Below, piece after piece: positions 1 to 64,000 of a stretch of DNA of 64,000 nt (its first letter is position 1; each line of letters opens with the position of its first letter). The notes beneath the pieces were generated by a model, which worked only from the letters and a program-made list of their open reading frames with translations, was not told the DNA's origin and searched no databases. This DNA is from an uncultured delta proteobacterium (GTDB taxonomy: Bacteria; Myxococcota_A; Polyangia; Fen-1088), in contig CAVYGB010000002.1 of NCBI GenBank assembly GCA_963767925.1, forward strand, positions 832,001 to 896,000, given 5' to 3'. The position numbers and the translations under genes were made by a program.

Positions 1-1673
1 GCCCGGCACCAGCCCCGGTAGTCGCCGAGGTAAGACAGCGTCAGGGTGCTGTCGGCCGGGTCGTTGCTCCACCACTGGTCGTCGTGGGCCTCGACCGAGG
101 TGTGCAGGCCGATGCCGGCGCTGCGGTCCAGGAAGTCGCGGCTGGCCGAGGAATACAGCACCGCCACCTGGTGCAGCGGGTAGCCGGCCAGGGCGTCTTC
201 CCCCGCGAGCCACTGGAACACCCGCTGCCGGTGCGCGGGGCCGACCGAGGTGTCCATCAGCGGGACCTTCAGCTCGAAGGGGTTGTTGCCGGTGGCGAGG
301 GCCAGGGCGAACACGTGCTCGGCGTCGGGAGCCTGGTCGCCGTAGCAGAACACCCAGCTCGGGCGGGGGGCGGCGCAGCTCGCGCCGTGTTTCATCATCA
401 CCGCCATGTCGAGCCAGTCGGCCGCGCCGGCCATGCGCATGGCCGAGGCGTCGCTGACCGCGTCCACCTCCCACACCCGCAGCACCCGGCCATCGTCGTG
501 GGAGGCGGCGTCGAGGCCCTGCATGGTGGCGCCGCTGTAGTCCATGGTGACCGTCTCGACGACCACCTGGAAGTCGGGGCGCACCTGGCGGGCGCGGGCG
601 GCGATCTTCTGCTCGAAGTCCCAGATCAGCCGGTGGCGCCACACCACCCAGCGCCGGAAGGCGGCGCTCGACCAGTCGACCGCCCCGGGCAGGGTCATCC
701 CGGTCTCGGCGGCGAAGCGGGTCTGGCAGTGGCGGCAGGTGCAGGCCCACTCGCTGACCAGGGCGGCCAGCAGGGGCACGTCGGCCCAGAGGCCGTCGAG
801 GGCGGTGCGGGCCAGCCGGTCGACCCGGGCCAGGAAATATTCGGCGTAGCCGCTGCTCGGGCACAGCCAGGCGCTCTCGGTGCCGGGCTCCACCCAGAAC
901 ACGCTGCCCTCGTCCCCCACGAAGGAGTTGGGGCGACCGAAGATGTCCCGCTGCAGCCAGTCGGGGTTGTCGCGGGCCATCGAGCCGGGGGCATTGGCCA
1001 CGTCTTCGGTCAACACCTCGAGCGAGGGGATGTAAATGACCGCCTTCATGCCGCGGGCGTGCACCGCCGCCGCGGCGGCGTCGAGCGCCAGGGCCTCGAC
1101 TTCGAACTCCTCGTCGGAGAGGTAATACGAGAGGCTGGAGTCGAGCTCGACAACGCTGACCCCCTGGGCGGCGAAGGCGTCGAGCGACTCGGCCAGGTCC
1201 TCCGGATCGAGGCTGCCGTCGAGGCCGGCCACCCGGGCGTCGCGCACCCAGCGGGGGCCGTCGTATTCGGGCGGGTGGTTCTCCTCGAGCGGGGCTTGCT
1301 CGGGCGGGGCGCGCTCGGGCGCCCCGGCATCGGGGGGGCGGGGATCGGGCGGGCGGGTATCGGGGGCGCCGGCGTCGTTCGCGCTGACCGCGGGGCGCTC
1401 GCGGCCGGGGGCGGCGTCGGTCGCGCCCCCGTCGGGGCCGGTGGCCTGGGGCGCGGCGGGGCCAGGGGCCGGGGTCCCTGGCCCGGGGGTTCCGGGCGGC
1501 GGGGACGGATCGGCGAGCGGCGGCGCACGGCGGGGGCCGCCCGGCTCCGGCGGCGGCACCTCGGTCCGGCAGCTCGACACGAACGCCGTCCCGGCCAGAC
1601 CGCCCGCGCCCCGGAGCACCGTCCGGCGCGACAGGAGCCACCTGCCACTCGAGTCCAGGAGTATTCTACGCAA
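1..1673 (-). CDS. Tat-type lipoprotein with a glycoside-hydrolase-like TIM-barrel domain (GHL6/GH42-like); 3' end runs off the window
   Basis: Hand-translated open minus frame (absent from the ORF track because it has no stop in the window). TTG start 7 nt after GAGGAG; SRRTVL twin-arginine motif and FVSSC lipobox; Pro-rich linker; then ARGMKAVIYI, NPDWLQRD, WLCPSS, DGLWAD, ACTCRHCQTRF. Confidence 0.65.
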   Translation of the reverse strand, partial: MRRILLDSSGRWLLSRRTVLRGAGGLAGTAFVSSCRTEVPPPEPGGPRRAPPLADPSPPPGTPGPGTPAPGPAAPQATGPDGGATDAAPGRERPAVSANDAGAPDTRPPDPRPPDAGAPERAPPEQAPLEENHPPEYDGPRWVRDARVAGLDGSLDPEDLAESLDAFAAQGVSVVELDSSLSYYLSDEEFEVEALALDAAAAAVHARGMKAVIYIPSLEVLTEDVANAPGSMARDNPDWLQRDIFGRPNSFVGDEGSVFWVEPGTESAWLCPSSGYAEYFLARVDRLARTALDGLWADVPLLAALVSEWACTCRHCQTRFAAETGMTLPGAVDWSSAAFRRWVVWRHRLIWDFEQKIAARARQVRPDFQVVVETVTMDYSGATMQGLDAASHDDGRVLRVWEVDAVSDASAMRMAGAADWLDMAVMMKHGASCAAPRPSWVFCYGDQAPDAEHVFALALATGNNPFELKVPLMDTSVGPAHRQRVFQWLAGEDALAGYPLHQVAVLYSSASRDFLDRSAGIGLHTSVEAHDDQWWSNDPADSTLTLSYLGDYRGWCR

Positions 1674-1884
1674 AGCCAAGCTCCTCGTTGATGAACGAAT
1701 CAGCCGGCGCCTCTGCTTCAGGGCAGGCTTTCGGGCCGCCACCTCCACCCGGACCAGACCGGCCCAGGTTCACCCGCTTCGACGTCCTTGGCAACTATCG
1801 GGCGGGCCCCCGAAGAGTTGCTCGTCACGCTTCTGTGACGCCCTGGATCCAGGCCCGTCGCGGATCCAACCTAGGAGGCTGCCC

Positions 1885-3108
1885 ATGTCCAACCCAGGTG
1901 CGCCCCCGCCCGCCGACGCCGCCGCCAGCTTCTACCGCCGCCCCTTGCCCGAGGGGCTGATCGCCTTCGCCTCGCCCGAGGGGCGGCACCTGTTCCGGGA
2001 GGCGCTGGCGGCCGGAGGGATGGAGGGCTGGTTCGCCCTGGCCGAGCAGTTCCACACCCAGGCCGATCCGGCGTTCTGCGGCCTGGGGACCCTGGTGGTG
2101 GCGCTCAACGCCCTGCAGATCGATCCCGGCCGCATCTGGAAGGGGCCCTGGCGCTGGTACGGCGAGGAGCTGCTCGACTGCTGCGTCCCCCTGGATCGCG
2201 TGCAGCGCCGGGGGGTCACCCTCGACGAGCTGGCCTGCCTGGCCCGCTGCAACGGCGCCAGCGCCCGCACCGAACGCCCCGACCGCGCCGGGCTGGAGGC
2301 CTTCCGCCAGGACGTGCGCGCCGCCACCGCCGCGCCCCGCGGCCCGGTGCTGGTGGCCGGCTACACCCGCGCCCGCCTGGGCCAGACCGGGGAAGGACAC
2401 TTCTCGCCGGTGGGCGGCTACCACGCCGCGCGCGACCTGGTGCTGATCCTCGACGTGGCCCGCTTCAAGTACCCGCCCCACTGGGTCCCGCTCGAAGCCC
2501 TGTGGCAGGCCATGACCGACAACGACCCGGCCACCGACCGGCCGCGCGGCTGGATCGTGCTCGACCGGGGCGAGCAGCGGACCACCACCCTGTTCTTCCG
2601 CCTGTCGGCCGGCGACGGGCTGGCGCCGCTGGTGGCGACGCTGTTCCAGCAGGCCCCCGCCCTCCTGGCCGCCGCCCCCACCAGCAGCCCCGCCGCCCTC
2701 CTGGGCGGCTGGGTGGCCGCGGTCGAAGCCACCATCGCCGACCGCGTCTGCGAGAGCTTCGGCGCGCCGGCGCCGACCACCGCCGCCCTGCCCGCCGAAT
2801 ACCGGGCCGCCGTCGAGACCATGCTCGGCCAGCTCCACGGCAGCGCCGCCTACCTGGCCATCGCCGGCAGCCGCCCCGGCGCCGGGCGCGCCCGCGTGCC
2901 CGACGAGCTGCTGGCCATCCTGCTGCTCGCCCTGCCCGACGCCGCCCTCGCCGCCCTCTCGCCCGAGGCCCGCGCCGCCCTCGCCCCCCTGCGCGATTCG
3001 ACCACCCTGGGCCACCTCCTGGCCGACGAGATCGCCGCCCTCCGCGCGCAGATGACGATCCTGCAACGCTGGGACGCCGCCCCCGAGGGCGCCGCTTCGG
3101 GAGGCTGA
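1885..3108 (+). CDS. pcs: Phytochelatin synthase (papain-like) with C-terminal extension
   Basis: AGGAGG RBS. Motifs FYRRPLP, QADPAFCG, DPGRIWKGPWRW, LDCC, GHFSPVGGY, LILDVARFKYPPHWV; Cys-His-Asp triad present. Confidence 0.93.
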   Translation: MSNPGAPPPADAAASFYRRPLPEGLIAFASPEGRHLFREALAAGGMEGWFALAEQFHTQADPAFCGLGTLVVALNALQIDPGRIWKGPWRWYGEELLDCCVPLDRVQRRGVTLDELACLARCNGASARTERPDRAGLEAFRQDVRAATAAPRGPVLVAGYTRARLGQTGEGHFSPVGGYHAARDLVLILDVARFKYPPHWVPLEALWQAMTDNDPATDRPRGWIVLDRGEQRTTTLFFRLSAGDGLAPLVATLFQQAPALLAAAPTSSPAALLGGWVAAVEATIADRVCESFGAPAPTTAALPAEYRAAVETMLGQLHGSAAYLAIAGSRPGAGRARVPDELLAILLLALPDAALAALSPEARAALAPLRDSTTLGHLLADEIAALRAQMTILQRWDAAPEGAASGG

Positions 3109-3169
3109 AACACCGCAGGAAAGTTGCACCTCGCGCCCCGGCCAGTGGGGGCCGGATGTGCCGGGGCGG

Positions 3170-3838
3170 TCAGCGGATGCAGAGGCGCAGGCGGATGGGC
3201 TGGGAGGCGCCGGTCGGGTCGCTGGTGAAGGAGAAGCTGGTCCCCTCGGCGGCCCAGGGTGGGATCCGGAAACGAAAGGTGACGAGGTCGACGATGGCGC
3301 CGGCGTATTCGCAGCGGCGGCACCACAGCACGTAGCGCTGGGCGATGCCCCCGCAGGTGGGACAGGTGACCGGCACCGAGGCGTCGACGACCGCGGTGCC
3401 GCCGGAGATGGCCTCGGCGCGGGTGATCAGCAGCTCGATGGCGCCGTCGCGGGCGTGGCGGGCGATGCCGCGGGCGAGGAGATCTTCGAGCCGCCCCGAC
3501 AGGCGCAGCAGCGGATCGACGATCGGGGGCTGCGGCTTGCTGACCTTCCAGCCGAAGCGGCCCCCCACCCCGTTGTGCTCCCCCTGATCGGCGGTGTCCC
3601 GGCGGGGCGGCTCCGGCCGCTTGCCGAAGTGATCGTCATAGTCCAGGCGCGAGCGCGCATCCGAGAGCACGGCATAGGCACGGGCAATGCGTTGGAAGAT
3701 CTCGGTTCCGCTGGGGCCCGCGCGGTCGGGGTGGTAGCGCAGCGCGAGCAGGCGGTACTTCCGCCGCAGCTCGGCGGCGCTGGCCGAACGGTCGACCCCG
3801 AGCAGCACGTAGTAATCCTCGTTCGGGCCGTCGCGCAT
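3170..3838 (-). CDS. DnaJ-domain protein with partial zinc finger
   Basis: DYYVLLGV...YHPDR J-domain; CPTCGG and WCRRC motifs. Confidence 0.85.
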   Translation of the reverse strand: MRDGPNEDYYVLLGVDRSASAAELRRKYRLLALRYHPDRAGPSGTEIFQRIARAYAVLSDARSRLDYDDHFGKRPEPPRRDTADQGEHNGVGGRFGWKVSKPQPPIVDPLLRLSGRLEDLLARGIARHARDGAIELLITRAEAISGGTAVVDASVPVTCPTCGGIAQRYVLWCRRCEYAGAIVDLVTFRFRIPPWAAEGTSFSFTSDPTGASQPIRLRLCIR

Positions 3839-3910
3839 CGAACGGCCTACATTTTAGCTGACGTCGGTGGTTCGGACCTCTGACGCGAATTCTCGTTGTA
3901 GAACTTTCGG

Positions 3911-4246
3911 GTGTCCACAACGGCGAAGGTTCCGGAGATACAAAACGTGCTCGAGGCGCTGCAGGCGCGGTTCGGGGTGGGGTGCTTCTCGGTTGTCGAT
4001 CACTGGCCTGGGGACCCCCTGGCGGTCGGGGTGGCCCGTCCCGATGACAAGGCTGTGCTGGTCTACGTCTCGGTCGAGAGCACGTTCTCGGGGGAGTCGG
4101 TGAAGTACTATGTCGCGCTCGAGCTGCAGCCTTCGGGGCCGCACGAGACGTTCAAGGCGGCGGGGGACTTTCATCGGCTGACGCTGGCGGAGATTCCCGA
4201 CATCGTGGGGCGGCACCTGGGGCTCGAAGCTTCGCCGCGCAACTGA
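3911..4246 (+). CDS. Hypothetical protein
   Basis: 111-aa ORF with protein-like composition and high GC3; GTG start. Confidence 0.55.
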   Translation: MSTTAKVPEIQNVLEALQARFGVGCFSVVDHWPGDPLAVGVARPDDKAVLVYVSVESTFSGESVKYYVALELQPSGPHETFKAAGDFHRLTLAEIPDIVGRHLGLEASPRN

Positions 4247-4278
4247 TCCGCCCTGCGCGGCGGCGATCGCCGTGGCTG

Positions 4279-4460
4279 GTCGGAGCCGGAGGAGCGGAGT
4301 CGGAGCCGGAGGAGCGGAGCCGGAGGAGCGGAGTCGGAGCCGGAGGAGCGGAGCCGGAGGAGCGGAGTCGGAGCCGGAGGAGCGGAGCCGGAGGAGCGGA
4401 GTCGGAGCCGGAGGAGCGGAGCCGGAGCCGGAGCGGGGAGGAGCGGAGCCGGAGCGGGAG
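4279..4460. repeat. Purine-rich degenerate microsatellite (GGAGCC/GGAGC/GGA units)
   Basis: Visible tandem GGAGCGGAGCCGGA units. Confidence 0.85.
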
Positions 4461-4727
4461 GCGGGCTTCGTGCTTTTCGGCGGGGGGGAGGGGGGGATGT
4501 CCCTCCCGGGGGACGGCCGCCTACGCGCCCGGCCGGGGGGACCTCACGGGCCTGCGGCGACGCTGGCGCTGCGAGGACCGGGGTGGCCTATCGATCGCGC
4601 GCGGGCCTCGACTCGCGCCTTGGCGACCGCCGCAGACGGCGGTGCAGGCGCTCCACGCCCCCGGGAGAGACATCCCCACCTCCCCCCCGCCCGGGGTGGC
4701 CTACATTTTCTTCGCCCCAGGGCATTG

Positions 4728-4833
4728 GCCAAGGGGATCGCCGACTTGATTTGGCTCGGGGGGGCCAAGGGGATCGCCGGCTCTCTTCGCCCCGCGGGAC
4801 AAGGGGATCGCCGGCTCTCTTCGCCCCGCGGGA
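4728..4833. repeat. Short direct repeats (AAGGGGATCGCCG x3; about 33-bp unit x2)
   Basis: AAGGGGATCGCCGGCTCTCTTCGCCCCGCGGGA occurs twice in tandem, plus a partial copy. Confidence 0.75.
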
Positions 4834-4856
4834 TGATGTCGGGCACCTGGCTGATT

Positions 4857-4902
4857 GTTCGCCCTCGCCCCGCGGCAGCGGGGAGAGGGTTGGGGTGAGG
4901 GG
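4857..4902. repeat. REP-like palindromic element
   Basis: GTTCGCCCTCGCCCCGCGGCAGCGGGGAGAGGG hairpin; near-identical copy at about 21461-21497. Confidence 0.7.
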
Positions 4903-4942
4903 CTCCGGCGTTTCCAGGCGCGGCGTCTGTGGGGGATTGGGG

Positions 4943-5293
4943 TCAGCGGCTGGAGGCGGCCAGGGTGGCCCAGCCGGCCAGGAAGGCGGCGCCGCCGAGG
5001 GGGGTGATGGCGCCGAGCCAGGTCTGGCCGGTGAGGGTGAGGAGATAGAGGCTGCCGGAAAATACGATGATGCCCGCGGTGAAGAGGCCGGCTACCGACC
5101 GGCGCCAGGCGATGCGATCGCGGGCGAGGGCGACGCCAAACAGGGCGAGGACGTGAAAGAGGTGGTACAGGACGCCGGTCTTCCAGACCTCGATCAGCTC
5201 GGGGGCGACGCGCGACTTCAACCCGTGCGCCCCGAAGGCACCCAGCGCCACCCCGAGGAACCCGAGCACCGCGGATAGACGAAGGATCGACAT
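4943..5293 (-). CDS. DUF423 (YgdD/TMEM256) family membrane protein
   Basis: [33 protein letters not shown] motifs. Confidence 0.93.
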
Positions 5294-5304
5294 GGCGCGG
5301 GAGT

Positions 5305-5469
5305 CTAGTCCCCTGGAACGGTGATTTCTTGCATATCTCGCCGGTCCTCTTCGTCCCTGGCTGCGTTGCTCGTCGGTTAAATGCGCCAGGTATTCGCCCT
5401 CCTGGCGCCTTGCCAGGAACGAAGATGCCTCGCCGACACATGCAAGACTTCACCTTCCAGGGGCCCTGG
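5305..5469. mobile_element. About 165-bp MITE-like interspersed repeat, copy 1 (right end decayed)
   Basis: Near-identical to 21501-21665; starts CTAGTCCCCTGGAACGGTGA. Confidence 0.85.
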
Positions 5470-5535
5470 CGTCACGTCTGTGACAGTCGAGGCGCGCGCA
5501 CGCGGCGGGGCGGTTTCGTGTTATCCCTGCCGGCG

Positions 5536-6918
5536 ATGAGTCGCATTCACCGCACCCTGCCACCGGCAGGAACCCGCATCGGCGTCGCGTTCTCCGGGGG
5601 GCTCGACACCCGCTGCGCCGTGGCCTGGTTCGAGCGCAACGGGCTCGAGGTCTTCGCCTATACCGCCGACCTGGCCCAGCCCGACGAAGCCTCGCCGAGC
5701 GACATCCCGCCGGTCGCGCTCGAGCACGGGGCGAAGAAGGCCCGCCTGGTCGACTGCCGGGACGCCCTCGTGCGCGAGGGGCTGATCGCGGTCCAGTGCG
5801 GGGCCTTCCACCTGCACACCGGGGGCAAGAAGTACTTCAACACCACCCCCCTCGGGCGCGCGGTCACGACGACGGCCATCGTCCGGGCCATGCGGGAGGA
5901 CGGGGTCAACGTGTTCTCCGATGGCAGCACCCACAAGGGGAACGACATCCAGCGGTTCTACCGCTACGGGATCCTCACCAACCCCGAGCTCACCATTTAC
6001 AAGCCCTGGCTCGACCAGAAGTTCGTCGAGGCCTTCGGGGGGCGCAAGGAGATGAGCGAATACCTGGTGGGGCTGGGACTGCCCTACCGCATGGGGACCG
6101 AGAAGGCGTACAGCACGGACGCCAACCTGCTGGGCGCGACCCACGAGGCCAAGGACCTGGAGTTCCTGGACAAGGGGATGCGCATCGTCAGCCCCATCAT
6201 GGGGGTGGCGTTCTGGCGGCCGGAGATGGAGGTCCTCGCCGAGGAGGTCACGGTCAGCTTCGAGCAGGGCGTGCCCACCCGGATCAACAGCACCCGGTTC
6301 GGGTCGCTGTTCGAGCTGTTCGTCGAGGCCAACAAGGTCGGTGGGCGGCACGGGCTGGGGATGAGCGACCAGATCGAGAACCGGGTGATCGAGGCCAAGA
6401 GCCGGGGCATCTACGAGGCGCCGGCGATGTCCCTGCTGCACGTGGCCTACGAGCGGCTGCTCAGCTCGATCCACAACGAGAACACGATGGACCTCTACTT
6501 CACGCTGGGCCGGCGGCTCGGCCGGTTGCTGTACGAGGGCCGCTGGTTCGATCCCGAGGCGATGTTGCTCAAGGACGCCCTCACCCGCTGGGTGGCCCCG
6601 GCGGTGACGGGGTCGGTCACCCTCGAGCTGCGGCGGGGCGACGACTACACCGTTGTCGACACCCGCGCCGAGCACATGTCCTACGACCCCCACAAGCTGT
6701 CGATGGAGAAGGTCGCGAGCGCCTTCTCCCCCGAGGACCGCATGGGCGCCCTCGAGCTGCAGAACCTCTCCGTCCTCGACAACCGCGCCCTGCTCATCCA
6801 CCACCTCACCTCTCTGCGCCGCCTCGGCGCCCCCGACAGCACCGCCGGCGTGGAGAGCGCCCCCGACCACCTCGCCGAGCTCCTGGCCCTCGAAGACCCC
6901 GACCGCACCGAGAGCTGA
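5536..6918 (+). CDS. argG: Argininosuccinate synthase (E. coli-like type 2)
   Basis: [60 protein letters not shown]. Confidence 0.97.
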
Positions 6919-6929
6919 CCCCAGCGGGG

Positions 6930-7820
6930 TCAGCGGGTGAGGAGGTCTTCGAAGAATTTGGTGGCGCGGGGGTCCTTGGATTGGCCGAGCCAGAACATGG
7001 CTTGCTTGCGGACCTGGGGGTGGCGGTCTTCCCTGGCCAGGCGGATGAGGGTCGGGAGGGCTTCGGGGTCCTGGGTCTGGGTGAGGGCGAAGGCGGCGTG
7101 CTCGCGGACCTTTTCGCTGGGGTCCTCGCGGGCGGCGCGGGCGACCGCCAGGTAGCCGGGGCGGCCGCGGGTTGTGGCGAGCCAGAAGAGGGCGGACTTG
7201 CGAGTGGGCTCGGACGGAGACGTGGCGGCGAGGCCGAGGCGTTCCAGGGCTTGCTGGGCTTCGGCGCCGGCGTGGAGGGCGAGGGCCTGGATGGCGGGGT
7301 CGGCGGTGGAGCGGCGGCCGGCGGGCTCGGTGGCGGTGGCCTGGCGGAGGAGGAGGGCCACGCTCTCGGTCGGTTTGACCGACGTCAGCCAGTGGAAGGG
7401 GAGACCGCCGGCATCGAGGGGGCAGTCGTTGCCGTAGGCCCGGACCTTGATCACCTGGGTGGCCTCCACCCGCAAGAGGACCGCGACGTGGGAGGGGCCT
7501 TCCAGCTTGACGGGGCCCTGGGGGCGGGGGGGCGGGGTCTTGCGGTCGCCTTCTAGGCCGCAGCCGCGGCCCTCGTCGTTCCAGCAACAGGACTGGGCGT
7601 CGCCGGGGAGCTTGGGGACCGCCCAGCCGATCCAGGCGGAGCCGGGCTGGCGGGCCATCGCCGCCTTGACCGCCGCCTCCAGGCCGCCGGCGGCGGAGGT
7701 GATGGCGACCTGGGCGTTCTGGATGGCGGGTTGCTCGGCCGGCGGGGGCGCGGCGGAGGGGGCCACCGCCAGGGGGATCAGCGCGAAGGAGTGGGCCAGC
7801 AAGGCGCTCTGGAGAATCAT
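6930..7820 (-). CDS. Exported HEAT-repeat protein
   Basis: Signal-like N-terminus; ALFWLA, VREHAAFAL, VRKQAMFWLGQSKDPRA HEAT repeats. Confidence 0.8.
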   Translation of the reverse strand: MILQSALLAHSFALIPLAVAPSAAPPPAEQPAIQNAQVAITSAAGGLEAAVKAAMARQPGSAWIGWAVPKLPGDAQSCCWNDEGRGCGLEGDRKTPPPRPQGPVKLEGPSHVAVLLRVEATQVIKVRAYGNDCPLDAGGLPFHWLTSVKPTESVALLLRQATATEPAGRRSTADPAIQALALHAGAEAQQALERLGLAATSPSEPTRKSALFWLATTRGRPGYLAVARAAREDPSEKVREHAAFALTQTQDPEALPTLIRLAREDRHPQVRKQAMFWLGQSKDPRATKFFEDLLTR

Positions 7821-7909
7821 GGGTCGAGCCGCTCCATCGGATGGTTGATCGCTCCGAGCGCACGCACGTTCGTCAGGCGGGAGACCGCGGCCTTCTCGGG
7901 GCGAGTCAT
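7817..7909 (-). CDS. 30-aa mini-ORF, degenerate duplicate of the upstream gene's C-terminus
   Basis: MTRPEKAAVSRLTNVRALGAINHPMERLDP; ATGA overlaps with both flanking genes. Confidence 0.45.
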   Translation of the reverse strand: MTRPEKAAVSRLTNVRALGAINHPMERLDP

Positions 7910-9252
7910 TTGTTGAGCAGCTCCATGAGGTAGCTGGTGGCTTCGGGGCTGCGCATGTTCGTCAGGCGGGAGACGGCGGCCTTCTTGAGCTCGGGGTTGG
8001 TCTCCTTGCGGGTGAGGGCGACGAGCTGCTGGGCGTTGCCCTGGATGAAGAGGGCCTCGATCACGCGCTCGCGGACGCGGGGGTCGGGGGTGCTGCCGTA
8101 GATGGCGACGAGGGCCTCGCCGGCGGCCGGGACCTTGCTGGTGCCGAGGTGCTGGATCGCGCGCTCGCGCAGCTCGGGGTCCTTCTCGGTGCGGGCGACC
8201 TCGATCAGCTTGCTCGTGTTGCCGCCGACGAACAGGGCTTGCAGGATGCGCTTGCGGGTTTCGAGCGACGTCTCGGCGGGGTAGAGCTGGGCCAGCTCGG
8301 CGCTGGCCCCCATGGTGCCGAGAAACATGATGGCCTGGCCGCGCAGCTCCTCGTTCTTCTCCGAGCGGGCGATGGCCAGCAGGCGGTCGCGCTCGCCGCT
8401 CACCATGAAGCTCTGGAGCACCTGCCGCTTGATGGCCACGTCGTTCGACGATCCGTAGATGTCGGCCAGCACTTGCCGGTTCTCCTTGCCCTCGTAGAGG
8501 CCCAGGCTGCGCACGGCGTGGAGCTGCAGGTCGGGGTTGGCGCCCCCCCTGGCGACCTTGACCACCACCTCGCGCGCCCGGGGCGAGCCGCTCTGGCTCA
8601 GCACGAACAGGGCCCGCTCGCGCAGCTTGGGTGCGCCGGGCTTCTGCAGCAGCTTCTCGAGCAGCGGCACCGACCGCTCCGGCTCGCTCTGCATGAGGGC
8701 GTTGATGGCCATCAGCTTCATCTCGTCGTCGCTGGCGTCTTCGGGGTCGAGGGGCTTGCCGCCGGCCTGGCCGATCTCGACCCGCATCACCCTGGCGTCG
8801 TTGAGCCAGCGGCTGGCGGGGTGTGTCTTGCCGAGCTCGTCGAGGGCGGCCAGCGCCTCGGGGCGCCGCCCCAGCTTGGCCAGGGCGTAGGCCTTCCAGT
8901 ACAGCGCCCCGTCGGCGCGGGCCTCGCCGGCCGCCACCACCTCGTCGAAGCTGGCGATGGCATCGTTCCACTCGCGCCGGTCGAGCGCGCGCGATCCCCG
9001 CTCGTAACGTCGCTCGCCCCGGTCGCGGCCGCGCAGGCCCCGCTCGCGGGCCCGCTCGACCCGCTCCCGGGCCCGCTCGACCCGCTCCCGGGCCCGCTCC
9101 GCGGTCTCGCGCCCCCGCTCCCGGCCACCGCGCTCGGCCGCCGCCGCGGGGGTCGGACCCACCGGGGCCTGGGCCGCGGTCTGCGCGCAGGCCAGGCTGG
9201 GGACGATCAGCAGGGTGAGGATCATGGTCATCTCGGCGCTCGCTTTCGACAT
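7906..9252 (-). CDS. Exported TPR + HEAT-repeat protein
   Basis: Signal peptide, charged linker, ADGALYWKAYAL TPR, multiple HEAT repeats. Confidence 0.82.
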   Translation of the reverse strand: MSKASAEMTMILTLLIVPSLACAQTAAQAPVGPTPAAAAERGGRERGRETAERARERVERARERVERARERGLRGRDRGERRYERGSRALDRREWNDAIASFDEVVAAGEARADGALYWKAYALAKLGRRPEALAALDELGKTHPASRWLNDARVMRVEIGQAGGKPLDPEDASDDEMKLMAINALMQSEPERSVPLLEKLLQKPGAPKLRERALFVLSQSGSPRAREVVVKVARGGANPDLQLHAVRSLGLYEGKENRQVLADIYGSSNDVAIKRQVLQSFMVSGERDRLLAIARSEKNEELRGQAIMFLGTMGASAELAQLYPAETSLETRKRILQALFVGGNTSKLIEVARTEKDPELRERAIQHLGTSKVPAAGEALVAIYGSTPDPRVRERVIEALFIQGNAQQLVALTRKETNPELKKAAVSRLTNMRSPEATSYLMELLNK

Positions 9253-9289
9253 GGGGTCACTTCCATCTTTCGGGTCATCGGAAGGGCTC

Positions 9290-10177
9290 TCAGATGGGCT
9301 CTCGGATGGGCTCCAGGATCTCTTGGCGGCCCCGGCCAGACGCCGCCGGCGGCCGGCTGCCGAGCTCGCGCAGCCGCGCCTCCAGCACCCGGACCTTGAA
9401 GACGAGCTGCTGGTCGTCCAGCCGCTCGCGCAAGCTGGCGAGCTGCCCCGAGGACAGCTCCTCCGGGCCCCGGGCCACGTCGAGCAGCACCCGCTCGAGG
9501 TCCTCCAGCACGGAGGCCAGGGCGAGCTGCCCCTGCCGGGCGGCGGTGAGCCGGTACAGGCGGTTGTCGTCGAGCAGGCTGGCGGCCCGCGCCTTGTCGT
9601 CGAGCATGTCGACGTCGTCGCCCGGCTCCGCCGGAGCGGCGGGGGCCAGCGCCGCGGCGGTCGGCTCGGCCCGGTTCAGGATCTCGAGGAGGATCCGGCC
9701 GGACTGGGCCAGGTGGTCGCTGAGCGCAGCGGCCAGGATCCGCTCGCCGGCTGCCCCGGGTGGGGTCGCGCCGTCCACCATCACCACCGGCGGACGCGAC
9801 GAGCGCCCGGCAAAGAACGCGCCCACCAGCAGGACGCCCAGGGCCCCGGCCAGCGCCAGCCGCCGGGGCGCCAGCAGCCCCCGCAGCGCCGCCCCCGCCC
9901 CCCGCCACCCGCTCCGCCAGGCGCCCGGCCGGGTGGCCAGGGCCGGCTCGACCGCCGCCAGCTTGTCCCACACCCGCTCGCCGTAGCCGGCGTCCCGCTC
10001 CGGCACCGGCCAGGCGTCGACAAGGGCGAGGGCCGCCTTCAACCGCTCGAGCTCGACCCGGCAGGCGGGGCAGGCGTCGAGGTGCTGGCGGGTGCTGGCG
10101 GCGTCGGCGTCGTCGCCGTAGTAGTGCCAGACCAGGGTCTCCTCCCCGAGGTGCCCGCTGCTCACGCCTTGGCTCAT
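9290..10177 (-). CDS. Membrane anti-sigma factor (zf-HC2/ZAS)
   Basis: HxxxCxxC (HLDACPAC), one TM helix; ATGA overlap with the sigma gene. Confidence 0.85.
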   Translation of the reverse strand: MSQGVSSGHLGEETLVWHYYGDDADAASTRQHLDACPACRVELERLKAALALVDAWPVPERDAGYGERVWDKLAAVEPALATRPGAWRSGWRGAGAALRGLLAPRRLALAGALGVLLVGAFFAGRSSRPPVVMVDGATPPGAAGERILAAALSDHLAQSGRILLEILNRAEPTAAALAPAAPAEPGDDVDMLDDKARAASLLDDNRLYRLTAARQGQLALASVLEDLERVLLDVARGPEELSSGQLASLRERLDDQQLVFKVRVLEARLRELGSRPPAASGRGRQEILEPIREPI

Positions 10178-10746
10178 TTGGCCGCCCCTTCCATCTCCTG
10201 CAGCGCCCGCCGCAGCTTCTGCACCGCCCGGAACACCGCCTGCTTGGCGGCAGTCGCCGAGGTCTGCAAGACCGCGCTGATCTCCTCGATGCCCCGGCCC
10301 TCGAAGTGGCGCAGGGTGAAGGCCACCCGCTCCTGTGCGCTCAGCGCGTCGAGGGCGGCGTCGATGGTCCGCTGCATCTGGCCGTTCATGGCCGTCCGCT
10401 CCGGGCCCGGCGCGGGCGAGGTGGCCGCCGCCTCCGCGCGGGCGCTGCTCGTCTCCTCCGCGCGCCCGGGGGCCTCCGCCTGCCGGCGGCGGTTGAGGTC
10501 GATCGCGCAGTTGGTGGCGATGCGGTAGAGCCAGCTCCCCACCACCGCCCGCTCCTCGAAGCGATCCAGGTTCCGGTAAGCCCGCAAGAAGGTCTCCTGC
10601 ACGATGTCCTCCGCATCCGCCTCGCTGCCCGTGAGGCGAAAGGCCAGGCGGAACACCCGCCGGCTGTGGCGTTCGACCAGCAGCCGGAAGGCGTCCCCGT
10701 CGCCGGTACGCGCCAGCGCGACCGCGGCAGCGTCGCCGATCTCCAT
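10174..10746 (-). CDS. ECF RNA polymerase sigma-70 factor
   Basis: DAEDIVQETFLRAY, WLYRIATN region 2; region 4 HTH. Alternative GTG start at 10752. Confidence 0.95.
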   Translation of the reverse strand: MEIGDAAAVALARTGDGDAFRLLVERHSRRVFRLAFRLTGSEADAEDIVQETFLRAYRNLDRFEERAVVGSWLYRIATNCAIDLNRRRQAEAPGRAEETSSARAEAAATSPAPGPERTAMNGQMQRTIDAALDALSAQERVAFTLRHFEGRGIEEISAVLQTSATAAKQAVFRAVQKLRRALQEMEGAAK

Positions 10747-10755
10747 GCCCACCGT

Positions 10756-10783
10756 TAGACGCCCACCTTGCCCCGCGGTTAGC
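10756..10783 (-). promoter_or_regulatory. Putative autoregulatory ECF promoter (AAC-N16-CGTC)
   Basis: Minus strand GCTAAC-CGCGGGGCAAGGTGGG-CGTCTA directly upstream of the sigma start. Confidence 0.65.
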
Positions 10784-10855
10784 GTCGAGAGGCGAGGAAA
10801 TCACTGACCCCCGCCCCCGCCGGACAGCGCAGCGCGCTCGGGGCCCCTTGCCCGG

Positions 10856-13582
10856 CTACGCCAGGGTGACGGGGGAGCTGGCTTCTTCGAAGCGGACGTG
10901 GAGGGGGGGATCGGAGGAGGCGGGGGGGGCGCGTTCCGGCGGGTGGGAGGCCTCGCTGATGGTCGGGAGGCGCAGGCGGAAGATCGTCTCCACCTGGGGG
11001 ATCGAGCTGACCTCGACCGAGCCGCCGATGCGGGCCACCACGGTCTGCACGATGGCCAGGCCCAGGCCCCGGCCGCTGCCGGTCTTGGTCGTGTAAAACG
11101 GGGAGAAGATGCGCGACACGCTGTCGGCGCGGATGCCGGGGCCGTCGTCGCTGACCTCGAGCACCACCTCCTGATCGGCGGCCCGGGTCCGCACCCAGAC
11201 CTTCCCGCGCGGCCCCACCGCCTCGAGCGCGTTCTGCACCAGGCTCTGGATCACCTGGCTCAGCTCCTCGGGGATGGCCCGCACGGCCAGGCCGCCCGCC
11301 CGCAGGTCGAGGCGCACGGGGGTCTCCACCTCGGTGGCGGGCGCCACCAGCCCGGTCACCTCGGCCACCGCCCGGTCGAAGGTCACGTCGGCCGGCTCGG
11401 TGGGGAAGCCCACCCGGGCGTAGTGGCGCAGCAACTCGACCACCTTCTCGATGCGTACCACGCCCCGCCCGGCGCTCTCCACCATCCGGTCGATGCGGTG
11501 GCGGGCCCGGTCGATCACCGCCCCCCGCTGGGGATCGATCCCCACCGGCAGGGCCTCGAGCAGCTTCTCCAGGTTCTCGGAGATGACGAGGTTGGCGTTC
11601 TTGATGAAGTTGAGGGGGTTGTAGATCTCGTGGGCCAGACCGGCGCTGATGGTCTCCAGCCCCTCGGCGTGGGCCCGCATGACGTCCTGGATGTGGCGCC
11701 CCTGCTTCGACAGGATCTGGCGCATCACCGCCTCCAGCTCGCGCGGGCTGAAGGGCTTACCGAGGTAGACGTCGGCCCCCGCCTCGCGGGCCAGCAGCCG
11801 ATCGGCGATCTGGCTGCGGGCGCTGAGCATGATCACCGGGATCTCGGCGAGCTGAGGGTCGGCGCGCAGGCGCCTGACCATGGTGACCCCGTCCATCTCC
11901 GGCATCATGTAGTCGGTGACGATGACGTCGGGGCGCTCGCGCTGGGCCAGCTCCAGCCCCTGGCGCCCGTCGACGGCGGCGAAGATGCGGTAGCGGTCGC
12001 GCAGCTGCAGGTTGATGAGCTCGAGGATCTCGACGTTGTCCTCGACGACCAGGATGCGGGCCCCGTTGACCGGGGGGTCGTCGCCCCGGCTCACCAGCCG
12101 CCGGTCGGTGACCTGCTCGATCTCGGCGAAGCGGTAGTCGAGCTGCCGCTGCAGCTTCTGGGCCCACTCCCGCGGCTCGCCGTCGTCCTGGCGCTTGAGG
12201 CGGGCGGCGGGCGCCTCCGGCCCCCGCAGGCGGCGCTCGCGGGCCTCGGGCGGTAAATTGTCGCCCTCGGGCAGGTGGACCACGAAGCGGCTGCCCCGCC
12301 CGGGCTTGCTGCTCACCGTGACCCGCCCCCCGTGCAGCTCGACGATTTCCTTGGCGTAGGCCAGGCCGATGCCGGTGCCCCCGTAGCGGCGGGTGATGGA
12401 GGTGTCCTCCTGGCTGAACCGCTCGAAGGTGCGCTCGACGTATTCGGCGGGGATGCCGATGCCCGAGTCCTGGACGGCGATGCGCACCTCCGCCCCGACC
12501 ACCTCCATCGTGAGCGACACCCCCCCGGTCTCGGTGAACTTGAGGGCGTTCGACAGCAGGTTGACGATCACCCGCTCCAGCTTCTCGACGTCGACGTGCA
12601 GGTTGGCCGAGGCCCCCTTGATGTCGAGGTCGAGGCTGAGGTTCTTGCGGGCGGCCAGCGGGCGAGCGTAGTCCAGCACGTCCTCGAGCATCTGCCGCAG
12701 GTCGGTGCGCTCGGGCCGCAGCCGCAGGAACCCCTCCTCCAGCTTGGCCAGGTCGAGCAGATCGTTGATCAGCTTCAGCAGGCGGATGCCGTTGCGCCGG
12801 TTGGCCTCCAGGTACGAGCGCTGGGTCGAGGTGAGGGCCCCGCAGTCACCGGAGAGGATGTTCTCGACCGGCGCCAGGATCATCGTGATGGGGGTGCGCA
12901 GCTCGTGGGTGATGTTGGAGAAGAACTGCGACTTGAGGCGGTCGAGGTGCTTGAGCTGCTGGTGGGCGTCCTCCAGCCCCTGTTTTGTCTCCTCGATGGT
13001 GATCTGGCTGCGCACCTGCTCGCGCGCCCCGTGGAACATGACGATCTGCCCCACGCTGGCGATGAGGGCGGTCGAGATCAGGAAGAACAGGTTGGAGACC
13101 GCGGTGAGGCTGATGCCCTCCCCGTGCAGCAGCAGATTGGGCAGCAGGAAGCTGGCCACGATGCTGGCGTGGGTGGCCAGCACCAGCCGCGGCTTCCAGG
13201 CGAACAGCAGGCCGGTAGCCACGATGGCCAGGGTGAGCCCGGCGTAATAGGGCGAGGCCAGCCCCCCGAGAAACAGGGTCATCACGCTGACCCCCAGGGC
13301 GCACACCAGCATGTAGCCGGCCGAGAGGAGGTCCCCCCGGCGGGCGTAGAGCGGGTGGCCCACCAGGGCGAACATGATCAAGGTGGCCAGGGTGACGAGG
13401 GCCCGGGTGCCCCAGAGCACCGGCCAGGCCGAGCGGGGGGCCAGCAGGTAGTCCAGCACGCCGAAGGCGGGGTAGAGCGACAGCACGATCCAGAGCAACG
13501 TGCGGGTGCCCCGCTGGTTGTGGGTGAGCAGCCACTGCCGCCAGCGCTCCCGGAAGTTCTCGGTCTCGGGTCCGGCCGTCAT
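10856..13582 (-). CDS. Membrane hybrid kinase TM-HisKA-HATPase-REC-HisKA-HATPase (PhcS+PhcR-like fusion)
   Basis: About 5-6 TM helices; THELRTP, NLLSNALKF, GGTGIGL; REC VTDYMMPEMDG; second AHEIYNP, NALEA, DDGPGI, GRGLGL. Confidence 0.9.
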   Translation of the reverse strand: MTAGPETENFRERWRQWLLTHNQRGTRTLLWIVLSLYPAFGVLDYLLAPRSAWPVLWGTRALVTLATLIMFALVGHPLYARRGDLLSAGYMLVCALGVSVMTLFLGGLASPYYAGLTLAIVATGLLFAWKPRLVLATHASIVASFLLPNLLLHGEGISLTAVSNLFFLISTALIASVGQIVMFHGAREQVRSQITIEETKQGLEDAHQQLKHLDRLKSQFFSNITHELRTPITMILAPVENILSGDCGALTSTQRSYLEANRRNGIRLLKLINDLLDLAKLEEGFLRLRPERTDLRQMLEDVLDYARPLAARKNLSLDLDIKGASANLHVDVEKLERVIVNLLSNALKFTETGGVSLTMEVVGAEVRIAVQDSGIGIPAEYVERTFERFSQEDTSITRRYGGTGIGLAYAKEIVELHGGRVTVSSKPGRGSRFVVHLPEGDNLPPEARERRLRGPEAPAARLKRQDDGEPREWAQKLQRQLDYRFAEIEQVTDRRLVSRGDDPPVNGARILVVEDNVEILELINLQLRDRYRIFAAVDGRQGLELAQRERPDVIVTDYMMPEMDGVTMVRRLRADPQLAEIPVIMLSARSQIADRLLAREAGADVYLGKPFSPRELEAVMRQILSKQGRHIQDVMRAHAEGLETISAGLAHEIYNPLNFIKNANLVISENLEKLLEALPVGIDPQRGAVIDRARHRIDRMVESAGRGVVRIEKVVELLRHYARVGFPTEPADVTFDRAVAEVTGLVAPATEVETPVRLDLRAGGLAVRAIPEELSQVIQSLVQNALEAVGPRGKVWVRTRAADQEVVLEVSDDGPGIRADSVSRIFSPFYTTKTGSGRGLGLAIVQTVVARIGGSVEVSSIPQVETIFRLRLPTISEASHPPERAPPASSDPPLHVRFEEASSPVTLA

Positions 13583-15120
13583 GCGTCCCTGGTGATGCAA
13601 ACGAACGGATTGGTCCCGGTTTCTTCCTCGAGGATCGTGCAGCGCGAGCGGCTGCCCTCCATCCGGGCGAAATCGAGCATCTCCTCGTGGGTGCGATAGG
13701 TGAGGTGCCAGTCGAGGTGGAACTCCATGAACCAGCGCCCGGGATTCCAGGGGACCATGTTGCCGATCAACATGGTGCCGCCCTCGACAAGCGACTGCTC
13801 CAGGTTGGCGCACAGGCGCGAGGCGGTGGTGAAGTTGAGGTAGTCGAACAACCCACAGGCGAAGATGAAGTCGAAGGGGCCACAGTCGTCGAAGATCTCC
13901 GGCTCGCGCAGCAGCCGTTTGATGGTGTCGTAGCGGTAGAAGATCTTCACCTGCTGGGGCCAGCGCGAGGCCACCACCCGGTTGAGGCGTCCGTAGGCGT
14001 AGTCGAGGGCCTGCCTCTCCTGGTCGAACAGCACGACGTGCAGCCGCCCGCCGAGGTCGTGGGCCTCCGAGAGCAGCTCGTAGACCTCCTGGGCGGGGCC
14101 CGCCGCCACCGAGAGGACCCGGAAGGGGGGGCCGGCCCCGTGTTCGGCCAGGCGCTCGGCGATCTGCCGGCGCACGACGTTCTTGCGCGCGCGCACCGCC
14201 CGGGCCGGCGCGGTCTCGAGGAAGGCCAGGCTCAGCGCCTTGGCGAACAGGGTGGGCCCGGCGAACGAGTCCTCGTAGACGTGGCGCATGACCCGGAAGT
14301 CCCCCGGGTAGCCGAGCGGCTTGTGCAGGGCCCGGTGCATCCAGGGCGACTGCATGAGCAGCTCCTGGATCTGGCGCTGGGAGAACTCCTTGAGGGCCTG
14401 GAGGTCGGCGGGGGGGACGCCCCGGATGGCGGCGTCGATCTGCTCGGAGTAGCGGACGATGGGGACCACCAGCTCGCGGCGCAGGCTCTCGATGAGGGCG
14501 GTGCGGGCGGGCGACTTCATCTCGCCGTGCAGGACGTGGAAGGGCAGGTGGGTCTCCAGGCTGGTGAGCTGCTTCTCGGCGTCGAGCAGGAACAGGCGCA
14601 GCTCGGAGACCAGCGACTTGAAGCGTTCGTAGCCGGAGACGAACCAGGGCCGGGCGGTGAGGCTCACCCGGGGGGCCTCGTCGCGGGCCCAGGCCTTTAT
14701 GTCGCGCAGGACGAGCACGTCCTCGATGCTCACCGGCGCGTCGGTGAGAGCGACACCGACAAGTCGCCCCTGATCGGCGTCGCGCACGGAGATGACCCGG
14801 GCGTCGCCCCGGTAGGCCTCGTGGCCGCCCAGCTCGACGACGATGCGGTCGATGCGGCTGCCGGCCTCGAACGTCAGCTCGGGCGGGCAGCGGAAGGCGA
14901 GCCCGTTCTGGGAGATGTCGATCAGGGCGCAGGCGTGGCTCACGCCCCGGTCGGTGACCCGGGCGACCGGCTCGTCGAGCCCCAGCTCGGCGGCCCGGTA
15001 GCGATCGGGACGAAAAAAGATCTCGCGCCCCTGCCCGCCCTCGCGCTCCTCGTAGCCCACCGGCGCAGCGACGGGCGGGGCGGGGGCGTCGCGGCTCACC
15101 GCCTTGCCGAGCGTCGTCAC
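13579..15120 (-). CDS. PilZ-like domain + class I SAM methyltransferase, PhcB-like
   Basis: DISQNG PilZ-type motif; KPLGYPGDF, VLSVAAGPAQE, FDFIFACGLFDYL, MEFHLDWHLTYR. GTG start after GGAGG (ATG at 15150 is an alternative); ATGA overlap with the kinase. Confidence 0.8.
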   Translation of the reverse strand: MTTLGKAVSRDAPAPPVAAPVGYEEREGGQGREIFFRPDRYRAAELGLDEPVARVTDRGVSHACALIDISQNGLAFRCPPELTFEAGSRIDRIVVELGGHEAYRGDARVISVRDADQGRLVGVALTDAPVSIEDVLVLRDIKAWARDEAPRVSLTARPWFVSGYERFKSLVSELRLFLLDAEKQLTSLETHLPFHVLHGEMKSPARTALIESLRRELVVPIVRYSEQIDAAIRGVPPADLQALKEFSQRQIQELLMQSPWMHRALHKPLGYPGDFRVMRHVYEDSFAGPTLFAKALSLAFLETAPARAVRARKNVVRRQIAERLAEHGAGPPFRVLSVAAGPAQEVYELLSEAHDLGGRLHVVLFDQERQALDYAYGRLNRVVASRWPQQVKIFYRYDTIKRLLREPEIFDDCGPFDFIFACGLFDYLNFTTASRLCANLEQSLVEGGTMLIGNMVPWNPGRWFMEFHLDWHLTYRTHEEMLDFARMEGSRSRCTILEEETGTNPFVCITRDA

Positions 15121-15163
15121 TTCCGCCTCCACCGACCGCGTGACCCGCATCGACCGGCGGCTC

Positions 15164-15179
15164 TGCGACCCACGTGCCA
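15164..15179 (-). promoter_or_regulatory. Putative sigma54 -24/-12 promoter of the methyltransferase-kinase operon
   Basis: TGGCACGTGGGTCGCA: GG-N10-GC with consensus TGGCACG. Confidence 0.65.
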
Positions 15180-15298
15180 GCGACCTCACGGCGCAGGCGC
15201 CCGCCAACCTGCGATCGGGGGTGTGACTGCCGGGTGACCGCCAGGTGCCAGCAGGGTGCCCGGACCCCAGGGCTGTGGTGTGGCTGCCCGACGTCGGG

Positions 15299-16228
15299 TC
15301 AGGCCCCGTTGCCGGACTTCTCCGGCGGAACGGGATCGCGGCTGGTCCCTTCGGGATCGCCGCGCACGACCTGCACCAGAACGCAGGTGATGTTGTCGTC
15401 GCCGCCGCGCTCGTTGGCCATCTCGACCAGGGTGGGGCCCACCTCCTCGGTGGGGCGGCCGCCCAGCACCTCGGCGATCTCGTCCTCGCCGAGATAGTTC
15501 GACAGCCCGTCCGAGCAGAGCAGCAGGCGATCGTCGGGCTCGACCGCCAGGGTGAAGAGATCTGGTTCGACGGTCGGTTCGAAACCGACCGAGCGCGTGA
15601 TGATGTTGCGGAAGCGCGACACCATCGCGTCCTCCGGCTCGATCAGCCCGGCCCGGATCTGCTCCTGGATCCAGGAGTGATCCTCGGTGAGCTGGCGGAC
15701 CCGCCCGCCCCGGAAGAGGTAAGCGCGCGAATCGCCGACGTGGCAGATGCTGACCTCGCCGCTGTGAAAAAACGCGGCCGTCAGGGTCGTGCCCATCCCC
15801 GATCGCTCGGGCTGGCCCTGGGCTTCGCTGTAGATGGCGATGGCCGCTTTGCGCACGGCCTCCCGCATCGCCATCGCCGCCGGGTGGACGCCGCCGCCCG
15901 GGCGCGTGTCGGCCTGCTTCTGCAGGGGGTCGGTCAGGGGGTGGGGATCCCACTCCGGGTTGACCGCGGCCCCCCCGGGGCCGCCGCCCGGCGGGAGCGG
16001 CAGGCGGGCGGGGGCCGCGCTCTGATCGACGCGCAGGCCGGGGGCCCTGGTCTCGATCTCCCGCTCGAGGATCTCCACAGCCAGGCGGCTGGCCCGCTCA
16101 CCGCCGAGGTGGCCGCCCATGCCGTCGGCCACGGCGTACAGCTCGAGCGCGGGATTGCAGAGGTAGCTGTCCTCGTTGTGGTCGCGCTTGAGCCCGACGT
16201 CGGTCGTCGCCCAGGCCTGGGTCTTCAT
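15299..16228 (-). CDS. PP2C-family Ser/Thr phosphatase (Stp1-like)
   Basis: TDVGLKRDHNED, VADGMGGH, GMGTT, HVGDSRAY, LLCSDGL, GGDDNIT; Pro/Gly-rich insertion. Confidence 0.95.
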   Translation of the reverse strand: MKTQAWATTDVGLKRDHNEDSYLCNPALELYAVADGMGGHLGGERASRLAVEILEREIETRAPGLRVDQSAAPARLPLPPGGGPGGAAVNPEWDPHPLTDPLQKQADTRPGGGVHPAAMAMREAVRKAAIAIYSEAQGQPERSGMGTTLTAAFFHSGEVSICHVGDSRAYLFRGGRVRQLTEDHSWIQEQIRAGLIEPEDAMVSRFRNIITRSVGFEPTVEPDLFTLAVEPDDRLLLCSDGLSNYLGEDEIAEVLGGRPTEEVGPTLVEMANERGGDDNITCVLVQVVRGDPEGTSRDPVPPEKSGNGA

Positions 16229-16259
16229 CGCCGAAGGGCCGCCTTTCTCACCACCGCGG

Positions 16260-18182
16260 TCACGGCTGGGGCGGGGCCTCGGGCCCGCCCCTCTCCCTCT
16301 TTGTCGTGCGGCTTTCAATGATGAAGTCTACCCTATTGCCGCCGGCCCCTGCCCCCACCGCCTTGAGACGCGACGCAGACACCGCCTTGCCCACCAGGAA
16401 GGCCTGGATGGCGTCGGCCCGGGCCTGGGTATGTGCGCTCGCCGTGCCATCGGCCCGGACCTCCATGCGCAAGACTCCAATCTCGCGGTGTCCCTTGAGC
16501 ACCAGGGCCACCAGGTTGAGCAGCGTCTGGGCCCCCGGAGTCAGCACCGGCTGAGCGGCGGGCCCGCTGAAGGTGATCCGCTCGCGCATATCGATCGTGT
16601 TCTCGGTGAGGCGCACGAGCTCTGCGCCCGGGTCGGGGCAGCCGTCGTCGTCGCGGTTGCCGTTGAGGGTCTCGGGCTGGGCCGGGCAGCGATCGGAGGC
16701 GTCGTCGAACCCGTCCCGGTCGTTGTCCGGATCGGCGCAGCCGTCGGTGTCGTCGACGCCGTCGGCGTCTTCGGCCTCGTTGGGGCACTCGTCGAAGTTG
16801 TCGGGGATCGAGTCGTTGTCGTTGTCGATGTCGGGGCAGCCGTCGTCGTCCTCGAACCCGTCCCGGTCCTCGGGCTCGTCGGCGCACTTGTCGGCGGCGT
16901 CGGAGATCCCGTCACCGTCGGCGTCTTCGCTCGAGGAGGGGCAGCCGTCACGGGGGCGCTTGCCCCGCCCGTCCTCGGCGGCGTTGGGGCAGGCGTCGTT
17001 GAGGTCGGCGATGCCGTCCGAGTCGTTGTCCCCCTCGGGGCAGCCGTCGCCGTCCTGGTAGGAATCGACGTCCTCGGCGTCGTTGGGGCACTGGTCCTGG
17101 GGGTCGAGCAGGCCGTCGCCGTCGTTGTCCAGCTCCGGGCAGCCGTCCTCGTCGCGGTGGCCGTCCCGGTCCTCGGGCGAGCCCGGGCAGCGGTCCTCGA
17201 AGTCGTAGACCCCGTCCCGATCGTTGTCGATGAAGCTCGGCGACCAGCCCAGGGCGAGGAAGGCCCGGAACTTGGGCGAGCCGATGCCCCGCACCAGCCC
17301 CAGCCCGCCCCCCAGAGTCAGGCTGACCAGCTTGGGCAGGGCCACCCGCATGCCGGCGTCCACCTCGACCGGGTTGGCGTCGACGTAGCGCTTGGCGAAG
17401 TCAGACAGGCCGCTGCGCCCGAGCACCTCGGCCAGCAGCGACACGCCCCGGTGCACCCGGTAGTCGACCGCCGCCGCGTACAGGAGCTGGTGGCCCACCT
17501 GGGCGGCGAAGTTGGCCGACGACTGCCGCATGAGCACGCCCACCATGGCCCCCGCCCGGGCCTGGCCCAGGCGCAGCTCGCTCAGCGCGCGCAGCCGGCC
17601 GGTCACGTTGCGGTCGCCGGTGAACTTGCGCTGGTTGCCGGTGGGCAAGGTGATGCCGGGAGCGATGGCGAAGGCCAGCTCCCGGCTGGGGCCGAGCTGG
17701 CCGAGCTTGTACTTCGCCTCAAGCCGCAGGTCACCGGGGCTGGCGCCCGAGAGGGTGTAGCCGCTGGCCACCCCCATCTCGGTGAAGTCCTGCCCGTCCT
17801 GGAAGACGGAGACCGGCAGGGCGAACCCGAGCTGCAGCCGGTCGGCGATGCCGATGGCCGCCGCCAGCTCGGTGGTGACCTGGTCGCGCACCACCTCGAC
17901 CGCGGCCTCCATCTGGTTTTCGCCCTGGACGGTGTAGAGCGTGAAGGGGTTGCGCTGGTAGCTGGTGCTGAGGGCCAGGGAGAACTGCAGGTGGCCCGGG
18001 ACCTCGGCGGCGTCGAGGGTGAAGTAGGGCTGCGGCCCGATGGCCGACTGCCAGAGCTGGACCTCGAACGAACGATCGGTGCGCGGCGCCTGGGCCGACA
18101 CAACGGCGGGCAGCGCGAGCGCGACCAGCAGCGAGCCGGCCAGCGCCCCCCACCTCTTATCCGAAGTCCGCCCGGGTGACAT
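16260..18182 (-). CDS. Outer-membrane barrel + thrombospondin type-3 repeats + OmpA-like domain (TraB-like architecture)
   Basis: Signal peptide, amphipathic strands, many DxDxDG..D.CP repeats, C-terminal ARADAIQAFL...NRVDF. Confidence 0.85.
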   Translation of the reverse strand: MSPGRTSDKRWGALAGSLLVALALPAVVSAQAPRTDRSFEVQLWQSAIGPQPYFTLDAAEVPGHLQFSLALSTSYQRNPFTLYTVQGENQMEAAVEVVRDQVTTELAAAIGIADRLQLGFALPVSVFQDGQDFTEMGVASGYTLSGASPGDLRLEAKYKLGQLGPSRELAFAIAPGITLPTGNQRKFTGDRNVTGRLRALSELRLGQARAGAMVGVLMRQSSANFAAQVGHQLLYAAAVDYRVHRGVSLLAEVLGRSGLSDFAKRYVDANPVEVDAGMRVALPKLVSLTLGGGLGLVRGIGSPKFRAFLALGWSPSFIDNDRDGVYDFEDRCPGSPEDRDGHRDEDGCPELDNDGDGLLDPQDQCPNDAEDVDSYQDGDGCPEGDNDSDGIADLNDACPNAAEDGRGKRPRDGCPSSSEDADGDGISDAADKCADEPEDRDGFEDDDGCPDIDNDNDSIPDNFDECPNEAEDADGVDDTDGCADPDNDRDGFDDASDRCPAQPETLNGNRDDDGCPDPGAELVRLTENTIDMRERITFSGPAAQPVLTPGAQTLLNLVALVLKGHREIGVLRMEVRADGTASAHTQARADAIQAFLVGKAVSASRLKAVGAGAGGNRVDFIIESRTTKRERGGPEAPPQP

Positions 18183-18249
18183 CGCGGTGCCCGGCGGAGG
18201 ATAAGACGCTTCGCCGTGACGTGTCTAGCTTGGCCCGTGGGTTTTCACG

Positions 18250-19011
18250 TCAGCGGGGCGGCTCGAAGGTGTACGTGTACGTGATCAGGCAATCGACCGC
18301 GTCGCCCTGCTTGGTCCGGCAGGGAGAAAATCGAAAACGCCACATCGCCTTGACGGCGGCGTCGTCGAAGCCATGCCCGGCCCTGCGCACCACCCGCACC
18401 GAGTGGATGGCGCCCTTGCGGTCGATCCCCACCCGCATCACCACGCGCCCGCCCAGGCCGAGCTGCAGGGCCTCCCGCGGATGGTCTACCTTCACCTCCT
18501 GCATCAGGCGGGCGAACTCGCCGATGTACAGCTCGGAGACGGGGGCGAAGGCGGGCGCCGCCTCTACGGGCGGCAGGGGCCGGGGGGGCTCGGGCGGGCC
18601 CGGCGTGCGGTCCTTCGTCATGAGGGTGTTGCCCACCGGCACCGCCACCGCGGCCTCGCCCTGCACGACCGAGTCGAGGGTGACCCCGAAGGTCGGGGGC
18701 GGGGGCGGCTCGTCGGGCGGCAGCGGCGGCGGCTCGGTGTTGGGCGGCGGCGGCGGCGCCTCGACAACCACCTTCGGCGGCGGCAGCGCCACCCGCCGGG
18801 GCGGCGGCGGCGGCGGGGGGGGCGGCTCGGGCTCGGGCGGCGGCGGCGGCGGCTCGGGCGGCGGGGGTGGCGGCAGCTCGCGGACCTCCAGGTCCACGAC
18901 GTCGGGCCGTCGCGGCGCCAGGTCCTGCGGCGGCAGCCGCGCCATCGCCGTCACGATGGTCGCGTGCGCGAACAGCGACGAGACGAGACCGAGGCCAAAG
19001 GAAGTGCGCAT
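18250..19011 (-). CDS. tonB: TonB family energy transducer
   Basis: N-terminal TM with SxxxH, Pro-rich linker, TonB_C (HPREA...GFDDAAVKAM.RFRFSP). Confidence 0.9.
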   Translation of the reverse strand: MRTSFGLGLVSSLFAHATIVTAMARLPPQDLAPRRPDVVDLEVRELPPPPPPEPPPPPPEPEPPPPPPPPPRRVALPPPKVVVEAPPPPPNTEPPPLPPDEPPPPPTFGVTLDSVVQGEAAVAVPVGNTLMTKDRTPGPPEPPRPLPPVEAAPAFAPVSELYIGEFARLMQEVKVDHPREALQLGLGGRVVMRVGIDRKGAIHSVRVVRRAGHGFDDAAVKAMWRFRFSPCRTKQGDAVDCLITYTYTFEPPR

Positions 19012-19045
19012 GGCCAGCCCGACGGGCGATCAACCAGCAACCCGG

Positions 19046-19534
19046 TCACATCTCGTTCGGCGCCCCACCACCGGCCGGTGGACCGCCCGGGCCGGGAGGC
19101 AGCACCGGCACCGCCGCCGGTGACTCGACGTTGATCGCGAACTTGCGCACGCCCGCCCGCTTGACGAGGTCGATGACCCGCACGACGCTGCCGTGGGGGA
19201 CCACCTTGTCGGCGGCGATGATGGCCTGCAGATCGGGGTTCTTGGGCAGCTCGCCGCCGATGTAGCGGGTGACCGCCCCCTCGTCGCTCTTCTCCCCGTT
19301 GAGATACAGGTCGCCGTCTTTCGAGAGGGTCAGGGCGAGGGTGGTCTTGGCCTGCTCGCTGCCGGAGGCGGCCTTCGGCAGGTCGATCTTGATGGTCGGG
19401 TTGACGATGTAGGTCGTGGTCACCATGAAGACGATGAGGAGCACGAGGGTGATGTCGACCAGCGGCGTGACGTTGATGTCGACGATCCGCCGATCGCTGT
19501 CGTCGTCCGAAAATGCGTCCGCGCCGCCCGACAT
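19046..19534 (-). CDS. exbD: ExbD/TolR biopolymer transporter
   Basis: INVTPLVDITLVLLIVFMV, IAADK. Confidence 0.93.
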   Translation of the reverse strand: MSGGADAFSDDDSDRRIVDINVTPLVDITLVLLIVFMVTTTYIVNPTIKIDLPKAASGSEQAKTTLALTLSKDGDLYLNGEKSDEGAVTRYIGGELPKNPDLQAIIAADKVVPHGSVVRVIDLVKRAGVRKFAINVESPAAVPVLPPGPGGPPAGGGAPNEM

Positions 19535-19537
19535 CGA

Positions 19538-20185
19538 TCAGGCTCCGCGCCGTTCCAGGCCGCCGTCGCTGGCGGTCGAGGAGAGGATCAGATGTGCCAT
19601 CGTGTCGATCCGGCCCATGGTGCGGCGCACGCGCCCCTGGAAGATGTTGTAAGCGATGACGGCGGGGATGGCCACCAGCAGGCCCACCGCGGTGGCGACC
19701 AGCGCCTCGGAGATGCCGCGCATGACCACCGCCGCGCCGCCGCCCTGGTTCTGGGCCAGGTCGGCGAAGGAGCGGATGATGCCGAGCACGGTGCCGAACA
19801 GCCCGATGAAGGGGGCGTTGTTGCCCAGCGTGCCCAGCACGCCGAGCCGTTTTTCCAGGGACATGCGCTCGCGCGACTTGACGCTGGCCATGGCCTCCGC
19901 GGCCGCCTCGCGGCCCCGGCCGATCTCGGACAGCCCCACCAGGCCGACCCGCGCCTCGGGGGTGCCCGGGTCGCCGATCGCCTTGCGGGCCCCGGCGAGG
20001 TCCCCCTTGCCCAGCGTCTCGAGCAGGCGGGAGGCCAGCAGGTCGAGGTCGGCCAGGTTCCGGGGCAGGGCCAGCCCCCGCTCGACGATCACCGCCACCG
20101 ACAGCACCGACAGGAAGATGAGCAGCCAGAGGACCCATTCGGACCCCAGCAGCGTGAAGGCGAGCAAGCGTTCGGTGATTCTCAT
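19538..20185 (-). CDS. exbB: MotA/TolQ/ExbB proton channel
   Basis: APFIGLFGTVLGII, GISEALVATAVGLLVAIPA. Confidence 0.93.
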   Translation of the reverse strand: MRITERLLAFTLLGSEWVLWLLIFLSVLSVAVIVERGLALPRNLADLDLLASRLLETLGKGDLAGARKAIGDPGTPEARVGLVGLSEIGRGREAAAEAMASVKSRERMSLEKRLGVLGTLGNNAPFIGLFGTVLGIIRSFADLAQNQGGGAAVVMRGISEALVATAVGLLVAIPAVIAYNIFQGRVRRTMGRIDTMAHLILSSTASDGGLERRGA

Positions 20186-20261
20186 GGTGTCTCTCGAGCG
20201 GCGTGAAGCTGCCGCGGGGCCTGCAAAATTAGCATAGAAAGGACCTCCCGCGGTGGCGGCG

Positions 20262-21248
20262 TCATGGGGCGAGGAGGGCTTCGATCACCACGGTCGCGTA
20301 GGAGCCGGAGGGGAGGGAGAAGATCAGGCGGAGGCGGGCTTCGGGTTCGGTCTCGGCGGGAGGGGTGCCGAGGGTGACGGGGGCCACCACGGCGCGGCGG
20401 GCGCCGGGCAGGTCGCGGCCCAGGGGGGCCAGCTCCTCGCGGCGGACCCCGACCAGGGCGAGGGCCTCGTCCTCGAGGCGGCGGGCCTCGGTGCCCTCGG
20501 GCGGCTCGCGCTCGCGGTTGCCGGGCAGCGGGCCGGTGGGGACCACCTCGCCGGCGGCGACCCGCTCGGCGTCGCGCTGCAGGTCGTCGGTAATGAACAG
20601 CCCGCCGCTGTCCCGCTTCTGGAGGACATCCCCCTCGCGCAGCTTCAGCAGACCGCCGCTGGCCGCCCGCAGGTCGAGGGCGTGGTTGAACACCGCCGAC
20701 TGCAGGGCCGACAGCATGAACTGCCGCTTGCGGTGGTCGCGCTCGCGGCGCTCGCCCCGCAGCAGGGCCAGGGCGGTGGCCACGTTGTCCCCGGCGGCGC
20801 CGAAGCGCTGGTCGCCGAAGCGGTTGGGGACCCCCAGGCGGCCCAGCTCGAGCAGGCGGGCCGTCAGCCGCTCGGCCTCGGCCGGCTCGACCTGCTCGAG
20901 CACCACCTCGAAGCGGTTGCCCTTGTTGTGCCCGAGTCGGAGCTTGTTGCCGTGCCGCTCGGCGCGCAACACGCGCCAGTCCGGATCGCCGAGGGCCAGC
21001 GCCGCCTCCGGCGCCAGGCCGGGGACGCTGAGGAACTGGCGGGTGGTGGCGTGTCGGTCCTTCTGCCCCGCGAAGCCGACCTCCCGGTCATTGACCCCGG
21101 CGGCGCGGGCCACCCTGCGAGCGGCCTCCCCGGTGGTGAGCCCCCGCTTCTCGATCCAGAGGTAGGTGTGCTCACCGGCCCCGACGGGCTGGTAGGAGGG
21201 GATCTCCTCGACCACGAAGGTCTCGATGCGGGAGTTGAAGACGGCCAT
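20262..21248 (-). CDS. truD: tRNA pseudouridine(13) synthase
   Basis: FAGQKDRHATTRQ, GNRF, PNRFGDQRFG, SALQSAVFN, FSLPSGSYAT. Confidence 0.95.
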   Translation of the reverse strand: MAVFNSRIETFVVEEIPSYQPVGAGEHTYLWIEKRGLTTGEAARRVARAAGVNDREVGFAGQKDRHATTRQFLSVPGLAPEAALALGDPDWRVLRAERHGNKLRLGHNKGNRFEVVLEQVEPAEAERLTARLLELGRLGVPNRFGDQRFGAAGDNVATALALLRGERRERDHRKRQFMLSALQSAVFNHALDLRAASGGLLKLREGDVLQKRDSGGLFITDDLQRDAERVAAGEVVPTGPLPGNREREPPEGTEARRLEDEALALVGVRREELAPLGRDLPGARRAVVAPVTLGTPPAETEPEARLRLIFSLPSGSYATVVIEALLAP

Positions 21249-21369
21249 GAAGAGGACCTCGTGGGCGAAGGGGCGGATGGGTGTGCAGACGGCCGGGGCC
21301 GATTTTACAGGTAACCGGGTTCTGTCGCTGCGCTCGGGCGCGACTGGAGCACCGAAGGTTCACTGCGGA

Positions 21370-21497
21370 GCCCCTTCACCCTTCGCTCGCGCCGCGCAGC
21401 GGGGCGAGGCGAACGGCAGCGGGGAGCCCGCGCGGAAGGTGATCGGTGCAACCAGCCGCTGTTCGCCCTCGCCCCGCGCAGCGGGGAGAGGGAGGGG
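21370..21497. repeat. Inverted pair of REP-like palindromes
   Basis: CGCGCAGCGGGGCGAGGCGAAC followed by GTTCGCCCTCGCCCCGCGCAGCGGGGAGAGGG. Confidence 0.6.
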
Positions 21498-21500
21498 CGA

Positions 21501-21665
21501 CTAGTCCCCTGGAACGGTGATTTCTTGCATATCTCGCCGGTCCTCTTCGTCCCTGGCTGCGTTGCTCGTCGGTTACATACGCCCGGTATTCGCCCTCCTC
21601 GCGCCTTGCCAGGAACGAAGATGCCTCGCCGACATATGCAAGCCTTCACCGTTCCAGGGGACTAG
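21501..21665. mobile_element. 165-bp MITE-like interspersed repeat, copy 2 (intact ends)
   Basis: Perfect 20-bp terminal inverted repeat CTAGTCCCCTGGAACGGTGA/TCACCGTTCCAGGGGACTAG, extending imperfectly inward. Confidence 0.88.
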
Positions 21666-21682
21666 CAGCCCGTTGACGGCTG

Positions 21683-22444
21683 CTAGTTGCGGCTCTTGCG
21701 GATGGAGCGGGTGGTGGGGGCGGCGGCGGTGGCGTGGCCGCCGCTCTTGACCAGGGCCAGGTACATCTTGGCGAACTTGTTGCCGGGCTGGATCTGCATC
21801 ACCTCGCGCCACTCGCGGGCGGCGTCCTCGTGTTTGCCGGCGGCGAAGTAGGTCATGCCCAGCTCGAGGCGGGGACCGGCCAGCTTGCCGTTCTCCTTCT
21901 TGACCCGCTCGAACTCGCGCGTCGCCGCCAGCAGGTCGCCCGAGGAGCGGTAGGCCGCCCCCAGCTTGTTGCGGATGTCGACGTAGCTGGGGCAGAGGGT
22001 GAGGGCGCGCTGGAACTCGTGGATGGCCTCGCGCAGCAGCCCCGCCTCGGCGTAGGCCACCGCCAGGTCGGCGTGCATGTTGGCGATCTTGCCCTTGACG
22101 TAGGGGTCGACGGTGGAGGGCGTGGTCATCGCCTTGCGGGCGGCGAGCATCTTCTTCTCGACCTCGCGCGCCTCCTTGTAGTTGCCCTGCTCGTTGTAGG
22201 TGACGGCCAGGTTGATGGCCGCCTCGGTGTAGCCCGGGTTGAGGGCCAGGGCCTCCTCGAACATGGCCTGGGCCTTCTTGTTGAGCCCCTTGTGGGCGTA
22301 GATCACGCCGAGCATCTGGTACACGTCGGCGAAGGGCTGGCGGTCGCGCACGAGCTGCACGAGGCACCGCTCCGCCTTGTCGTAATCGTTGATCGCATAG
22401 TGCTCGCGCCCACGTCGCAGGAGGCGCCGCGTGCGATCATCCAT
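21683..22444 (-). CDS. Tetratricopeptide repeat protein
   Basis: TPR motifs (ALALNPGYTEAAINLA, CPSYVDIRNKLG). Confidence 0.88.
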   Translation of the reverse strand: MDDRTRRLLRRGREHYAINDYDKAERCLVQLVRDRQPFADVYQMLGVIYAHKGLNKKAQAMFEEALALNPGYTEAAINLAVTYNEQGNYKEAREVEKKMLAARKAMTTPSTVDPYVKGKIANMHADLAVAYAEAGLLREAIHEFQRALTLCPSYVDIRNKLGAAYRSSGDLLAATREFERVKKENGKLAGPRLELGMTYFAAGKHEDAAREWREVMQIQPGNKFAKMYLALVKSGGHATAAAPTTRSIRKSRN

Positions 22445-23378
22445 TCGCCGCGGTCCCGTCCGGCGGCGCCTCGGGTGCCGCGTCCTTGGGGCTGTCGCCG
22501 TACCGCTGCCGGATGAACTCGATGTAGAGCTGCGCGCGCTGGGCCTGCAAAGCCCTGCCATGTTCCTTGACCACCCGCTGGAAAGTCGTGCGGGCCATCA
22601 GGGTGTTGCCCATCTCGAGGTGGGTCTGCCCAAGCACGAGCAGCAGCTCCGCCTCGCGCCCCGACTCCGGGTAGCGGCGGATGGCCTGCTCGATGCGCAG
22701 CACGGCCGCCCGGGGATGGCCGGTGTCGAGGTAAAAGCGGGCCACGTAGACCTCGTGCTCGATGAGGCGAGCCATCACCTGCTGGCGCAGCTTCTTCACG
22801 TCGACGACGTGTTTGGAGTCGGGGTACTTGTCGAGGAAGTCGGACAGCTCGCGGAAGGCGTCGCGGACGGCGGTCTGGTCCTTCTCGAAGGCGGGCGGCA
22901 CCAGGAACCAGTCGCCCGGCATCTCCTGCACGTAGCAGTCGGCGATCTTGAAGGCGACGTAGCCGTCCTCCACCTTCTCGTGGGTGGGGTGCAGGCGGGC
23001 GAACGTCTTGTAGGCGTCGATCGCCTCCTGGAAGCTGGCCCGTTCGTACTGGGTGTCGGCCAGGGCCAGCTCGGCGAGGACGGCGTAGCGGGAGAAGGGG
23101 AACTTCTGCTTGACGAAGGAGAAGTAGCGGGTGGCCTCGGCGAAGTTCTCGTCCTTCAGCTCCTCGAGCCCCTTGTCGTAGTTCTGCTTGGCGGTGAGCG
23201 AATAGGTGACGCCCTTGCCGTCCTCGTCGGCGGTCGCGCACCCGCCCGCGCCGGGGGCCAGCGCCAGCACGGCGAGGAGGGCGCCGAGGGCGAACGCCTG
23301 CCGCCGGTCCGGTCCCGCGATCGGGCCCCGGCTAGGTTGCCCCTGACTCGTTCCTGCTCCCTGTGACTGATTCTTCAC
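22437..23378 (-). CDS. bamD: Outer membrane protein assembly factor BamD (start uncertain)
   Basis: Lipobox-like AGGC, FPFSRYA, HPTH, DQTAVRDA, YPDSKH, HEVYVARFY. Confidence 0.9.
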   Translation of the reverse strand: MKNQSQGAGTSQGQPSRGPIAGPDRRQAFALGALLAVLALAPGAGGCATADEDGKGVTYSLTAKQNYDKGLEELKDENFAEATRYFSFVKQKFPFSRYAVLAELALADTQYERASFQEAIDAYKTFARLHPTHEKVEDGYVAFKIADCYVQEMPGDWFLVPPAFEKDQTAVRDAFRELSDFLDKYPDSKHVVDVKKLRQQVMARLIEHEVYVARFYLDTGHPRAAVLRIEQAIRRYPESGREAELLLVLGQTHLEMGNTLMARTTFQRVVKEHGRALQAQRAQLYIEFIRQRYGDSPKDAAPEAPPDGTAANG

Positions 23379-23503
23379 CGATCAGGTATCCTATAATCGG
23401 CATGTCCTTCCGTCCATGGGCTCGTACCGGCGCTTTCCCGAGCGGGAACGCCGGCTTGGTCAACGGTCCGGGCGCCCGCTCGGGTGCCCCCCTGGCCAGC
23501 ACC

Positions 23504-24280
23504 ATGGCCACTTTGGCGCGCGGGCCGGGCGGGGGGTGGCGCGGCGGCGCGGGCGGGCTGCTCGCGCTCGGGCTGCTCGCCGCCTGTGCCTCCTCCGGAC
23601 GCAGCGCGGGGCCGCCCGCCTCGGACGTGACCGTGGTCCGGCACGTCGATCGGGTCGACCCCAATCCGCCCGCCGTCCGCCTGGCCGGCTCGCGCTGCGA
23701 GACCCCGGGCAGCGACGGCGCCTGTGCCTGCCGCCAGCCCGGCGACGAGGGGGAGAAGGAGCCACCGGCCGAGGGGAACAAGCGCCTCGAGATCCGCCTG
23801 TCGGTCGACGAGGGCGAGGGCGTGCTCGAGTCGCCGACGATGGGCCGGCTCGCCGCCAGCGGGCTGCGTGAGACCTGTTATTACCTGGACGTGCCCGCCG
23901 GCAGCAAGGCGGGGTTCAACTTCGTGGCCCGCGCCGCCCGCCCCGAGCGGGGCTTCACCCCCCGACTGACCATCTCGGAGTACGGCCCGTCAGGACCCTT
24001 CTGGTACGAGATCTTCGCCCTCGAGTGCGCCGGTGTGTCCGGGCGCTGCGACCGGCCGGGGGCCGACGCCTGGGGTGCCCGCATCAAGAACAACCGGAAA
24101 CGGGGGCGCAACGATCCGTGCGGTTCCCTGGTGGTGACGGGCCTGGGCTGGGAGACCACGGGTGGGCAGCACGAGCGCGACGCCGGGTATTACCGGGACT
24201 TTGTCGTGCGCTTCGACATCGAGGTGAAAAAGTTCGCCACCCAGTTCGCTCCCCACTCGACCGAGTGCGTTCCGAAGTAG
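23504..24280 (+). CDS. Cys-rich hypothetical lipoprotein
   Basis: LLAAC lipobox; several Cys pairs; coding-like GC3. Confidence 0.65.
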   Translation: MATLARGPGGGWRGGAGGLLALGLLAACASSGRSAGPPASDVTVVRHVDRVDPNPPAVRLAGSRCETPGSDGACACRQPGDEGEKEPPAEGNKRLEIRLSVDEGEGVLESPTMGRLAASGLRETCYYLDVPAGSKAGFNFVARAARPERGFTPRLTISEYGPSGPFWYEIFALECAGVSGRCDRPGADAWGARIKNNRKRGRNDPCGSLVVTGLGWETTGGQHERDAGYYRDFVVRFDIEVKKFATQFAPHSTECVPK

Positions 24281-24297
24281 TAAATCGAGCGCACGGC

Positions 24298-26121
24298 ATG
24301 AGGCTTCATCTCATCGGCATCGCGGGCACCGGTATGGGCTCTTTGGCCGGCCTGCTCCGGGCGGCCGGGCACGAGGTCCGCGGCTCGGACGAACACGTCT
24401 ACCCGCCGATGTCGACCCAGCTCGCCGACCAGGGCATCGAGATCTTCCAGGGGTTCGCGGCGGCGAACCTGGACTGGAACCCCGACCGCATCGTCGTGGG
24501 CAACGTGTGCCGGCGCGACCACATCGAGGTGCAGGCGGCCCAGCAGCGAAACATCCCCCTCACCTCCTTCCCGGCCCTGCTGTCCGAGCTGTTCCTGCAG
24601 CAGCGGCGCTCGGTGGTGATCTCGGGCACCCACGGCAAGACCACCACCTCGTCGCTGATGGCCCACGCCCTCCAGGAGGCGGGGCGCGACCCGTCGTTCC
24701 TGATCGGGGGGGTGCCGCTCAACTTCCGGCAATCGTGGCGCCTCGGCGAGGGGGAGGACTTCGTGGTCGAGGGCGACGAATACGACACCGCCTTCTTCGA
24801 CAAGAAGTCCAAGTTCCTGCACTACCGCCCCCAGATCGTCATCCTGACCTCGGTCGAGTTCGACCACGCCGACATCTTCCGCGACGAGGCCCACGTCAAG
24901 GACGCCTTCCGCGAGTTCGTCGAGCTCATCCCCTCGGGCGGCGACCTCGTGGTGTGCGCCTCCTCGCCGGGCGCGCTCGAGGTGGCCAAGTCGGCCCGCT
25001 GCCGGGTCACCACCTACTCGCGCCCCGGCTTCCCCGCCGACTGGACCTTCGAGACCAGCGGCCAGGCCAAGGGCGGGCGCACCGAGATGCGCATCGTTCG
25101 CAAGGGGACGGTGAGCGGCGCGGTCGAGACCGGGCTGCCGGGCGATTACAACCTCGAGAACCTGCTGGGGGTCATCGTCGCCGCCAACTGCATCGGCGTG
25201 CCCCTGCCGATGCTGGCCCGGGCCAGCCAGCGGTTCCTGGGGATCAAGCGCCGCCAGGAGTTCCGGGGCATCGCCAACGGCGTCACCGTCATCGACGACT
25301 TCGCCCACCACCCCACCGCCGTGCGCGAGACCCTGGGCGCCCTGCAGGGGCGCTTCGGCCCGGGCAAGCTGTTCGCCTGCTTCGAGCCGCGTTCGGCCAC
25401 CAGCCGGCGGTCGGTCTTCCAGACCGAGTTCGCCCAGGCCCTGGCCGTCGCCGACGAGGTTGTGCTGGCGCCGCTCTACGCCCCGGAGAAGATCCCGGTC
25501 GCCGAGCGCCTCGACATCGACCGGCTGGCCGCCGACCTGCGCGCCCGCGACGTGCCCGCCCGGGTGGCCCCCTCGGTGGAGGACACGGTGAACCACCTCG
25601 CCGATCGGGCCGGCCCCGGCGACACGGTGGTGGTGATGAGCTCGGGCGACTACGGCGGCCTGCACGACAAGCTGCTGGCCAAGCTGGGCGATCCGGTGCG
25701 CCCGGCCCGCCTGCAGGACAAGACCGGCCTCAGCGGGCTGCTCAACCGGGTCGGCATCAGCCACCCCCTGCTGCACCAGTTCTGGCCGTTTTACCTGGTG
25801 ATCCCCGCCCCCGACTCGGTGATCGGCTGCGTGTGCCTGGAGCGGGTGGAGGACGTGGCCTTGCTGCGCATGCTGGCCGTCACCCCCGAGCGCCGGGGCG
25901 AGGGCCTGGGCTACCTGCTCGTCGACACCGCCGCCAACAAGGCCCGCGCCGAGGGCGTGCGCCGCCTGTACCTGGTGACCGACGGCGCCCAGGGCTACTT
26001 CGGCGAGAAGCTCGGCTTCGAGACCATCGACCGCAAGGACGTCGACTCGGCCATCGCCAACACCCTCGAGTTCCAGATGGCCCGCTCGAAGACCGCCACC
26101 TGGATGCGCAAGGTCCTTTAG
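24298..26121 (+). CDS. mpl: Murein peptide ligase Mpl/MurC-like fused to a C-terminal GNAT acetyltransferase
   Basis: IGIAGTGMG, YPPMSTQL, GTHGKTTT, EGDEYDTAFFDK, EFDHADIF, DDFAHHPTA, EPRSAT; tail LRMLAVTPERRGEGLG...LYLVT. Confidence 0.88.
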   Translation: MRLHLIGIAGTGMGSLAGLLRAAGHEVRGSDEHVYPPMSTQLADQGIEIFQGFAAANLDWNPDRIVVGNVCRRDHIEVQAAQQRNIPLTSFPALLSELFLQQRRSVVISGTHGKTTTSSLMAHALQEAGRDPSFLIGGVPLNFRQSWRLGEGEDFVVEGDEYDTAFFDKKSKFLHYRPQIVILTSVEFDHADIFRDEAHVKDAFREFVELIPSGGDLVVCASSPGALEVAKSARCRVTTYSRPGFPADWTFETSGQAKGGRTEMRIVRKGTVSGAVETGLPGDYNLENLLGVIVAANCIGVPLPMLARASQRFLGIKRRQEFRGIANGVTVIDDFAHHPTAVRETLGALQGRFGPGKLFACFEPRSATSRRSVFQTEFAQALAVADEVVLAPLYAPEKIPVAERLDIDRLAADLRARDVPARVAPSVEDTVNHLADRAGPGDTVVVMSSGDYGGLHDKLLAKLGDPVRPARLQDKTGLSGLLNRVGISHPLLHQFWPFYLVIPAPDSVIGCVCLERVEDVALLRMLAVTPERRGEGLGYLLVDTAANKARAEGVRRLYLVTDGAQGYFGEKLGFETIDRKDVDSAIANTLEFQMARSKTATWMRKVL

Positions 26122-26542
26122 GGGCCGTGGACAAGGCGACGCTCCGGTTAGGCCCGTCTGACCGCACCGGCCGAGTAGCGTGCTGGGCACCATGCAGCGG
26201 TACGTGATGTTCTCGTGGTGCCGCAGGTGGGTGCGCCGCATGGGCCTCGACGTATCGGTAGAACCCGGCGTCCGCCAAGATCCTTTTCATCGCCCGGTAG
26301 TACAGGCGGCGCTGCGCCGCAGCTGCTGATGCCTGACGAACAGGTCCTCCTGCTCCTCGCCTCGTTTTCCCAAGGCCATGGCGGCATCGTGCAGGAGTCG
26401 AGATCCGTCGTCGATCTCGATCAGGCGTTCAGTACCACGTCGACCCGCCACCCGGCCTCACGTGCCGCAATGTCGCCCAGCATGCCCATCGACCGGTGCA
26501 TTCAGACGGGCCAGACCGGACCGTCACTTTGTCCACGGGCTG
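26121..26542. mobile_element. About 420-bp non-autonomous element with long imperfect terminal inverted repeats
   Basis: About 85-bp inverted repeats (CCGTGGACAA...GGCCCGTCTGA...GCACCGG...TGCTGGGC...ACGTGA); TTA on both sides. Confidence 0.7.
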
Positions 26543-26549
26543 TTAGGGC

Positions 26550-27776
26550 CTAACCGACGAGCGCATAGCTCTCGATCCACTCGATTCCGCTTCGCACGAC
26601 CGGCGACGCGTTGACCACGTACACAGTGGCTTTTGTTGCCCAGGCAACACGAACCACGACATAGAGCAACGCGTGGAGGTAGCTCTGGCTGAAGACGGAC
26701 CAGTTCATGAAATCGAGCGCGACAGGTTCTCCCAGAGATACGCGCGGGAGCAGCGTGCCTTTGGCGAAGTCCACCGCCGCACGGGTGTCCTCACTTGCCA
26801 CCGAGACCAAGAATCGCGGAACCGCAGGCGGAAAGGAGTCAGCAAAATTCACGACGCCGCTCGTGACACGACCAGGAAGTTGAGCATCGGCGTTTCTCTT
26901 GATTGCCGTGAAAATTTCGCGGAAGTCGCCGAGGCTGTCGAGGATGCACTCGAAGACCACCAGCGTTCCGGGGAAGCCACCGTGATCCAGGAACGTCGCA
27001 CGATCCTTGGGCGAAGGCAGATCACGCCTCAGCAAAGCATCGCCACGGGAAGCCAGGAGAAATGACCCACCGGTCATCTTGGCGAGCTCTGACAGGACGT
27101 ACAGCCCAAGCCCAGCGTTTTCCATGGTCCCCGTTTGGCCCTCCGGAAACGTCCCGGAGAAGTGAGGCAGCAAGGACTTCTGGAGAGCGGTCTGAACGTC
27201 AGTGATACCGGGGTGATGCCGTCTTCCGGTCAGCGCCTGGAAAAGGCCGATGCCAGCGTCACCGACGGCGACTTGTACCCTGCGGGAGACTCCGGGGCGA
27301 TCGATGACCTGCGCAGCTACGACTCCACCAAGTCGATCTTCACTATGCTGGACGACGTTTCGGAGCAACTCGATGATGACGTACTTCACGGCATCGAACG
27401 TGGGGGTACCGATCCCTCCCGTTACGAGCCGAGCGATCTCCCGGGCAAGTGGCGCGCGGTCGGGTAGCTCCATCTCGTTCGCTTGGTTCCAGCCGAATCT
27501 TGCCAGGGTCACGCTCCGGTCTGGCTCGACCGCGATCTTTGGGGGGGTCCCCTCGACGACGCTCGCCAACCCCACAGCGTGTGCAAATTTCGAGAACCCA
27601 TCTTCGCCGGCGACGACCTGCATGGGCGACGACTGATCACGCCGCGCTACCGTCGCCAGTGCGACCAGGACGTAGATATCAGCGCCTACGATCTCCTCCA
27701 GGTGCTTCGGCTGACGGTTGTCGTTCAGCCACCGCAGGAATTGCGCTGCATCGGTCAGCGAGAAGTAGTGGCTCAC
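26550..27776 (-). CDS. GHKL/HATPase-domain protein with STAS-like (DUF4325-like) C-terminus
   Basis: IELLRNVVQHS, VGDAGIGL, NAGLGL, FPGTLV; C-terminal VALDF..SQSYLHAL; visibly lower GC than its flanks. Confidence 0.75.
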   Translation of the reverse strand: MSHYFSLTDAAQFLRWLNDNRQPKHLEEIVGADIYVLVALATVARRDQSSPMQVVAGEDGFSKFAHAVGLASVVEGTPPKIAVEPDRSVTLARFGWNQANEMELPDRAPLAREIARLVTGGIGTPTFDAVKYVIIELLRNVVQHSEDRLGGVVAAQVIDRPGVSRRVQVAVGDAGIGLFQALTGRRHHPGITDVQTALQKSLLPHFSGTFPEGQTGTMENAGLGLYVLSELAKMTGGSFLLASRGDALLRRDLPSPKDRATFLDHGGFPGTLVVFECILDSLGDFREIFTAIKRNADAQLPGRVTSGVVNFADSFPPAVPRFLVSVASEDTRAAVDFAKGTLLPRVSLGEPVALDFMNWSVFSQSYLHALLYVVVRVAWATKATVYVVNASPVVRSGIEWIESYALVG

Positions 27777-28030
27777 GGTGTACCTCGAATCATCGAGCCT
27801 ACTCTGGTTCGACGCGACAAGAGAACGTATCCGAGACGGAATTGGACTCGCGCGTCAATGCCGAGCCTACTATCCGGACAACGACCGGCGACCATCTGGC
27901 GGCCACGATCTTGGCGACTGCGGTGGGGCGATGGGCCGCTGGCCTCTAGCCAGGCTCTCTTGAGACAGCGAAAACGTTTGCCGGTAAGCTGCGGCTCCTC
28001 GCCCCGCAAGCGAGGAGGGAGTACCGCACC

Positions 28031-29896
28031 ATGCGCACCATCCGCCCTGCCCTGGCCAGGCTTCTCTGTCTCGCGACCGCCGCGATCCTCGGCGTGGCGG
28101 CGTCGCCTGGCAACAGCGTCGCGCAGGAGGCGGGCAAGCTCGAGCTCACGCTCGGGCACGCCCCCTCGCACTTCCTGCCGGGCATGGTGGCCGCCTACCT
28201 CACGGTCGCGGTGCGGAACCCCGGGACCGGCGCGACGAGCGGCGCGGTCACGGTGGACACCACTGTCCCCGCCGGCCTGACGGCGACGGCCGCCGGCGGC
28301 CCGGGCTGGACCTGCACGGCGGCCGCCACCACGGCCTGCACGCGGAGCGACCGGCTCGACCCGGGAGCCAGCTACCCGCTGATCAAGATCGTCGTGGACG
28401 TCGCCGCCGAGGCCCCGGCCCAGATTGTCAGCCGGGCCAGCGTGGGGTCGGGCCCGGCCCAGGTCGCCGCCACCGACGCCATCCCGGCGCGCGACGCCTG
28501 CCCCTACGGGTGGTCGCCCGAGCAGACCGTGGCGTTCGCCCCGCCGTTCCGGCCGGGTCGCGCGGGCGGCAGCGACGCGGGCGTGCGCAACCCCGTTCAG
28601 CCCGACGGCTGCACCCTGCTCGACGCCATCTGGAGCGCCGAGCCGTTCGAGAGCCACGCGCGCTTCGTCGAGACGGTCGAGCGGGCCGCCGCCGACTTCG
28701 TGGGCAAGGGCCTCCTCACGGCGCCGCAGCAGCAGGCCATCGCCGCCGCCGCCCGGCGCTCGGCGGTGGGTCGCAAGGGTGTCCCGCAGGTGGACAACTC
28801 CTGCCCCAGCCGCATCGCCCTCAAGTTCGACGACGGGCCGTCCTCTTTCCGGCCCAGGCTGCTGCAGGTCCTGCGCGAAAAACAGGTCCACGCCACCTTC
28901 TTCGACAACGGCGTGCGGGTGGAGGCCAACCCGCAGGTTTCGCGCTTCCAGGTGCGCGAGGGCCACATCCAGCTCAGCCACACCTTCTCGCACGTGCACA
29001 TGGACGAGCTGCCCACCGAGGCCCTGCGCGAGGAGACCCTCCGCACCGAGGCCGCCCTGGCCGCCGCCGGCGCGCCGATGACCTTCAAGGGGATCCGGCC
29101 GCCCTTCGGCGGCACCAGCCCCGCCGTGCACCGCCTGATGCTCGAGCTGGGCTACACCGAGTTCCGCAGCGGGCTGCAGGTCGGAGCGCAGGACTGGCTG
29201 CCGGAGCGAACCGCCGAGGCCATCCGCGACGACATCCTCAAGCAGCTCCGCCCCGGCCTGATCATCGGCCTGCACGACGGCCCGATCGACACCCCCGCCG
29301 GCGCCGCCACCGTCGAGGCGGTGAGGCAGACCATCGATAAGGCCCGCGCGCTCGGCTACTGCTTCGGGGTTGTCGACGACACCGCCCACGTGGTCGCCGA
29401 CCGCTACGTCTCCTCCGGACAGGCCATCCCCCGCACCAGCAAGCCGGTGCCCTACCGCTTGCCGCTCGTCTCGGGCAGCGTCGATCGCCTGCCCCGCCCG
29501 TACGTGCGCGTCGCCTCGCCGATCCAGCTCGCCGCCAGCCACGCCCCCGCCACCTTCGTGCGCGGGCAGGTCGGCACCCTCACCCTCACCGTCCGCAACG
29601 AGAGCGACCGGCCGACCGACGGCGCCCCGGTGAACGTCGTCAACGCCATCCCCGCCGGCCTGATCGCGACGGGCGCCGCGGGCGACGGCTGGACCTGCTC
29701 CGCCGCCGGCGGGCAAACCTGCACCCGCAAGGACGTCCTCGCCCCCCGCGCCGCTTACCCCCCCATCATCATCAACCTGAAGGTCGCCGACGACGCCCCC
29801 AAGACGATCGTCAACGCCCCGGTCTTGACCGGCCACGGCAGCGCCTGGGCCGACGACACCACCGACCGCATCCCCACCATCGCCCCGGAGAGCTGA
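28031..29896 (+). CDS. Secreted polysaccharide deacetylase (NodB/CE4) flanked by Ig-like DUF11-type domains
   Basis: GAGGAG RBS, signal peptide; IALKFDDGP, HTFSH, RPPFG, DW, LHDG; two similar GWTC...TCTR.D.L.P.A.YP domains. Confidence 0.88.
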   Translation: MRTIRPALARLLCLATAAILGVAASPGNSVAQEAGKLELTLGHAPSHFLPGMVAAYLTVAVRNPGTGATSGAVTVDTTVPAGLTATAAGGPGWTCTAAATTACTRSDRLDPGASYPLIKIVVDVAAEAPAQIVSRASVGSGPAQVAATDAIPARDACPYGWSPEQTVAFAPPFRPGRAGGSDAGVRNPVQPDGCTLLDAIWSAEPFESHARFVETVERAAADFVGKGLLTAPQQQAIAAAARRSAVGRKGVPQVDNSCPSRIALKFDDGPSSFRPRLLQVLREKQVHATFFDNGVRVEANPQVSRFQVREGHIQLSHTFSHVHMDELPTEALREETLRTEAALAAAGAPMTFKGIRPPFGGTSPAVHRLMLELGYTEFRSGLQVGAQDWLPERTAEAIRDDILKQLRPGLIIGLHDGPIDTPAGAATVEAVRQTIDKARALGYCFGVVDDTAHVVADRYVSSGQAIPRTSKPVPYRLPLVSGSVDRLPRPYVRVASPIQLAASHAPATFVRGQVGTLTLTVRNESDRPTDGAPVNVVNAIPAGLIATGAAGDGWTCSAAGGQTCTRKDVLAPRAAYPPIIINLKVADDAPKTIVNAPVLTGHGSAWADDTTDRIPTIAPES

Positions 29897-30067
29897 GCCC
29901 GCGCCGCGGCCGCCCCGCGGAATCCCCGCGGGACCTTCGGCTTTGCCAGCTCCCCTACCGCGGTCCCGACCCCGACCGGCTGCCAAACGCCCCCGCCATG
30001 CTGTTCATGTCCGCCATCATCGCCGCCCAGTCCCCCGGCTCGATCCGAACGTCCAGCCGCACCACCT

Positions 30068-30222
30068 CGATTGCGGCGAGGTCCGCGGCGTTGCCCGACA
30101 TTCACCGTGATCCCATCGATCGGGTGATCGTGGCGACGGCGATCGAACAGAGCGCCGAGCTCGTTTCCAAGGACGAACTGGTCGCGAGGTATCCCGGTCT
30201 GCAGGTCCGATGGGACCAGTAG
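30068..30222 (+). pseudogene. C-terminal fragment of a PIN/VapC toxin
   Basis: LPDIHRDPIDRVIVATA...LVSKD...Y...W is the typical VapC tail; no N-terminal half. Confidence 0.65.
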
Positions 30223-30234
30223 CACGTGTCGCGA

Positions 30235-30560
30235 TCAGGGGGGTGGGGCGGGGGGGAGGGGGGTGGTGAGCATGAGGGTGTTGCCTTCGGGGTCCGTGAC
30301 GTAAGCGAGGCGTTCGCCCCAGGGCTGATCCAGGGGGGGAACCAGGGGGGTGGTGCCGGCGGCTTGCAGGCGGGCGACGGTTGCGTCGACGTCGGGGACG
30401 TAGAGGCAAAGCTCGAAGCCGCGGCCGGCCTGGGGGACGCGCTGGTCCCGCGCCTCCAGGCCGGGGACCACGTCGTAGGTTCCGAGGCTCAGGCTGGCGC
30501 TGCCCCAGGTGAGGGTGACGAACGAGGGCTCTCCCTCCGGGGGAAAGCGCCGCTCGTGGC
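30235..30560 (-). pseudogene. 5'-truncated VOC/glyoxalase gene
   Basis: RFPPEGEPSFVTL...ELCLYVPDVDA...DQPWGERLAYVTDPEGN; in-frame stop upstream and no proper N-terminus. Confidence 0.65.
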
Positions 30561-31013
30561 CTCCGCCAGAGCATACCCAAGCTCCGGTTCAGTCCGGCGT
30601 CAGGAAACGCCCTGCCCGTTTGCCGTGGGGAGAGGAGCGGGGACCCCGCCGGATCCGGCCATTCTCAGAAATCCGTGGGCGCACCGGGCACGGCGCGTTC
30701 GCGACGAGCGGTGGACGTACGCGCTATCATGGGGCGCCGGCGCGGGCGCTGCACCCGGCGCGGCGCTCACCTTTCGGGAGTGGGGCTTACGACCGCCTCC
30801 CAGACTGCGCGCGCGCGCTCGCGACGCCCGGCCCAACTGCTACCATTGAGGCACCAAGCAGGCCCCGCTCGGATGGAAAGGGCTCGTCGTCGAAGAGCCT
30901 CACCGCGCCTGGGCGTCTTCGATATCCCAGATGCGCGATCGACGGGCTACCAGGCACGGCCGCCAGGCCACGGACCGCTTGCCGGAGGCGAAACTCCCCC
31001 GGAGCGGCTGGCG

Positions 31014-31862
31014 ATGAGCGGCGCGGGACCGACTTACGGATCGGCGACCGACCTCGACCGCGTGCGCGCCTATTACGCCCGGACCGACGAGTGGGCGCGC
31101 CTCGCGTCGCCCTCCGGCGCCATCGAGCTCCGGCGGGCCTGCGCCCTGCTCGACGCCCACTTGCAGCCTGGCGCGCGGGTCCTCGACCTGGGCGGGGGAC
31201 CGGGGCGGTACGCCATCGAGCTCGCCCAGCGGGGCCACCGGGTGGTGCTGGCCGATCTCTCTCCGAACATGCTCGAGGAGGCGAGCCGGCGGCTCGCGGA
31301 GGCGGAGGTGATGGATCACATCGACTCGATCGACGAGGTCGATGGCCAGGACCTCACCCGCTACCCGGACGGCCGCTTCGATGCAGTGCTGGCCTTCGGC
31401 CCCTTTTATCACCTGCTGTCCGAGCACGAGCGGCGCGCGGCGGCCCGCGAGATCGGGCGGGTCCTCGAGCCGGGCGGGCTGGCGCTCGTCGCCTTCATCC
31501 CCCGGCTGAGCGGGATCGCCGGGCTGCTCGAGCGGGCGGCGAGCAACCCCGAGCAGGTGCCCCCGGGCACGCTGACCCGGGCCGCCGCCACCGGCGTGTT
31601 CCGCAACCCGTCGAGCCGCGGCTTCCAGGAGGGCTACTTCCCCACCCCGGACGAGCTCTCGAAGCTGTTCGAGTCGATCGGGTTCACGGTTGTCGAGATC
31701 GTCTCCCTCCGGTCGGTGGCCAATCGGCTCGAGCCGATCCTGGGCGGGATCCAGGGCTCGGTGCAGCCCGAGGTGGGCCGCGTCCTCGACGAGGTGGCCC
31801 GCGATCCGGCGGTTGTCGCCACCGGCGGGCACGCGGTCCTGGTCGCCCGAAAAATGTTGTGA
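31014..31862 (+). CDS. Class I SAM-dependent methyltransferase
   Basis: VLDLGGGPGRY, FDAVLAFGPFYHL. Confidence 0.9.
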   Translation: MSGAGPTYGSATDLDRVRAYYARTDEWARLASPSGAIELRRACALLDAHLQPGARVLDLGGGPGRYAIELAQRGHRVVLADLSPNMLEEASRRLAEAEVMDHIDSIDEVDGQDLTRYPDGRFDAVLAFGPFYHLLSEHERRAAAREIGRVLEPGGLALVAFIPRLSGIAGLLERAASNPEQVPPGTLTRAAATGVFRNPSSRGFQEGYFPTPDELSKLFESIGFTVVEIVSLRSVANRLEPILGGIQGSVQPEVGRVLDEVARDPAVVATGGHAVLVARKML

Positions 31863-31960
31863 CGTCCCGACCGGCGTCCGCCGCCGTACCGCCCGACCCT
31901 CCGAGATGGCCTGACCCGGCCAGGGCCACCCGGCCAGGCTTCGGCTAGGCTGAGCGCCGG

Positions 31961-32764
31961 ATGTCCAGAGCGACCCTCGTGCTGCTGCCCGGGATGGACG
32001 GAAGCGCGGCAATGTTCGCCCCCTTCCTCGAAGCGGCCCCGCCGCAGGTCGACGCGATCACCGTCCCCTACCCGGTCGGCGGGGCGAACACCTACCCGGA
32101 GCTGCTGCCCGCCGTGCAGGCGATGCTCCCGCGCGACCGGCCGTTCCACCTGCTCGGCTGGTCCTTCGGCGGCCCACTCGCGCTGCTGGCGGCGGCCGCC
32201 CGTCCGGCGGGGCTGCGCGGGGTGATCCTCGCCGCCTCCTTCATCCGCCGCCCGGTCCGCTACCTGCCCCCCTGGGCCCGGCACCTGGCCCGCCCGCTCC
32301 TGTTCCGGCTGTACCCCGCCGCCTCGCAGCTCAAGGCGGTGGTCGGTGGCTACGCCACCCCCGACCTGCGCCGCCGCCTGGCCGCCGCTCACGAGCAGGC
32401 GGGCCCCGCCGCCCTGGCCTGCCGGGTGCGGGAGGCCCTCACCGTCGACGCCACCGGCGCGCTGCAGGCCTGCCCGGTCCCGCTGCTGTACCTGCGCGCC
32501 GACGCCGACGAGGTCATCGCCGCCCGCCACGCCGAGGCCATCCGCGCGCTGGCCCCCACCCTCGAGATCGCCGACATCGCGGGCCCCCACCTGGCCCTCG
32601 TCACCAACCCCGCCGCCGCCTGGCGCGCCGTCGCCACGTTCCTCGCCCGCACCGCTCTGCCTCCGGGGCGCGCCGACCGGATGAACCCGGGCCATGGCGG
32701 CCGGGCGCGAGCAGGACCAGGCGGCGGCGCTCCGGTTCTGGCCGCGCTGGTCGTCCTCGCCTGA
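31961..32764 (+). CDS. Alpha/beta hydrolase
   Basis: LLPGMDGS, GWSFGG nucleophile elbow, D, GPH. Confidence 0.88.
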   Translation: MSRATLVLLPGMDGSAAMFAPFLEAAPPQVDAITVPYPVGGANTYPELLPAVQAMLPRDRPFHLLGWSFGGPLALLAAAARPAGLRGVILAASFIRRPVRYLPPWARHLARPLLFRLYPAASQLKAVVGGYATPDLRRRLAAAHEQAGPAALACRVREALTVDATGALQACPVPLLYLRADADEVIAARHAEAIRALAPTLEIADIAGPHLALVTNPAAAWRAVATFLARTALPPGRADRMNPGHGGRARAGPGGGAPVLAALVVLA

Positions 32765-32775
32765 CGGGGCGGGAG

Positions 32776-32811
32776 CGTCCGGATCCGGACGGTGGCGTGC
32801 GGGGGCGGACG
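32776..32811. promoter_or_regulatory. Putative tandem enhancer-binding-protein sites
   Basis: Perfect palindrome CGTCCGGATCCGGACG plus degenerate CGTGCGGGGGCGGACG 20 bp later. Confidence 0.55.
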
Positions 32812-32853
32812 GAGGCGCGCGTCGCGAGCGTCGCTGGAGGGCGAGCCGGCGGG

Positions 32854-32869
32854 CGGCACTGTCGTTGCA
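32854..32869 (+). promoter_or_regulatory. Putative sigma54 promoter of the exporter operon
   Basis: CGGCACTGTCGTTGCA: GG-N10-GC with TTGCA. Confidence 0.7.
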
Positions 32870-32882
32870 ACCTGGGGGAAGC

Positions 32883-34160
32883 GTGATCGATCCCCTCGAC
32901 AATGTGGACCGGCCGCTCGCGCGTGGCGTGCGGCGGGGGCGGATCGTGCGGCGGGGGGTGAGCGCGGTGGGAGTGGCCGGGGTGGCGGTGCTGGCGCTGG
33001 GGTGGGCGTCGGCGGCGTTGCGGCCGACCCTGCTGCGGAGCCAGATCCGTACCGCCCGGGTGGACGTGGGGCGGCTGGAGGCGATCCTGGCGGCCACCGG
33101 GACGGTGGTGCCGGAGATCGAGCAGGTCGTGTCGGTGCCGGTCGAGGCGCGCGTGCTCGCCATCCGCAAGCGGCCGGGGGACCCGGTGGCCGTGGGGGAG
33201 GCCATCCTGGACCTCGACCTCGAGGCGGCGGCGCTGGAGCAGGAGAAGCTCGACCAGGCCCTCGCCCAGCGGGTCAACCTGCAGGGCCGCACCCGGCTGG
33301 AGCTGGAGGCCCGCATGAACGACCTCGAGAGCCAGCGCGAGGTGAAGACGCTGCAGCTCGGCGCCCTGCAGGCCCAGAGCGCGCGCGACCGGGAGCTGCA
33401 GCGGCGGGGGCTGCTGGCCCGGGAGAGCCTGGCCCAGTCCGAGCTGCAGGAGGCCCAGGCCGCCGTCGAGCTCCGGCGGATCGCCGCCGACCAGCAGCAG
33501 GCGCGGGCCGCGACCCGGGCCACCCTGGCGGGCCTGACCCTCGAGATGGCCACCTTGCGTCGCGAGCGGGCGCAGGCCCGGCGCCAGCTCGAGCGGGCCA
33601 CCACCCGCGCCGACCGACCGGGGGTGGTGACCTGGACGGTCAGCGAGGAGGGCGCTACCGTGCGCAAGGGGGACGTCATCGCCCGCATCGCCGACCTGCG
33701 CTCGTTCCGGGTGGACGCGACAATCTCGGACGTTCACGCCCAGCGGGTCGCCGCCGGGCTGCCGGTCCTCGTCAACGTCAGCGACGCCCTCCGGACCCGC
33801 GAGCTCGCCGGGACGGTGAGCCAGGTGCACCCCACCATCCGCGACGGCGTCCTCTCCTTCTCGGTCGCCCTGAAAGAGCGATCGAGCCCGCTCCTCCGCT
33901 CGAACCTGCGGGTCGACGTCCTGGTGATCCTGAGCCGCAAGGAGCGCGCCCTGCGCATCGCCCGCGGACCCTTCGCCGAAGGGGGCGGGGTGCGCGAGGT
34001 GTTCGTCGTCCGGGGCGACCGGGCTCTGCGCACGCGCGTGCGCCTCGGCAGCGCGGGCCCCGAGCACCTGGAGGTGCTGGCCGGCCTGCAGGCCGGCGAC
34101 GAGGCCATCATCTCGGACATGACCGACAACCTCCACCTGCCCCAGATCGATCTGCGCTGA
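32883..34160 (+). CDS. MacA/HlyD-family periplasmic adaptor
   Basis: TM anchor, ATGTVVP, coiled-coil hairpin, GLQAGDEAIISD; GTG start. Confidence 0.9.
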   Translation: MIDPLDNVDRPLARGVRRGRIVRRGVSAVGVAGVAVLALGWASAALRPTLLRSQIRTARVDVGRLEAILAATGTVVPEIEQVVSVPVEARVLAIRKRPGDPVAVGEAILDLDLEAAALEQEKLDQALAQRVNLQGRTRLELEARMNDLESQREVKTLQLGALQAQSARDRELQRRGLLARESLAQSELQEAQAAVELRRIAADQQQARAATRATLAGLTLEMATLRRERAQARRQLERATTRADRPGVVTWTVSEEGATVRKGDVIARIADLRSFRVDATISDVHAQRVAAGLPVLVNVSDALRTRELAGTVSQVHPTIRDGVLSFSVALKERSSPLLRSNLRVDVLVILSRKERALRIARGPFAEGGGVREVFVVRGDRALRTRVRLGSAGPEHLEVLAGLQAGDEAIISDMTDNLHLPQIDLR

Positions 34161-34177
34161 CCTTTGCACGGACCTTG

Positions 34178-34235
34178 CGCTGACCGCCGCTGACCGCCGC
34201 TGACCGCCGCTGACCGCCGCTGACCGCCGCTGACC
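34178..34235. repeat. 10-bp tandem repeat (CGCTGACCGC) x5+
   Basis: Seen directly between the adaptor and ATPase genes. Confidence 0.9.
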
Positions 34236-34255
34236 CTCTTGTGGAGCCACCCATC

Positions 34256-34923
<668 letters not shown>

Positions 34924-34924
<1 letters not shown>

Positions 34925-36189
34925 TGTTGCGCATCCACCTCAAGCTCGCCCTCAAGCTGCTGCTGCGCCACAAGGTCCACACCGCCATCAGCCTGTTCGG
35001 CATCACCTTCACCCTGCTGGCCTTGATCCTGGTGGCCGCCCTCGCCGACCACGCCGCCGGCCCGGTCGGCCCCGAGCGGCGCCAGGACCGCATCCTCATC
35101 ACCAGCGGCGAGGCCGAGGATCCCACCGGCGAGGAGCGGCACGGACTGTCGCTCGGCCCCCGGCTGCTGGCGCGCTTCTTCGGCGACCTGCCCGGCGCCG
35201 AGGCGATGTCGGTCTTCCTCGGGCCCGTTCGTGTCCGCGCCTACCGCGAGGGCGCCCGCCTCGACCTGGGGCTCAAGCGCACCGACGGCGCCTTCTGGAC
35301 CGTCCTGCAGTTCGACTTCCTCGAAGGCGGGCCCTACGGCGCCGAGGAGGTGCGCGAGGCCCGCCCGGTCGCGGTCATCAACGAGAGCACGCGGGGCAAG
35401 CTGTTCGACGGCGCGCCGGCCCTGGGCCGCTGGATCGAGCTGGAGGGCCAGCGCTTCCGGGTTGTCGGCGTCGTGCGGGACGCCTCACCCCTGCGCCGCA
35501 TCCCCTGGTCCGACGTCTGGGTTCCGATCACCACCTCGCGCCGGGACGAGCACCTGGCCGATCTGAAGTCCTCCGCCGACGCCATCGTGCTGGCCCGGAG
35601 CCCCGCCGACTTTCCCCGCATCAGGCAGGAGGCCGATCTGCGCGCCGCCCGCTACGACTCGCCCGACCCCACCCGGCACGGGCGCGTGCACGTGTCGATG
35701 GAGACGCACTTCGAGCAGATCGTCGACGAGCTGAGCAAGGGCCTCGTCGACCGCCGCGGCCGCAACGGTCAGGTGGCCAGGATCAGCAAGCTGGCGGGGT
35801 TCGCGCTCATGCTCAGCCTGCTGTTCATGCTGCTGCCCGCGGTGAACCTCATCAACCTCAACGTGAGCCGCATCCTCGAGCGGGCCTCCGAGATCGGGGT
35901 GCGCAAGGCCTTCGGAGCGTCATCGCGGGCCCTGGTGGGCCAGTTCGTTGTCGAGAACGTCGTGCTCACCACCGTGGGCGGCGGCCTGGCGCTGTTGCTC
36001 GCCACGCTGGTGCTCCACCGGGTGAGCGCCACCGGGATCCTCGGGGCCGAGCCGCTCCAGGTCAGCTACCGCGTGTTCCTGGTGGGCCTGGCCCTGGCCG
36101 TCGTGTTCGGCCTGGTCTCCGGCGTCTACCCGGCCTGGAAGATGGCGCGCATGCACCCGCTGGCCGCGCTGAGAGGAGGCGCCCGATGA
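34924..36189 (+). CDS. ABC permease (MacB/FtsX family)
   Basis: VAVINE, ERASEIGVRKAFGA, YPAWK..RMHP. Confidence 0.92.
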
Positions 36190-37472
36190 TTCGCCACCTG
36201 CTGACGCTGACCTGGAACCGCCGGCGCACCAACCTGCTGCTCACCCTCGAGATCTTCGTGGCCTTCCTGGCCCTCGTCGCGCTGAGCACCTTCGCCTTCT
36301 GGGCCTGGCGCGCCTTCCACGAGGACCGGGGCTACGTCCTGGAGGACGTCTGGCGGGTGCGCATCCAGGACTCCCAGCCGGTGCCCAACCTGCCCAAGAA
36401 GACCAGCCTCGGGCCGATCGGATACGGATCGAGCGCGCCGCGACCGAAGGGGCCCCCGCCCCGGGCCCGGGACGTGATCGCCGCCGTGTCGGCGCTGCCC
36501 CAGGTCCTCGAGGTCGCCGCCCTGGACGGCGGCACGCCCCTTTACGGCGGAAGCTCGGACCGGAGGTCGCGGATCGACCGCCGCCGCTACCAGTTCGGGG
36601 CGGGGACCGACAACCTCCCGGCCGTGCTGGGCATCTCGCTCTCGCGCGGGCGCTGGTTCGGCAAGGAGGACGACGGCGGCGTATACCGGCCGGTGGTGAT
36701 CACCGAGCAGCTCGCGGGCGCCCACTTCGAGGACGCCGATCCCCTTGGCCGGGAGCTCCGGGAAGATCCCCGGCCAGGAGCGCCCACGCCGCAGGTCATG
36801 CGCGTGGTCGGCGTCATGCCGAGATACCTGACCGGCGACATCATGAAGCTCGATTTCGGCGGCCGCCCCGACTTCCTGTTCGAGCGGCTGCGGCTGGACG
36901 ACGACGGCGAGCAGCGGGGGGTCCCCAACCTCGTGGTCAAGGTCCGCCGGGGCAGCGGCAACGCCTTCGAGGAGACCCTGACGAAGACGGTGCAGGCCGA
37001 GGCCCGAGGCTGGTTCGTCGAGATCACCTCCTTCGAGCTGGGAAGACGCCAGGTGATGGATCAGGTCGGCATCCTGTTCTCCGTGCTGGGCGTTGTCGCG
37101 ATCTTCGTGCTGCTGATGGTGGCGCTGGGGCTGTCGGGCGTGGTCTGGCAGAACGTCACCCGGCGGACCGCCGAGATCGGCCTGCGCCGGGCGCAGGGGG
37201 CCACCGCCCGGGACATCCGGTGGCAGTTCCTCGGCGAGCTGTTCGCCCTGGCCTCGCTGGCCATGGTGGCGGGGGCGGTGGTGGTGATCAACTTTGCCGG
37301 GGTGATCTCCAACCTCTCCTACTTCGGCATCGGCTTCGTGACCTGGAAAGTGTACGCCGCCGGGTTTGCCTTCTCCGCGCTCACCATCTACGTTCTCGTC
37401 ATGCTGGCGGGGTTCGTTCCGGCCCACCTGGCGGCGCGGGTGCAGCCGCTGCAGGCCCTGCGGCAGGAGTAG
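36186..37472 (+). CDS. ABC permease (MacB/FtsX family)
   Basis: RRTAEIGLRRAQGA, PAHLAARVQPLQALRQE. Confidence 0.92.
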   Translation: MIRHLLTLTWNRRRTNLLLTLEIFVAFLALVALSTFAFWAWRAFHEDRGYVLEDVWRVRIQDSQPVPNLPKKTSLGPIGYGSSAPRPKGPPPRARDVIAAVSALPQVLEVAALDGGTPLYGGSSDRRSRIDRRRYQFGAGTDNLPAVLGISLSRGRWFGKEDDGGVYRPVVITEQLAGAHFEDADPLGRELREDPRPGAPTPQVMRVVGVMPRYLTGDIMKLDFGGRPDFLFERLRLDDDGEQRGVPNLVVKVRRGSGNAFEETLTKTVQAEARGWFVEITSFELGRRQVMDQVGILFSVLGVVAIFVLLMVALGLSGVVWQNVTRRTAEIGLRRAQGATARDIRWQFLGELFALASLAMVAGAVVVINFAGVISNLSYFGIGFVTWKVYAAGFAFSALTIYVLVMLAGFVPAHLAARVQPLQALRQE

Positions 37473-37479
37473 CCCCGCG

Positions 37480-38885
<1,406 letters not shown>

Positions 38886-38889
<4 letters not shown>

Positions 38890-40217
38890 AGCTGCGCTGG
38901 CGCTTCGTCCTCTACGTGGTGGCGGTCAACGCCGCCGCCGGCGCCCTGCTGTTCCCCTTCCTGGTGGCCAATCCGCTCTGGCTGCTGGCGGCGGAGGCGG
39001 GGCTGGCCCTGTCCCTGCTGGTGGGCCTGCGGCTGGTGCGGGGGCTGTTCCGCACGCTGGCCCTCATCCAGGACGGCGCCCAGTTCCTGCGGGACCGGGA
39101 CTTCACCGCCCGCCTGCGCGAGACCAACCAGCCCGAGCTCGACACCCTGGTGGGCGTCTACAACCAGATGGTCGATCACCTGCGCCAGGAACGGGCCCGC
39201 CTGCAGGAGCAGCACCACTTCCTGGCCCAGATCCTCGAGCAGTCCCCCTCGGCCATTGTCGTGCTCGACTTCGACGGGGCCATCTCCCTGTGCAACCCCG
39301 CCGCTGTCCGGCTGCTCGACGCCGCCGGGGCCGCCGGACCGGCCGCACCCACGCCCGTCGGCCGACGCCTCGCCGACTTCCCCGCGGACGCCAGCCTGGC
39401 CCACGCCCTGCACACCCTGGCCGGCGGCGAGACCCGGGTCGTGCCCCTGCCCGATGGGCGCCGCCTCAAGTGCCGGCGCGGCAGCTTCCTCGACCGGGGC
39501 TTTCCCCGCGGCTTCTTCCTGATCGAGGAGCTGACCGAGGAGCTGCGCCAGGCCGAGCGGGCGGCCTACGAGAAGCTCATCCGCATGATGTCCCACGAGG
39601 TCAACAACTCGGTGGGCGCCACCGGCTCGCTGCTGGTCTCCTGCCTCACCTACGCCCCCCTGCTCCCCGCCGAGCAAGGCCACGACCTGGAGGCCGCCCT
39701 GCGGGTTGTCATCACCCGCACCGAGCAGCTCGGCGGCCTCATGCGCAGCTTCGCCGAGGTCGTGCGCCTGCCGCCGCCCCGGCGCCGCCCGACCGACCTC
39801 GAGGCGCTGCTGCGCGAGGTGGCGGTCCTGCTGCGCGCCGAGTGCGAGCGCCGGCGCGTGACCTGGACCTGGGCGATCGAGGAGGCCCCCGGCCCGATCG
39901 ACCTCGACCCCGTCCAGCTCGAGCAGGTGTTCGTCAACCTGGCCAAGAACGCCCTCGAGGCCATCGGCGAGGGCGGCACCCTCACCGTCCGCCTCGGCCG
40001 CCGCGGCCCGCGCCCCTTCGCCACCGTCGAGGACACCGGGCCCGGCATCCCCCCCGAGGCCCGGGCCCACCTGTTTACCCCCTTCTTCACCACCAAGGAG
40101 ACCGGCCAGGGCATCGGCCTCATGCTCATCCAGCAGATCCTCGACCAGCACCAGTTCGACTACACCCTCGACAGCCCCCCCGGCGGCCCCACCCGCTTCA
40201 CGATCGTCTTCCGCTGA
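38886..40217 (+). CDS. Sensor histidine kinase with PAS domain
   Basis: 2 TM helices, SHEVNNS, NLAKNALEA, DTGPGI, GQGIGL. Confidence 0.93.
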
Positions 40218-40249
40218 TCGGGCGGCGCTTGCGGTACGCTGCGGACGCG

Positions 40250-40312
40250 ATGGGCGCGATGGGCGCGATGGGCGCGATGGGCGCGATGGGCGCGATGGGC
40301 GCGATGGGCGCG
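40250..40312 (+). repeat. 9-bp tandem repeat (ATGGGCGCG) x7
   Basis: Seen directly; in frame with the downstream ATG at 40313. Confidence 0.9.
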
Positions 40313-40958
40313 ATGATGACGGGGCGGACTCCGGGCCGCCGGGCGATCCTGCTTGCCTGGTTCGCCGCCGCCGCCTGGGCCCTGGCGGCGGGAGGCTGCT
40401 CGGCCGAGCCCTGGGAGCAGGCGGGCAAGCCGCCCTTGCGGGTGGTGCTGGGCAGCGGCGGGCTGGGATGCGGCAGCGACGGCGTCTGCGACGTCGACCT
40501 GACCTACCGGGTGGACGTGTTCGGCCCACGGGCGAGCGGGGCCTGCCCGCAGGTCGTGTCGGTCTCGCACCGGATCGACGGGCCCGGGGCGGAGTCGGGC
40601 TGCGCCACCGCGCAGGCCCAGCCGGCGGTGGTGCTGTACCGATCGCAAGCCCGGCGGGCCACCCGCTCACCCGACGGCACCCGCTACGAGGCGAGCATCT
40701 CCCGCGAGGAGCTGTACTGGGGCCGCTACTGGGGCGCCTGCCCCGGATGCCTGGGGCACGCCTGGATCGAGCTGCGCGCCGCCTCGCCCGCGCGACCGGA
40801 GGAGGCGCTGCGCTTCTGCACCACCCCCACCGGCGATTCTGGCGGCCGACACCGTGAACCTGGTGCGGGGGGCCTTCCTCTCCGAGGCGATCGCCCCCCC
40901 GGCCTGTCCGGACGCCTACTTCGAGACCTTCGCGGGCTTCACAGTACCAGCCCGGTGA
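40313..40958 (+). pseudogene. Cys-rich lipoprotein gene with apparent +1 frameshift near 40820-40830
   Basis: AGGC lipobox; after CTTP the GC3-rich frame shifts to PAILAADTVNLVRGAFLSEA...TVPAR*. Confidence 0.5.
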
Positions 40959-41910
40959 GGAAGACCAGCCCGATGAAAGCCGTCCCCAGGCCGGCGCCCA
41001 GCAGCCGGTTGTTGCGGATGAGCGTCAGCTGCACTTTCGTCCGGAACGGCTCGGGGACGCCGCTGGCGAGGTTGGGCCCTTCGGCCTGGGCGATGAGGAA
41101 CTCGATCTCGAAGGTGGGCGCCCGCTGCCACAGGCTGCGGGCTGTCGCCAGCAGCTCGCCGGTGGTGACGAGGGTGAAGGGGTAAGCGCCGGGGCCGGCC
41201 ACGTGGCTCAGGTCGAGGACCTTGAACTCGGCCAGATCGCTCGGGGTGAGCTTGAAGGCCCCCTCGATGATCTCGAGCTGGTCGGGGTTGATGGGCGGCA
41301 GCGGATTGGGGAGCACCCGGGGCCCCACCCGCCGCGGCCCGGGAAACAGGAGCCCCTGGGTGCTGCTGGGACCTTGCTGGCCACCCTCGGACGCGCCGGT
41401 CGTCACGGGCGCCGGCTCGGGCACCGCGCGCGCGGTCAGCGTGGTGGGCGCGCGGGCGACGACCGGGGAGGTCTTGATCTGCCCGGCGAGATCGCTGCAT
41501 CGCCAGGCCCGGGCCGAGACCGGGAGATCGGCGATGTTGGCCCGGTCGGGGGCGTCGCCGCCGTTCCAGGCGATGCTGTACTGATCGGGGCGCACCGTGC
41601 GTTGGGGCGCGGTCGCCCGCAGGCGGTACAGGACCACGTTGTTGTACCCCAGGCTCGACACCGCCATCTGGAAGGGGGCGTCGTAGAGGGGAGGCGTGCC
41701 CGAGGCCCCGGTGCAGCTCCGGGCCTCGAGCGGGGAGGTGATGATCTGCAGCCGCTCCTGCAGGGCCTGGCCGTCGTCGCGCACGATCCAGCGCTTTGTC
41801 GTGCAGGCCGCCGGCAGCAGCAGCAACAGGACCCCCAGCAGCAGACCCGGAGGTTGTCGGCTTCCCGCCGTCGTCATCAACGCCCTCGTCACGGTCCGGG
41901 TCACAGCCAT
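40939..41910 (-). CDS. Hypothetical lipoprotein with C-terminal TM helix
   Basis: LLLLPAAC lipobox; hydrophobic C-terminus. Confidence 0.6.
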   Translation of the reverse strand: MAVTRTVTRALMTTAGSRQPPGLLLGVLLLLLPAACTTKRWIVRDDGQALQERLQIITSPLEARSCTGASGTPPLYDAPFQMAVSSLGYNNVVLYRLRATAPQRTVRPDQYSIAWNGGDAPDRANIADLPVSARAWRCSDLAGQIKTSPVVARAPTTLTARAVPEPAPVTTGASEGGQQGPSSTQGLLFPGPRRVGPRVLPNPLPPINPDQLEIIEGAFKLTPSDLAEFKVLDLSHVAGPGAYPFTLVTTGELLATARSLWQRAPTFEIEFLIAQAEGPNLASGVPEPFRTKVQLTLIRNNRLLGAGLGTAFIGLVFLTGLVL

Positions 41911-42932
41911 GACAGGAACCGATTGACCAGCCCACCCGGGGTGGCGTCGAGGAAGACGCGCACGCCGAAGGTGGGGCCCTTGTCCTTCTGATTGATGAGG
42001 TCGTTGAAGGTCTCGAAGGTCAGGTCGCCGACCGCGAGGCGCCAGGCGATCAGCTTCTCGGGCAGCGGCCGGCCCCCGCCCTCGACGAAGATGCCGGAGG
42101 TGGCGGTGATGCCGACCTCGAAGCTCACCGGGAAGTAGTCTCGCAGCAACATCACGCCGATCGAGCCCTGCACCGTCACGTGGTAGGGCGCCACCCGCTG
42201 GAAGGCGCCCTCCTGCAGCCAGGGGATCGGCAGGCCGGCCGCCGCCAGGCCGGCCCGGGCCATGCCCGAGCTGTAGAGGAAGAACCAGGGCTCGAGCCGG
42301 TGGAGGCCGAACCCCACCAGGGGAAAGCGGAGGAAGCCGAGCTGGGTGTAGAGCTCGCTGAGGATGGTGCTCAGCGTGACCCCGGCGCCCACGAACAGGG
42401 GCGTCTTGAACAGGCGCAGGTCGCCGGTCTCCGGGCGGGTCAGCGACAGGAGCTGCAGGTTGAGCTCGCCCCCGTAGCCGACCTCGACCGCGCGCCGGAC
42501 CCGGCCCCGCGGCACGTAAGGGATCTGCTGTCCCCCGGGACAGCGGATCCGGGAGATGCCGCCGCAGCGGTGGATGAAGTGGTTCTGCAGCGACCGGGTC
42601 GGCTCGTCGCCCGACCAGCCAACGAACGCGGTCGAGCGCAGCAGCAGGCTGTTGGCGGCCAGCGAGGTGCGCGACAGGTTGCGGGTGCTCGAGGCGGAGA
42701 ACAGGTTCAGGCCGATCGACTCCCGGTAGGCCTCGCTGTACACGCCGTCGCCCGGCTGCCCGAACTCCGAGAACAGCAGGGTCTGGAACCCGAGCTGGCG
42801 GGTGGGTGCCGTCTCCGGGTACATCAGGCCCCCCCAGTGCGGCGCCGGGCTGGCCAGGTTCTGGGCTCCGGCCGGCGCCCCCGCCAGCAACAGGGCCAGC
42901 CCCGGCAGCGGGGCCAGCAGCACGCGGACCAT
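41901..42932 (-). CDS. Hypothetical exported, probably outer-membrane beta-barrel, protein
   Basis: Signal peptide (..APAGA-Q), alternating hydrophobic strands; LQNHFIH weakly recalls the LpxR/DUF2219 family. Confidence 0.55.
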   Translation of the reverse strand: MVRVLLAPLPGLALLLAGAPAGAQNLASPAPHWGGLMYPETAPTRQLGFQTLLFSEFGQPGDGVYSEAYRESIGLNLFSASSTRNLSRTSLAANSLLLRSTAFVGWSGDEPTRSLQNHFIHRCGGISRIRCPGGQQIPYVPRGRVRRAVEVGYGGELNLQLLSLTRPETGDLRLFKTPLFVGAGVTLSTILSELYTQLGFLRFPLVGFGLHRLEPWFFLYSSGMARAGLAAAGLPIPWLQEGAFQRVAPYHVTVQGSIGVMLLRDYFPVSFEVGITATSGIFVEGGGRPLPEKLIAWRLAVGDLTFETFNDLINQKDKGPTFGVRVFLDATPGGLVNRFLSWL

Positions 42933-43079
42933 CCGCCGGCCCCGGCGCGCGCTGATGCTGGAAGACGAGCCGCTTGCGGACACGATCTTGGCCCGCGCCG
43001 GTCTACCTCGAAACCCGCCGAACGCAAAACGCCCCCCGCGAGCGGCACGCCGCGGCCCGAGGGCGTAACATCGCGGTCG

Positions 43080-43571
43080 ATGCCGATCACGCTGGAAGCG
43101 ATCGCGCCCGAGGAGCTTCCGGCGCTGCGGAACCTCTGGGAGCTCTACGTCCACGACTTCAGCGAGTTCGTCGGGCGCGAGCCCGGATCTGACGGTCGCT
43201 TCGAGACCGACCGCACCTTCGCCGCCTGGACCGCCCCACCCCTGGAGCTGCTCTGGATCCGCCGCGAAGGGCGGGTAGCGGGCTTCGTCTTCCTGCGGCC
43301 CTGCAGCCACCTCGACGGCGACCCGGGCGTCTCGGACATGGCGCAGTTCTTCGTGCTGCGGGCCCACCGCCGCGCGGGCGTGGGCCGCACCGCCGCCGCC
43401 CTCGCCTTCGCCCGCCGCCCCGGCCGCTGGGAGGTCCGCGAGACGGCCTCGAACCTCCCCGCCCAGCGCTTCTGGCGCCGCACCATCGCCGACCTCACCA
43501 GCGGCACCTTCGAAGAGCGCGACTGGGAGAAGAACGGCACCCACGGCCTCGTGCAGACCTTCACCACCTGA
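43080..43571 (+). CDS. GNAT N-acetyltransferase
   Basis: LYVHDFSEF, QFFVLRAHRRAGVG, NLPAQRFW. Confidence 0.9.
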   Translation: MPITLEAIAPEELPALRNLWELYVHDFSEFVGREPGSDGRFETDRTFAAWTAPPLELLWIRREGRVAGFVFLRPCSHLDGDPGVSDMAQFFVLRAHRRAGVGRTAAALAFARRPGRWEVRETASNLPAQRFWRRTIADLTSGTFEERDWEKNGTHGLVQTFTT

Positions 43572-43616
43572 GCGCGTGTCGTCGCGCAGCCGCCGGCCCC
43601 GACCGGCCGGGCGGCG

Positions 43617-45296
43617 TCAGCCGGCGGCGAGGTGGTGGTAGGGGGGCGCGGTCTGGATGCGCGCGTCTTCCAGGGGGCCGCCGAGGGTGAAGTGGTAGAG
43701 GACCTGGAAGCGGTCGTCGGCCAGGCCGAAGGTCTGGTGGGTCATGTCGTCGAAGAAGCAGCCGATGCCGGTGCCGCGGATGCCCGAGGCCTCGGCCTCG
43801 AGGTAGAGCTGCTGCCCGACCACTCCCGTCTCCCAGAACAGGCGGCGGTAGAACCAGGGGCCCCAGGTCTGCAGCGGCCCGCGGAAGTCGGTCAACATGG
43901 CCGCCGCGAAGACCCCGTCGGCGGCGATCTCCTGGCCGCAGCTCGTCTGCTCGGCCACCCGGCGCGCGTCCCCTGCCTCGAGCAGGAACAGCGGCAGCTC
44001 GGGCGGGCAGCCCGCCGGCGTGGTCCAGAGGAACCCGGGGGTCATCGCGGCCCGCAGGGTCTCCCGGCGCGCGGGCTCGCGGAGCAGAAGGTACAGGCCC
44101 GGGTCGACCCCCTGCACGCGGTGGACGAACAGCAGCAGGTCGACGGAAGGCGCCCAGGGCAGCGAGGAAAATGGGATCTGGCCCGTCCCGGGCAGGAGCT
44201 TGCGCAGGATCTGGAAGAAGGCCTCGCTGGTGATGCCGCTGCGCCCGTCGAGCGCCACCGCGCTCCGCCGCTGCTGGATGATCCGGCGCAGACCCGGCGA
44301 CCCATCCTCGCCGGCCGGCGCCGCGGCGACCCCGGGAGGAGGGTGGTCCCAGTACTCCTCCGGCGGCGGGTCGACCTTGGCGGTCGCCGCGTCGACCTCG
44401 TCGATGATCGGCCAGGGGTGATGATCGGGGCTGAGGCGGCTGGGCGTGCCGAGCCAGTCCGCCGCGCCGAGAGCCTCGCGCGCCGCCACCGGCAGGGCGA
44501 ACCCGCGCTGCCGCTCGACCGGCAGGGCGGCGTCTTGCGGGACCAGGGCCAGCAGGCACTCGGGGCGCTCGGCCTCGATCCCCTCCTGGCGGTCGACCCC
44601 CAGCAAGCGGGCCAGGTCCCGGTCCGGCACGCCCTCCAGCAGGTGCGCCTGCCAGCCCAGCCCTGCCGCGGCGACGGCGAGCGCGCCGAGGGCGTGTCCG
44701 ACGTCGTGCTGGCAATAGCGGAAGCCCCGCTCGCCGTATTTCCAGGACTCCCGCCAGTAGATCGAGGTGAGGCCCACCAGCACGCCGCCGGGTGGGAGCT
44801 GCGCCGCCAGCGCGCTCCAGACCGCGTCGGGCAGCTCCAGCCGCCGCTCGAGGGCGTGCTCGCGAGGGGCGTAGTGGTACACGGCCGGGCGCTCGGCCAG
44901 GCCCGCGACAGGCCCGGCGATCAGGTAGCCCTCGGTGGGATGCAGGTTTCCGCTCGAGGGGTTCACCCGCAGCGACCAGCGGGCGCCCCCCGCCTGCTTC
45001 CAGGCCGACAGCGCCAGCGCGTCCTGCAGCACCTGCGACACCCAGCGCCGATCGAGCGGGCGGGGGGCGATGTGCCCGGGGTAAAACGCCGGCTCGTAGC
45101 GCGGCTCGTCCCCGACGGGGATCAAGTCGAGCGGCAGGAGGGGCGCCCCGGCGAAACGCCGGAAGGGATCCGGCTGGTTGGCCCAGTCGAGATGCCCCAG
45201 CGCCCGCGCGTACCGCCCAGGAAAATGTTTGGTCCGGGCGTGATACGCGAGGACCGCCGCCAGGGCCCCGCCCGCTCCCTGCCCGACGTCTTGCAC
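43617..45296 (-). CDS. SagB/ThcOx-like double nitroreductase-domain protein
   Basis: LDWANQPDPFR, RVNPSSGNLHPTE, WKYGERGFRY, QRRSA, TGIGCFFDD. Confidence 0.9.
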   Translation of the reverse strand: MQDVGQGAGGALAAVLAYHARTKHFPGRYARALGHLDWANQPDPFRRFAGAPLLPLDLIPVGDEPRYEPAFYPGHIAPRPLDRRWVSQVLQDALALSAWKQAGGARWSLRVNPSSGNLHPTEGYLIAGPVAGLAERPAVYHYAPREHALERRLELPDAVWSALAAQLPPGGVLVGLTSIYWRESWKYGERGFRYCQHDVGHALGALAVAAAGLGWQAHLLEGVPDRDLARLLGVDRQEGIEAERPECLLALVPQDAALPVERQRGFALPVAAREALGAADWLGTPSRLSPDHHPWPIIDEVDAATAKVDPPPEEYWDHPPPGVAAAPAGEDGSPGLRRIIQQRRSAVALDGRSGITSEAFFQILRKLLPGTGQIPFSSLPWAPSVDLLLFVHRVQGVDPGLYLLLREPARRETLRAAMTPGFLWTTPAGCPPELPLFLLEAGDARRVAEQTSCGQEIAADGVFAAAMLTDFRGPLQTWGPWFYRRLFWETGVVGQQLYLEAEASGIRGTGIGCFFDDMTHQTFGLADDRFQVLYHFTLGGPLEDARIQTAPPYHHLAAG

Positions 45297-45373
45297 GCCT
45301 GGAGCTTAGTGCACGATCTTCGAACGGGCGTCGAAGACCGTGCACGCGCGCGCCGAGATGGCGCGCCGGGGGC

Positions 45374-45880
45374 TCAGGGCTGGCGCAGGCTGAGCGGGCC
45401 GAGGTAGTCGCGCTTGCCGAGGCCGACGCCGTTGTGGCGGAGGATGGCGTAGGCGTGGGTCAGGTGAAAGAAGAAGTTCGGCATGCCGTGCTCGCGGAAG
45501 TAGTCCGGTGCCGACATGACCTTGCCCTCCCAGCGCGGCTGGCTGACCACCCGGGTGGCTGCCCCCTCGAAGTCCGCCGCGGTGAACGTCCCGAGGTAGG
45601 TCACGACCGTGGCGACCCGGGCCCGCAGCGCCTCCAGCGTCTGCTCGGTGTCGGGATGGGAGGGCGCCTCCTTCCCGGCGAGGCGCGCCGCCACCAGCTT
45701 GGCGACGTCACAGACCGACTGCACCTGCTTGGCGAAGGCGAACTGATCGGGCGCCAGCCGGAGCGTGAGGAAGACGTTCGGATCGAACTTCTTCGTCTCG
45801 GCGAAGGCGGCCGCCGCCACCAGCCACGCGTCGAGCTGCCCCAGCATCTTCTTCATCTGACCAACGGTCTCGAAATACAT
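45374..45880 (-). CDS. DUF1993 family protein
   Basis: RLAPDQFAFAKQVQ, PNFFFHLTHAYAILRHNGVGLGKRDYLG. Confidence 0.93.
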   Translation of the reverse strand: MYFETVGQMKKMLGQLDAWLVAAAAFAETKKFDPNVFLTLRLAPDQFAFAKQVQSVCDVAKLVAARLAGKEAPSHPDTEQTLEALRARVATVVTYLGTFTAADFEGAATRVVSQPRWEGKVMSAPDYFREHGMPNFFFHLTHAYAILRHNGVGLGKRDYLGPLSLRQP

Positions 45881-46002
45881 CCCCCCATCCTATCAACCCC
45901 CGCCCCCCCACGCCGGGGCCATCTGGCTTCCTTCCCATCACCGGGCCCCGCTGTTCGGGGCCCGAGGGTGCAGGCCCGCCACAGGCGGCGGGCCTTCGAC
46001 CT

Positions 46003-46046
46003 CGATCGGCGATCGGCGATCGGCGATCGGCGATCGGCGATCGGCG
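46003..46046. repeat. 7-bp tandem repeat (CGATCGG) x6
   Basis: Seen directly. Confidence 0.9.
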
Positions 46047-46537
46047 CATGCGTTCGAGGCCGTAGACGAAGCCTTTGCCCTGGAAGGCGGGTTCGACGCC
46101 GGTGGCGGTCAGCTCGAAGAAGGGGGGGGGCCCCAGGCCGTTGTTCGTGTCGGCCAGGCTCTGGTCCTGGTAGAGCAGGCCACTCCGGACGGACAGATCG
46201 CCTCGGCCAGAAAGAGCGGGCGAGGAAGCCGGATCGCGGGCGTCGCGCTGGGGGCGCCGGCGCCGCCTCCGGCTGCGGCACCGGCATCCGGCGTGGGCAC
46301 GGGTTGCGCGCCGGCATCGGGCGCGGGCTGCGCGCTGGCATCGGGCACGGGTTGCGCGCTGGCATCGGGTGCGGGCGGCGCCCCGGCATCGGGCGCAGGC
46401 TGCGCGCTGGCGGCGGACATCCGGCCGGCCAGGGCCAGGGCCAGGGCCAGACCCACCGCCAGCCACCGGGACCGGCCGCGGGCCGCGGGACGGACGGGGG
46501 CTGACCAGCGCGATGAGAGATCGAGGACGGGAGACAT
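46047..46537 (-). pseudogene. Frameshifted, truncated exported-protein gene
   Basis: Signal peptide and QPAPDA repeats, then the coding frame shifts (GDLSVRSGLLYQDQ...FVYGL) and runs into the 7-bp repeat. Confidence 0.5.
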
Positions 46538-46607
46538 GAGACGCTCCCTCCGAGCGCCACCGGGACCTGTGCGTGGGGGCGGTGCGCCGCGCGGCCGGAA
46601 CGGTTAA

Positions 46608-47367
46608 GAGCCAGCCGCTGAAGCCTGTGGAGAATTTGCGCCGATGGGCGAAACGAGGATCGAGGCCGGGACGCGTGCTCGTGGGCGTGTTCGAGCGCGT
46701 GTTCGTGTGGGGCGAGCGTTGAGCGGCCAGGCGGCTCTCGGTGCGCGTAAATCACGCGAGCCGAGGCCCGCGGGCCGAACACGCTCACCACACACGGACA
46801 CGAACTCGAACACGCGCTCGCACACGAGCACGACCACGACAGCCGCGGCAGTCATCAGGGTTGGTGGCGGTGCATGCCGGCGAGCCGAGTGAGCATCGCG
46901 CACAGCCGATCGGGCCACACTCGGGACCAAGCGCCACATCCTGACCGACGCCGTCGGCGTGCCCCTGGCCGTCACCATCACAGGGGCGAACGTGCACGAC
47001 AAGTGGATGGTGGGCCAGACCCTGGTGCCATGGTCCTGCGGGGCCCTCGTGGTCCACGTCGCCCCAAAGAACTTGTGCCTCGACAAAGGCTACGCCTACG
47101 CCGACTGTGAGCAGGAAGGTTCGCCGCCGTCGAATCGTTCCTCACATCCGCCGGCGAGGCGAACCACCACTGGTCGACTGTGTTCACGGTAGGCCGCGAC
47201 GCTGGGTGGTCGAGCGCACCAACAGCTGGCACAACCGATATCGAGGTCTCCTCATCCGCTGGGAACGCAAAGCCGAGAATTGCCTAGCCTTCGTTCGGCC
47301 CGCCTGTGCGCTGATTGCCTTCAACGCTGCCTCTCGTGCGTAATTCACAGGTTTCAGCGGCTCGCTC
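46608..47367 (+). mobile_element. IS5-family insertion sequence remnant
   Basis: TIRs GAGCCAGCCGCTGAAGCCTGTG / CACAGGTTTCAGCGGCTCGCTC with TAA on both sides; broken transposase TKRHILTDAVGVPL, DKGY, RWVVERTNSW...IRWERK. Confidence 0.88.
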
Positions 47368-47417
47368 TAAGTGAAATTGACTTTCAGATTCTGCTCCAAG
47401 CACCCGGCGAACCCGCC

Positions 47418-47439
47418 GGGGGGGGGGGGGGGGGGGGGG
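47418..47439. repeat. G22 homopolymer
   Basis: Seen directly. Confidence 0.9.
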
Positions 47440-47543
47440 TCAAGGGTTCCCCCGGGAACGACCGGCCCGCGCCACGGCCAGATGCAGTTGACTTGCGAAT
47501 TCAGCTTTGTTCTTGTCGCCGGGTCGGGGGTGGTGCGCTGTCG

Positions 47544-47850
47544 TCAGCTCGGCCCTCTTTGGTGATTCGTCCTTCCGACCGCTTCGCGGATCTTGCCCGC
47601 CACGTCGAGCTCGTGGGGGCTCGCGTTGCGCGGCTTGCCGCCCATCTGCTCGATCTCGATGCGAGCCAGATGGTCGGCCACCTGTCCGTCCGACGCCCCC
47701 CGCCTCGATGAGATCGAGCACGCCAGCCGCGTAGCGGTCGTATTCGTCCTGGCACTCGGGAACGTCGTTGACGCCGATCGGGTCCCAGTACCGCAGCAGG
47801 ACCTGGGCGACGGCCCGCTGCTTGGGGGTCAACCGGTCGTCGGGAGCCAT
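47544..47850 (-). pseudogene. Small WDPIG...DEYD (DUF1871/YugE-like) protein gene with +1 frameshift in a G6 run
   Basis: LLRYWDPIGV..DEYDRYA; removing one base at 47696-47701 gives LIEAGASDGQVADHLARIE...GPS*. Confidence 0.6.
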
Positions 47851-48368
47851 CACGCCACCCTACGGCCGGGCTTCGGCCTCGAGGCGGTGCCACGGGCTCT
47901 CTTGGCAGGCGCTGCTGTAGCGGCTCGGGGCCGGTCCCACATCCGCTCGAGCGTCGACAGCCCCACCTCGGGATCGCGCCCGATGAGCGCGAGGCTGCAC
48001 ACCAGGTGTGCGCTCGGCTCGCTACGCCCCTGCTTGGTCTTCGACAGGTAGCCCTCCGACAGCCCCAGCGCCGACTCCACACGACGCATGGGCAGGTTGG
48101 CATCGATGACCAGGGTGATGGCCCTCTCGAACAACGCCCGCAGCTCTTTGCGGTAGACCTGTTCGAGCGCAGCCTCGAACCGCTCGCCGGTCGCGGGATC
48201 CAGCCACTCGGCCCCGCAGTTGTCGCAGGTGGGGATCTCCAGATCGGCAGGGATCTCCAGTTGCGCGTTCTTGTACCGCGCCGTCCGGCCCGCGCCCTTG
48301 GTCGGTCGGACCTTGCCGATCCCGCACTCGCCGCAGCGCCGTTCAATGATCTTTGCTGTCTTCGACAT
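47850..48368 (-). CDS. MqsA/YgiT-like antitoxin (zinc finger + HTH)
   Basis: GAGG RBS; CGECG and CDNCG zinc ligands; LGLSEGYLSK..GRSEPS XRE-like HTH. Confidence 0.82.
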   Translation of the reverse strand: MSKTAKIIERRCGECGIGKVRPTKGAGRTARYKNAQLEIPADLEIPTCDNCGAEWLDPATGERFEAALEQVYRKELRALFERAITLVIDANLPMRRVESALGLSEGYLSKTKQGRSEPSAHLVCSLALIGRDPEVGLSTLERMWDRPRAATAAPAKRARGTASRPKPGRRVA

Positions 48369-48415
48369 GGTTGCTTCCTCTTTGTTTCGCTGGGCCCCTC
48401 CGGGGGTCGGTCGGC

Positions 48416-48782
48416 TCACCGCCGCGGTTTCGGTCCGGTCCATCCTTTCGGTTTGTGCACGCCGCCGTTGGTCCGCAGCGGCCGTTCCAGGGGGTGCAGC
48501 GAGATGGTCGTCAGCTCCTCGCCGGGCACCTGCTCGTCGACGTAGAACTTGAGGTACCAGTTCTCGTCCCCGTTCAGGACGTCGCAGACGTCTCCGCCCT
48601 GCTCGACCCGCTCGGCGTAGGACCGGGCAACGAGGTTGGCGACGACAGCCCGGATGGCCGCGTGACAGTCGGCGACCGTCGGGAAGAAGTTGATGGCTCG
48701 CTCCCGGTGGGCCCACACCTTGCCGGCGACGACCAAGGCTTGGACCTTCGCAATCGGCCAGTGCGGGGGCCTTCGCCTTCAC
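48416..48782 (-). pseudogene. MqsR-like toxin with +1 frameshift in codons 5-6
   Basis: Removing one base from the run at 48765-48769 gives MKAKAPHWPIAKVQALV...DV..WYLKF...TISLH; lies upstream of the MqsA-like gene. Confidence 0.65.
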
Positions 48783-48800
48783 ACAGATAGAGTGCCATGG

Positions 48801-48835
48801 GAGTGAGTCCCATTCGAGCTCATGGGGACTCACTC
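48801..48835. promoter_or_regulatory. Inverted-repeat operator upstream of the TA operon
   Basis: GAGTGAGTCCC-N13-GGGACTCACTC, perfect 11-bp arms. Confidence 0.6.
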
Positions 48836-49070
48836 GGCGTTCGGAAAGGGCCATTGGATCGAGGATATTTTGCGCGTTCCCGGGGGGCGGATCCGCGAGC
48901 GTAGTCAGATGGTGATCACCCGGGGTGGTCGGCCGGATGTGGCGGAATCCCTGGCGCCCCTCTGGATCGACCCCATAATCCTCGAGGTGCCGCCGGGTCG
49001 TGCCGCCGCCGCGACGAAGCTGGGTCCGGGTCCGGTGTTGGCGGCGCGCGCCGCGAGGTCATCGCTCTCC

Positions 49071-50474
49071 ATGATGCAGGCCGCAGCTCCCGCGAAATTC
49101 GCGTACTTGATCGGGGCGGCGGCGCTGGCGCTCGCCGGGGGGTGCCAGAAGTCGCGGCTCTATCCGGAGGGCGAGACGGGCGGCCCGGGGGCGGGGCCCG
49201 GCGGCGGCGGCCCCGGGGGGCCTGGCTTCGTGTTGCCCGAGCCGCGGACGATCATGCCGCCGCCGATGGTCGAGGAGAAGGCCTGCGCGACGGAGAGCCG
49301 GCTGCCGGAGCGCACGCCGGTCGATCTGCTGTTCGTTGTCGACGCGTCGAGCTCGATGCTCGAGGTTGTGGACGGGGGCACGCAGCAGAAGTGGCTGGCG
49401 GCGCGGGAGGCCATCCAGGGGTTCATGGCGGATCCGGGCTCGGCCGGGTTGAACGTCGGGCTGCAGTTCTTTCCCCTGCGGGCGGTTTGCGCCAGCGACA
49501 AGCCGGTCTGCCTGGGGCCGAACAACCCGCCCGGGCCGATCCCCGACTGTCCCTGCCCCTTCGGCCTCACCTGCGTCACGGCGGGGACCTGCACGGTCTC
49601 GGGCGGGGCCTGCACCGAGCCCGGCGGCCTGTGCGCGACCGGCGTCGCCGACGATCGCTGCCGGATCGTGCACGGCTGTCCCGGGCTGGAGCCGAGCTGC
49701 GACCCTGCCGTCTACCGCCAGCTCGCCGTGCCCTTCGGCGCGCTGCCGGCCAACCTCCCCGCGGTCATGACCGCCATCGGCGCCACCGATCCGGCGCGCA
49801 ACTCGGGGACGCCCACCGGCGTGGCCGTGGCGGCGGCCCTGGACGTGCTGCGGGCGCAGGCGCCCGCGACGGCGGCGCGGCGGGCGGCGCTGGTGCTGGT
49901 CACCGACGGCGAGCCGACCCGGTGCTTGCCGGGCGACCCTCTGGCCGGGGCGGCGCGCGCGGCGGCGGGGCGCGCGGCGGTGGTCGGACCGATCACCGCG
50001 GCCCGGATGGCCAACCCGGTCCTGTCGGTCTTCGCGGTCGGGGTGTTCTCCCAGAGCGACATCGCCATGGGCTTCTCCAGCATCGTCACCGAGGTGGCGA
50101 CCGCGGGCGGAACGGCCCCCTTCGTCGTCGCCGCCAACCGCGACCTCACCCAGGTCTTGCAGGAGGCCTTCAACCAGATTCGCCGCCTGGCCGTCCCCTG
50201 CGAATACCTCATCCCCCAGCCGCAGCAGAGCGTGCTCGACTACGGCAAGGTCAACGTGCACGTGAAGTCGGGGACCCGCGACGAGGACCTCCCCTACGTC
50301 GCCCGGGCCAGCGCCTGCGACCCGACCCGCGGCGGCTGGTACTACGACGTCGATCCCGCCTTCGACAAGCCGTCCCGGGTGGTGTTGTGCCCGACGGCCT
50401 GCACCGGCCTGCAGAACGACCCCCTCGGCAAGGTCGACCTGCGCTTCGGCTGCAAGTCCCAGATCATCAACTGA
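49071..50474 (+). CDS. Cys-rich vWA-domain lipoprotein (myxobacterial type)
   Basis: AGGC lipobox; DLLFVVDASSSM MIDAS, GTPT, LVTDGEPT; GGWYYD...LCP.AC tail. Confidence 0.85.
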   Translation: MMQAAAPAKFAYLIGAAALALAGGCQKSRLYPEGETGGPGAGPGGGGPGGPGFVLPEPRTIMPPPMVEEKACATESRLPERTPVDLLFVVDASSSMLEVVDGGTQQKWLAAREAIQGFMADPGSAGLNVGLQFFPLRAVCASDKPVCLGPNNPPGPIPDCPCPFGLTCVTAGTCTVSGGACTEPGGLCATGVADDRCRIVHGCPGLEPSCDPAVYRQLAVPFGALPANLPAVMTAIGATDPARNSGTPTGVAVAAALDVLRAQAPATAARRAALVLVTDGEPTRCLPGDPLAGAARAAAGRAAVVGPITAARMANPVLSVFAVGVFSQSDIAMGFSSIVTEVATAGGTAPFVVAANRDLTQVLQEAFNQIRRLAVPCEYLIPQPQQSVLDYGKVNVHVKSGTRDEDLPYVARASACDPTRGGWYYDVDPAFDKPSRVVLCPTACTGLQNDPLGKVDLRFGCKSQIIN

Positions 50475-50503
50475 CCGGGCGCCCGCCGCCGGCGGCCCCG
50501 AGA

Positions 50504-52558
50504 TCAGAAGTCGCGGGCGGTCTGCAGGACGGCGGTGTCGAGGAAGGTGGCTGCCGTGGCGCCGGTGCCGTCGAAGGGGCGGCGGAACAGCTCGACCTTT
50601 GTCACCTTGCCCTCGTCGGCGACGTTGATCGCCCAGCGCAGGTACCCGGTTGTGCCGCTGTTGATGAGATAGGTGCGGCTGAGCGCTCCATCGAAGGTCA
50701 CCCGCACCGTGAAGTTGCAGCCCGCGCGGCAGACCGGGGCCGCCGCCGCCAGGTCGGCCTCCTTGCTGGGGTCGAGCGTCCGCAGGAGGTTGCCCCGGTA
50801 GTGCATGGGCGGCTGGATCACGCGCGCCTCGGGCGCGGTGGCCGAGCTGCCGCCGAACAGGGTGTAGACCGGGACGTCCCGCCGCACGGGGCGATCGTAG
50901 TAGCCGCCGTTGCGGGTGGTCGTGTCGGGAGCGAACTCTCCCGTCCCGGGGTTGTACTTGACGTAGCTCTCCTGCAGGTCGTCCCAGTAGACCCGGTCCT
51001 GGAAGAAGTCGAGCACCCACTGCACGGTGTAGGCTCCGAACCAGTTGTTGCCGCCGCCCGCCATCGGATCCCGCACGTAGAGCCCCGGGCGGCCGGCGCT
51101 GGGGCCGTCGGGCGTGCTGGGATCCCAGGGGGAGGCGAACGAGGCGGTCTCGTGCTGGCTCGGGACCACGCCGAAGTACTGGAAGTACTTCCAGTACGGA
51201 CCCACGCCGCAGCCGTCTTCGTTGGGCGTGCCGAGGATGCAACCGCTGCCGTCGGTCCGCTTGGCGAAGGGGTATTGCGAGCGGCCGTAGGCGTCTTCCA
51301 GGTGGGGCAGGCCGTAGGTGTGTCCGGTCTCGTGGCGGATCATGAGCTGCGAGGCGGGGCCCGCCGAGGCGTTGCCGCCCCCACCGAGCCCCCCGTTCCA
51401 GCCGCCCCGATCGAGCGCCACGAAGTAGGCCGCCTCCTGGGTCTGGCCGTTGGCCGCCCGGATGGTGGCGCCGATGCTCAGGCACTCGCCCACCTCGTCG
51501 AAGCCCCCTTCGCGGGTGAGCAGGATGCGATCGGGCCGGCCGCCGCGGGCGCTCATCACGAACGGATCGAAGACCATCGGCACCGGGAAGTGCGACCAGA
51601 CCAGGCTCTGCACCGGCAGCTCGTCGGCCATCCGGGGCATGTACTGCGGGACGCGGGGCGGAGTGGCGATGCCGTACATGACGGCCGCCATCTCCACCAC
51701 GAGCTGCCGGATGCCACCGCCCACCCGCAGCTCGCCGGGCGGGATGGTCCGGCTGGCGCCGCCGGCCTGGATCTGCAGGGCCAGGCCGGACCGGATCCAG
51801 GCCGCGGGGAGCTGCACCGTGAAGCTGTCGGCGAGGCTGGGTCGGGGCGAGACGCTGGCCGGCAGGGCGGGCGGCCCCTTCAGGCACAACGAACCGAGCG
51901 GCATTCCGTTGCGGGTGGCCGTCACCTTCACCTCGGGGGCGTCGCCCGCGCCGGTCACCCCCACCTTCAACAGGGCCGGGCGGTGGCTCACCAGCCGGAA
52001 CTTCGGCCGGGCCGCGCTGCCGCTGATGGTGATGGTGCCGGCCTCGTTGCGGGTGTAGTCCTCGCTGCTCGGCGGCAGCAGGTGGTTCTGTCCGATCAGC
52101 ACCTCGCTGATGGTGGCGCCGGCGTTGCCGGCGCCCGAGCAGGGCACGTCTCCGGTGGGGATGTCGCTGTAGTCGGCGCAGGCCGAGTCGGTGGCGAAGC
52201 CCGGCAGCGCGCCCGGCCCCAGCGCCTTCCAGCGCGCGCAGAAGCTCGCCATCGGCACGCCCCCGCCCCCCTCGTTGCCGGGACCCGGGCCCCCACCTCC
52301 GGTGATCGGCGGGGCGCCTCCGGGGCCCGGTCCCGCTCCCCCCGGGGTGGGTCTACCCTGCGGTCCTTCCGGCCCCGGCCCCTGCGGCCCCATCGGCGCG
52401 CCCATGGCCCCGCCGCCCGACATCCCGGGGCCCGGCATGGTCATCACGACGTCCCCCTCGGAGCAGCCGAGCCCGCCGGCCAGCACCACCAGCCCGAGCG
52501 GCCCGAGACGCGCGAAACGCCGCCCCCACCCAGGAACGAAGCAGACAGCATGGTTCAT
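50504..52558 (-). CDS. Zinc metalloprotease lipoprotein (M66/TagA-StcE-like)
   Basis: GLGC lipobox, Pro/Gly linker, HETGHTYGLPH (HExxHxxGxxH), DPM Met-turn. Confidence 0.75.
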   Translation of the reverse strand: MNHAVCFVPGWGRRFARLGPLGLVVLAGGLGCSEGDVVMTMPGPGMSGGGAMGAPMGPQGPGPEGPQGRPTPGGAGPGPGGAPPITGGGGPGPGNEGGGGVPMASFCARWKALGPGALPGFATDSACADYSDIPTGDVPCSGAGNAGATISEVLIGQNHLLPPSSEDYTRNEAGTITISGSAARPKFRLVSHRPALLKVGVTGAGDAPEVKVTATRNGMPLGSLCLKGPPALPASVSPRPSLADSFTVQLPAAWIRSGLALQIQAGGASRTIPPGELRVGGGIRQLVVEMAAVMYGIATPPRVPQYMPRMADELPVQSLVWSHFPVPMVFDPFVMSARGGRPDRILLTREGGFDEVGECLSIGATIRAANGQTQEAAYFVALDRGGWNGGLGGGGNASAGPASQLMIRHETGHTYGLPHLEDAYGRSQYPFAKRTDGSGCILGTPNEDGCGVGPYWKYFQYFGVVPSQHETASFASPWDPSTPDGPSAGRPGLYVRDPMAGGGNNWFGAYTVQWVLDFFQDRVYWDDLQESYVKYNPGTGEFAPDTTTRNGGYYDRPVRRDVPVYTLFGGSSATAPEARVIQPPMHYRGNLLRTLDPSKEADLAAAAPVCRAGCNFTVRVTFDGALSRTYLINSGTTGYLRWAINVADEGKVTKVELFRRPFDGTGATAATFLDTAVLQTARDF

Positions 52559-52798
52559 CCGAGCACCTCGGCCGCGAGGGTTTGGAGGCTCCCGGCGCGG
52601 AAGCCCCATCCTCACCGTTTCACAGAATGCCCCCCGCCTTGTTCCCGTCCGGGCGCGGTTTCACCCGGCGGAGCCCTCGTCGGGCCGGGGCCTCCGCCCG
52701 GGCCGGGCGTTCTCCAGGGGTAAGATCACGGTGCGGATGCCGGCCCGGTGGGCGGCGAGGATCTCGACCGCGCGCGCGGCCTTGCTGCGGCCCGGCCT

Positions 52799-53983
52799 CT
52801 ATTTCGGCGCGGGCGCGTTGATCGCGGCGATCCCGGTGGTGGGGAGGTGGGCGATGCTCCAGGTGGCGGCCGCCTGCGGCGACGAGGTCGCGAGCAGCAA
52901 GCCTCCGGCACGGTTGGCGAGCAGGCGGACCCGGAGGGGGGTCTCGCCGCCCCCGCCCAGGAGGCGCCAGGTCGCGCCGCCGTCGGGGCGGATCCACGAG
53001 ACGCTGTCCGCCGGGTCGCCCGACAGATCGGACAGGACGAGGTACAGGCCGCTGGCGTCGGCCAGGAGCTGCGTCTCGCGACCAGCGTCGGCGGCCGGCG
53101 TGACAACCGTGCAGGTGACCGCCCTGCCCTGGACCGCCACCCGCGCCACCCGCTTGGCGCCGAACGGGTCGAGCGCCAGCCAGGCGACGCCGCCGTGAAC
53201 GGCCAGCGCGTCGGCGGCGGACAGCCCCGAGGCCAGCCGTTGCGGGCTGGTGCCGTCGCGCCGGGCCCGCCACAGGGCGTTCTCCTCGACCCAGTAGATC
53301 GTGTCGCCTTCGAGGGCGATCGAGCGGGGCGGGGCCGACCGCGACAGGACGGTCGTCTCGCCGGTCGTGCGCGCCACCGCGCTGATCCCGACCGGGGAGA
53401 TCCGGGACAGGTAGAGGCGCTCCTCGTCTACCGCCAGCAGGCGCGTGCTCGAAGACGGCGGCACCACGCCGCTGATGGGGATGGAGCCGAGGACGGAGAT
53501 GGCGGCGCCCCCGGTCTTCGGCTGGGTGTAGAGCGCGCCGCTGGTGGGGGGTTTGGAGGGGAAGAACTCCAGCCAGGCCAGATCGTTCCCCGACGCCCAC
53601 AGCCGGCCGATGAGGGTGCGACCGGGGGAGAGCACCTGGTGGCTCAGCAGCCGCGGGGTGGGGGCGTCGAGCGGGAGCTGGTAGCTCTCGACGGTGGTCG
53701 GCTTCACGGTCGGCGCGGTCTCGTTGTCGTAGCTGACCCAGTAGACGCTCTCGCCGTCGAAGGTGAACCAGGGGTAGCCGAGGACGGAGAAGGTCGCGGT
53801 CTCCTGGAGGGCGGGGCGGGTGGTGCCGGCCAGGCTCGGGGTCGAGCTCCCCGCGGGGCACTCCGCGGCGATGGGGTCGGCGGCGGGATCCAGCGGGGTC
53901 GGCTCCGGGGCGTTGCCTGCGCCGCAGGCGGAGGCCCAGAGGAGGGCGGAGGCGGCGAGGAGGTGGCGGCGCCGGGGGGGCAT
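52799..53983 (-). CDS. Beta-propeller-like lipoprotein
   Basis: ASAC lipobox; repeated blades (FDGESVYW, VDEERLY, LEGDTIYW, ADASGLY). Confidence 0.7.
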   Translation of the reverse strand: MPPRRRHLLAASALLWASACGAGNAPEPTPLDPAADPIAAECPAGSSTPSLAGTTRPALQETATFSVLGYPWFTFDGESVYWVSYDNETAPTVKPTTVESYQLPLDAPTPRLLSHQVLSPGRTLIGRLWASGNDLAWLEFFPSKPPTSGALYTQPKTGGAAISVLGSIPISGVVPPSSSTRLLAVDEERLYLSRISPVGISAVARTTGETTVLSRSAPPRSIALEGDTIYWVEENALWRARRDGTSPQRLASGLSAADALAVHGGVAWLALDPFGAKRVARVAVQGRAVTCTVVTPAADAGRETQLLADASGLYLVLSDLSGDPADSVSWIRPDGGATWRLLGGGGETPLRVRLLANRAGGLLLATSSPQAAATWSIAHLPTTGIAAINAPAPK

Positions 53984-54157
53984 CTCGAAAGTGTACGTGC
54001 TTCGCTCCCGGTGCACCCGGACGCGTCGCGGAACCGGCGACGTGCTGCGCGGGGGTCGTGAAGGGGGGCTTCTACCCCACGCCTCGGGGACGCGGACGCG
54101 GACGGCCACGCGGGGTCCCTCCGTGGGGATGAGGCCGCGTCCCCGTACTCGTACGCG

Positions 54158-55069
54158 TCAGGCGCGGCGGCGGCGGCGGGAGAAGGCGAGAAGGAGGGCG
54201 AGCAGGGGTAGCGCGGCGCTGGGAGCGGTGGCGCTGGGGGCGAAGCTGCAGCCGGACTTGGGCGTGGCGGGGACGGTCGTGGGGGTGGGATCGACGACCG
54301 GGGGCATGGGGCGGGTGGTCGGCGCCTGCGGTGGGGTGATCGGTTCGGGAGCGGGGGGCTGGGCCAGGGGGGGTGGGGCGATGGGAGGGGGAGAGGCGTC
54401 TCTCATCTCGGGGGGCGGCTGGGCGCCGGCCTCGGCGACCGGGCGGGCGTCGTCGGCGCCGGCGTCGGGGGTCGCCGTGGGCGCGGGGCCGCCGTCGGTG
54501 GCGGGGGAGTCGGAGAAGCCGGGGGGCGGGGTATAGGTGCCGCCCTGGGACACGAAGGTCATCGCGATCCGCATACGGGTGGGCATGAAAGACGACTTGG
54601 GGTTGCCGCCGTTGTTGTTGGCCCGATCCTTCACGATGAGCTGGACGAGGTTGGTCTTGCCGTCCCAGTTGATCTGATTGAATTGATAAAACGAGCTGGC
54701 CGGCCGCATGGTCGTGACCCGCCCGGTGGTCTTGTAAAACTCGGTGCTGCGACAGCCATAGCGGGCGCCGTTGATGAAACAGATGTCGACCTGGGTGTCG
54801 AGCTGGCTCGGCTTGGTCAGCACGTCCTGCTCGATGTAGACCGTCCCCTGGGTGTAGTCGATCGGGGCCCGCCAGCTATCGGGCTGGGTGAAGGGCACCT
54901 GCGCGGACGGCCGCACGTCGTAGTGCGCGTCGTTCGTGTTCTGCAGGGTCGCTTCGTACTCGAAGTTGAAGAAGGTGAACTGCTCGGCGCCCGCGCGCGC
55001 GGGCGCACCGAGGGCGAGGGCCGCGCTCACCACCGCCAGCGCGCTGCCGCGAAACGTCCGGGTCGACAT
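54158..55069 (-). CDS. Secreted protein with MYXO-CTERM sorting signal
   Basis: Signal peptide, Pro-rich stalk, KSGCS...LLALLLAFSRRRRRA. Confidence 0.82.
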   Translation of the reverse strand: MSTRTFRGSALAVVSAALALGAPARAGAEQFTFFNFEYEATLQNTNDAHYDVRPSAQVPFTQPDSWRAPIDYTQGTVYIEQDVLTKPSQLDTQVDICFINGARYGCRSTEFYKTTGRVTTMRPASSFYQFNQINWDGKTNLVQLIVKDRANNNGGNPKSSFMPTRMRIAMTFVSQGGTYTPPPGFSDSPATDGGPAPTATPDAGADDARPVAEAGAQPPPEMRDASPPPIAPPPLAQPPAPEPITPPQAPTTRPMPPVVDPTPTTVPATPKSGCSFAPSATAPSAALPLLALLLAFSRRRRRA

Positions 55070-55171
55070 GGTCGGCGACCCTATCACGATCGCCGGGGGC
55101 GGAAACGTTGCCGCCACCGGGCCGCCCTGCCGAAACCGCAGGAGCCTGGCGCTGCGTCGCGGGCGCGGGGC

Positions 55172-55744
55172 TCACCACTTGCCGCGGAGGGCGACCTGAC
55201 CGGACAGGGGCGCCACGTCGACGCGGAAGCGGCGCTCGGGGTGGTTGGCCTTCACGGTGTCGTTGTTGATGTAGAGGTAGACGGGCGTGGGGCCGACCGG
55301 GGGCAGCGGGGCGATGTAGCCTGCGCCCATGGTGCCGAAGACGATCTGCTTGGCCACCGTGGGCGACAGCGTCGCCGAGGGTGCCGAGGTGGTGCCGGTG
55401 ACGTCGAAGGTGCTCACACCGACCCGGGCCCGGATGACGTGAAGGGCCGGGTCGGAGGTGGTCGGGGCCACCAGGGGCGCGGTGGGTGAGGTCCCGGGCC
55501 TGGCGGCGCGAATCTCCACCCGGTCCGAATAGATGAAGGCGTAGCGGGGTAAGCGGGTGGCGACCGCCTCCATGCGGGCCCGCTGCAGCTCGGCCGAGAC
55601 CTCCTCGGCGTAGCCCTTGCCGCCAGACGCCGCCTTGTCCCGGCTGAGGCTCGGCGCGGCCGCTGCCGCCATCGCGCCCATGATGGTCACGACCGTCATG
55701 AGCTCTGCGACCGTGAACCCTGCGTCGCCGTTTCGTCGTTGCAT
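55172..55744 (-). CDS. Type IV prepilin-like (FimT/GspH-like) protein, copy 1
   Basis: RRNGDAG-FTVAELMTVVTIMG prepilin motif; ARMEAV. Confidence 0.88.
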   Translation of the reverse strand: MQRRNGDAGFTVAELMTVVTIMGAMAAAAAPSLSRDKAASGGKGYAEEVSAELQRARMEAVATRLPRYAFIYSDRVEIRAARPGTSPTAPLVAPTTSDPALHVIRARVGVSTFDVTGTTSAPSATLSPTVAKQIVFGTMGAGYIAPLPPVGPTPVYLYINNDTVKANHPERRFRVDVAPLSGQVALRGKW

Positions 55745-55760
55745 CTTGCTGGAGGGTATT

Positions 55761-55776
55761 TGCAAGGCCGGGTCCA
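55761..55776 (-). promoter_or_regulatory. Putative sigma54 promoter, pilin copy 1
   Basis: TGGACCCGGCCTTGCA (GG-N10-GC). Confidence 0.55.
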
Positions 55777-55860
55777 CACCCGACCGCGCCGATGATCCCG
55801 AGGTTTCCAGCTCGCTGCCGCACACCGGCTGCGGCCCTCGCGGCGCGATCCCGGGGCGAG

Positions 55861-55898
55861 TCCGCGCAACAGTGTTGTCAGCAGCAGGCAACGACCAC
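55861..55898. promoter_or_regulatory. Conserved upstream motif (GCAACAGTGTTG), copy 1
   Basis: Shared with 56783-56820 while the surrounding intergenic DNA has diverged. Confidence 0.55.
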
Positions 55899-55924
55899 CT
55901 CGCGCTCGACCGCACCGCCACCGC

Positions 55925-56500
55925 TCACCACTTGCCGCGGAGAGCGACCTGGCCGGACAGGGGGGCCACGTCGACCCGGAAGCGGCGCTCGGGGTGGTTG
56001 GGCTTCACGGTGTCGTTGTTGATGTAGAGGTAGACCGGGGTGGGGTTGGTCGGCACGACCGGCGCGATGTGGCCGGCGCCCATGCTGCCGAAGACGATCT
56101 GCTTGGCGACGGTGGGCGACAGCGTGGCGGACGGGGCGGTCGAGGTGCCGGTGACGTCGAAGGTGCTCACACCGACCCGGGCGCGGATGACATGCAGGAC
56201 GGGGTCGGAGGTGGTGGGGGCGAGGAGGGCGGCGGTCGGCGAGGCGCCGGGGCGGGCGGCGCGGATCTCGACGCGGTCCGAATAGATGAAGGCGTAGCGG
56301 GGCAAGCGGGTGGCAACGGCCTCCATGCGCGCGCGCTGCAGCTGCTGCGAGACTTCCTCGGCGTAGCCCTTGCCGCTGGACGCGGCCTTGTCGCGGGTCA
56401 GGCTCGGCCCTGCCGCCGCGGCCATCGCGCCCATGATTGTCACGACCGTCATCAGCTCCGCCATCGTGAACCCTGCTTCGCCGTTCCGCCGTTTCGCCAT
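55925..56500 (-). CDS. Type IV prepilin-like (FimT/GspH-like) protein, copy 2
   Basis: RRNGEAG-FTMAELMTVVTIMG; highly similar to copy 1. Confidence 0.88.
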   Translation of the reverse strand: MAKRRNGEAGFTMAELMTVVTIMGAMAAAAGPSLTRDKAASSGKGYAEEVSQQLQRARMEAVATRLPRYAFIYSDRVEIRAARPGASPTAALLAPTTSDPVLHVIRARVGVSTFDVTGTSTAPSATLSPTVAKQIVFGSMGAGHIAPVVPTNPTPVYLYINNDTVKPNHPERRFRVDVAPLSGQVALRGKW

Positions 56501-56512
56501 ACCAGAGGACAC

Positions 56513-56528
56513 TGCAAGGGCGAGACCA
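56513..56528 (-). promoter_or_regulatory. Putative sigma54 promoter, pilin copy 2
   Basis: TGGTCTCGCCCTTGCA (GG-N10-GC). Confidence 0.55.
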
Positions 56529-56782
56529 CGGAAGAACCCGGCGGGATCCCTCGGTCGCCAGGGGCGGTCGCTGTCCGCGGCGGTGCGAGCGCCGGCCGAT
56601 CGAGACGGCCTGTCGGGTCGGCGGCGAGACGACCACGCGCCCGGTCGCGCGGCGGCTGGCTCGGTAAATCCCCCGTGAGATCCGCAGGCTCGCCGCGCGG
56701 GACGCCCCCTTCGCTTCGCATCGATCGGCGCGCCTGCGCCCGCCAACCTGCTCCGGCGCTAAGGACCCGAGCCCGCGACCGA

Positions 56783-56820
56783 TCCGCGCAACAGTGTTGC
56801 AAGGGGCAGGCAACGACCAC
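56783..56820. promoter_or_regulatory. Conserved upstream palindrome GCAACAGTGTTGC, copy 2
   Basis: Perfect GCAACA-G-TGTTGC followed by GCAGGCAACGACCAC, as in copy 1. Confidence 0.55.
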
Positions 56821-57109
56821 ACTGCGCGCCGCTGCCCGCCTGCCCCCTCACCTCCCCTTCGCTGCCACCCGGGCCGCCTTTCCCGACAGCGCCCCACCTC
56901 CGGGGCCGTCCCGTCGCCGGTCGGCCGTCCGTCGGGGGCCCGGGCGCGCTCCCGCTGAAACTCCTGTTCATTTCGAGTCGCGGCCGGCGAGCGACCGCCA
57001 TCTCCTTGACGGTCCGCGGGCGGCGACCTTACCGTCTCAACGTTTTCATCACGATCACGTGCCGTGATCGCGTCGGGTCGGTCCCATCCCCCTTCCCCGG
57101 AGGCGTCCC

Positions 57110-58432
57110 GTGAAGCAGCCCTCGAACGCATCGCCCACCGGCGCCCTCAACCGCCGACAGATGCTCACCCGGACCGGCCTCGCGCTGGCCGCCTCGCCCT
57201 TCCTGGCGCGCTCGGCCTCGGCGCAGACGGCCGGGCAGCCGCTGCGGCTGATCTGCTGGCCGCTGTTCAACGGCGCCGAGTCGAACTACTTCTACCCCGG
57301 CGGGGGCAGCGCCTCGACGCTGAGCACGATCACCGAACCGCTGCGCAAACACGCCGGCCTGGTGTCGTTCATCCGCGGCGTCAACATCTCCGGGTCGGTC
57401 AACCACTACGCCATCCGCAGCATGTACACGGGGGGCAACGTCAGCAGCTACACCTCGCCCGACCCCACCTTGGCCTCGATCGATCAGCTCGTCGCCAACC
57501 ACATCGCGAAGACCGCGCCCACCCCCGTCAAGTCGGTGCACCTCGGCGTCATCCCGGCCGACTCGCTGGCCGCCTACCACCGCGGCCAGTCGATGGTCTT
57601 CTTCGCCCCCGCCCGGGTCGACTACGAGGCCAACCCGGTCACCGCCTTCGACCGGCTGTTCGGGGGCGCCGGGGCCGGCGCGCCCGCCGCGCCGATGGGC
57701 GCCGATCTCTCCGAGCCGGCGCGGGCGGTGCTCGACGCCGAGCTCTCCGAGCTCTCCACGAAGGTGTCCGGCATCGCCAGCGAGACGCGCAAGCTGGAGC
57801 TGCACCGCGACTCCTGGAAGGACCTGCGCGCCTCGGCGCGGCCGAGCGGCGTCGGCCCGGTGGCGGCGTCCGGCCCCCTGGCGAGCGTCGAGAAGCTGCG
57901 CCCCCTCATCCAGGACAACGCCAAGGACGCCTACAAGCGCGACTACTTCGCCGACCTGTTCGACGCCCAGGTCGACAACATGGCCCGCGTCCTGGTCAGC
58001 GGCCTGTCCCGGGTGGTGACCATCCAGCCGGGCAGCGCCGACAACAACCTGATCGTCCCGGTGGGCCGCGGCTATCCCCACCACAACACCTCCCACGGCA
58101 ACCAGACCACCTTCTCGATGGTGCAGCAGTACTACTTCACGAAGATGGCCCGGCTGCTCGACGCCCTCGACGTCCCCGACCCGCTCGACCCCGGACGCAC
58201 GGTGCTCGACAACAGCCTCATCGTCATGATCGCCGAGTGCCTGCCCGTCTCGCACTCGAGCAACGGAGTGCCGACGATGCTGGTCGGCAAGCTGGGCGGC
58301 AAGATCAAGGCCGGCGCTTACATCAACCAGAGCGGCATCACGAACAAGAACGTCATGGCGACCGTCCTGCGCGCCTTCGGTCTCGAGGGCGCCCACTTCG
58401 GCTCGACCCTGGTCAATGGGGTGCTGTCATGA
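57110..58432 (+). CDS. DUF1552 family protein (Tat signal)
   Basis: LNRRQML, SIDQLVA, NPVTAFDRLF, HHNTSH, TVLDNSLI. Confidence 0.88.
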   Translation: MKQPSNASPTGALNRRQMLTRTGLALAASPFLARSASAQTAGQPLRLICWPLFNGAESNYFYPGGGSASTLSTITEPLRKHAGLVSFIRGVNISGSVNHYAIRSMYTGGNVSSYTSPDPTLASIDQLVANHIAKTAPTPVKSVHLGVIPADSLAAYHRGQSMVFFAPARVDYEANPVTAFDRLFGGAGAGAPAAPMGADLSEPARAVLDAELSELSTKVSGIASETRKLELHRDSWKDLRASARPSGVGPVAASGPLASVEKLRPLIQDNAKDAYKRDYFADLFDAQVDNMARVLVSGLSRVVTIQPGSADNNLIVPVGRGYPHHNTSHGNQTTFSMVQQYYFTKMARLLDALDVPDPLDPGRTVLDNSLIVMIAECLPVSHSSNGVPTMLVGKLGGKIKAGAYINQSGITNKNVMATVLRAFGLEGAHFGSTLVNGVLS

Positions 58433-60189
58433 ACCGGCTCGCGACCTCCCTGTCCCTCGCGCTGGCCCTCGGCTGCACGGGCGCCGTCCAGGACGGTGCC
58501 CCCGGCGGCACAAACCCGGGCGGACCCGGCGCGAACCCGAGCGCCCCCGGCAACACCCCCGGCGCCCCGCCCAGCCCCGGCAACACCGCCACCCCCGGCG
58601 CGCCGCCGAGCGACGACCCGGCCGCGCCGCCCTCGGCCCAGGTGGCCTGCACCAGCGGCAGCGAGACGGTCGGCCGGCGCGTGCTGCGCCGCCTGACCAA
58701 CGGCGAGCTGGAGGCCACCATCCGCGCCGCCTTCGGCCTCGGCGCCGCGCAGTGGCCGGGGCTGACCGTGCCGCCCGATCCCGGCTCGCCCGACGGGTTC
58801 AACAACCACGTCGACCACCTGACCGCGGGGGCCGAATACGTGCGCGGCCTCGAGGAGAGCGGCCGCAAGGTCGCGGCGCTGGTCTCGACCGACCTGCTGG
58901 CCCAGGTCGCCCCCTGCGCCGCCGCGGGCGACGCCGCCTGCGCCGAGGCCTTCCTCGACACCGTCGGCCCGCGCCTGTACCGCCGCCCGCTGACCGCGGT
59001 GGAGAAGGCCCGTTACCTCGCGCTGCACACCCGCGCGAGCAGCGCCGGCCCGCCCGACTTCAAGGCCTTCGTCTACTGGGCCACCGCGACGATGTTGCAG
59101 TCGCCGCACGTGATCTACCGGAGCGAGCTGGGCCAGCCCGACGGGGCCGGCCGCTTCCGCCTGACCCCCCACGAGGTGGCCAGCGCCCTCGCCTACACCT
59201 TCACCGGCGGCCCCCCCGGCGCCGAGCTGCTCGAGCTGGCGGCCGCCAACCGGCTGGCCACCGCCGACGACGTCGAGGCCGCCGCCCGCGGGTTGATGTT
59301 CGAGCGCCCTGGCGTGGTGCGCCCGGCCTTCCGGGGCGTGCTCCTGCGCTTCGCCGACCAGTGGCTCAGCCTCGACACCCTGTCGAACATCAAGAAGGAC
59401 GCCCTGGCCTTCCCCGACTTCAACGCCCAGATCCAGGACGCCCTCGCCGGCGAGACCGAGCGCTTCCTCACCACCGTGCTGCTCGAGGAGAAGGGGACGC
59501 TGGCTAGCCTGCTGACGGCCCCCTTCACCTTCGTCGACAGCCGCCTGGCCCGCTACTACGGCTACGGCGCCGCCAGCGGGAGCGACTTCGTGAAGGTCGA
59601 GCGTCCGGCCGACTGGGGCGTGGGCCTGCTGGCCCAGGGCTCGATGCTGGCCATCGAGTCGCACAGCCTGTCGACCTCCCCGACCAAGCGGGGCATCCTG
59701 GTCCGCTCGCGCCTGCTCTGTGGGGTGGTCCCGCCGCCGCCGCCGGTGGTCAACCCCTTGCCCGAGCCGACCGAGGCCGACACCACCCGCCAGCGCTACG
59801 AGCTCCTCCACCTGGCCGACGCGAGCTGCAAGGCCTGCCACCAGCTCATGGATCCCATCGGCTTCGCCTTCGAGCACCTCGACGCCTCCGGCCGCTACCG
59901 GGCCAAGGAAGGCAAGTTCGACATCGACGACAGCGGCGTCGTGACCGGCACCAGCGCCGGCGACCTCCCCTTCCGCGGCCCCACCGAGCTGGCCCAGGCC
60001 CTCGCCCGCCTGCCCGAGACCAACGACTGCCTGGCCGCCTACGCCGCCACCTTCACCTTCGGCGTCAGCCAGGAGAACGCCGCCTGCCTCGTGCGCGGCG
60101 CCACCGCCGACCTCCGGGCCGGCGCCAGCGTCGTCGACTTCTTCCTGCGCCTCTCCCGCTCCGACCACTTCCGCCTCCGCCAGCCCTGA
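58429..60189 (+). CDS. DUF1592/DUF1588-family lipoprotein with a heme-c-like CxxCH motif
   Basis: ALGC lipobox, LRRLT, LQSPHVIYRSE, SPTKRG, CKACHQLMDPIGFAFE. Confidence 0.88.
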   Translation: MNRLATSLSLALALGCTGAVQDGAPGGTNPGGPGANPSAPGNTPGAPPSPGNTATPGAPPSDDPAAPPSAQVACTSGSETVGRRVLRRLTNGELEATIRAAFGLGAAQWPGLTVPPDPGSPDGFNNHVDHLTAGAEYVRGLEESGRKVAALVSTDLLAQVAPCAAAGDAACAEAFLDTVGPRLYRRPLTAVEKARYLALHTRASSAGPPDFKAFVYWATATMLQSPHVIYRSELGQPDGAGRFRLTPHEVASALAYTFTGGPPGAELLELAAANRLATADDVEAAARGLMFERPGVVRPAFRGVLLRFADQWLSLDTLSNIKKDALAFPDFNAQIQDALAGETERFLTTVLLEEKGTLASLLTAPFTFVDSRLARYYGYGAASGSDFVKVERPADWGVGLLAQGSMLAIESHSLSTSPTKRGILVRSRLLCGVVPPPPPVVNPLPEPTEADTTRQRYELLHLADASCKACHQLMDPIGFAFEHLDASGRYRAKEGKFDIDDSGVVTGTSAGDLPFRGPTELAQALARLPETNDCLAAYAATFTFGVSQENAACLVRGATADLRAGASVVDFFLRLSRSDHFRLRQP

Positions 60190-60244
60190 CCTCCCCGGGC
60201 GCAAGCACGACCGGCGCGAGCGGCGGGCGCGGGCGGCGCCCCGC

Positions 60245-60697
60245 TCAGCGCGAGGGCGGCGTCTTCTTGCGCTTGCGCTGCAGGGTCGACCGGCGGACGC
60301 CGAGCACGCGCGCGGCCTCGGAGACGTTGCCCAGGCAGGACATCACGAAGTCGATGTAGTGCCACTCGACGAAGTAGAGCGTCGGCAGCTCGGAGGCAGC
60401 GGCCACCATGAGCTTCGGCGCGGCCTCCTCCGCCTCCTGCTGAAAGGGAATGCAGATCGCCCGCTCCGGATCCCGGAGGACGTGCCGGCTCTCCGTGAGA
60501 GGGGGGCGTTCCTGGCAAGCCCGCGCCTCCTGCGCCCGCATGAAGTCCTCACGGTCGCTCGCCTCCATGAAGGTCGGTTTCCAGCTCTCGACCCGCCAGC
60601 CCCGGGAGGTGACGAGCGGGTCGAAGGCATCTTGGGGGGTTATCCGCTGCCCAAAGGCCAGCAGTGCGCTCGGTTGCTTCGGATCGTGTCGTGCCAT
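60245..60697 (-). CDS. Fis/RegA-type HTH protein lacking a recognisable receiver domain
   Basis: PTL..VEWHYI...GNVSEAARVLGVRRSTLQRK; AAGGA RBS. Confidence 0.7.
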   Translation of the reverse strand: MARHDPKQPSALLAFGQRITPQDAFDPLVTSRGWRVESWKPTFMEASDREDFMRAQEARACQERPPLTESRHVLRDPERAICIPFQQEAEEAAPKLMVAAASELPTLYFVEWHYIDFVMSCLGNVSEAARVLGVRRSTLQRKRKKTPPSR

Positions 60698-60929
60698 CGA
60701 AGGTTCCTTTTTGCCCGCCGCCTACGAACGAAAGGCTTCACGCCAAGTTCCTGAAGATCGTTCAATATCATCTGAACCAATGGAGTCATAATATTTAGTA
60801 TCAAAACTGAAGGGAAGCTGTTGCGCTCGTCACGCGCGGTCAGCGACCTGCCCAAGCCGCTCTGTCGATCGGACCGCGTCTGATTCGTCTCGTCGCACTT
60901 CCTGCGACAAGAACCTGACGGTCGCAGTG

Positions 60930-61022
60930 CCTCACCTCACCTCGTCTCGTTTCACCTCGCCTCGCCTCGTTTCACCTCGCCTCGCCTCGTTTTCGCCTCG
61001 CCTCGCCTCGCTTCGCTTCGCG
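60930..61022. repeat. Degenerate 5-bp microsatellite (CCTCG/CCTCA/TTTCA)
   Basis: Seen directly. Confidence 0.85.
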
Positions 61023-61328
61023 CGCGCATCTCGTACGTCCGCTCGCCCCAACATCCGTCATCACGTCCGACCGCGCTCGCTGCTGTCACAAAGTTTGCCA
61101 GTGACAGGCAGGCGCATTTTGCGGCGGCTCGCGAGTGATGCCAGCGACGGAAAAGCGCGCATATCTTGCGCCGCGAGGAACCTCAGCGGCGGCGTCCGAA
61201 CGCCGAGCAACCGCTCTGCGATCACACGCTAGACCTTCCACCGCGCTCAGCAGGATCGAGCGACTCCCCGGGCGCCGTCGCTTCGATCGCGGTCACGTCA
61301 TCGTCAGCACTGACCCTTCGACTGGCCA

Positions 61329-61497
61329 GATCGACAATCGCCCCACCACCTCGTGGAGCGAGCTCGACTGCCGGATCGACATTCGCCCCACCACCTCGGT
61401 GGAGCGAGCCCGACTTCCGGATCGACAATCGCCCCACACCTCGGTGGAGCGAGCTCGACTGCCGGATCGACATTCGCCCCACCACCTCGGTGGAGCG
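61329..61497. repeat. 45-46-bp tandem repeat, about 3.7 copies, no spacers
   Basis: Unit GATCGACA(A/T)TCGCCCCACCACCTCGGTGGAGCGAGCTCGACTGCCG. Confidence 0.88.
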
Positions 61498-61582
61498 GAA
61501 GGATGGTGCGGGCTCGCACCGATCGTGAGCGGACGGTCCGGCATACTTGCCTGGACCGTCCGGCCCTCGACCGCGGACACGC

Positions 61583-62029
61583 TCAGCGGATCTGGGCGAG
61601 GCGCAGCTTGCCGCCGGCCCAGGCGCAGGGGAGCGCGATGGCGATGTTGGCCAGGGCGTACCAGGCGGGGCCCATGTTCCAGAACGCCACCGCCCCGACG
61701 GTCGCCAGCAGCGAGCCCACCACCCCGAGGGCCAGCGCATGGGCCAGCGGCCGCCCCGGGGCCAGCCGCGCCGCCAGGTACGTTCCCGCGATGTTCAGCG
61801 GGATCCGATAGGCCAGCGCCAGCACGAACAGGCCGTCCGACATCCGCTGGCCCATCGGCGGAAACACGCCGGTCGCGTGCAACACGGCATCGATCGCCGA
61901 GGTGATCACGAAGGTCGCCACCAGCCCCGCCAGCACCGCCCCCACGCTGCGCAACCGCCGCCGCCCCGGCACCCCCGCCCCCCGCCCCGATCCGCCGACA
62001 TCACCCGAAAAGGTCCCCGCGTTGTCCAT
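61583..62029 (-). CDS. Hypothetical 4-TM membrane protein
   Basis: AGGA-type RBS; RSVGAVLAG, ARLAP, GPAWY hydrophobic helices. Confidence 0.75.
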   Translation of the reverse strand: MDNAGTFSGDVGGSGRGAGVPGRRRLRSVGAVLAGLVATFVITSAIDAVLHATGVFPPMGQRMSDGLFVLALAYRIPLNIAGTYLAARLAPGRPLAHALALGVVGSLLATVGAVAFWNMGPAWYALANIAIALPCAWAGGKLRLAQIR

Positions 62030-62255
62030 GTTCCGTTCCTCCTTCTGCCCGGAGGTCGGAGCCACCCCCGCCGTCTCGACATCCCCCCTGTCGATTTCCC
62101 TCCAGACGCGACGGGCGCTCCTTCCGTCGTGACGCGCGGCCCGGTCAGGTGAACTCGATGGTCCGGCTTCTTTCATCGCTCCTCCAACCGTCGCCCCCGT
62201 GGATGCCTGGGCACAAAGGTGACGGCCAGGGCGGCCGGTCGTAGACTCACCGGAC

Positions 62256-63611
62256 GTGCTGACGCGCCTGTCAATCGCCGGCTTCAAGAGCCTCCTCGAG
62301 GTGGACCTCCGGCTGGGGCCGCTGACCTGCGTCGTCGGCGAAAACGCAGTCGGCAAATCCAACCTCTTCGACGCGATCCGGTTCCTGCATCTCCTGGCAA
62401 CCCGACCGATCCCGGATGCCGTCGCACATATCCGGGAATCTCGGGGACGGAGCGCGAAGTCGGCCGATCTCTTCACCACGTTCGGTTCTGCTCGCGCGAC
62501 CGACGAAGTCCGGGTGAGCGCCGAGATGATCGTGCGTCCCCGGGCCCAGGATGAGTTCGGGGCGCAAGGAGACGCTTCCCTCACGAGCCTTCGCTACGAA
62601 GTGACATTCGGACTGGACCCGCAAGAAGATCGGCTCGTTCTGAAGCAAGAGTGCCTCAGCCCGATCACGCTCGGCGAAACCAGAAAGCGCCTCGGTCCTT
62701 GGGCTACTCGCCCCTTCGTCGATTCTGTCCTGCAGGGTGCGCGCCGGGGAGTGGATTTCATCAGCACCGATGACGAGGGGACCATTCATCTTCATCAGGA
62801 TGGACACGGCGGACGAAAGGTGCCCGCCGCCAAATCATCGCGGACGATCCTCAGCAGCGTGAACGCCGACTTCCCGACCGCCCTCGCCGCCAGGCGCGAG
62901 ATGGAGTCCTGGAGGATCCTGCAACTCGAGCCCTCCGCGATGCGGGCTCCGTCCCTGTACTCCGACCCAAAGTTCATCGATGAACGCGGCGGCAACCTGG
63001 CGGCAACTCTCCACCGGCTCTCCAAGCTGCGAGGTCCGAACGTGTGGAGCGAGATCGCCACGCGCGTGTCGCGCCTGGTGCCCGACGTCCATTCATTGTC
63101 AGTCGAAGACGACCCGCGCCTCGAGACCCTCACGGCACAGGTCCGTGGCTCGGACGGCGCCGTGCGCCCGGCGCGCGCCTTGTCTGACGGCACGCTCAGG
63201 TTCCTGGTTCTTGCGACTCTCGCCGCGGACCCGGAAGCCACTGGTACGGTCTGCGTGGAGGAACCAGAGAACGGCATCCATCCCGACAGGGTCAAGGACA
63301 TGGTGGAGTTACTCTATGACCTTGCTGTCGACTCGGAGTCTGCCGTGGATGAGGACAATCCACTCCGTCAGATAGTCATCAACACGCACTCTCCGCTCGT
63401 CTTTCGAGCCGTCCGACGCGACGACATCGCCTTCATGGAGTTCGTGGACGTCTTCAAATCGTCAATCAGGGGGCGTTCTGCGAGCATTCGAGTGCCCAAG
63501 GACACCTGGCGAGCGAAGTCCACCGAACCCACTCACGCCGTGATTCAGCCGGCTCGGACCTACACCTGGGAGAAAATGCGTTTTTCCTTCGGCGACTCCG
63601 ACGGATCATGA
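62256..63611 (+). CDS. ABC/AAA_21-type ATPase
   Basis: GFKS, GENAVGKSN Walker A, LSDGTLRFL signature, VEEPENGIHP, NTHSP. Confidence 0.92.
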   Translation: MLTRLSIAGFKSLLEVDLRLGPLTCVVGENAVGKSNLFDAIRFLHLLATRPIPDAVAHIRESRGRSAKSADLFTTFGSARATDEVRVSAEMIVRPRAQDEFGAQGDASLTSLRYEVTFGLDPQEDRLVLKQECLSPITLGETRKRLGPWATRPFVDSVLQGARRGVDFISTDDEGTIHLHQDGHGGRKVPAAKSSRTILSSVNADFPTALAARREMESWRILQLEPSAMRAPSLYSDPKFIDERGGNLAATLHRLSKLRGPNVWSEIATRVSRLVPDVHSLSVEDDPRLETLTAQVRGSDGAVRPARALSDGTLRFLVLATLAADPEATGTVCVEEPENGIHPDRVKDMVELLYDLAVDSESAVDEDNPLRQIVINTHSPLVFRAVRRDDIAFMEFVDVFKSSIRGRSASIRVPKDTWRAKSTEPTHAVIQPARTYTWEKMRFSFGDSDGS

Positions 63612-64000
63612 GTGATCTCGTCCTGAGGCTCACGCTGCTGGCGGATGGCACGAGCGACGGATCTCTGCTGACGGTCATTCGCTGGATGATCGGCCAGATC
63701 TCCCCGCCAGTTGTTCTCGAAGCCACGCTTGCTGACCTCGCGATATTTCCGTCCCCACCCAGGACGCTGGCGGCGAGAATCCGGAAGACGCTGGAGTACT
63801 ACCCGGCGGACCTTATCTTCGTTCATCGAGACGCGGAAGCGCAGGATCCGAAGGTCCGCAGAGAGGAGATTCGTCTGGCGATGCCGGGCGCTGGCGGAAT
63901 GCCCTCCTGGGTCCCGGTGGTTCCTGTCCGGATGACCGAAGCGTGGCTTCTGATCGACGAGCGGGCAATTCGCGCTGCCGCCGACAATCCCGCCGGAAAG
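63608..64000 (+). CDS. TOPRIM-like DUF4276/RloB-type protein (runs off the window)
   Basis: ATGA overlap with the ATPase; LLADGTSD, FVHRDAE, PVRMTEAWLL.D. Confidence 0.75.
   Translation, partial: MSDLVLRLTLLADGTSDGSLLTVIRWMIGQISPPVVLEATLADLAIFPSPPRTLAARIRKTLEYYPADLIFVHRDAEAQDPKVRREEIRLAMPGAGGMPSWVPVVPVRMTEAWLLIDERAIRAAADNPAGK

Follow-up and report, generated by a model that had tools for sequence, protein, structure and literature searches.

Exchange of enzyme and sensor as one block in a Phc-like two-gene locus of an uncultured member of the Myxococcota

Here we report that, in a two-gene locus of an uncultured delta proteobacterium (Myxococcota_A, Polyangia), a PhcB-family methyltransferase and the membrane sensor of the adjoining hybrid kinase are exchanged between relatives as one block, while the kinase domains stay in place. 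To our reading of this new finding, that the pair make and detect a fatty-acid methyl-ester autoinducer that is specific to strain groups and varies as one block, we assign a probability of about 0.72. The window, a stretch of 64,000 nucleotides (contig CAVYGB010000002.1, positions 832,001 to 896,000), contains the following features.

12952..15382, no strand assigned: exchanged specificity block, comprising promoter, gene 1 and the gene 2 sensor to about residue 210 (blastn, protein identity)
15164..15179, minus strand: sigma54-like -24/-12 site, within the exchanged block (sequence)
13579..15150, minus strand: gene 1, PhcB-family SAM methyltransferase, 523 aa; possible start GTG 15120
14716..15015, minus strand: PilZ-type barrel, gene 1 residues ~46-145 (Pfam PF07238, E 4e-7; DISQNG intact, FRPDRY replaces RxxxR)
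13582..14649, minus strand: helical and class I methyltransferase domains, gene 1 residues ~168-523 (predicted model, fold searches)
10856..13582, minus strand: gene 2, hybrid kinase TM-HK1-REC-HK2, 908 aa (open reading frame, Pfam; ATGA coupling to gene 1)
13013..13582, minus strand: PhcS-type membrane sensor, gene 2 residues 1 to ~190, 5-6 helices (HMM, hhalign)
12266..12934, minus strand: HK1 (His226, HELRTP type), not PhcS-like (Pfam, kinase comparison, tree)
11726..12055, minus strand: internal receiver (Asp557, Lys609), not PhcR/PhcQ-like (Pfam, profile ranking, tree)
10958..11665, minus strand: HK2 (His651, HEIYNP), same broad kinase class as PhcS (kinase comparison, tree)

Enzyme and sensor vary together

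The block region has no blastn match in the congener G001, which matches this locus at 78% and 81% on either side of it. The two loci share the same flanks and kinase domains of 71-73% identity, against 31% for the enzyme and 29% for the sensor; along gene 2, protein identity to the G001 kinase jumps from 13% to 70% at residue 210/211, and the G001 enzyme falls in a different subfamily clade from gene 1. Such exchange as one block is repeated in two other genera. Between the loci L072 and L054, flanking DNA is 93-94% identical on both sides and the kinase domains 95-99%, with the enzyme at 44% and the sensor at 33%.

Among 23 pairs of loci with kinase cassettes at least 78% identical, which come from three genera and are not independent of one another, nine reached at least 80% in the enzyme as well as in the sensor, 14 were low in both (enzyme at most 57%, sensor at most 43%) and none was mixed. 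Tree distances of enzyme and sensor are likewise correlated (partial correlation 0.61 over 46 loci, reached in 0 of 2000 permutations), and the AU test rejected identical trees for the two; because they lie next to each other in the DNA, joint transfer alone would yield some co-variation. In Ralstonia, PhcB and PhcS divide by signal type, the same pattern as the block exchange, according to the available text of PMC8578825 and PMC6580516.

A PhcB-family methyltransferase with a PilZ-type barrel

Gene 1 is a full-length homolog of Ralstonia syzygii PhcB (28% over 442 aa, E 8e-48), and each is the other's sole match, in one direction with only one of four candidates scored. The reference locus was confirmed through residues R22, L161 and R154, which are given in the available text of PMC6989110, and three published primers. 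Scanning metagenome contigs for the Ralstonia operon with primers produced only a chance hit to an unrelated gene (L102), which was discarded. This search bears out the kinship with PhcB proposed in the initial annotation, and all of the motifs named there are present (DISQNG at residue 78, KPLGYPGDF at 277, GLFDYL at 433, LDWHLTYR at 479); the motifs common to gene 1 and PhcB are KPLGY-GD, GP(A)-E, GLFDYL and W-L-YR. The family is large, with 6,592 representatives at E<=0.001, and JGI labels 41 of the 120 best gene 1 homologs "3-hydroxypalmitic acid methyl ester biosynthesis"; no NCBIfam family covers gene 1. In a midpoint-rooted tree gene 1 stands outside the PhcB clade proper and, given this position and the identity of only 28%, its substrate may differ from that of PhcB. 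A GTG at 15120, behind GGAGG, may be the start in place of the ATG at 15150.

A search of the PDB with gene 1 found no sequence relative, and the only near-significant methyltransferase matches of the family profile among PDB sequences were weak ones to CheR (E 0.02). In two fold searches, which barely covered the PilZ part, the top matches of the predicted model were mostly small-molecule methyltransferases; CheR was not among the matches listed, and kinship with it may still exist.

The PilZ-like barrel with DISQNG noted earlier was confirmed by a Pfam match above cut-off at residues 63-143 (E 4e-7) with the motif intact, and the predicted model has six barrel strands with pLDDT above 90. 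PilZ is not an extra domain relative to PhcB: the N-terminus of PhcB itself aligns with the barrel (hhalign 94%, E 1.4e-7). Judged by this alignment, the PhcB N-terminus is a degenerate PilZ-like barrel, a redefinition for which the literature searched gave no printed account. The [D/N]hSxxG motif occurs in 119/119 close gene 1 homologs, 34/40 members of group A and 18/20 of group B, and DxSxxG is absent from PhcB (0/79). RxxxR, which the available part of a bioRxiv source treats as essential, is present in the G001 enzyme and in 13 of the 20 distant group B members, but in only 2 of the 119 close homologs, where FRPxRY takes its place. Since gene 1 keeps DxSxxG and is missing RxxxR, its binding of c-di-GMP is doubtful.

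A hybrid kinase with a PhcS-type sensor

As first described, the two genes form an operon: both reading frames are open and overlap by ATGA at 13582-13579. The described order TM-HisKA-HATPase-REC-HisKA-HATPase also stands, with His226, Asp557, Lys609 and His651 present; Pfam recognises HisKA, two HATPase stretches and one receiver, and the second HisKA, which has no separate Pfam stretch, is seen through its HEIYNP H-box and by alignment. Hydropathy gives five clear membrane segments, with a sixth likely at about 110-130. The membrane part is of PhcS type: a profile built from 75 betaproteobacterial PhcS sensors finds gene 2 as its only match in the whole genome (E 1.5e-5), and hhalign pairs the two sensors over 179 columns (99.5%, E 1e-22).

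Gene 2 had been read as a fusion of phcS and phcR, which would make the two genes a complete phcBSR operon. In the comparison of its two halves with PhcS and PhcR, the match of the sensor to PhcS was supported and the fusion was not. The domain order TM-HK-REC-HK is indeed S followed by R, and residues 500-880 align with PhcR (23%, E 5e-15), but the same residues match PhcS better (E 6e-17). Among 201 domain matches to the PhcR-receiver profile within its own genome the receiver comes 112th, and in the receiver tree it falls outside the PhcR/PhcQ clade (support 0.97), which contains the 41 stand-alone partners. In the kinase tree neither HK1 nor HK2 groups with the PhcR kinase, and the order of the two contradicts PhcS then PhcR: HK1 has an H-box of HELRTP type, whereas PhcS has HEVNNP or HEINNP, like HK2, and the PhcS kinase scored higher against HK2 than against HK1 in every intact hybrid listed. 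The fusion reading thus appears already largely refuted, and we consider it highly improbable. Gene 2 may instead be PhcS with an inserted HK1-REC module: HK2 belongs to the kinase class of PhcS, yet ranks only 44th of 174 domain matches to the PhcS-kinase profile in its own genome and is not sister to the PhcS kinase in the tree.

Locus context and distribution

Upstream of gene 1, the sigma54-like site TGGCACGTGGGTCGCA at 15179-15164 has one mismatch to the consensus. The 9.3 Mb genome has only 28 such sites, several of them upstream of a start codon. The promoter first proposed is plausible as a site here; conserved sigma54 control is unsupported, with a strict match in 1 of 60 homologous loci and none in G001. 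Neighbour clusters of the homologous loci held no conserved acyl-supply cassette; a cyclopropane-fatty-acid-synthase gene is in the operon in 4/60 loci and an MMPL transporter in 1/60. The locus itself contains no output regulator and neither phcR nor phcQ, and the genome (84% complete) yields no match to the C-terminal domain of PhcQ. PhcR/PhcQ-like receivers lie on a separate gene beside the pair in 41 of the 60 loci. Here such a gene is unlinked: the receiver-kinase G000:C8:3177818-3179056 falls in the PhcR/PhcQ receiver clade. Only phylogeny connects it with the pair, and its kinase domain stands apart from that of PhcR in the kinase tree. Phc systems act through PhcA, a regulator of the LysR type; LysR substrate-domain matches above cut-off number 17 in the genome.

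Sampling of 401 Myxococcota genomes found a PhcB homolog in 92, and the available text of PMC10653808 places Phc signalling in the Betaproteobacteria, the phc cluster being restricted within that class across the 6,937 Pseudomonadota genomes surveyed there. Pairing is conserved, as a PhcS-type sensor adjoins the enzyme in 56 of 60 myxococcotal loci fetched; members with no nearby kinase are L087, L188 and the four L189-L192, which are short or cut. In neither search did the best 120 matches name a cultured myxobacterium as a carrier. A search of the open literature for phcB in myxobacteria found no paper; PMC12950752, found for PhcB and Myxococcota, is unrelated in its available text. Density signalling in myxobacteria is described, in the available text of PMC7862692, as a quorum-like A-signal and a solo AHL synthase.

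Proposed function and alternative explanations

Beyond the observed homology, domain order, synteny and block exchange, we infer a scheme for substrate, product, sensing, order of phosphotransfer and output. Gene 1, with SAM, would methylate the carboxyl group of a fatty-acyl substrate, probably drawn from general lipid metabolism, because the locus has no conserved supply gene. The methyl ester would diffuse out, bind the 5-6-helix sensor of gene 2 and set the activity of HK1, which would phosphorylate Asp557 of the internal receiver; the receiver would gate HK2, and HK2 would signal to a regulator encoded elsewhere, for which the C8 receiver-kinase is the best candidate. Exchange of enzyme and sensor with the kinase cassette kept would bring in a new signal and leave the output wiring unchanged. 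The signal is likely a private lipid methyl ester, because in close relatives the exchanged block brings in another enzyme together with another sensor.

The two genes might instead be a cognate pair that carries no fatty-acid methyl-ester density signal: another small molecule or a membrane lipid could be methylated, the product could be C-methylated, or the kinase could read the product as an intracellular or environmental cue. Taken jointly we judge these variants unlikely, as both halves are homologous to a Ralstonia synthase and receptor, discrete exchanged types within a genus suit signals used between cells, and lipid-handling genes occur in 4 loci. Gene 1 could also be a protein carboxyl methyltransferase akin to CheR, with the partner kinase as its substrate in adaptation, under PilZ control as MapZ controls CheR1. 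Weak matches to Pfam CheR (E 0.013) and, by profile, to structures of CheR, among them 5XLY (E 0.019), are consistent with this, and pairing of enzyme and substrate would produce co-variation too; however, PhcB itself gives the same weak CheR match and, in the available text of PMC11298618, is reported as the maker of 3-OH MAME/PAME, most of the kinase region that co-varies lies within the membrane, and the fold neighbours of the predicted model are mainly small-molecule enzymes. We regard a CheR-like role as very unlikely.

Our preferred reading, a strain-group-specific methyl-ester autoinducer, has a bolder form that we hold to be rather improbable: an undescribed lipid-ester autoinducer with swappable groups in about one fifth of Myxococcota genomes, its synthase gated by c-di-GMP through PilZ, of which PhcB would keep a remnant. 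If this were true, predatory myxobacteria would have a signal of defined chemistry for telling kin from neighbours, linked directly to the motile/sessile second messenger. The block swaps provide natural cognate and non-cognate pairs (this locus and G001), which make the identity of the signal and its specificity testable in E. coli, with no need to culture the organism.

Comparison with known systems

The pair appears to be a variant form of Phc signalling with a predicted methyl-ester product. Like the Ralstonia locus, it has a full-length PhcB homolog and, directly after it, a kinase whose membrane sensor is homologous; as in the available text of PMC8578825, synthase and sensor co-vary and downstream signalling domains do not. 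It differs in that gene 2 is TM-HK-REC-HK and PhcS a simple TM-HisKA-HATPase, in the absence of phcR and phcQ from the locus, and in the recognisable PilZ domain with DxSxxG that gene 1 and its close homologs have and PhcB does not. MapZ-type PilZ proteins resemble gene 1 in that its barrel has an intact [D/N]hSxxG and is attached to a methyltransferase; in gene 1, however, the barrel is fused, RxxxR is replaced and the enzyme is not CheR. PDB 3OCJ, a "possible exported protein" of Bordetella parapertussis whose title gives no activity, shares 18% identity over 300 residues, with the PilZ part outside the match.

The agr groups of Staphylococcus aureus offer a functional analogy only, as a polymorphic signal locus under balancing selection. 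There the variable block takes in the genes for the signal as well as the sensor-bearing half of the kinase. The agr signal is a peptide and the systems have no sequence homology; agr is cited as an analogue of phcBSR in the available text of PMC6580516.

Proposed signal synthesis and sensing by the gene pair

We propose, with a probability of roughly 70%, that gene 1 makes a fatty-acyl methyl ester, that gene 2 senses it, and that the output is encoded elsewhere. The two genes and their downstream neighbours are:

13579-15150, minus strand: gene 1, 523 aa, PilZ-type barrel and SAM methyltransferase
10856-13582, minus strand: gene 2, 908 aa, hybrid kinase (membrane sensor, kinase HK1, receiver with Asp557, kinase HK2)
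6930-10752, same strand, directly downstream: ECF sigma factor, probable anti-sigma factor and two HEAT-repeat genes, kept in the congener genome G001

The identity of the Ralstonia syzygii reference operon (locus L154) is confirmed by R22, L161 and R154, which the available text of PMC6989110 gives for GMI1000, and by three primers published in the supplement of PMC8578825, as far as available. Its PhcB aligns to gene 1 with 28% identity over 442 aa (E 8e-48), each being the sole match of the other, with one of four candidates scored in the Ralstonia-side search; the initial annotation's view of gene 1 as a PhcB homolog is thus upheld. The JGI label “3-hydroxypalmitic acid methyl ester biosynthesis”, which we take to be KEGG's name for phcB, is attached to 41 of the 120 best gene 1 homologs. 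In a midpoint-rooted tree of 84 sequences, the betaproteobacterial PhcBs form a separate clade (support 99.9) and gene 1 lies in a Myxococcota subfamily (99.2). Judged by sequence, gene 1 belongs to the PhcB family yet is no close ortholog of PhcB. Matches to it turned up in 92 of 401 genomes sampled from the phylum and, within its own family, in 5 of 36; two homologs (L044:6987-9533 and protein P0052; 848 aa) carry a second, N-terminal class I methyltransferase.

The PhcB N-terminus aligns to the gene 1 barrel (hhalign 94%, E 1.4e-7, 88 columns) and is without both PilZ motifs, [D/N]xSxxG and RxxxR. The former occurs in 119/119 close gene 1 homologs versus 0/79 PhcBs; the latter in 2/119 close homologs, a group in which FRPxRY replaces it, versus 13/20 distant members, and also in G001's enzyme. 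Since PilZ surveys link c-di-GMP binding to both motifs (bioRxiv 10.1101/2020.02.11.943704 and 10.1101/814665, available text), these motifs make c-di-GMP gating doubtful for gene 1 and plausible for the other, RxxxR-bearing subfamily.

When all six-frame ORFs of the genome were searched with a profile built from 75 betaproteobacterial PhcS sensors, gene 2 was the sole hit (E 1.5e-5), and profile-profile comparison gave 99.5% (E 1e-22, 179 columns). The membrane part is, by these comparisons, a PhcS-type sensor, as had been suggested. In the synteny survey that the initial annotation proposed, covering 60 Myxococcota regions picked from among the best full-length gene 1 matches on contigs long enough (short matches excluded), the profile found this sensor in 56 and all four kinase domains were present in 49. 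The other 11 comprise four truncated where the fetched region ends, three split kinases, two shorter TM-HK-REC forms, one with insertions and one without a partner (L087). Among seven further regions, a kinase accompanies two full-length members and none accompanies one full-length and four short or cut members.

Exchange of enzyme and sensor as a block

Gene order is the same in G001, with flanking OmpA, PP2C and ECF sigma proteins 81%, 72% and 69% identical. Its DNA matches the window at 78% over 10961-12951 and 81% over 15383-18094, and blastn found no match to G001 between 12951 and 15383. The enzymes share 31% identity and the sensors 29%, versus 71-73% for HK1, receiver and HK2, with a jump from 13% to 70% at kinase residue 210/211. 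G001's enzyme falls in another subfamily clade of the enzyme tree, a sign that it was replaced rather than drifting fast; enzyme and sensor change as a single exchanged block.

In another genus (g92), the DNA of loci L072 and L054 matches at 93-94% on either side of a 2.2-kb gap, which opens near codon 33 of gene 1 and closes near codon 208 of gene 2; genus g131 shows the same pattern. Among 23 pairs with kinase cassettes (HK1-receiver-HK2) at least 78% identical, non-independent and from three genera, enzyme and sensor were both high in nine, both low in 14 and mixed in none. Enzyme and sensor distances show a partial correlation of 0.61 (0/2000 permutations) over 46 loci, with four of 50 left out because the anchor motif could not be located. 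For the sensor alignment, the enzyme tree (delta lnL 71) is a much better fit than the kinase tree (737), and the AU test rejects both. Part of this co-variation is linkage, because adjoining DNA moves together; the break that recurs where sensor meets kinase is the better indication.

Ten further Ralstonia loci, an eleventh having been dropped as truncated by its contig end, show two levels of identity for PhcB and the PhcS sensor (about 75/60 and 65/46%), with kinases and PhcR staying at 80-89%. The available text of PMC8578825 describes strains split by signal type according to PhcB and PhcS, with PhcR and PhcQ tracking phylotype, and that of PMC6580516 places phcB and phcS under balancing selection, drawing an analogy to agr.

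Mechanism and alternatives

The substrate of PhcB is acyl-ACP. PhcB makes 3-OH MAME or PAME and PhcS senses the product (PMC11298618, PMC7154725, available text). By the proposed mechanism, gene 1 would use SAM to methylate the carboxyl of a fatty-acyl substrate; the ester would diffuse to the gene 2 membrane sensor and set HK1, which would phosphorylate Asp557 and so gate HK2, acting on a regulator encoded elsewhere.

In keeping with a lipid product, operons include a cyclopropane fatty-acid synthase gene (4/60; L088, L091, L093 and L096, between enzyme and kinase in three) and an MMPL transporter (one, L096). That gene 1 methylates another small molecule, or that the pair reads a non-density cue, we consider unlikely, and a CheR-like protein methylase highly improbable. 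We give very little credence to gene 2 as an evolutionary fusion of PhcS and PhcR, the reading of the initial annotation, against which the following speaks. The gene 2 receiver ranks 112 of 201 in its own genome against a PhcR-receiver profile. The PhcS kinase scores higher against HK2 than against HK1 of intact hybrids, shares its H-box type with HK2 and clusters with all 50 HK2 domains in a clade of mixed membership; HK1 is placed elsewhere, and the PhcR kinase groups with neither.

The PhcR and PhcQ receivers form one group (support 0.97) with a stand-alone ~390-aa receiver-kinase and seven further receivers encoded in this genome. This receiver-kinase adjoins the enzyme-sensor pair in 41/60 loci, a partly circular count in that partners were picked with a PhcR score filter, which dropped just two full receiver-kinase neighbours, both pieces of split hybrids. 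Its best relative in this genome is unlinked (C8:3177818-3179056; L183:3819-5057), with a receiver in the PhcR/PhcQ clade, an HN H-box and a weak or degenerate HATPase; this orphan is a candidate partner of the pair.

Elsewhere, a gene for a helix-turn-helix plus receiver protein, assigned by Pfam at L082:2396-2977, lies immediately upstream of the enzyme, and similar receivers occur at L083, L089 and L098; in that subfamily the gene may provide a DNA-binding output. A Paraburkholderia plasmid locus (L002) has a cyclopropane-fatty-acid-synthase gene ~1 kb upstream.

Other cassettes and repeats in the genome

A possible second signal module (L185:4250-11906; G000:C2:338249-345905) encodes a 772-aa PilZ protein, whose C-part Atlas weakly links to FeeM/GNAT acyltransferases (score <=0.82), together with a fatty acid desaturase, a tryptophan-halogenase-family protein and a paralogous TM-HK-REC-HK kinase with an unrelated sensor (58-65% to gene 2 kinase domains), with a sigma54-like site at C2:345881. 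A third cassette copy (L184:5076-7754; G000:C2:143075-145753; 59-64%, non-PhcS sensor) lies with other genes between what are presumably ftsW and murG of the cell-division cluster. The window also holds a ~160-bp interspersed repeat (5299-5463 and 21495-21660; 38 genome matches of at least 100 bp, the best at 94-97% identity). Another repeat family lies near 4465-4715 (13 matches), and a short tandem array near 4275-4450.

Relation to known Phc systems

In a Pseudomonadota survey the phc cluster is described as confined within Betaproteobacteria (PMC10653808, available text), and the available text of PMC13220807 mentions it for Ralstonia only. Our search of open-access literature and the main text of bioRxiv preprints turned up no report of a myxobacterial Phc case; homologs are already labelled in databases. 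From its genes, the window pair is predicted to work in the same manner as Phc. Unlike Phc, its gene 2 is a hybrid kinase and its locus is without phcR or phcQ, and on architecture the pair falls outside Phc.
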